A DNA stretch of 29,753 bases. Source: a virus. Taxonomy: Duplodnaviria > Caudoviricetes. Below are positions 1-29,753 of this stretch, in pieces (positions within the stretch are counted from its first letter, which is position 1; each line of letters begins with the position of its first letter). The stretch lies in IMG/VR virus record IMGVR_UViG_3300011335_000586, positions 1 to 29,753 of that record. One strand, given 5' to 3'. Below the pieces are notes generated by a model that was given only the letters and a program-made list of their open reading frames with translations, was not told the origin of the DNA and ran no database searches. Made by a program: the position numbers and the translations under genes.

Positions 1-414
1 AAACCGCTGCGCACAACCTTCCAAGGTGAAGCGAATCCCAAAGCCAAAGCAAAAAGTGTGTTTTGATCCATTCCTGAGCCTGCCGCTTCGCCCCCCTCGC
101 AGCCCACTCAATTTAGCGAAGACTCGGGGTGCGGGGGCGTGGGTACGTAGGCTAGCAGCCTGCTAGCAGCCGGGGCGGCGCGTGCCAGGGGCCGGGGTAA
201 GCATTCTTTTATTGAGGCGCGGAGAGAGGGGGCGGGGGAGGGGGATTTTGCGCGCGCGTGCGTAGGGGGGCGTCTTAACTTCCGTCGAGTAAAATCAGGT
301 TTTATGGTTTCTATAATCCTGCTTATTGCGCGAGGCTGGCAGGCGTAGCGTAGCGAAGCCAACCCAAGTATGTTGCGCGATGCAATTCCCCTAGGGGCTC
401 CTCTCTGTAAAACA

Positions 415-503
415 GATACCAGTATGTAATAGTTTAACCCCCTTTTTAATCTATTACCTTCTGGTATCCCTTTACGGTTGACAACTATTACCTTCTGGTA
501 TCC
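415..503. repeat. Three operator/iteron-like 18-19 bp repeats (CTATTACCTTCTGGTATC)
   Basis: Exact 19-bp direct repeat ctattaccttctggtatcc at 451-469 and 485-503. An inverted copy with 2 mismatches lies at 415-432. Each copy has a TAC(C)-N4-GGTA dyad. TTGACA (478-483) sits between copies 2 and 3, directly upstream of the HTH gene. Confidence 0.85.
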
Positions 504-514
504 ATTTATCCATT

Positions 515-892
515 ATGAACTGTAAAAAATGTGATGGGACAGGGGTGATTGGCGAGAAGCTGTGCGCGACTTGCCAGATGCCGGTGGTGACGAAGCGCAA
601 GAATCGTGATGCGACCATTGCGTTTGCCAGTGCGGCGTTGAACAGCAAGGAACCATCGACCCCTCCGTGGAGGTTGCTCTGGTTGGTGTTGGCGCTAGAG
701 GCGGATCAATGCGGGGAAGTGATGTTGAGCAATGCGGAGTTGTCCAAGAAATGTCGGATGAGCGGACCTGCGGTGTGGCGGGCCATGAAGGGACTGACCG
801 GATTGGGGTTGATCGAGCGGGAGAACAGAACTGGTGGACGAGGGAATTGTGCAACGGTTCGATTGAAGGGATTCGCCAATGCTAATTCCTAA
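515..892 (+). CDS. Small helix-turn-helix DNA-binding protein with N-terminal CxxC...CxxC motif
   Basis: N-terminus CKKCDGTG...CATC. The C-terminal segment SNAELSKKCRMSGPAVWRAMKGLTGLGLIERENRTG resembles a winged HTH, as in phage replication-initiator N-termini or regulators. TTGACA is upstream. Confidence 0.65.
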   Translation: MNCKKCDGTGVIGEKLCATCQMPVVTKRKNRDATIAFASAALNSKEPSTPPWRLLWLVLALEADQCGEVMLSNAELSKKCRMSGPAVWRAMKGLTGLGLIERENRTGGRGNCATVRLKGFANANS

Positions 893-1048
893 ACCCATTA
901 CGGACAGAGCGCAGCGGAAACGGCAGGGATGTCAGGACGGCCACGGTGAGCCGGAAACGGCCCCAGAACGCGTCGTGACGGTGCTGCCTAGCCAACCAGT
1001 GCCAAAACGGTCTGGGAAGGCGTGGAGAGGACGGGGACGGAGCGGGAA

Positions 1049-1294
1049 TTAGGTTATCTTTCTCCAAACCGCTCGGTTCCGCAGGGATGTAACAGTGCTT
1101 ACCGAGCGATTCATGGCCTTGGCGATTTGCGAAAAAGTCATGCCTTTTTCGCGGCAATCCATGACGAATTGAACTCGATTCTGTTTTGCGGCCAATCGCT
1201 TCTCGCGGACGCCACGCTGTTGAAGTCGTTCTTTGTATTTTTTCCCAGCGATTCCACGGGAAATCCACTGAAAGTTTTGCAGAATATCGTTCAT
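1049..1294 (-). CDS. Small HTH DNA-binding protein
   Basis: C-terminal HTH-like segment CREKGMTFSQIAKAMNRSVSTVTSL. ATG at 1294 (MNDILQ) is preceded by GAGGA. The ORF-track TTG start at 1330 is more likely part of a TTGACT -35 element. Confidence 0.6.
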   Translation of the reverse strand: MNDILQNFQWISRGIAGKKYKERLQQRGVREKRLAAKQNRVQFVMDCREKGMTFSQIAKAMNRSVSTVTSLRNRAVWRKIT

Positions 1295-1413
1295 ATCCTC
1301 AACTTTCCCCTTGGCTTTACCCTTAGTCAAGTGGAGAATTGGGCTATGAGCATATCACTTCCCACTCAACGGCGGCTGGCGGGAGAGGGCTTTGTGCGCG
1401 TTTGGAGGCTGGC

Positions 1414-1557
1414 TTGAAACCACAACCTGTCACCTGCACCATCTGCGGAGCGTTGGCCGTGGAGTTTCTAGTGATGTGGCAATGCCGCCGTCATCCACGC
1501 CATATTGCTGATCTCGCTAGACGGAAGTGGTTTGAGTGCTCTAAAAAGGGGAACTAG
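1414..1557 (+). CDS. Possible small zinc-binding protein (CxxC...CxxH)
   Basis: TTG at 1414 with GGAGG at 1404-1408. It encodes CTICG-x10-CRRH and fills an otherwise empty gap. The ORF is short and unverified. Confidence 0.3.
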   Translation: MKPQPVTCTICGALAVEFLVMWQCRRHPRHIADLARRKWFECSKKGN

Positions 1558-2282
1558 AGTTCTACCGGAAGCAGCGTTCTGGCTCTGGCTTCAAGTTTGA
1601 TGCGCCAGAAGTTTAGGTGGGACTCCATCTTTCCTGTGGGCGTATCATAATTGCAAGTTTCATGGCGGGAAATGTGATCGTTGCCAATTCGATCCCAGTG
1701 ATATGAAGGGGTGCCAGGGTAAATACGAATGTCGAAATAGCTGTTTGCGGAAATCCAAGAATCGGATGCAATCAAGGTGTCTTGCGGAAACAATTTATAG
1801 ATGTAGTCCAATTCGGCTGGAGTCAGCCGTTCAAAGAGCGAGACTGCCCATCCATTGCATTTAATCAACTTCGCGCCTTCTGTATAGTGGGCTGTGTAAT
1901 TTTGCCCGCAAACTTGAAGTGGGGAGTCGTTGCGCTCGTTCACGTTGTTCCATGCGTCAACCATTTGCGTAATGTGATGCGGATCAATCCAGTCGTCATC
2001 ATCAAGGATCGTCCAGCAATCGGTACGAACCATTTTTAGGTTGGCGATATGCTGATAAACTGGACGAACATAAATGTCCTCTTCGTTGACCACCTCGATG
2101 CGGAGTCGATGTGATTCTGGGACATTGAGCAAAAGCAGGGGGGTTGGGTGGCGATTTATGATGAGCAAACGCGCCCAAGGGTAGTCTTGTTCTATGAAGG
2201 AGCGGATCGCGTGGGCAATCGTTTTTCGTCCAATCGTTTCCATAATAATGGTCACGGTTGGATTTTTGATATGCTTTCTCAT
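1554..2282 (-). CDS. Glycosyltransferase family 2-like (GT-A fold)
   Basis: PTVTIIMETIGR...AIRSFIEQDYP...LLIIN is a typical GT2 N-terminus. WTILDDDDW supplies the DxD motif. The start is reassigned to ATG 2282, 2 nt after the upstream stop. Confidence 0.8.
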   Translation of the reverse strand: MRKHIKNPTVTIIMETIGRKTIAHAIRSFIEQDYPWARLLIINRHPTPLLLLNVPESHRLRIEVVNEEDIYVRPVYQHIANLKMVRTDCWTILDDDDWIDPHHITQMVDAWNNVNERNDSPLQVCGQNYTAHYTEGAKLIKCNGWAVSLFERLTPAELDYIYKLFPQDTLIASDSWISANSYFDIRIYPGTPSYHWDRIGNDHISRHETCNYDTPTGKMESHLNFWRIKLEARARTLLPVEL

Positions 2283-2284
2283 CG

Positions 2285-3055
2285 TTAAAATCCAGAAGCT
2301 CCAGTCGGCCCCGTAGGTCCAGTCGGCCCGGTTGCTCCCGTAGCTCCCGTAGCTCCCGTAGCTCCCGTAGCGCCCGTAGCGCCCGTAGCTCCCGTGGCTC
2401 CAGTAGGCCCTGTTCCTGCCGTCCAAGCCCAGTTTGGAACGAGTCCCCAAATCAATTCGCCGCTGGACGTGGCTTTGCGCGCCTTTTGCAGATGAGTGGT
2501 GGTGAGCTGGTCAATCCGCAGGCTCGGTTTCAGGTCAGGAAAGTCGCCGGGATCGGGGAACGGCGCATCCGGCATTGCGTTGACCGTGCTTTTGCCAGTA
2601 AACACTGCGCGCACATAAGCAATGGGCTGTCGCCAGATATTACTCACACCTGCGCTGTTGGTGTACATTGAGTTCCCCCAGCTTGCTCCATGCTTTAGGA
2701 TTGGGCCTGCGGTAATTGTTCCGGCAAAGTTAAAAGTCATCTCCAGCCAAACCCAGTCTCCGCTTGTCAATGTCATCTTGCTATCAATGTCGGTAATGGC
2801 TGCGGTCAGCGTCAGGTTGCTTTCGTCCAAAAATATCCATCCACGCCGCACATAAGCAAAAATAGAAGTTAGTGCGTCTGACGTAAATCCAGCACCATAA
2901 ACTTCAAAAGGATGAAGTTTAACTTCCTGCGGTACATCAAGCGAAGTATATGGTTTGCTTCCAGGATAATCGGAAGAACCACCAGAATTAGGTTCTGGAA
3001 ATCCGGCAGGAACAACCCGTCGAATTTGGTTTAACGTGGAGTCGAGTTCTTCCAT
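2285..3055 (-). CDS. Putative virion protein with C-terminal collagen-like (Gly-X-Thr) tail
   Basis: Ends in 13 consecutive G-X-Y triplets: GPT, 8xGAT, 3xGPT, GAS. It has a TAATG overlap with the upstream gene. Confidence 0.7.
2294..2410 (-). repeat. 9-bp tandem repeat encoding collagen-like G-A/P-T triplets
   Basis: The unit gctcccgta/gcgcccgta and variants repeat in tandem on the + strand. Confidence 0.95.
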
Positions 3056-4146
3056 TAGAACGTCGTAGCTTCAATTTTAGTTAGCCGCCAAAGGTTGTAT
3101 TTCCAGTATTCAACATTGGCAGAAATCACCACAAATCTTCCGATGTAGCCACCTACCCCGGTAGCTGGTGGAGTAGTAGCACCCCATGAAACGTTATCCA
3201 CTAGGTAAGGCCATTTTGGGTTTTCTGTTCCAGTAGTAAAAGATAACGATACCGCATTAGTTAGCACGTTGCTTTCACGAATGGCCGGAATAAAAAGCGG
3301 ATCACGAATTACGTCAATTACTCCAGGATTTTCTATTGTCAGAGCATTTTGTGCGGCCAACATGCTTGCTTTTGTTCCGTAAGACTTGGTGCGCGTCATT
3401 TTGACTTCGCGAGTTTTAGCGGAGCGTTTGTCCCATACAATTTCGACTATTGGAGTTCCGTCTCGGGCTATTTGATAGGATGTAGTAGCACCTGCAATTA
3501 GCGGAGGTGCGCTCATGCTGTTGGTTGGGTAATCTATTACCGTAACGCTGGCAAAATCAGTCATTGACGTAGTGATCTTGGTGCCATGAACGGCTGAAAT
3601 TGGCTGGTAAGTAATCTCGCTTCCATCAACTTGCGTAAATGGCAAAGTTGGTTTGGCAATTATCTGCATTGTGACGAGGACTTCGCTTCCAGTCTCTGCG
3701 TCCACTTCGGCGCGTATCCACGCTGTTCCAGGCAAATCTCTGGTTTCGTTGATTTCCGTAGCAATTAAATTGCCTTCTCCTTGCTCAAAGAAATTACGAA
3801 CCAATACGTTTGAAACTACTGATTCAGAACTGACAATATTGGCTTCAATATTCCTTCTGCGCTTAACCGTAATGATCTTGCTATCACGATCAATGCGCGT
3901 GCTTGTGCTGTAAGGGCCGGGGAAAATTCCATACGACCACATGACTCGTCCCTCGCTTGAGGAAGCAACGGGGCTGGAGCCGTAGAATACGTGGTTCGGC
4001 CAAGCCTGAGTGTCGGGATGGGGTTCAAGATTGGCCGGAACCCGGTAGCCGGGTGCGCGTGGATCGCACAAGATGCCAAGAATCGGATAGGCAGGGTCAT
4101 CGGCGTCGTAGGACTGAATATACGTGAGTTTGCCAAGAAGTGCCAT
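3055..4146 (-). CDS. Hypothetical virion structural protein (Thr/Ser/Val-rich, beta-type)
   Basis: Long ORF with a composition typical of tail/structural proteins. The start is reassigned to ATG 4146 (MALLGK), which avoids overlap with the divergent gene and follows a promoter-like motif. Confidence 0.55.
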
Positions 4147-4150
4147 TTGC

Positions 4151-4189
4151 TGAGTTTTTACTTGATTTGCGTAAAAAAGCAAATACAAA
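4151..4189. promoter_or_regulatory. Overlapping divergent promoter-like elements
   Basis: Minus strand: TTGCTT-N16-TAAAAA (4182-4155), 8 nt before ATG 4146. Plus strand: TTGATT-N16-TACAAA (4162-4189), 6 nt before GTG 4196. The 49-bp intergenic gap is AT-rich. Confidence 0.5.
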
Positions 4190-4195
4190 AGAAGC

Positions 4196-4894
4196 GTGTC
4201 CTTCACTATTGCCAATGCAGTCGCACGTCTCACAGGGTCGAGGTTTAACCTCTTCCTGACGCAGAATGGGCAGATGAGTAATGTCCAGCAGCTTCAACGC
4301 ATCAACGAGGTGCTTGAACAATTCTGGCTAAAAGGAACGTGGCCGGGGCTGCACACCGAAGCGACTTTGACCTCATCCAACGGCGTAATCACACTGGACG
4401 CTTCGTATTTGCGGCTAGATGCATTGACGGCATCCGAGGACTTTACGGCACCGGATATTGGTTGCTGGACAAAAGTGGAGATCAAGCCAATGCAATATCG
4501 TTGGCAAACGGGTGGACCGGGATATTTCGATCCGACAGACGTTTGTGGCGTGGTTGCCTTTGATATGGGCGACGTTGGTGGGCTTCGGAAATATCAATTG
4601 ACCGGCGAGATCGCAACGCTCGATACCTACGAATACAGGGGGTTTGCCCGCAAACGCTACGTATGGGCAACGGCTGATTCCACAATTGTGACGCCAGATT
4701 GCTACCCTGCTCTAGAGATGGGCATCCGCGCCTACAACGCTATGGATGAGCAAGCCGACAACGCGGATGTGCTGTGGGCCAAGGCGTTTCAGGCGTTGGA
4801 TGATAGCATGGGGCAATTCAACCAAGGAAACGAATACGGAGTTCTTCAAATTGATCCCGGTCTCAGCATGAGCGCAGTAACAAACTTAGTATAA
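4196..4894 (+). CDS. Putative head-tail adaptor / tail tubular protein
   Basis: 232 aa with helical N- and C-termini around a beta-rich middle. It is the first gene before the putative ejection proteins, as in podovirus layouts. The call rests on context only. Confidence 0.4.
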   Translation: MSFTIANAVARLTGSRFNLFLTQNGQMSNVQQLQRINEVLEQFWLKGTWPGLHTEATLTSSNGVITLDASYLRLDALTASEDFTAPDIGCWTKVEIKPMQYRWQTGGPGYFDPTDVCGVVAFDMGDVGGLRKYQLTGEIATLDTYEYRGFARKRYVWATADSTIVTPDCYPALEMGIRAYNAMDEQADNADVLWAKAFQALDDSMGQFNQGNEYGVLQIDPGLSMSAVTNLV

Positions 4895-4897
4895 ATT

Positions 4898-5914
4898 ATG
4901 GCAGCACCAAGATACTTCCAAACAGAAGACGAAAAACAAATGGCGGCAATTCGCGCAGGAACAGCCGGAAGGTTTCCGCGAGAGACCAAAATGGTTCGCC
5001 CAATGTTGCCTTCAAACTACGACGCTACAGAAGCAGAACGGTGGGGCAAAAACGAATTTGGTCAATCAAAGATTCCAATGGAAAGGTATATGGAAAACAG
5101 TCGGAAGATGCGTACAGTCGAGGAGGTGCCAACTGTTGCACGCACTCCATCTCCAAAAGAACAAATTACAAGCGAGTATAGTCAGATGAATATACTTGGA
5201 AAGTATGGAGGAGCGCAGGCTATTCAAGATAGACAAAGGTCAAATGCAAGACAACTTGGTCGGCCAAGCACTGAATCCGATGCGTTTAATGATCCAGCCG
5301 TTTCTTCATTCTCTCCATCAGGAGGAAGGCTTTCTACCGAAGCGGACGTTTTTGACACATCTTCTGTTAAATATGCGCGACCATATCAAGAGCCAGTGCC
5401 TAAATGGCAGCAAGACATAACAAAAAAATATAGTGGCATTGGCATGGCTGGAACGCCAGAAAACGAAGCATACGTAGCTGAATACAAAGATAGGATGTCT
5501 TCAAAGCAACCTTTTGATACAATGGAGTTGGCTGAAGATGTAATGGGAAGGTTTGTTCCAAATACAGGGTTGAATACATCTGGTTCTGCTCCTGCGCCAA
5601 TTGGGCAATCTGGAATGTCTTCCGGTAAAATGCCTGTGCAACGCCCTTCGCTTGCCCCGCTAATCGCTAAGACAGACCCGTATGGCACAGCGCTGAATGA
5701 CCGACCAGGAGGCGGCAGAAGTTTTGAGAATTTGTCACGACCAATGGGAATGGGAACTCTTTCTCAAAGGCCCACATCAACCGCGCCAGGCGCATCGCAA
5801 CGCGTAGCAGCGCGGCGTGCAGTTATAATGAACCCCAAAAGCAGTGAGGAGGATCGCCGTTGGGCAAAAGGCATTGGCGGTGCTCGCAACGCATCTTACG
5901 GAAACTACGACTAA
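4898..5914 (+). CDS. Putative internal virion (ejection) protein
   Basis: 338 aa, Cys-free, low-complexity G/S/P/M/R-rich. First of three coupled ORFs ending in a giant protein. Confidence 0.45.
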   Translation: MAAPRYFQTEDEKQMAAIRAGTAGRFPRETKMVRPMLPSNYDATEAERWGKNEFGQSKIPMERYMENSRKMRTVEEVPTVARTPSPKEQITSEYSQMNILGKYGGAQAIQDRQRSNARQLGRPSTESDAFNDPAVSSFSPSGGRLSTEADVFDTSSVKYARPYQEPVPKWQQDITKKYSGIGMAGTPENEAYVAEYKDRMSSKQPFDTMELAEDVMGRFVPNTGLNTSGSAPAPIGQSGMSSGKMPVQRPSLAPLIAKTDPYGTALNDRPGGGRSFENLSRPMGMGTLSQRPTSTAPGASQRVAARRAVIMNPKSSEEDRRWAKGIGGARNASYGNYD

Positions 5915-6942
5915 TGAAATCACCTTTTGATCAAAATACAGAACAAGAACCTGATTCGCAGCAATCATACGAAAGGAATCTTTCGCGTGATTATGCGCCA
6001 AGCGAAAGAGTCAAGGTACGTGCGTTAGATCAACGCGCTGCATTTAACGAGGCTACGTTAAAACAACGCGCAGAAATCGCAGGTTCAAATGCAGAAATTG
6101 CAAAGTCACGCCTTGGACTATCAGAACAACGAATGGGACTGGCTGATATTCAAAGTCAAATTGCCCAAGAAAAAGCAGAACTGGCAAATAATGACTCAAA
6201 GGCTAAAGCTATGCGCGAACTGACTGTCACGCGGGAAGCAAACGGATTTTTGCGAGATGCCATTGGTATGGACCCAAACAAACCTGAATTTGACGAACAG
6301 TATCAGAAAATGTTGGCTGGCTATCAAAATGCCCCAGAAAGCAAAGCCGTGAAAGAATGGATAGACGCCCATGTTCCAATTGCAAAGGCGCGTAGAGAAA
6401 CACAGGCTCTAATTGCTAAAGAAGAGCGCGCTACAAACGAAAAAATTGCCACGGAAAAACGAATAGCAACAGCGGCAGCAGCTGAGCGCGCCCGTCTAGA
6501 AGGAATGGCAAAAGACTTGCCTATATCGCAGGTAGTTAGCGATGGCGTTACTTATAAAAAGCCAGACTTGCCAAAGCCAAAAGAAGAAAAGCCTGACACA
6601 TGGGTTAAGTATAACGCAGAGTTAGCTGCAGTACGAAAATCTCTTGGTATTCCAGTCGCAGACGAACCCGAAAACCAAAAACCACTTCCTTATGATATAC
6701 AAAAACAATTTGAAGCACGCGGAACAGCGTTGACTAAAGGCAAACCAACTCCAACACCAACTGAGGAACCGCAATTTACCGTTGGAAATCCAAGTGGCAT
6801 GTCTACACCCGCTGCGCCTGCCGCTCCCGCTCCCGCTGCTCCCGCTGCGCCTGCTGCTAATGCTGCGGCAATTGAGTGGCTAAAAGCCAACCCGAACGAT
6901 CCGCGCGCAACTGCCATAAAGGCAAAACTAGGACTGCAATAA
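5914..6942 (+). CDS. Putative internal virion (ejection) protein, coiled-coil
   Basis: ATG 5914 overlaps the upstream TAA (TAATG). A/E/K/Q-rich helical sequence with a PAAPAAPAPAAPAAPAA linker near the C-terminus. Confidence 0.5.
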   Translation: MKSPFDQNTEQEPDSQQSYERNLSRDYAPSERVKVRALDQRAAFNEATLKQRAEIAGSNAEIAKSRLGLSEQRMGLADIQSQIAQEKAELANNDSKAKAMRELTVTREANGFLRDAIGMDPNKPEFDEQYQKMLAGYQNAPESKAVKEWIDAHVPIAKARRETQALIAKEERATNEKIATEKRIATAAAAERARLEGMAKDLPISQVVSDGVTYKKPDLPKPKEEKPDTWVKYNAELAAVRKSLGIPVADEPENQKPLPYDIQKQFEARGTALTKGKPTPTPTEEPQFTVGNPSGMSTPAAPAAPAPAAPAAPAANAAAIEWLKANPNDPRATAIKAKLGLQ

Positions 6943-6943
6943 C

Positions 6944-9900
6944 ATGGCATTTGATCCTGACGTTTTTCTTGCGGAGGGCGGCGGGACTGCCGTTGCGGAA
7001 GCTCCGTTTGATCCAGACAAGTTTCTTGCTCAGGATTCCGCTATATTCGACCCAGACGCGTTTCTTGCTGGCAGCTCCCCCGTTGGTTCGATAGCTACTC
7101 CTTCGGTCAATACCGGAGACTACACCATCTCCAGCGCCAAGGCTGCGCCGACAAACGCTGTCCCGGCTCTTAGCCCTATTAACGGAGAATGGACTCCAGA
7201 AGTTATTGCATCCCAGAACGCCAGGGCTGACGAATTTAATCCCCCAACGGAAAGCGCACTTCGCGAAAGAAGTTATAACGAGGCGTTGACTCCATTCTTT
7301 CAAGAAAGTCAGGGTCCGCGAAGACTTACCAAAGCTGAATGGTGGGCGTCACAAACACCAAGAGTTGAGGCGTTTGAACCAAAAACATTTACTAGCGAAC
7401 TAGGTAAAAACGACATTCCTGGAGCAATTGGAGTTGCTTATAAAGCTGCTCGCGAATCATTGACTGGCATTCTTCCTCCTACTGAGGAACAAATTCTTAA
7501 CCAATCTGTGCCGTGGGGAACTAATCCTGATGGTAGTATAAAATACGAATACAAACCGCTAGGCAGTCGGCTCGATAAAACAGGCATAATGACACCTTTG
7601 CTTGAGACGCAAATGATGCCTCCAGAAGCAGGTGATAGCACTATGGGTGCAGTCGGAAAATCTACATTCAATTTTATGGCCGGGTTGGTCAATTTTGGAT
7701 TGAGTCCATTGGGCATTGCGACGGTGGGGCTTGGGGCCGGGACTGGTGCGGCTACTCGCGCAGCAGGATTTGCTCCGGCTGGCTTAGGCGCAGAAGGGTC
7801 CGTTGCCGCGCAAACTGCCGCAAGGCTTGCTGCTACAGCCCGTGTAGCATCAGGGGGATTTGCAATAGACATGGCATCGGCTGTGCCTGAACAATACAAG
7901 GCAGCAACAGAATCGCCTACATTGCAAGGTAGGATTGAAGGATGGCTAGGAACCGTATCTTCATTGGGCTTTGCGGCATTGGCAGCTAAACACGCAGCCA
8001 AAAAGCCACTAGAGCTTGCAGAGCGTCAAACTATTGAAAGCGTGGTGGAACTAGCTAAACGCACACCGGATGCCGTTCTGGAAACGGTGGCGCGCAACAT
8101 GGAAGTAGATGTGTATTCGCGCAATCTGGCTATAGCGGAACTACAACGCCGCCAAACGGAGCGGCAAGCCGCACTTGCGCCAGAGGCTGCTGCTGCTGCT
8201 GAAGCGGCAGGAACCGCGCTGCCTAGCGGCACAGCAGGACCGCCCGCAAAACCAAACGCCTATGATGGAATAGATTCGCAGGCAATACAAGACGCTCTGG
8301 ACGGTAAGAATGGAACGATTCCAAACCCGACAGATAGGGCAGCAGCGATAACAGAACTGGAAAGAAGGCAAGCCAAAGATACTGCTGCTAAAACAACAGA
8401 ACCGCCTGATCCGGCGGCTACTGCTGTTGGTGTTATCAAAACAGCAGCGGCTGCTGATGCGGCTGGTAAGCCGTTTTCGCCACGCATTGAAGAGCCTGGC
8501 ACACCGACGCCATACGGGCGCGAGACGGACGTATATGATATTACGACAGGATTGCAGCGCAAACCAACCCCCGCCGCGCCCGCTGCGCTGGAGGTTGCTA
8601 CACCCGTTGCGCCGGTGCCTGAGTCGGTTGTAAGTCCAAAACCAAAAGGACCAGAGCCAACCATTCAACAATCTCTCAATGAAGCCTTAGAGGTTTCAGG
8701 CGACTTGCCAAGCGCGTGGGAGAACTTGGACAATCAAGTAAAGGCGTTGGAAAACAACGAAACAAACAAGGCTGCTATTAAACGACTCAATGCCGCTAAA
8801 CGCAAAATTGCGAACACGCTGGAAGAAGAGTCGAGGCGCGCAGAAATCGAACAATTAGAAGTAGAACAAAATAAAGGATACGAGTTGCTTTCAAGCATCA
8901 AGCAGCTTGGTGGTTTGCCGACGCTTGGCGAGAAGGGGCGCTATGCTACTGGAGAACTAAAGCGCATTGCGGAGACATCTAAAGGCGCGTTTTTAAGTTT
9001 CTTTCGCAAGGGCGCAAAGTCGCTGGATCAATTACGCGAAAGCCTAAATGAGCGTGGATTTGATTTTGAAACGCCCGAGCAAATGCTCATGGCAATTGAA
9101 GACTCGCTTGCCACAAACAAAAAACAATATAGCAGTCAGTTTCCAGAAGGATATGTTGGCGGTGGCGGCGCGATGGGGCCGGTTGAAAGGGCGTATCAGG
9201 ATGCGTCGCGAAAGATTTTCCAGTCCGCACAGGAGCCGATTCAGCAACGGCGCGTAGAAGAGCAGCGCGGAGACCGCGAAGAGTGGTTGCGGCGTAGCGA
9301 TCCTGAACGCATGGCGGAAGCTGAGTCGATCATGGAAAGGGACCCGCAGGCTGGTCAGAAATTAGTGGATAGCATTAACGCTGGCGAAACCAAATCCGCT
9401 ACCGATGTTCAAGAATTGATTCTTGCCCGCGAATTGATAGACCAGTACGCGGCACGCGATGCGGCGGCGGAACGTCTTGCTGACCCTGACCCAACAATCC
9501 CGCCAACGGAACGAGCTTTTTTTGAAAAAGAATTTAACGCAGCAAACGAGCGCATTGGTAAAACTGAGGACGCATCTGACAAGACTGGCAGCGAGAAAGG
9601 CGCGGGATTTCGGATGCGGCGAATGATGATTGCAGACGATTATTCATTGCGGGGACTTTCGCGGCGGGAAAGGAAGATGAAGGGGCGTGATTTAACACCG
9701 GAAGAAATCGAGGCGTTGCGTAAGGAATCCAACGCAATTAAGAAAAAACAGGAAGAAATTGACAGCGTTGTTGAAAAGGAAAGCAAGGAGCAAGAAGAAG
9801 CTGCTGTGGATTCGGTGCTTGCCGCTGCTATTGCTGACAGGGAGGCGCAAAAGTCCGAAGCGCAGAAGTCAGGCAATCTGCCGTACAACCAGAAGGTATT

Positions 9901-12763
9901 AGAACAAGCCGAACGCATTGTTTCTAAATGGGAAGAAGAGGCGGTTGGCGCTGCTGAAAGGCTAAAGGATTTCTTTGGAAGCGAAGCAGGCTCCGTTGGG
10001 GGAGTAGGCGGACCAAAGGGTTCTGGAAGGTATCTTAGCGGAAAGTCAAAAAAACCCGGATACTCAAACAGAGCCGAGGAAAACAGCAGAATCAATGATT
10101 TGGCGGTGGTCATTTGCGCCAAAATTGGTCGTTTTTCACTGGACCGAACCAAGACTCTGGAAACATTGCTGGTGCAGTTTGGTGACGGTGTTCGACCGTA
10201 TTTTGACAAAGCATGGAAGGCGGCGCAAAAGATCATTGGCGCGGAGGTTGCGTCCAAGCCGACAAAAGTAAAAGAAGCCATTAAGACCGGCGCAACGGCA
10301 CCGGAGAAACAGCCAAAACCACCGAAACCGCCGAAGTCCAAGGATACGCTGGTTGGCGAGGGACGCGCGGCAGTCGAAAAAGGTGAAGGACTGCACAATG
10401 TGGTGGCGCAAATCGTGGACGGGATGATCGACGCCGGGAATCGTGACCGCGCAGACATCTTCAAGCGCACGACCAAGATTGTTCAGGAGTTTATGCCGGA
10501 GGCCACGGAACGCGACGTGAACCGGGCGTATGTGGACTACGGCAAGAAGAGCTACCCGAATCCCGATGAAGCGGCGGCGTTCAAGCGCAAGACGCGGCAG
10601 GTGAAGAAAATCGGTGAGGACATAGACCGCCTGAAAGAAAAGATGCGCCCCGAATTGCAGGGGTATCAGCGCGAGAAACTGGACCTCGAATTGCGCGATC
10701 TAGTGAAGCAGCGGAGCGAACTACTGAAAGACCCGACTTTGCCGCAAGAACCGGGTGCGTTCGCATCCAAGGACGACGCCAAACAGACCCGCATCAAGAA
10801 TCGCATCGAGGAACTGGACCGTTACTTGAAAACCGGCGAGAAGCCCGTGGAGAGCAAGCCGACTCAGCCGGACAGCGCGAAAACCGAGCAGATGCGCGCC
10901 GAGAAAGAGGCGCTGGAAGCCTACGTGAAGGAAGTGGATGCCGCCAAGAATCCGCCACTGTCCGATGCTCAAAAGGCACTGGATGCCGCCATGATAGCGC
11001 GGGAGCGCGCTGGGCAGGCCTTGGACGATATTTCCACTGGCAAGGTGAAAGACCCCGCCAAGGTTAAGGAGGCGCTGACGCAACTGGAAGAGGATGTGCG
11101 TCTCGAAACCGATGCGCTCAAAGCACTTGCCGCCGAGATGCGCCGGGATGCCAAGCCAAAGGGCGATCCTGGCTATCTGAAAGAGCAGGCGCAAATCAAG
11201 GCGCTGGAACGCGCGATTGCCAGTTACGCAGACAAAGTGGCGAAAGGTGACTTGGCCGGAAAAGGCAAGGTGATGGGGCCGGACTCGCGCCGTGTCGCGC
11301 AGTTGAAGGCGATTCGTGACTCGCGCCGCGCCGCCTACAAAGCCGCGAGGGACGCAGGGAAGCCGGTGCGTTCACCCGAGGATCGCTACAACGATACGCG
11401 CCTGAACGCGATGAAGCGGCGCGAAGAGGATTTGAAAGCGCGCGCTACCCGGCAAGCCGCTGGCGACTTCTCGAAAAAGCCCAAGCCCGTCACGCCCGCG
11501 CTTCGCCGCGATGTTTTGAACAAAAAGGCGGAACTGCAAAAGATGAAGGACGAAATCGACCTTCGCCAAAAGGAGTATGAGCTAAATCAGCAACCGGCAT
11601 GGCAGAAGGGCGTCAGGGCGCTCGGTGAGGCGCGCGGAATCATCCTTGGCGGCGATCTTGGCGTCCTGACGCGGCAAGGTGCGTTTGCGTGGTCGCATCC
11701 GATCAACTCTACTGTTGGCGTTATAAAAGCGACTCAGGCAATGTTCTCGCCTGAGGCAATGGGCCGATGGGAAGTGGAGATGCGCGAGCGCGTTATTGAT
11801 GGGAAGCCTGTTGCGCCGATTCGCAAGGAAGCCGGACTGCAAACCACGGACACGATGAGTCACCCGGAAGAAATGGTGATTTCGCGCCTGCTATCACGGA
11901 TGCCGGACATCAAGATTGGCGGAAGGACGATCAAAGCGTCCGTTTTCTTCAAAGGACTGGAGCGATTCCAAACCACGTTCATCAACGATGTTCGGATGCG
12001 GACATTTGACGCAGCGGTAAAGCGCGGCCTTACACCTGAGGAATTGAAGTTGCTCGCAAACTTCATCAACAGCGCCACTGGACGGAGCAACGCCAAAATG
12101 GTCGGTCCTTGGATGTCTGCGATCTTCACGTCTCCGCGCTACGAGCGTTCGCGTTGGGAGATGATTGGTCAGCCGGTTCGTAATATCGGCGCGCTGGCTC
12201 GTTCGGGCGTAAAAGGCGAGCTAAACCGTGCGGCATTGTCGAACCTAAAAGACATGGCCGTGACGGCGGCGGGCGCTGTGGTTCTTTTCCAACTCGCCGC
12301 ATCGGCGGGAGGCTACAAGGTAAATTGGGACCCGGAATCCAGTGACTTTCTCAAAATGCGGAAAGGCGACGAGGTTTGGGACGTAACTGCCGGATTGGCT
12401 CCGCGCATCCGCGATTTGATGCGGCTTTGGGTTGGTTGGAGTCATCCTGACTACAAAGAAAATTGGATGAAGACCGGCGGAAAGATGATTCTCAGAACGA
12501 TCAATCCGGCGCTGAAAACTCCAGTGGAACAGCTTTCCATTGCCAAGCAGCGATTTGAAGGTGTGGAAAAACCAAAATCTCCATTTACAGGGTTCAAGTC
12601 TGTGGAGGAGCGCGAAGGGCTTATTACTTTAGCGCCTTTGATTATCCAAAGCATGAAACAGGCTTACGAAGAAGATGGGGTTGAAGCTGCGGTGTTTACT
12701 GGGGCGCGCGAGTTTGTTGGTTCATCGGTTGGTCGTTACCCAGAATCTAAAAATGACCGCTAA
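6944..12763 (+). CDS. Giant (1939 aa) putative internal virion / DNA-ejection protein
   Basis: N-terminal FDPDxFLA x3 repeats, Gly/Ala hydrophobic stretches at about aa 245-350, and a long charged helical core. It is nearly Cys-free. The size and architecture match large podovirus ejection or polyvalent proteins. Confidence 0.6.
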   Translation: MAFDPDVFLAEGGGTAVAEAPFDPDKFLAQDSAIFDPDAFLAGSSPVGSIATPSVNTGDYTISSAKAAPTNAVPALSPINGEWTPEVIASQNARADEFNPPTESALRERSYNEALTPFFQESQGPRRLTKAEWWASQTPRVEAFEPKTFTSELGKNDIPGAIGVAYKAARESLTGILPPTEEQILNQSVPWGTNPDGSIKYEYKPLGSRLDKTGIMTPLLETQMMPPEAGDSTMGAVGKSTFNFMAGLVNFGLSPLGIATVGLGAGTGAATRAAGFAPAGLGAEGSVAAQTAARLAATARVASGGFAIDMASAVPEQYKAATESPTLQGRIEGWLGTVSSLGFAALAAKHAAKKPLELAERQTIESVVELAKRTPDAVLETVARNMEVDVYSRNLAIAELQRRQTERQAALAPEAAAAAEAAGTALPSGTAGPPAKPNAYDGIDSQAIQDALDGKNGTIPNPTDRAAAITELERRQAKDTAAKTTEPPDPAATAVGVIKTAAAADAAGKPFSPRIEEPGTPTPYGRETDVYDITTGLQRKPTPAAPAALEVATPVAPVPESVVSPKPKGPEPTIQQSLNEALEVSGDLPSAWENLDNQVKALENNETNKAAIKRLNAAKRKIANTLEEESRRAEIEQLEVEQNKGYELLSSIKQLGGLPTLGEKGRYATGELKRIAETSKGAFLSFFRKGAKSLDQLRESLNERGFDFETPEQMLMAIEDSLATNKKQYSSQFPEGYVGGGGAMGPVERAYQDASRKIFQSAQEPIQQRRVEEQRGDREEWLRRSDPERMAEAESIMERDPQAGQKLVDSINAGETKSATDVQELILARELIDQYAARDAAAERLADPDPTIPPTERAFFEKEFNAANERIGKTEDASDKTGSEKGAGFRMRRMMIADDYSLRGLSRRERKMKGRDLTPEEIEALRKESNAIKKKQEEIDSVVEKESKEQEEAAVDSVLAAAIADREAQKSEAQKSGNLPYNQKVLEQAERIVSKWEEEAVGAAERLKDFFGSEAGSVGGVGGPKGSGRYLSGKSKKPGYSNRAEENSRINDLAVVICAKIGRFSLDRTKTLETLLVQFGDGVRPYFDKAWKAAQKIIGAEVASKPTKVKEAIKTGATAPEKQPKPPKPPKSKDTLVGEGRAAVEKGEGLHNVVAQIVDGMIDAGNRDRADIFKRTTKIVQEFMPEATERDVNRAYVDYGKKSYPNPDEAAAFKRKTRQVKKIGEDIDRLKEKMRPELQGYQREKLDLELRDLVKQRSELLKDPTLPQEPGAFASKDDAKQTRIKNRIEELDRYLKTGEKPVESKPTQPDSAKTEQMRAEKEALEAYVKEVDAAKNPPLSDAQKALDAAMIARERAGQALDDISTGKVKDPAKVKEALTQLEEDVRLETDALKALAAEMRRDAKPKGDPGYLKEQAQIKALERAIASYADKVAKGDLAGKGKVMGPDSRRVAQLKAIRDSRRAAYKAARDAGKPVRSPEDRYNDTRLNAMKRREEDLKARATRQAAGDFSKKPKPVTPALRRDVLNKKAELQKMKDEIDLRQKEYELNQQPAWQKGVRALGEARGIILGGDLGVLTRQGAFAWSHPINSTVGVIKATQAMFSPEAMGRWEVEMRERVIDGKPVAPIRKEAGLQTTDTMSHPEEMVISRLLSRMPDIKIGGRTIKASVFFKGLERFQTTFINDVRMRTFDAAVKRGLTPEELKLLANFINSATGRSNAKMVGPWMSAIFTSPRYERSRWEMIGQPVRNIGALARSGVKGELNRAALSNLKDMAVTAAGAVVLFQLAASAGGYKVNWDPESSDFLKMRKGDEVWDVTAGLAPRIRDLMRLWVGWSHPDYKENWMKTGGKMILRTINPALKTPVEQLSIAKQRFEGVEKPKSPFTGFKSVEEREGLITLAPLIIQSMKQAYEEDGVEAAVFTGAREFVGSSVGRYPESKNDR
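6950..7069 (+). repeat. Three FDPDxFLA peptide repeats
   Basis: FDPDVFLA, FDPDKFLA and FDPDAFLA begin at about 6950, 7007 and 7046. Confidence 0.9.
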
Positions 12764-15470
12764 AGCCAAGCCCGCGCCGCGCATTAGTTACGACAACTTT
12801 GCGTTGCCTCCCGGTTATGAGCCGTGGCACCTGTGCCTGACCAAGTTTGGACTTGGTAAAGGCGAGGAAAAGCTAAAATGGTTTAAACGTCTTGTTACTG
12901 AGCTTTGGCCGGAACCGCTATTCATGTGGGACAGGTGGAGCGACCTGTTCTTTGGCGCGTTGTGCGGGGCAAAGGAAACTGTGGAGTCTACTATTGGCGC
13001 AAAGATTGAATCTGATTATCCGTGGTGGGAGCAATTAACAGCTACAGGAGCCGCTGGGTGTATTGACGCAAAAACACGAATCCTTGACCCAACCACAGGA
13101 GAATCGCCGACCGTTGAAGAACGCTACAAAATCGGAAAGCCATCATGGGTGATGACGCTTGGCGGGCCGGTTTTGGCTGACGTTCCATTTATCAAGGGAA
13201 CAGCGGAACTGTTTGAGGTTGCGCTGGATGACGGATCGAAATTTACGGCCACCGCAAATCACCGGGTTCTTACACCGGATGGATACAGGTTTGTTTCCGA
13301 GCTTTCCGTTGGCTCACCGCTGTTAGGATACGAGCCTTCCCGTCCTCAGACCACTTTGGACATTGACCGCGCAGTTCATCGCGAAGATGCGCTCCATTGC
13401 TTTGGTAAAGCTCAAGATTCTCAATCCGGTTATCGTCCTTCTTTTTGTTCCGGTGGTGGACGACCTCCGTCTTCAGAAGCGGACGCCCAAGATGTTCCGA
13501 CATCACAAGTCGATGTTCAAGAACGTATCTCTTACTCATCCTTGTCGCCATCGGATGACCCGGTTTGTAAAGAAGAACGTAACCATCCTTATCAATCACG
13601 CGACCCCCGTTCCATGTGGAGCACCTATCGCCCTTCCACGAAGTTGGAAAAATCCGAGTCTCTCCATTCCTGCGAAGAAATAGAGATACGCGAGTGTCTG
13701 TTGTCCCAATCGCTTTGCCAATCTGGCTCAAGGAGCAGCCCTTCGCGTTCATCTCAAAAACAAGGGCGCGATTCTTTTCACAGGCACCAAGCGGGCCATG
13801 TCGAGGAGCAGGAATTTCATTCATGCGTTGGCTATACAGTGCGACTGAGACTGGTGCAAGCAATAACGGAGGTTGGAAGCAAGATTTATTACGATCTGAC
13901 AGTACCGGAGCAGCACCACTATTTTGCAGAAGGGGCAATCCACCATAATACAGGGAAAAGTTCTAGGGCCGCGTTATGGGTTCTTTGTAACTGGCTGTGC
14001 GCCCGCGAGCATACAACCTGTATGTTGACCTCAACCAGCGTCACTGCTCTTAAGCAGCGTATCTGGAGCGAGCTGGTGGACTGGATACAGAAGTGTAAAC
14101 AGCCATTGTCAGACCCTACCATTGGCTGGCTACAAATTGTTCCATCCGACACCATTATACGGTGGAGTGGTGAGGATACAAAGAGCGCCATATTTGGGCG
14201 TGCAGTCGATCAGGGCGGTTCCGTTGATAACGCGGTTGGACGCATCAAAGGCATTCACAATCGCCGCGTGTTTGTTGTTACGGATGAAATGACTGCTATG
14301 CCAGAGGCTATTGCCAAAGCATGTCGTAACTTGGATTCCGGGACAATGGAGTTCCAGTTTATTGGGCTAGGTAACGCCACTGACTATTCTGACCAACACG
14401 GGATTTACTGTGAACCGGTGGACGGCTGGAACAGCGTTACGGTTAATGACGAGTTCTGGTTGACCAAGCTAGGCGGTTGTTGCGTGCATTTAGATGGTCA
14501 CAAGTCGCCGTCATTGGACAATCCGGCCAAGTATCACTTTTACATTGGGCGCAAGAAACTAGAAAAGGATGCGCGATTCTTTGGCGGCGAGAACACCCCT
14601 GACTACTGGCGCGAGTGCCGAGGCTTTTGGGCTCCTTCTGGTTTGTCCACAACGGTCATGGATGCGTTCCTGCTGTCGCAGTTCAATACATCTGACAAAG
14701 CCATGTGGAAATCACGCTGGGAGATGGGCGCTGGCTTTGACGTAGCATTTGAAGGTGGCGACAGGCGCGTGCTTTACCCATTCAAGTTTGGCGAGTTTGC
14801 CAACGGAGTTAAGGGCATTGAATTTCAAGCCCCAGTCATCGTGAACATTGACATGACTCAGGACAAACGGTTCATCCACTACGGCATTGCTGCTGCCGTT
14901 GAAGAGACATGCCGGAACTACAAGATTGACGGCAAACCGCATCCAATCTTGCCGCACAACTTGGCGTGTGACGTTACCGGTGAAGGTGCTGGACCGTTTG
15001 GCATTATGTCAGGAAGCTGGTCGCGGGACATTATTCCAGTGGAGTTTGGTGGAGCAGCCGAAAAGACGGCAGTATCCGCAGACCGACCAACAACGTGGCA
15101 TGAGCTTTACGGCAACAAAGTTACCGAGATTTGGTATTCGATGCGTCGATTCATTGAAGGCGGACAGGTGAGAGGGCTTACCGACGCCGATACAATCCGC
15201 GAGTTGACTTCCCGTGATTACGTCCGAAAGGGCAACAAGACGCATGTGCTGCCCAAGAGCGAGATGAAGAAGCTAAAGTCCCGCAGTCCCGATTTAGCGG
15301 ATGCGGCTTGCATTGCCGCGTTTGTGCTTCGCAAAAAAGGGATTATGCCAGCAAGCGTAGCGGACAATGTGGTAATAGACTCAAGTGCATGGAACGCGGC
15401 GGCTGAAAAAATGAACATGGAAGGAAATGAATCGGACTACGAAGATTCAACGTCGGCTTTTGCAATATGA
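12753..15470 (+). CDS. terL: Terminase large subunit, intein-containing
   Basis: Removing the intein restores Walker A GAAG/TGKS. Other motifs are Walker B VFVVTDE, coupling motif GLGNA, and RNase H-like nuclease motifs GFDVA, DVTGEG and SPDLADA. Likely start is ATG 12753, an 11-nt overlap with the upstream gene. Confidence 0.92.
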   Translation: MTAKAKPAPRISYDNFALPPGYEPWHLCLTKFGLGKGEEKLKWFKRLVTELWPEPLFMWDRWSDLFFGALCGAKETVESTIGAKIESDYPWWEQLTATGAAGCIDAKTRILDPTTGESPTVEERYKIGKPSWVMTLGGPVLADVPFIKGTAELFEVALDDGSKFTATANHRVLTPDGYRFVSELSVGSPLLGYEPSRPQTTLDIDRAVHREDALHCFGKAQDSQSGYRPSFCSGGGRPPSSEADAQDVPTSQVDVQERISYSSLSPSDDPVCKEERNHPYQSRDPRSMWSTYRPSTKLEKSESLHSCEEIEIRECLLSQSLCQSGSRSSPSRSSQKQGRDSFHRHQAGHVEEQEFHSCVGYTVRLRLVQAITEVGSKIYYDLTVPEQHHYFAEGAIHHNTGKSSRAALWVLCNWLCAREHTTCMLTSTSVTALKQRIWSELVDWIQKCKQPLSDPTIGWLQIVPSDTIIRWSGEDTKSAIFGRAVDQGGSVDNAVGRIKGIHNRRVFVVTDEMTAMPEAIAKACRNLDSGTMEFQFIGLGNATDYSDQHGIYCEPVDGWNSVTVNDEFWLTKLGGCCVHLDGHKSPSLDNPAKYHFYIGRKKLEKDARFFGGENTPDYWRECRGFWAPSGLSTTVMDAFLLSQFNTSDKAMWKSRWEMGAGFDVAFEGGDRRVLYPFKFGEFANGVKGIEFQAPVIVNIDMTQDKRFIHYGIAAAVEETCRNYKIDGKPHPILPHNLACDVTGEGAGPFGIMSGSWSRDIIPVEFGGAAEKTAVSADRPTTWHELYGNKVTEIWYSMRRFIEGGQVRGLTDADTIRELTSRDYVRKGNKTHVLPKSEMKKLKSRSPDLADAACIAAFVLRKKGIMPASVADNVVIDSSAWNAAAEKMNMEGNESDYEDSTSAFAI
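13270..13824 (-). CDS. HNH homing endonuclease with N-terminal HTH, antisense inside the intein
   Basis: WNGGRVIDKDGYVLLYKPGHP...YVLEHRLVMSEHLGRPLLKTEVVHHRNKKKDDNRIENLEL is the phage HNH_3-type signature. The N-terminus KGCSLSQIGKAIGTTDTRVSLFLRRNG is HTH-like. ATG 13824 gives 184 aa. Confidence 0.9.
   Translation of the reverse strand: MNEIPAPRHGPLGACEKNRALVFEMNAKGCSLSQIGKAIGTTDTRVSLFLRRNGETRIFPTSWKGDRCSTWNGGRVIDKDGYVLLYKPGHPMATRMSKRYVLEHRLVMSEHLGRPLLKTEVVHHRNKKKDDNRIENLELYQSNGAHLRDELRGQCPKWSEDGKARILTAVSQRKARKQTCIHPV
13831..13859 (-). promoter_or_regulatory. Putative sigma70-like promoter for the antisense HNH gene
   Basis: The minus strand reads TTGCAC (13859-13854), a 17-nt spacer, TATAGC (13836-13831), 6 nt, then ATG (13824). 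Confidence 0.55.
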
Positions 15471-16102
15471 ATGAAATGACCCTAACCAACAAAACAATGG
15501 TGCCGCCTGGGGGATACCCGTTTAAGCACCCAGTTACCGGCCACAATTTTAATAGTGGCACATACTCGCTATTGCTTGGGCAAGTTCGTGACTACTGCAC
15601 CGCCAATGGTTTTCCGCCGATTGACGAATTGGACATCGAGCAATACATCTGCGAGCAGCTTGGAGCAAAGACAGCCCGCCGTTTTTGTTCTGGTGACGGC
15701 ATTTCGGTTAATGGAGTTGATCTAGACTGGCGCGATATATGGAACGGCACAAAGGTTATGGCGTCATTTATTGCTGGTGGACGCCAAACGGTGGATCGCG
15801 CCGAGGCTGAACGGCGTGCCGCCATCTGTTTCCTGTGCAGCAGGAACGCTAAATACTCTAGGCCATGTGGCGGCGACTGCACAGAGCTTGCAGAGTTGGT
15901 TGTTTCCATCGTTGGCGGTGAAGGAACATCCATAGATTTAGACCTTCACGCTTGTTCGGTGTGCAAATGTAGCAACAAAGCACAGGTCTGGGTGCCGATT
16001 GAGCATCTAAAACGTGGTGTGACATCGGAAATGATGGGGTTTTTCCCACAAAAATGCTGGAAGAAACAAGAAATTGAGGCGCTGGACGTAGAAACAAATT
16101 GA
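15467..16102 (+). CDS. Cys-rich, putative metal-binding hypothetical protein
   Basis: ATGA overlap with terL. It has 11 Cys, including RRAAICFLC, CGGDC, CSVCKC and PQKCW. Confidence 0.7.
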   Translation: MNEMTLTNKTMVPPGGYPFKHPVTGHNFNSGTYSLLLGQVRDYCTANGFPPIDELDIEQYICEQLGAKTARRFCSGDGISVNGVDLDWRDIWNGTKVMASFIAGGRQTVDRAEAERRAAICFLCSRNAKYSRPCGGDCTELAELVVSIVGGEGTSIDLDLHACSVCKCSNKAQVWVPIEHLKRGVTSEMMGFFPQKCWKKQEIEALDVETN

Positions 16103-16127
16103 CTATTTACGTAAATAACGTAAAAAC
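16099..16127 (+). promoter_or_regulatory. Promoter-like motif upstream of portal
   Basis: TTGACT-N16-TAAAAAC, overlapping the perfect palindrome TATTTACGTAAATA. It matches the motifs at 4182-4154 (-) and 25352-25381. Confidence 0.55.
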
Positions 16128-16137
16128 CCATTCACAG

Positions 16138-18483
16138 ATGTATAACCAAGAGACTCCAGACGGAAAACTTGCTGACCTAACCGAGTCCGGTGAGGTGGTA
16201 AAATCTCGCGTCTCGGACCCCAAGCACGCGTTAAAAATCTGTCAGCGATTTGTCAATGACGACAGGCTGCGAGCCGCTCGTCGCGCCAAAGTTCAAGGCG
16301 CATTTGACGGCAATGCACCAAAGGCGCAGAACGATCTTGTTCGGGCCGGGCGCGGCAACGATTCCAATCTAAACTTTAAGCGGCATCGCGGGAACATTAT
16401 GAACGCTTGGACGCCGTTCTTCGACATGGTATGCGAGGTTCCTTTGTGCATTGACGGCGATTTGGAATATGCCGACTCGGCACAAGACGCAGAGTTGATG
16501 CGTGGATTTTCTGAGTATTTTCACAGCATGGTCTTCAACTGGCGTGGGTTTGATGACATGAGTCAGCTTTGCGATTTGCAGATGCTCCTGCATGGCCCTG
16601 GCATTTTGGCGTGGGAAGACTCCTTGGACTGGCGACCAAAGGCAATTCTTGCTGGAAACATCTACTTTCCAGACGGCACCGAGCTTTCCTTGGACAACTG
16701 CGAGATGGCGATGGTCTTTACGCCAATGAGCGCCGGACAGCTTTGGCGCAAGATTGAGGACGAGAAAGCGGCAACGGCAGCGGGCTGGAATGTTGAGGCA
16801 GTGAAGTCCGTCATCATGGACAGCGCCAACAACAACAGCGATGCCTATGGTTGGAATCGCGATTGGCAGAGATGGAATCAAGCGTTCAAGAACGGCGACA
16901 TCTATGTGACGCAAACGCAGACCAAGCGAATCTCGCTTTATACGTTGTTTGTTGAGGAAATGGACGGAACAATTTCTCAAAAGATTGTTCCTGCAAAAGA
17001 TGGGGTGGCAGATTATGCGTTTATTTTTGACAGCGAAAGCAAGTATGAGGGGTGGGATCAGTGCATTTGCTTGTTCCCTTACGACATCGGGGCAGACGGA
17101 ACGTATCATTCCATCAAGGGACTAGGCACGGACATCTATCCGTTCTGTGCATTGCTCAACCAGATCGACAACAGCATTGCCGACCTTGTGGTGACCGGCA
17201 TCAAGCCAATGTGGCAACCAACCACAAATTCCAAGCTGGAAGATTTCAAGATGGTCAAATGGGGTGGTGGTAATTTCATCCCTAACGGCATCAATCCGCT
17301 TCAGTTAAACATGAGTCAGGGGATCAATCCTGCACTGCAAGTTTCTGCTGCCTTTACGCAAACGCTAGTTCAGAACACGGCGGCATCTAGCCAGCAAGAT
17401 TTGGGCGCTCCTACCGTGGAAGAAACCGCTAAGGGAGCAATGATTCGCGCAGCCGAACGCGCAAAGATTTCCAAGGGTCTGTATAACCGCTACATGCGGT
17501 GCAAGGATCGCCAGTATTCGGAAATGTGGCGCAGGGCGACAAACCCCAATTTGAAGTCGTATCATCCAGGCGCAAAAGAAGCGTTAAAGTTTCAAGAGCG
17601 GTGCTATAAGCTTTGCGACAAACTTGGAGTTGAGCGCGAAGCATTGCAGGCTGTTACGAATATCCGCGCCAATCGCTCGCTAGGACTCGGAAGCGCAGCG
17701 ATGCGTATTGAAATTGTCAATCAGTTGATGGCAAACATTGATCGTTTTGATGAAGTTGGACAAAACGAAATTAAACGTCAGTTTGTTTCTGTGATGACAA
17801 GTTACCACAGTGTTGACTCAATTATTCCAAGCCTGACAACCGGGCGAGACATCACAAACGATTCCGCTCTGGCCGCGCAGGAGGACAACGGTTTCTCCAT
17901 GTTGGGCGAGGAAGCCGAGGCAATGGTAGCGCCAAGACAGAATCACGTTCTCCATCTGGAGGTCCACATTCCTTCTATGCAAAAAGACATGGAAATGTGT
18001 CAGGCTGGACAACAGGAACCAGAGGAATGCTACAAGCGCCTGAGCGCAAAAGGCAAACACGCGGAAGAGCATATTGCAAAATTGGCCGTAAATCCGACGC
18101 GCCAAAAAGAATACAGGGCTTTTAATGGCGCTATGGATGAGTTGTCTGCATTCAAGGATGAGATTCAAGCCTTGCTGGAACAGCAAGAAGAAGACGCACC
18201 GCCTCCTCCCGATCAGCCGACGCCGGAGATGGCAAAGGTCCAGGGCAATCTGGCAATCAAATCGCAGAAGGAACAATCGACAATGGCGCTTCGTGAACAG
18301 AAGCAACAGTTTGAACAGCAGATGAAATTGCAACAGGCGCAATTTGACAAGGCGTTGGCAGACGCCAAGGTGGCAGCAGACATCAATCGTTCTACAGCAG
18401 AAAGTCGCGCTTATACCGCGATGGATATGGAAAAACGAAAACCAAAAATTGAAATAACCGAAGAACCGATGAGCAATGAATAA
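16138..18483 (+). CDS. Portal protein (putative)
   Basis: About 780 aa, lying between terminase and scaffold, with a C-terminal Gln-rich coiled coil like P22-type portals. The start is reassigned to ATG 16138. Confidence 0.7.
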   Translation: MYNQETPDGKLADLTESGEVVKSRVSDPKHALKICQRFVNDDRLRAARRAKVQGAFDGNAPKAQNDLVRAGRGNDSNLNFKRHRGNIMNAWTPFFDMVCEVPLCIDGDLEYADSAQDAELMRGFSEYFHSMVFNWRGFDDMSQLCDLQMLLHGPGILAWEDSLDWRPKAILAGNIYFPDGTELSLDNCEMAMVFTPMSAGQLWRKIEDEKAATAAGWNVEAVKSVIMDSANNNSDAYGWNRDWQRWNQAFKNGDIYVTQTQTKRISLYTLFVEEMDGTISQKIVPAKDGVADYAFIFDSESKYEGWDQCICLFPYDIGADGTYHSIKGLGTDIYPFCALLNQIDNSIADLVVTGIKPMWQPTTNSKLEDFKMVKWGGGNFIPNGINPLQLNMSQGINPALQVSAAFTQTLVQNTAASSQQDLGAPTVEETAKGAMIRAAERAKISKGLYNRYMRCKDRQYSEMWRRATNPNLKSYHPGAKEALKFQERCYKLCDKLGVEREALQAVTNIRANRSLGLGSAAMRIEIVNQLMANIDRFDEVGQNEIKRQFVSVMTSYHSVDSIIPSLTTGRDITNDSALAAQEDNGFSMLGEEAEAMVAPRQNHVLHLEVHIPSMQKDMEMCQAGQQEPEECYKRLSAKGKHAEEHIAKLAVNPTRQKEYRAFNGAMDELSAFKDEIQALLEQQEEDAPPPPDQPTPEMAKVQGNLAIKSQKEQSTMALREQKQQFEQQMKLQQAQFDKALADAKVAADINRSTAESRAYTAMDMEKRKPKIEITEEPMSNE

Positions 18484-18751
18484 AGCAGATTTCATTAAAG
18501 AGTGGGGCGCTGACTGGCGCAAACTGGCAGGTAAACCAATCTTCTCGGCGTTGCTATCGGCAATAGACGACGAAAGCCCTTCGCGAATCATTGCAGCGCG
18601 AAGTGATGCGGATGTTTTGCACGGCGGACCCGTGCTTGCCGCTGAGATTCGTGGACACGAACGGCTGCGCGCCTTTCTGGTTTCTCTTTCCACGGAACAA
18701 AACAAACACTTTGAACCAGACGACAAATTCTCCGAATCAGAAACCATCTAA
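18476..18751 (+). CDS. Small hypothetical protein between portal and scaffold
   Basis: 91 aa, overlapping the portal stop. A small gene is common at this position in podoviruses. Confidence 0.6.
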   Translation: MNKADFIKEWGADWRKLAGKPIFSALLSAIDDESPSRIIAARSDADVLHGGPVLAAEIRGHERLRAFLVSLSTEQNKHFEPDDKFSESETI

Positions 18752-18763
18752 CACCAACACAAT

Positions 18764-19927
18764 ATGAGCACTACCATTGCGGAAGCACCGCCAACCGAAA
18801 GCAAATCAAGTCCTTTTAATGCGGCACTAGAAAATGCGTTTAATGGCGACAACGCCTTGCCTGTAGAAACCGAAAGCAAATCAGAGGAACCGGCTAAGAT
18901 TTCAAAAGAAAGCACCAAGTCGGTTCCTGACGCTTTGTTCAAGAGGTCTGACTCCGATACCCGTCCCGTTGAAGAATCGCTGCCAGAAAAGACTGCTTTG
19001 GATGAAATTGCGGAACCGCCAAGGCTGGACGCCAAAGGCAAAGCTGGTTGGGAAGCATTGAAGAAAACGGCGCGAGAAGAATCCACCAAACGTGCAGAAC
19101 TAGAAAAGCAAATTGAAGAGTGGAAATCCAAAGGCCGCGACCATGAAACAATGGAGAAAGCCTTGTCTGATCGAGATAAGAAACTGCTGGAATACGAAGC
19201 AAAAGTTGCGCGGGTTGATCTGGAATCCAGCGAAAGTTTTCAGCGCGAAATTGTAGAACCGTTTAATCGTGAGATACAACGCGCCAAAGCGTTTGCCGAT
19301 GAGGTTGACGCAAACCCAGAGGAACTATCGGAGGCGCTGTCGCTTGTTGGCAAAGCGCGAGCCAATGCTCTGCGCGACATGGGGCTTGATCTGGACCCTG
19401 TGCAAAGCGGGCGGCTTGGGCGCATCATTGAAAAGATAGACGAGCTTCATGAACGCGCCGAGTCCGAGCGATCCAACGCCAAGATGTTCTTGGATCAACG
19501 AATGGAACGCGAACGGCTAAACAAGCTGTCTGAGCATGGCGAGTTTGTTAAAACCAAGTTTCTGCAATTTGAAGACACAACCAAGCAGATGCGATCAAAG
19601 TTGGAGATTCTAAATCAAGTGGATGGACACCACGATTGGAACATCAAGTCAAGGGGGGTAGTGGAAAGCGCACGCGCCTATATTCAGGACAATCCCTACG
19701 CCGATGTGGAAGCGGTAATTGAGGCGAAGGCCATGCCGGTATATCGTGAGTTGTTTCTGGAAACCCGCGAGCGTGAGGCTGCGCTGGAATCCAGGGTTGC
19801 TGAGATGGAGAAGGAGTTGAAAGCCATTCACGGGCGCTCGCCTTCTCTTACGCAACGAGGACATGCTGCGGCTACCGGCAATTCAAAGCCATTTAGCTCC
19901 ATGATTGCGGAGGCTTTTGGGCAATGA
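18764..19927 (+). CDS. Capsid scaffolding protein (putative)
   Basis: Acidic, Pro-rich disordered N-terminus, long E/K/R/A coiled coils and a short C-terminal helix. It is Cys-free and lies downstream of portal. Confidence 0.65.
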   Translation: MSTTIAEAPPTESKSSPFNAALENAFNGDNALPVETESKSEEPAKISKESTKSVPDALFKRSDSDTRPVEESLPEKTALDEIAEPPRLDAKGKAGWEALKKTAREESTKRAELEKQIEEWKSKGRDHETMEKALSDRDKKLLEYEAKVARVDLESSESFQREIVEPFNREIQRAKAFADEVDANPEELSEALSLVGKARANALRDMGLDLDPVQSGRLGRIIEKIDELHERAESERSNAKMFLDQRMERERLNKLSEHGEFVKTKFLQFEDTTKQMRSKLEILNQVDGHHDWNIKSRGVVESARAYIQDNPYADVEAVIEAKAMPVYRELFLETREREAALESRVAEMEKELKAIHGRSPSLTQRGHAAATGNSKPFSSMIAEAFGQ

Positions 19928-20844
19928 TCCTTGTCATTGCATTCTGCCAGAAAGACAAGGCAACAGCCGTTCGTCTTGCCAACTGGCTTGCTGAATTGGG
20001 AGGAACGTCAAAACATGATCTGCTGCTAGCATTTCACGAAGACACCACGCCAGACCCGATTCACGAAATCCTCAAGCCGCACTTCAACCACGTCGGAGGA
20101 TTCAAGATTAGCGATTCGGAAACGACCTACCCGGCCATTGCCAACATCATGTGGCATGAGTGCGTGAAAACCGTTGCTGACCAGTTTAATGTTCCGTGGT
20201 TCTGGATGGAGCCTGACGCCGTTCCGCTGACGCCGGATTGGTTGGACAAGATAGAGGACGAATATCTTGCGGCTAAAAAACCGTTCATGCTGGATAAGGT
20301 GATTACGCCTACACGTTCGCACAACAGCGGTGTGGGCGTTTACCCTGGCAGGGTGCGCGACTACACACAGCGCCTCTGGGAGCTTTCTGGAGGCATTCCG
20401 TGGGATGTGTTCTTGGCCGAGGAGTTCACGCCGTTCACGCATCATACCGGATTGATTCACGACAACTTCTATAGTGTGTGGGAAGACCCGAAAAGCGGAC
20501 CTCCGGTTTTTCCTGACGCTGACTCGTTGTCCATTATTGAACCTGCTGCCGTGTTGTTTCATCGAAACAAGGACGGCAGCTTGATTGAACGCCTTCGCGA
20601 ATCGCGGGGTAGTGTAAGTGTAACACACCCCGTTCTCATCGGCGGGGAGATTGTCGGTGCAATTCCGGCCCCCGCAACTACTGGCGTTGATGCCATGCTT
20701 CGCAAAATTGCTGAACTGGAAGAACGACTAAAAGCCCAAACTGTAACAACTCCGGTTACAGATGGTAAAAAGCAACGCACACCAGCGCAGATTCAAGCCG
20801 CAAAAGACCGCATGGCAAAAGCGCGTGCCGGTAGAAAGCCATGA
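19924..20844 (+). CDS. Glycosyltransferase-like protein with C-terminal coiled-coil/basic tail
   Basis: WFWMEPDAVPL (ExD variant of DxD after a hydrophobic strand), SGVGVYP, IPWDVF and VLFHRNKD fit a GT-A layout. ATGA overlap with scaffold. Confidence 0.55.
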   Translation: MILVIAFCQKDKATAVRLANWLAELGGTSKHDLLLAFHEDTTPDPIHEILKPHFNHVGGFKISDSETTYPAIANIMWHECVKTVADQFNVPWFWMEPDAVPLTPDWLDKIEDEYLAAKKPFMLDKVITPTRSHNSGVGVYPGRVRDYTQRLWELSGGIPWDVFLAEEFTPFTHHTGLIHDNFYSVWEDPKSGPPVFPDADSLSIIEPAAVLFHRNKDGSLIERLRESRGSVSVTHPVLIGGEIVGAIPAPATTGVDAMLRKIAELEERLKAQTVTTPVTDGKKQRTPAQIQAAKDRMAKARAGRKP

Positions 20845-21530
20845 ACTGCGACATCTTCATTCGTAGCTACGAAAAGGATTTTGAGTGGCTGAAATACTGC
20901 TTGCGGTCCATCCAACGATTCGCCACCGGATTCAGAAACGTCATTGTTGTGGTGCCAAACGGACAGACGCCTCCTGTCGGGCCAGTTGAAAAGGTATTCT
21001 ATGTGCATGAAGGATGCGATGGATACATGCACCAGCAGCTAACCAAACTGCACGCGGACTGCTTTTCCGACGCCGAAGTGTTTCTGTTTATGGACAGTGA
21101 TACCATATTCACTCGGCCAATCTCAGCTCGCGATGCGTTTGCTCCGTGGTTATATACGCCATACGCCAGCCTAAACGATCCAAACACAATGACATGGAGG
21201 AAGGTGGTGGAGAAAGCTATTGGCGTGTTGCCGGAATACGAGTTTATGCGGCGACATCCGTTGAGCGTCCAGAAATGGATGCTGCAAGGATTGCGCGATT
21301 TCTTCTGGCAAAAGCACGGCATGAGCCTAGAAAGCTACATCATCGCGCAGCCTGGACATGAGTTCAGCGAGTGGAATGTTATTGGAGCGTGGCTGTGGCA
21401 TTTCCATCGCAGCAAAGTTCAGTGGCAGAACACCGACGAGAAGTTAGGCGTTCCGTTTGTCCATCAGTCGTATTCGTGGGGCGGGCTGACCGACGACATC
21501 CGCAACAACCTAGAGGCGGCACTGGCATGA
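20841..21530 (+). CDS. Glycosyltransferase-like protein (GT-A)
   Basis: DIFIRSY...LKYCLRSI...VIVVVP N-terminus, GYMHQQLTKL, FLFMDSDTIF (DxD) and FSEW. ATGA overlap. Confidence 0.7.
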   Translation: MNCDIFIRSYEKDFEWLKYCLRSIQRFATGFRNVIVVVPNGQTPPVGPVEKVFYVHEGCDGYMHQQLTKLHADCFSDAEVFLFMDSDTIFTRPISARDAFAPWLYTPYASLNDPNTMTWRKVVEKAIGVLPEYEFMRRHPLSVQKWMLQGLRDFFWQKHGMSLESYIIAQPGHEFSEWNVIGAWLWHFHRSKVQWQNTDEKLGVPFVHQSYSWGGLTDDIRNNLEAALA

Positions 21531-22249
21531 GCAACGTCCTTGTGCTCGTCTTGAGTTCTCGCCGCGAACCGTGGGGCGACCTTATGGACGTTTCCTTGGC
21601 GACATGGGACGCTGAACCGCATCCCGATGTGCAGACGCTTTATTACTGCGCCAACGGAGGCAACAAGTTGATTCGCGACAATGTGCGCTATTCGGCAATG
21701 GAGGATTCGCTGGAGAATATCAGTCCGCGCACTTTGGAGGCACTGGGGTGGGCGCTGGAACTACCAGATTGGAAGTATTTGGCGCGTCCTAATTCAAGCT
21801 GCTACGTCCATAAAGGCAACCTTGCCAAGCATTGTGACACGCTGCCTGAGACGGGCGTTCTGCGCGGAGCATGGACCGGCGGCGACTCAGCTAATCCGTC
21901 TGTTGGATTTCTATGGGGAGGTGGGCAATACATCATATCGCGGGACGTTGTGGAGCGAATGGTTTCCGAAGGTGGATGGAAGAATGGCCTTCAAGATGAC
22001 GAAGCTATAAGTGACTGCGCGCAAGGCATTGGCATTGATATGAAACAGGGGTGCATGTTTACCGCGATTGACGATCAGTTTGATGGAAAGTGGATTTGTA
22101 TTTGCTACGGGCATGGAGAGCCATTCACCTTCACTGACTTTGCCGACTTAGCAAAAGCTGACGGACATTTTTTCTTTCGCGTGAAGCAGTCTCATAGCCG
22201 GAGGCTAGACGAGAAGTTGATGCGCGAGCTAAAGAAGAATCTGCCATGA
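21527..22249 (+). CDS. GT31/fringe-like glycosyltransferase, paralog 1
   Basis: ATWD, WKYLARPNSSCYV, FLWGGGQYIISRDVV and DDEAI follow the GT31-type motif order. The start is reassigned to ATG 21527 (ATGA overlap). Confidence 0.6.
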   Translation: MSNVLVLVLSSRREPWGDLMDVSLATWDAEPHPDVQTLYYCANGGNKLIRDNVRYSAMEDSLENISPRTLEALGWALELPDWKYLARPNSSCYVHKGNLAKHCDTLPETGVLRGAWTGGDSANPSVGFLWGGGQYIISRDVVERMVSEGGWKNGLQDDEAISDCAQGIGIDMKQGCMFTAIDDQFDGKWICICYGHGEPFTFTDFADLAKADGHFFFRVKQSHSRRLDEKLMRELKKNLP

Positions 22250-22974
22250 AGCGCGTCCTGATTTTTGTTATTAGCTGCAATCGGCCTCCATACGATGAGA
22301 TGATTACCACATCAATGGCTACGTGGGATTCTGCGGAGGTTGAGAATACGGAAACGTATTACTATTGTGGCGGTGGCGGCAAATCGTCAGCCCGCACCAT
22401 TGTCTTTGATGGAGAAGATGACTTTCACCTTATGGGGCATAAGAATCTTTTGGCGTTTAAGTGGGCGCTAGAGAATAAGCAATGGGACTACATGGCTAGG
22501 GTGAACGCATCTTGCTATGTGCATAAACAAAACTTGTTGAATCACGTTCAATTACTTCCAGAAACCGGAGTAATGAGCGGACTTATTTCGGATGGAAATT
22601 TTGGAAGTGGGATTAGCTTTCCGTTTATGTGGGGCGGGTCCGGTATGATTATCTCCAGAGACGTTATCCAGCTTGCCGTAGATAATGGCGCGCAATGGGA
22701 CCATTCATTTGCAGAGGATGTTGCTATGGGAACTCTTGTTCAAAAGCACGGAATCGTATTGGACGGAGCAGGGTCGGCACTCACCATAAATCCAAACAAG
22801 GGTGAATACGTTTGTATGTCTTACCGAGATAGGGATATGGAAGTATCAAGCATTAAAGACTTGTCCGAACTAAGCAGGTTTCAAAGCCACCATTTCTTTC
22901 GGGTTAAATGCGAAGCCAACAGACCGCACGACGCAGTTTTAATGCGAGCACTAAAGCAATTCCTTATACCATGA
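22246..22974 (+). CDS. GT31/fringe-like glycosyltransferase, paralog 2
   Basis: ATWD, WDYMARVNASCYV, FMWGGSGMIISRDVI and AEDVAMG (EDV motif). It is collinear with the previous gene. Confidence 0.65.
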   Translation: MKRVLIFVISCNRPPYDEMITTSMATWDSAEVENTETYYYCGGGGKSSARTIVFDGEDDFHLMGHKNLLAFKWALENKQWDYMARVNASCYVHKQNLLNHVQLLPETGVMSGLISDGNFGSGISFPFMWGGSGMIISRDVIQLAVDNGAQWDHSFAEDVAMGTLVQKHGIVLDGAGSALTINPNKGEYVCMSYRDRDMEVSSIKDLSELSRFQSHHFFRVKCEANRPHDAVLMRALKQFLIP

Positions 22975-23525
22975 ACAAATCACTTTCAGAAATTTTCAAT
23001 CAAATCGGTCATTTCGGTGAAGACATAGGACATAACGATAAAGGAGGGACGCACTCATACGTTGATGTTTATGAAACGCTGCTGGCCCCTTTCCGCCAGC
23101 GTTGCGATATAATGGAAATTGGGCTTGCAATGGGTAAATCAATGGAGCTTTGGGGCAAATACTTTGGGGCGGACTGCACTATAACTGGCATGGACCTGAG
23201 CCTTGTATTTGATGTTACGCCTTTTGATAGTCGGTTTCGGTTTATTGCTGGAGATGCAACCAGCGCAAAAGTATTGCAGGATATAGGAGACGCAAAGTTT
23301 GACATCATTATTGATGACGGAAGCCACATGCAAGCCGACCAAGAGGCTGCATTTCGCCTGCTATCACCGCGAGTTAAGGCTGGCGGCATTTACATCATTG
23401 AGGACATTCTTAGCCCAGAATCTAGCGTCCCATCGCTTTGCGCGCTTCATCCAAACTGCGAGGTAATTGATCTGCGAGGAGTGAAGGGTCGGTTTGATGA
23501 TATGTTGTTGGTTTATCGTTTCTAA
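22971..23525 (+). CDS. Class I SAM-dependent methyltransferase (sugar O-methyltransferase-like)
   Basis: DK...HSY, IMEIG, ITGMD, FDIIIDDGSH and GGIYIIEDI. Start at ATG 22971 (ATGA overlap). Confidence 0.85.
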   Translation: MNKSLSEIFNQIGHFGEDIGHNDKGGTHSYVDVYETLLAPFRQRCDIMEIGLAMGKSMELWGKYFGADCTITGMDLSLVFDVTPFDSRFRFIAGDATSAKVLQDIGDAKFDIIIDDGSHMQADQEAAFRLLSPRVKAGGIYIIEDILSPESSVPSLCALHPNCEVIDLRGVKGRFDDMLLVYRF

Positions 23526-23527
23526 CT

Positions 23528-24205
23528 ATGAAGATGCTCGTTACTGGAAAAAGCGGATTTGTTGGTCGTCACGTTGTGCGCGAACTGGAAAGCCGGGATG
23601 TCGAGATTGTGCCAGACTTCACTGACCGTCCCGAAGCGGTGATCCATCTAGGCTGGGGCCATCTCCCAAACTACGAATCATACTTGCACGCGGCACAGGT
23701 CCAGTGGCACCACGGCTTCTTGAGCGCGGTCATTGGCGACGGCATCACAAACATCACCGCAGCGGGAAGCTGTCTAGAGCTGGTTGACGATCCGCCGCCA
23801 TACGGATTAGCCAAGATCAGCGTTCGCGACGGGTTGCTGTGGCGGCTTCCTACAGCCAAGTGGGTTCGTTTCTGGAATGTCTACGGGCCAGGGCAGCGCG
23901 AGGAATGTTTGCTGCCGAGTCTGCGGCGGGCAATGGAGCGTGGCGACGAATCTTTCCAAGTGATTGACGGGATGCGCGATTTTATACCCGTTCAAGATGC
24001 GGCACGTAGGCTGGTTGATATTGCACTGCAAGAGGAGGAGTCTGGCGTGTTTGATTGTGGCAGCGGAACCGCTGTTCCAGTGATTGATTTCTGCCGCAAA
24101 TTCACAGGTGATAGCGCGATCCGACTAGAAACAGGATACCCGATGCCGTCCTACGAACCGAAAGTGTTTTCAATCCGCAACCGCAATGAGCACGGCGATA
24201 GATAG
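23528..24205 (+). CDS. NAD-dependent NDP-sugar epimerase/reductase (extended SDR)
   Basis: LVTGKSGFVG (GxxGxxG), YGLAK (YxxxK), RFWNVYGPG and RDFIPVQD. Confidence 0.9.
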   Translation: MKMLVTGKSGFVGRHVVRELESRDVEIVPDFTDRPEAVIHLGWGHLPNYESYLHAAQVQWHHGFLSAVIGDGITNITAAGSCLELVDDPPPYGLAKISVRDGLLWRLPTAKWVRFWNVYGPGQREECLLPSLRRAMERGDESFQVIDGMRDFIPVQDAARRLVDIALQEEESGVFDCGSGTAVPVIDFCRKFTGDSAIRLETGYPMPSYEPKVFSIRNRNEHGDR

Positions 24206-25343
24206 CTGCCTGTGCTGCGAGGGGTCGCTGGTTCCTCTGGTAAACTTTGGCCGGATGCCGTTGGTAAATACCTACGGCGTGACGGAAAAGTTTCCGTTAG
24301 CCGTAAACCGCTGCAAGGTTTGCTGCCATTTGCAGTTGTCGGAGGCGGTTGATCCGCTGGTGCTTTACAGTGATTACGCCTACTGCTCCGGCACCGGGAA
24401 AACCGCATTGGATTTCTTCTCAGGGTTTGCTCGAACGGCGTTGTCCTACGTTCCAAATGCCAAGCGGGTTCTGGACATTGCCAGCAATGACGGAAGCCAG
24501 TTGGATGCATTCAAGGCACTTGGGCTTTCAACGGCTGGGGTTGATCCGGCTGCAAATCTTGCCGAGATTGCCGCCGCCAAGGGGCATCTAATTCGCATTT
24601 CACTTTTTGAAGATGCAAAGTTCTTGCCGGACCAGAAATTCGACATCATCACCGCTCAAAATGTAGTGGCGCATACGCACCGGCCAATGGAGTTTCTGTC
24701 CCGATGCACGGACATTATGCACAAGGATTCGCGGTTGTTCATCGCTACATCACAGGCAAACATGGTGGTGCTGGGCGAGTGCGACACGATCTACCACGAA
24801 CATATTAGCTACTTCAACGCGGGGTCCATGATGCGCTTGGCCGAACGTGCTGGGCTACGGTTGCTGGACATTGTGATGAACGACATCCACGGCACCAGCT
24901 ACGTCTTTGTGCTGGGCATTGCTGGCGAACCGTCTGTCCGTGTGGCGCAACGTATACAGTGGGAGAAGGCGGTGGGGTTGACTAGGCCAGGGCTTTATAG
25001 ATGGTGGAAAACTCATATCGCGGAGAAAATCGAGCGTTTGGGCAGAACGATTGACGGCTACAAAAAGGATGGATTCTTAACTGTGGGCTGCGGGGCTGCG
25101 GCAAAAGGCATCTCAATGTTGAACATGGCCGGGGTAAAATTGAATGTGCTGGCCGATAATACGCCGACAAAACATTACAAAGTGACGAGCGGGATGTTGA
25201 TTATGCCGTTTGACGAGATTGCCAATTTGCAAGAATCCAAAGTGCTGTTTGTGGTGCTAGCATGGAATGTCGGGTTGGAGATTCGTCGCAATGTAGAGCA
25301 GATGCGAAGCAGAGCGGGAGATGTGTTTATTGAGACACGTTGA
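24186..25343 (+). CDS. NDP-hexose C-methyltransferase-like protein
   Basis: N-terminal zinc site CLCC...CKVCCHLQL, VLDIASNDG, GVDPA, NVVAH, DTIYHEHISYF, HGTS, GAAAKG and VLAWN. This is the TylC3/EryBIII-type motif set. Confidence 0.9.
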   Translation: MSTAIDSCLCCEGSLVPLVNFGRMPLVNTYGVTEKFPLAVNRCKVCCHLQLSEAVDPLVLYSDYAYCSGTGKTALDFFSGFARTALSYVPNAKRVLDIASNDGSQLDAFKALGLSTAGVDPAANLAEIAAAKGHLIRISLFEDAKFLPDQKFDIITAQNVVAHTHRPMEFLSRCTDIMHKDSRLFIATSQANMVVLGECDTIYHEHISYFNAGSMMRLAERAGLRLLDIVMNDIHGTSYVFVLGIAGEPSVRVAQRIQWEKAVGLTRPGLYRWWKTHIAEKIERLGRTIDGYKKDGFLTVGCGAAAKGISMLNMAGVKLNVLADNTPTKHYKVTSGMLIMPFDEIANLQESKVLFVVLAWNVGLEIRRNVEQMRSRAGDVFIETR

Positions 25344-25351
25344 AATAATTG

Positions 25352-25381
25352 TTGACGTTATTACGGAAGTGCCGTAAAAAC
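25352..25381 (+). promoter_or_regulatory. Promoter-like motif upstream of major capsid gene
   Basis: TTGACG-N17-TAAAAAC with an internal TTACGG-N5-CCGTAA dyad and an AT-rich upstream segment. Confidence 0.65.
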
Positions 25382-25452
25382 AAATCCAGAGGTTCTATTT
25401 AGCCGTGCTCCTCCGGTAAAAACTTGGGCTGTATCACAGGGATTGGCCCGCC

Positions 25453-25501
25453 TGAAACCAAAACGTGCGCCCGCTATCGGCGGGGATTTCGCACGGTTTC
25501 A
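25453..25501 (+). other. Nested RNA hairpin in the capsid-gene 5' leader
   Basis: Nested pairings TGAAAC/GTTTCA, CGTGCG/CGCACG and CCCGC/GCGGG. Confidence 0.55.
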
Positions 25502-25536
25502 CGTCCACAAATACGCAGTTTTACATACCCACTATC

Positions 25537-26787
25537 ATGGCCTGTCCCAATCCGTTTGCAGCAATCCAAATCGCTACCGAGCATCTCGGCAGCGAAATCT
25601 ATGGTATCCCCACTCCGGCGACACCTTACTTTAACTTCGTCGAACGCGGCGTGTTTCCTCGAAACATGGGCGTTACGATGTCCACCTTCATCGCTGGTCG
25701 CGTCGAGCCTGACAGCAAATCTGCTGGCTGGTCTGCCGTTACCCTAGACAGTGCGGGTTCCGGTTCCACCGGCCCGTCTATCACTGGCGGAATCTGCGCG
25801 GACAGCTTCACCTCTGTTCCCGTTGGATTTGATACGCTGCAATACTCGCCCCGCAAGCTCCAGCTTCAGGGACCGTCTATTTGCCGCGATACGCTTAGTT
25901 TCGCGCATCAGCCCACGAGGTTCATCCAGCAGCACTACATTCCGTCTCTCGCCCACTATGTGAAGCGCAAGATCGATTTGGAGTTCCGCGACCAGATCAT
26001 CAAGTTCTCCAACAAGATGTCGCTGGCGGCTGGTGGATTCTCCAACGTCGTAACCGCATCTACCAACCCAACCGTCAAGCCCACTTCGCAGTTGAACTGG
26101 ACTTGGCTGGACGGCGTTGCTGTTCGCCTCATCGGCGACGGCGCTGCCAACTCAGACGGTGAAGAGATTGAGATGGGGCCAGACGGTCCTGTGTTCCCGG
26201 CCTTTATCGGCCTGGAGGCACTCAATCGCCTGTTCCAGAACGGTTCGGCTTCTTCGCCAAACGCCTTCCGGCAGGACTTCCAGTATGCTGACTCGGGCAA
26301 AGGCGCGATGGCTCAGACTCTGAAATCCATTGGTGCTTCCCGGCAGATCAAAAACTTCCGGTTTGCTCCGGTTGTGAATCCGCCGCGCTTCACCTGGAAC
26401 AACAGCACGTTGGTCGAGGTTGAGCAATTCGAGTTTGTCTCTGCCACCCACGGCCAGAAGTCCACCGAAACCAGCGCGTATCAGAACGCTGAATACGAAG
26501 CCATCGTCATTCCGCATCGTCGCCAGTTCAAGGCGGACATCCTGACTCCTGACTACGCCGGGCTTGATTATGAGCCGTCGATGTGGACGGGTGACTGGAA
26601 GTTCATCACTGGCGGCGAGCGTATCGTATCCAACAACGTGTGCTTTGATCCGATGCACAAGTGGGGCGCGCACTTCGCCGAGTTCATCTACGCACCGGAA
26701 CCGATCCACACCAATTACGGTTGGGTTCTCTTCTACAAGCGTTGCCAGAACGATCAGTCGCTTACGGTCTGCACCAGCGGTCTGTAA
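25537..26787 (+). CDS. Major capsid protein (putative)
   Basis: 416 aa from ATG 25537 (MACPNPF). It has strong C/T-ending codon bias suggesting high expression, its own promoter-like motif and a strong downstream terminator. It is the only capsid-sized candidate after the scaffold. Confidence 0.75.
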   Translation: MACPNPFAAIQIATEHLGSEIYGIPTPATPYFNFVERGVFPRNMGVTMSTFIAGRVEPDSKSAGWSAVTLDSAGSGSTGPSITGGICADSFTSVPVGFDTLQYSPRKLQLQGPSICRDTLSFAHQPTRFIQQHYIPSLAHYVKRKIDLEFRDQIIKFSNKMSLAAGGFSNVVTASTNPTVKPTSQLNWTWLDGVAVRLIGDGAANSDGEEIEMGPDGPVFPAFIGLEALNRLFQNGSASSPNAFRQDFQYADSGKGAMAQTLKSIGASRQIKNFRFAPVVNPPRFTWNNSTLVEVEQFEFVSATHGQKSTETSAYQNAEYEAIVIPHRRQFKADILTPDYAGLDYEPSMWTGDWKFITGGERIVSNNVCFDPMHKWGAHFAEFIYAPEPIHTNYGWVLFYKRCQNDQSLTVCTSGL

Positions 26788-26806
26788 CCAAAACTAACCA
26801 TTAACC

Positions 26807-26838
26807 GGGCGGCCCTGAGCAATCGGGGCCGCCCTTTT
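26807..26838 (+). terminator. Rho-independent terminator
   Basis: GGGCGGCCCTGA-GCAA-TCGGGGCCGCCC-TTTT: a 12-bp stem with one G-U pair, a GNRA loop and a short U tract. Confidence 0.85.
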
Positions 26839-26850
26839 GGGTGAAAACTT

Positions 26851-28728
26851 ATGGCGAATATTACCGTAACGCTCTATTGGGACATGGACCTTCGCAAGTG
26901 GACAACCACTTTGAACGGAACCACTGAAACGGACCCGATTCAAGGGTTGGTCCAAGGCGACATCGTAAAATTCGCAGTGCGTTTTATTCAGAACGACGTA
27001 GCGGTAGTATTAGCCGCACCGGTATTTACGGCATCTGGGATAAAAGCTAGCAACGATTTTACGGGCAGCTACCTGATCCAGCTTTCGGCACCTGTGTTGA
27101 GCGACACAACGCTCTACACGTTCACGGTAGACCCGTTGAACAGCGCAAACCTAAACACGTTCTTGCAGACGTATCGGAATACGTGGTGTGCGCTAGAAAT
27201 CTACGACTCGGCCAACGGCATCCTGACGACTCCGCTGGAACTGCAAATCACACCAGGCTACAGCCTGAGCGGAACTCCAACGGATAATGTGGCTGGCGTT
27301 ATTGTAGTTGCAGCCGGAAAGACCGTCACCTTCCCGCAAAGCCTAACCTTCCCGAGCGCGGCAGGCACAAACGGCTTCCAGCTTACCACAGATGGCGCTG
27401 GCGCATTGACTTGGGCAGCGAGCGGCGCACTAACAGACGGCGACAAGGGCGACATTACGGTCAGCAGCAGCGGCGCTCAGTGGACTATCGACAACGACAC
27501 GGTAGGGCTATCAAAACTAGCGCACATGACTACCAATCGCGTGATCGGTCGCACGACAGCCGGGACAGGCACACCGGAGCTGCTGACAATCAGCGGCACT
27601 GGCAGTGTCGCGATGACCAACACGCCGACGCTTGTGACTCCGGTGCTGGGCGCAGCAACGGCGACTTCCATCAATGGCACGTTCATCGGTAGTTCGGCCA
27701 ACCTCACTAGATTTGTCAGCATGGCAAGCAGTGTTTCCTACATCAATCTTGAAGGCAATACGTCGGGCGGATACATCGACACATCCGCAACTGTAGGCGG
27801 GCCATCATATTCGGGCGGATATATCAGCACAGCAGGCGGACTAACTAGCGTGGGAGGCAACATCAACACATCTGGTTCGGGTGCTGTAGCAGGCGGAAGC
27901 ATCAACACAAGCGGTGGCGGTTCCATAGTCACCAGCGGCGGCGGCGGCAGCATAGACACCACAGGCAACGGCAGCATCGGGCTGGGCATAGCCGCAAACC
28001 GCATCACGCTAGTCGGAACTACTGCAAGCAACGGCAAGACAGCCACCTTCCCCAACGTCACCGGCACCGTAGCCGTAGCAACTACCAGCGCGACAGCTAC
28101 ACAGGCGTTATTTGCCACTGCGACAGCAGGCGCTCCAGCGTATCGCGCCATAGCCACAGCAGACATCGCCACCGCGCTGACCACACCGGGAGCCATCGGC
28201 GGGACTACGGCAAGCACGGGCGCTTTTACGACACTCACGCTTCCTGTTAACAGCGCGAACTACGTCCCGACGCTAAACCTTGGTGGAAATAAGGGACTGA
28301 TAGCGGAGACAAACTATGTCACTGTCGTAAATGGCAGCGCATACATCGTTGCGTTCAACGCAAGCGGATCAATTGTAAACTGCGATCTGGTAGCAAACCC
28401 AACCAACTCTAAGTCCTGCGGAACTACCGCAGGCAGGTGGAGCAATGTGTATTCCGTTCTCGGCGATTTCAGCGGTGCGGTGACGTGTTCGACCACCCTA
28501 GCAGTCACCTCAACAACCACGCTCACGGGTTTGCTTACGGCCAACGGCGGAATCACCACTAATGGCGGAAACAACTTGTTGACCACAAATCAAGCTTTGA
28601 ATAGCTACAGCGGGAGTAGCGCTGCAACTTTGTATTACAATACCGATGCACCAGTTAGCGGAGAACCAACAAAATGGATTGCAATTAACGACAACGGAAC
28701 AACCCGATACATCCCAACTTGGCACTAA
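26851..28728 (+). CDS. Tail fibre / receptor-binding protein
   Basis: 625 aa, G/T/S/A/N-rich. It has an N-terminal beta anchor domain (LVQGD), fibre-type modules (DGDKGDITVS, PTLVTPVLGAATATSIN, AIGGTTASTGAFTTL) and a short C-terminal knob. Confidence 0.75.
   Translation: MANITVTLYWDMDLRKWTTTLNGTTETDPIQGLVQGDIVKFAVRFIQNDVAVVLAAPVFTASGIKASNDFTGSYLIQLSAPVLSDTTLYTFTVDPLNSANLNTFLQTYRNTWCALEIYDSANGILTTPLELQITPGYSLSGTPTDNVAGVIVVAAGKTVTFPQSLTFPSAAGTNGFQLTTDGAGALTWAASGALTDGDKGDITVSSSGAQWTIDNDTVGLSKLAHMTTNRVIGRTTAGTGTPELLTISGTGSVAMTNTPTLVTPVLGAATATSINGTFIGSSANLTRFVSMASSVSYINLEGNTSGGYIDTSATVGGPSYSGGYISTAGGLTSVGGNINTSGSGAVAGGSINTSGGGSIVTSGGGGSIDTTGNGSIGLGIAANRITLVGTTASNGKTATFPNVTGTVAVATTSATATQALFATATAGAPAYRAIATADIATALTTPGAIGGTTASTGAFTTLTLPVNSANYVPTLNLGGNKGLIAETNYVTVVNGSAYIVAFNASGSIVNCDLVANPTNSKSCGTTAGRWSNVYSVLGDFSGAVTCSTTLAVTSTTTLTGLLTANGGITTNGGNNLLTTNQALNSYSGSSAATLYYNTDAPVSGEPTKWIAINDNGTTRYIPTWH
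27766..27978 (+). repeat. GG[Y/N/S]I[D/S/N/V]T peptide repeats in tail fibre
   Basis: GGYIDTS, GGYISTA, GGNINTS, GGSINTS, GGSIVTS and GGSIDTT, plus a degenerate NGSIG. Confidence 0.85.
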
Positions 28729-28732
28729 CTTT

Positions 28733-29197
28733 ATGAAAGACCTATTCACAATCCAAACCGAATCCGGCCAACTCTGGCTCGACATCAAGGCGCAGCTTGA
28801 CGCGAAAGACGCGGAGCTTGCCGAGATAGTTGCTAGCCACACCGAAGCTATCGCCGCCAAAGACGCGCAGCTAAAAGCACAAGAGGACGAGGCATGGAAC
28901 GAGACTAAAACCGTTGCCACAAAACACGCCGCCGCTGTCACCGAGCTAGAAGCACAGCACGCCGCTGACCTAGCTGCCGCCGTAGAAGCCGAGGCACGCG
29001 CCGTCCACAACCGTCTCGACGCTCTTGTGCAGGCAGGCCAAGAGGCGCACGCAGCAGGCGACCTCGATGCGCTCGGTAGGGTGCTTGAAGCTGCATACGC
29101 CCACACCTCCAAGGCGCGAAAGGCAAAGCTGGAAGCAGAACTAGCCGTAGCGCAAGTCGCAGTCAAAGCAGCCGCTGACAAGCTCGCCGCGCTATGA
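28733..29197 (+). CDS. Ala-rich coiled-coil hypothetical protein
   Basis: The start is reassigned to ATG 28733, 4 nt after the fibre stop. It contains AKDAEL/AKDAQL heptad-like repeats. Confidence 0.65.
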   Translation: MKDLFTIQTESGQLWLDIKAQLDAKDAELAEIVASHTEAIAAKDAQLKAQEDEAWNETKTVATKHAAAVTELEAQHAADLAAAVEAEARAVHNRLDALVQAGQEAHAAGDLDALGRVLEAAYAHTSKARKAKLEAELAVAQVAVKAAADKLAAL

Positions 29198-29493
29198 CCG
29201 ACGAACAAAAACACAATCAGGAACTAGGCGACATCCGCATTCTTGTAGAGAAGTGCTTTGCGTTCATCCGCATGGTGCTTGCTCCGCTCATCGCTTTGGG
29301 TATCGCTTCGCTCGTCGGAGGCTGCTGGCAGGTGCATGACATGGGCCGGGATTTCAAAAACATGCAGACGCAACAGAGCGAGTTGAACGCGAAGCTGGAG
29401 TCCATGAACGAGAAGGTTCTGCGGATGTTTTACGCGGGTGGCTGGGACAAGCGGGACGCGACTGGTCGGACGACCAAAGACGCGGTGCAGTAG
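29194..29493 (+). CDS. Single-TM membrane protein (holin/lysis-associated candidate)
   Basis: Hydrophobic segment FIRMVLAPLIALGIASLVGGCW followed by a coiled coil. ATGA overlap. Confidence 0.5.
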   Translation: MTDEQKHNQELGDIRILVEKCFAFIRMVLAPLIALGIASLVGGCWQVHDMGRDFKNMQTQQSELNAKLESMNEKVLRMFYAGGWDKRDATGRTTKDAVQ

Positions 29494-29544
29494 AGCGGTC
29501 GGCTTTGCTGTTGACCACGGGCGAAACGGTGGCATCATGACCGC

Positions 29545-29753
29545 GTGAACCCGCGAACTATTAGCCTGCTGTCAACGGCGCGGAATTTAATAGTTTGCAC
29601 AGTCCTCCTGACATCATGTCAAAGCGCACCAAGCCAAGCTCGCAAGATCATGGGGCCGATAACGAAGAAGACCGCACAGGCAAGCGCCCTAGTCGAGCGG
29701 CAGACCGGAAGCATAGCAAGGCTACGGGGAAGCGTGACGGACGCCGTGGAGAC
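29545..29753 (+). CDS. Putative lipoprotein, truncated by window end (spanin candidate)
   Basis: Absent from the ORF track. GTG 29545 opens MNPRTISLLSTARNLIVCTVLLTSCQSAPS..., with lipobox LTSC (Cys codon 29617-29619). The frame is open to the end of the window. Confidence 0.5.
   Translation, partial: MNPRTISLLSTARNLIVCTVLLTSCQSAPSQARKIMGPITKKTAQASALVERQTGSIARLRGSVTDAVE

Follow-up and report, generated by a model that had tools for sequence, protein, structure and literature searches.

Our analysis of a 29,753-nucleotide stretch of a Caudoviricetes virus (IMG/VR record IMGVR_UViG_3300011335_000586; hereafter, the window) indicates that one of its genes very probably carries a mobile element encoded on both strands: a predicted self-splicing intein that interrupts the ATP-binding loop of a likely terminase, together with an antisense HTH plus HNH endonuclease gene that would drive copying of the element into empty alleles. 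The antisense arrangement is real and common in environmental phages. The original prediction knew of no earlier description of this architecture, but one exists: antisense LAGLIDADG or VSR-like homing endonucleases within whole actinobacteriophage inteins, with the same invasion model, are described in the accessible part of a report by Gosselin, Arsenault, and Gogarten (bioRxiv 10.1101/2025.01.02.630785). The two-strand design is thus already published for other nucleases, and only the HNH version may be new; in the openly readable literature, we found no published description of an antisense HNH intein.

A splicing domain and a nuclease gene on opposite strands

The features of the element and its host gene are given in Table 1. 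The host gene likely encodes the terminase large subunit: inspection of the 905-aa precursor (608 aa without the intein) reveals a Walker A motif, GAAG/TGKS, with the intein inserted at the slash, and a Walker B motif, VFVVTDE, and the host protein has an ESM Atlas feature score of 0.99 against clusters in which 13% of the members carry a terminase Pfam. Profile searches returned no PHROG and no NCBIfam match for the intein-free host protein and no Pfam terminase family for the precursor, and the PHROG terminase match falls mostly on the intein's C-terminal portion. The C-extein is strongly conserved (dN/dS of 0.016), and a natural intein-free allele (L010) encodes a protein of exactly 608 aa.

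Table 1. Features of the two-strand element and its host gene (window positions; HNH protein domains in residues)
Feature	Position	Strand	Remarks
Host gene, likely terminase large subunit	12753..15470	+	ORF; Walker A and Walker B seen in sequence
N-extein, 102 aa	12753..13058	+	Ends ATGAAG; continuous with TGKSS in 22 close empty alleles
Intein, 297 aa, class 1 residues	13059..13949	+	Stop-free CIDAKT...TANH...YYDL...HHN, then TGKS
N-terminal splicing region	13059..13337	+	Cys1; T65-A-N-H68 (taken as block B) at 13251-13262
Sense linker, ~162 aa	13338..13823	+	Ser/Glu/Arg/Gln-rich; antisense read-through of HNH gene
C-terminal splicing region	13827..13949	+	Asp279 (taken as block F) at 13893-13895; His296-Asn297 at 13944-13949
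C-extein	13950..15470	+	First residue +1 Thr (TGKS); 95-100% identity to 25/27 related loci
HNH endonuclease gene, 184 aa	13270..13824	-	Intact ORF; HTH + HNH
Candidate -35 hexamer TTGCAC, 3/6	13854..13859	-	Inside intein codons 266-267; weak, nonsignificant alone
Candidate -10 hexamer TATAGC, 4/6	13831..13836	-	17 nt after -35, 6 nt before HNH ATG
HNH protein: N-terminal HTH	~13-52		
HNH protein: HNH core	64-153		H123, H124, N132, N136, H146
HNH protein: C-terminal helix			Family tail HL..EL.G.CPKWS

All class 1 intein residues are present (C1, T65-A-N-H68, D279, H296-N297, and a +1 Thr), with the TxxH and the Asp presumably corresponding to blocks B and F, respectively. Together with the C-terminal profile TIGR01443, which scores over its cutoff (20.1 versus 15.6 bits), this bears out the claim that splicing blocks A, B, F, and G are intact. 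The N-terminal profile TIGR01445 (20.5 bits, cutoff 24.5) and Pfam Intein_splicing (E 2.4e-7, 31.1 bits, cutoff 35.8) stay under their cutoffs, and the best Foldseek match, obtained with a low-confidence model (mean pLDDT of 46), is the splicing domain of the Mtu RecA intein (E 1.5e-5). The insertion is exact and in-frame, the junction reading GAAG/TGKS in the 22 close empty alleles. The empty target proposed originally is the window's own sequence with the intein flanks joined; natural empty alleles have other bases at wobble positions. Since the catalytic residues are complete and conserved and the empty alleles are exact, the intein is predicted to excise itself and rejoin the Walker A loop.

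The reverse strand encodes the complete HTH plus HNH protein that had been read from the sequence. Its ATG lies opposite intein residue 256, at the edge of the C-terminal splicing region, and its stop opposite residue 71, so that the last ~60 nt of the N-terminal splicing region also encode the HNH C terminus, exactly as first mapped. The minus ORF matches HNH_3 over the cutoff (E 1.2e-8, 34.9 versus 24.8 bits), and no nuclease family other than HNH, LAGLIDADG and VSR-like ones included, was matched on the minus ORF; the element resembles the published antisense-nuclease inteins in its workings but belongs to neither of their two types. The nuclease is encoded on the minus strand and not, as in canonical homing inteins, in the same frame and polypeptide. 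The five core residues listed in Table 1 are invariant across 52 sequences, and the AlphaFold model of the protein has a pLDDT of 86.8. Among 48,161 chains, the closest structural match of the HNH core is the phage HNH homing endonuclease I-HmuI (PDB 1u3e), at a modest level of similarity (Z 6.9, rmsd 3.7 over 79 residues, 22% identity; Foldseek E 0.71). I-HmuI is intron-encoded and has a different DNA-binding layout; unlike I-HmuI, the HNH protein here has an N-terminal HTH and a C-terminal helix. Foldseek gave no match to the HNH model at E ≤0.001, and a sequence search of solved structures returned HTH repeats only. Fourteen cultured or annotated phage records match at E ≤1e-15, none covering 80% of the HNH protein; the two best-looking of the 14 (H2 and H13) are annotated free-standing HNH genes. 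The sense linker alone matches no Pfam family and is modeled without structure (pLDDT of <50 for residues 96 to 257, from an alignment of five sequences), in line with the earlier view of a linker devoid of recognizable motifs: neither Pfam nor the model points to a folded domain in the plus-frame insert.

Selection on the two frames

The HNH frame is under purifying selection, whereas the sense linker is merely kept stop-free. In the overlap, the HNH frame has a dN/dS of 0.11 to 0.15, and the sense frame (13332-13823) has an apparent dN/dS of 4.4 to 4.9, a value that arises because the HNH wobble position is the second position of the sense codons and takes 43 of the 64 to 65 linker differences. 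These per-frame values amount to effectively one comparison, since alleles L008 and L009 have near-identical inteins. Outside the linker, the nonoverlapped part of the N-terminal splicing region (13059-13268) has a dN/dS of 0.03 to 0.04 and the C-terminal splicing region one of 0.12 to 0.15. The contrast expected originally, with purifying selection on the minus frame and only stop avoidance on the plus frame, was thus recovered, and with it the dual-coding nature of the element.

The open sense frame had been taken as a sign of selection from a chance of ~4e-4, a single-locus figure that proved too strong: with the HNH protein held fixed and phage codon usage applied, 4.3 sense stops are expected and P(0) is 0.005. 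As the single-locus argument is weak, it is the family-level stop test that settles the question, and here the claim holds. Across 78 clusters (at 70% identity) of antisense HNH genes within inteins, there are 0 sense stops compared to 417 expected, while free-standing HNH genes (122 clusters) have 666 compared to 717 expected. Phe followed by Ile, Met, Thr, Asn, or Lys, which would force a sense stop, occurs 0 times in the antisense family against 52 expected. We give virtually no credence to an artifact, be it a misassembly or a decayed intein with a fortuitously open reverse strand. Antisense frames of 250 to 280 codons do lie open by chance over two other genes of the window, and an open antisense frame of some kind also exists at 26 of the 161 free-standing HNH loci, GC-rich ones for the most part; but the HNH_3 score, the selection on the HNH frame, the single register shared by 115 loci, the family stop test, and the coverage in sequencing runs rule this out. 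Misassembly in particular was rejected, and the region is supported by independent assemblies: the same element lies on two IMG/VR contigs, the intein is covered in all four sequencing runs examined (from four studies), and a single contig of run X9 crosses both intein junctions.

Mobility, expression, and the wider family

The distribution of alleles fits a mobile element, as had been proposed. Filled and empty alleles are both present in three of the four runs, and of the 26 related loci (out of 27; L028, without a junction, was left out) with a readable junction, 24 are empty and 2 filled. Two separate comparisons place the highest identity between alleles on the intein: L008 and L009 are ~99% identical in the intein and 94 to 95% in the exteins, and between an X9 contig and the window there are differences at 1 of 891 bases in the intein and at 21 of 451 in the C-extein. 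Such near-identical inteins in more divergent terminase alleles fit recent homing. Over longer distances, divergence is faster in the intein than in the extein (80 to 90% versus 90 to 91% identity), and sliding identity among IMG/VR alleles gave no clear co-conversion tract. Three filled alleles are scattered on the extein tree (20 full-length close loci plus the window; three changes). One gain followed by losses is also compatible with this poorly resolved tree.

Promoter-like and ribosome-binding signals for the HNH gene appear to lie inside the C-terminal coding DNA of the intein throughout the family, being weak in the window. Family-wide, the promoter-like match is 8.4 of 12, compared to 6.6 after synonymous recoding; the window candidate reaches 7 of 12 (p = 0.66 against recoding), and a stock promoter scan found two sites for 1.5 expected, neither at the HNH start. 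The candidate -10 would imply leaderless translation, and of the 31 members that lack a Shine-Dalgarno-like motif, 13 show a leaderless placement, compared to 0 of the 45 that have one. No RNA data set was listed among those carrying the element, which has no bearing on expression. We consider it quite unlikely that the intein splices while the HNH gene, though real, is silent or nearly so in the window phage, the element now spreading through descent and ordinary recombination, with no nuclease behind the allele pattern. The nonsignificant promoter site of the window, its -10 without the final T present in L008 and run X17 (TATAGT; 13831 G>A), and the poor resolution of the extein tree would all agree with a silent gene, and recombination within a mosaic population of phages might equally carry the insert around, but the low dN/dS of the HNH frame, its intact catalytic residues, and the two identity peaks on the intein argue against it.

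We therefore prefer an active element, which would work as follows. The sense mRNA would be read through all 297 codons of the open frame, and the splicing domain would fold around the shapeless linker, excise, and rejoin the Walker A loop. The HNH protein would come from a separate antisense transcript, whose most likely source is a sigma-70-type promoter in the C-terminal coding DNA of the intein, with translation probably leaderless in the window's lineage, as family-wide placement suggests more than the locus itself. Upon coinfection, the nuclease would nick or cut an intein-free terminase allele close to its Walker A codons, whereupon repair would copy the intein in, a step suggested by the modest resemblance of the fold to I-HmuI and by the allele pattern. 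Selection keeps the HNH protein on one strand and forbids only stops on the other. That the HNH protein is instead kept for a non-homing job, as a terminase helper nuclease or a weapon against coinfecting phages, with the intein as a shelter, seems very unlikely: terminase-aiding HNH proteins are known (PMC11855218, in its accessible text), but the same HNH family also sits in AAA+ ATPases and SNF2/ResIII helicases, always at the P-loop, and most related terminase alleles do without the element.

Of 276 related HNH loci, 115 are antisense inside an intein, all in an identical HNH-intein codon register; none has splicing halves in different frames and none an in-frame HNH. The catalytic pattern is kept in 77/77 clusters, a His-Asn intein end in 71/77, and a +1 Ser, Thr, or Cys in 77/77 (L153, with an unparsed junction, is omitted), and the HNH stop is often upstream of the block B His. 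Thirteen of 75 hosts are AAA+ ATPases or SNF2/ResIII helicases (the window and one cluster with <60 extein residues were left out). The combination of intein and HNH gene is old and most likely arose a single time, and the complete element has since traveled as one piece between many genes for P-loop NTPases; the invasion did not take place at this locus, as first imagined. Identity correlations across 64 clusters are weak (rho of 0.27 for splicing-HNH, 0.24 for HNH-extein, and 0.10 for splicing-extein), and the HNH core tree (83 columns; 5 of 200 clusters without the core pattern left out) did not recover monophyly of the antisense HNH genes, showing nine label changes and 12 free-standing genes inside a 90-row branch.

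The reverse invasion of a mini-intein by a free HNH gene would fit the published model, although helicase inteins, too, contain related HNH cores, in-frame. An origin by inversion, in which the HNH of a canonical in-frame HNH intein was flipped, would change the history and leave the present mechanism the same; it appears unlikely. Among 18 long homologues, 11 are helicases of the SNF2 type whose intein, at the same kind of site, contains a related in-frame HNH core, which would suit a flip. Against it, the similarity of these in-frame forms is mostly confined to the core (≤115 bits), those of their sequences that were inspected lack the family tail motif (although one match reaches profile position 157), their splicing parts match the antisense profile weakly (N part at 12 to 25 bits in 10/11, C part in 1/11), the antisense genes come with a start, a stop, and expression signals of their own, and the core tree places free-standing genes in among them.

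Relation to known systems and significance

Gosselin et al., who cite Gorbalenya 1998 and Gogarten 2002, describe, in the accessible part of their report, many noncanonical inteins in terminases. As here, the intein is whole, with an antisense nuclease ORF between the splicing blocks and an unstructured sense linker; the terminase large subunit is among the hosts; invasion by free-standing nucleases is proposed; and phylogenetic signs of continuing spread are reported, matching the patchy presence across extein relatives seen here. In that text, however, HNH occurs only in-frame, second ORFs typically lie outside the splicing domain (here, the HNH stop lies inside it), and 63 of 784 inteins have a noncanonical nuclease, successful integration being "extremely rare," compared to 78 clusters of one HNH family here. 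In a dnaX intein of cyanobacteria whose LAGLIDADG is out of frame (Phillips, DeSimone, and Gogarten, bioRxiv 10.64898/2026.09.14.751524, available text), splicing and homing are likewise separated into overlapping frames; dN/dS is low for the nuclease frame and high for that of the intein, a single population contains both filled and empty alleles, and a Shine-Dalgarno motif precedes the nuclease, but this nuclease is in a so-called +2 frame of one cellular host gene, and HNH goes unmentioned in that text. The ShiLan element, an out-of-frame HNH in a mycobacteriophage methylase (PMC11855218), is, by its accessible text, similarly hidden in a stop-free host frame, with leaderless translation proposed; it uses an alternate frame, has no splicing domains, and is not removed from the host protein. 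Finally, in fractured genes that carry split inteins (Dassa et al. 2009, PMC2677866, as accessible), a free-standing nuclease gene with its own expression signals lies between the intein halves, but there the host is split in two, the ORFs share one strand, and the nucleases are GIY-YIG or VSR-like, whereas here the host frame is one continuous ORF with an antisense nuclease, and 0 of 115 family loci are broken.

More broadly, we tentatively put forward, as quite possible but short of a favored reading, that antisense-nuclease inteins, far from being rare transitional accidents, include an old, single-origin, and very successful HTH plus HNH class, held in one register across several NTPase families, in which the C-terminal coding DNA doubles as promoter and ribosome-binding site of the nuclease, the nuclease has a timing of its own, being made ahead of the late packaging gene and independently of it, and the antisense RNA perhaps damps terminase expression. 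Among phage inteins classed as decayed or as lacking a nuclease, many are probably active mobile elements with the nuclease on the other strand, which one-gene-per-stretch annotation misses. The family offers a large natural data set for the evolution of overlapping genes: selection acts for the protein on one strand and only against stops on the other, and this anti-stop selection is strong enough to remove a dipeptide class from the HNH protein. It is also a source of small HNH nucleases aimed at P-loop codons and of inteins that tolerate long unstructured inserts. Both the invasion of inteins by free-standing nuclease genes and the idea that a nuclease uncoupled from a late gene helps homing become testable.

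Architecture of the intein in a likely terminase gene

Features of the element and of related in-frame inteins
Feature	Position	Strand	Description
Host gene	12753-15470	+	single open frame, 905 codons
Intein	13059-13949	+	297-aa insert inside the host frame
HNH gene	13824-13270	-	184 aa, HNH_3 match above cut-off
Compact in-frame HNH intein (long HNH homologues P0127-P0130, P0132-P0134, P0136-P0139)			in SNF2-type helicases, Walker A site

The intein starts with Cys, carries TANH at residues 65-68 and YYDL at 277-280, and ends in His-Asn followed by Thr; together with matches to TIGR01443 (above cut-off) and Pfam Intein_splicing (E 2.4e-7, below the curated cut-off), these catalytic residues bear out the original prediction of intact splicing blocks. 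In an AlphaFold model based on an alignment of five sequences, both ends are folded and residues 96-257 have a pLDDT of <50, and a structure search with this model gave the Mtu RecA intein as its top match (E 1.5e-5). The host protein had no direct match in the profile libraries searched, but a terminase large subunit is its most likely identity, given readable Walker motifs A (GAAG|TGKS) and B and an intein-free allele that adjoins terminase clusters in the ESM Atlas. Directly upstream lies a 1939-aa ORF (6944-12763, plus strand) without a PHROG match, and 22908-25343 (plus strand) holds two methyltransferase-like genes and one nucleotide-sugar epimerase-like gene.

The minus strand indeed encodes the complete helix-turn-helix plus HNH protein that had been proposed: it matches 11 HNH families and one family of unknown function in PHROG, and in its model (pLDDT 86.8) the HNH core is flanked by a helix-turn-helix on the N-terminal side and a helix on the C-terminal side, with I-HmuI as the top match among 48,161 solved chains (a modest Z of 6.9). 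Its ATG lies opposite intein residue 256 and its stop opposite residue 71, and both frames are open through the overlap. This two-strand layout is real: the same element is present on two IMG/VR contigs (L008 and L009), the intein is covered in all four sequencing runs compared, from four studies, and in run X9 a single contig reads through both junctions. The chance figure first given for the open sense frame at this single locus was too strong, since holding the HNH protein constant and applying the codon usage of this phage leads one to expect 4.3 sense stops (P of none, 0.005); two other window genes are also overlain by open antisense frames, of 250-280 codons.

The antisense family

HNH relatives made up 876 of 917 scored candidates. 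Together with the window, 275 loci recovered by scanning viral, metagenome, and GTDB contigs with profiles make up the set examined, in which some contigs are present twice and to which three large scans each contributed the 80 best of 479-537 relatives; because this set is a top slice, the ratio of antisense to free-standing genes is not derivable from it. Among the 276 loci listed, 112 have an antisense HNH inside one continuous intein frame, three more were half-detected (two whole on inspection, one cut by the contig end), and 161 are free-standing; none has an in-frame HNH or splicing halves in different frames. All listed loci above 144 bits are antisense in an intein, and the 90 listed loci with the C-terminal tail motif all have an open antisense frame.

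A single codon register is common to all 115 antisense loci listed. Since free-standing genes have a more open register than this one (666 stops, versus 553 and 745 in the other registers, among the matches listed), the shared register argues for one origin of the antisense family. Grouped at 70% identity, the listed antisense loci form 78 clusters with no sense stops against 417 expected, compared with 666 observed and 717 expected in the 122 listed free-standing clusters. Phe followed by I, M, T, N, or K, which would force a sense stop, is absent from the listed antisense clusters (52 expected). In the HNH core tree, all 78 listed clusters fall in one 90-row branch (support 92); because that branch includes 12 free-standing genes and 9 changes are needed, this tree does not demonstrate a single antisense clade.

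Among the matches listed, C1 is found in 68 and TxxH in 55 of 70 parsed clusters, a His-Asn end in 71/77, and both a +1 Ser/Thr/Cys and the HNH catalytic pattern in 77/77; the insertion site is nearly always the P-loop, immediately ahead of [ST]GK[ST]. Terminase families accounted for 34 of 75 listed hosts (E up to 0.01) and other NTPases for 13 (AAA, AAA_24, AAA_25, AAA_34, SNF2, ResIII, and one weak SbcC), with 28 lacking a match. Median pairwise identity between listed clusters is 30% for splicing parts, 37% for HNH, and 16% for exteins. Of the 55 listed members in which block B was parsed, 35 have their HNH stop upstream of its His, at a distance of as much as 62 codons, so that the HNH tail shares a dual-coding stretch with most of the N-terminal splicing domain. 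One member, L153, on a GTDB MAG with the label Mycobacterium sp. (HNH match at 2501-2956, within the antisense frame), has an AAA+-like Walker A with Gly at +1 (HHN|GGKS), without a nucleophile for ligation, and would be an inactive copy, a fault of assembly, or a case of unusual chemistry. Eleven near relatives with the antisense element (L039-L049, GGNR|SGKT site) suit an overlapping-frame codon model.

Selection and mobility

The window is 89% identical to L008 and L009 in HNH, 77% in the intein, and 98% in the C-extein. Nei-Gojobori dN/dS against these contigs, which amounts to a single comparison because their inteins are nearly identical to each other, was 0.11-0.15 for the HNH frame, 0.03-0.15 for non-overlapped splicing regions, 0.016 for the C-extein, and 4.4-4.9 for the sense linker, the part opposite HNH. 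The last value mirrors HNH wobble, since 43 of 64-65 linker differences fall on sense codon position 2. As the original prediction had anticipated, these substitution patterns show purifying selection on the HNH frame and a sense linker kept merely stop-free, in keeping with a dual-coding element that is, as judged from sequence, under selection on both strands. In the N-terminal intein part (13059-13268), dS to L008/L009 is about 1.3, compared with 0.35-0.57 in exteins, a contrast that suggests two older intein alleles circulating among young terminase alleles.

A C-extein search returned 27 loci, 26 with a readable junction: 2 filled with the intein and 24 empty. Filled and empty alleles coexist in 3/4 runs, and the recovered alleles show exact empty sites and patchy presence; the element is probably still mobile. 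L008 and L009 share ~99% of intein bases and 94-95% of extein bases, and the window and the X9 contig disagree at 1/891 intein and 21/451 C-extein bases. Dual coding does not account for such intein-peaked identity, because in the comparison of the window with L008 it is the intein that has diverged more, and movement of the insert by ordinary recombination is a minor alternative. One gain followed by losses would be compatible with the poorly resolved distal C-extein tree, although placing the three filled alleles on it takes three changes. At L027 (junction at 3001), an empty terminase site has Val at +1 (AS|VGKS) and is unable to host a splicing intein, possibly an escape from homing.

Expression, origin, and relation to published systems

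Among the matches listed, HNH opens with ATG in 76/77 clusters, 77-245 nt (mostly 100-165 nt) from the intein C-terminal end. In the 90 nt upstream, all intein-coding DNA, the mean best sigma-70-type match across listed clusters was 8.4/12, versus 6.6 after synonymous recoding (Wilcoxon p 5e-11; local AT richness uncorrected, some starts possibly miscalled) and 7.4 on the opposite strand (p 5e-5); 17 listed members reached 10/12, versus 1 on the other strand. A Shine-Dalgarno-like word occurs in 45/77 listed clusters, none with a -10 box 4-8 nt ahead of the ATG, a position occupied in 13 of the 31 listed clusters with a site and no such word. The window's candidate promoter (TTGCAC, 17 nt, TATAGC, 6 nt, ATG) has the right geometry and a weak sequence (p = 0.66 alone), and a stock promoter scan of the window did not list it; L008 and run X17 have TATAGT in place of TATAGC.

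We propose that protein splicing would excise the sense linker and that an antisense, probably leaderless, transcript would yield the HNH protein, which would nick empty alleles close to the codons for Walker A, repair then copying the element. More speculatively, its own promoter could provide nuclease before the late terminase gene is expressed, at a stage that permits homing; antisense RNA might also reduce terminase output.

Free-standing relatives are interleaved with antisense genes in the HNH core tree, which fits the proposed reverse invasion of a mini-intein. Origin by inversion of an in-frame HNH is the alternative: in a search for longer forms, 11 of 18 proteins were helicases of the SNF2 type whose intein carries a related HNH core in frame, so this part of the proposal is less settled. 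Their resemblance lies mainly in the core, with weak similarity between their splicing parts and those of the antisense family; separate capture is the more likely origin.

The original prediction knew of no earlier description of the architecture, but antisense-nuclease inteins are already published. The available text of Gosselin, Arsenault and Gogarten (bioRxiv 10.1101/2025.01.02.630785) describes antisense LAGLIDADG and antisense VSR-like inteins, out-of-frame endonuclease VII inteins, and in-frame HNH inteins, many of its non-canonical inteins being in terminases; it credits the first antisense case to Gorbalenya 1998 and proposes the same invasion model. From the portions available, Phillips et al. 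apply a per-frame dN/dS test to an out-of-frame LAGLIDADG in dnaX (bioRxiv 10.64898/2026.09.14.751524), Arsenault et al. report an out-of-frame HNH without an intein (PMC11855218), and Dassa et al. report same-strand nucleases between split inteins (PMC2677866). The window element differs from the antisense types of Gosselin et al. in that its nuclease is an HNH; an antisense HNH in a whole intein was not found in the literature searched, which omits most subscription journals and InBase. It is a variant of the published architecture that stands out for how large and uniform its family is and for the predicted expression signals embedded in intein coding DNA.
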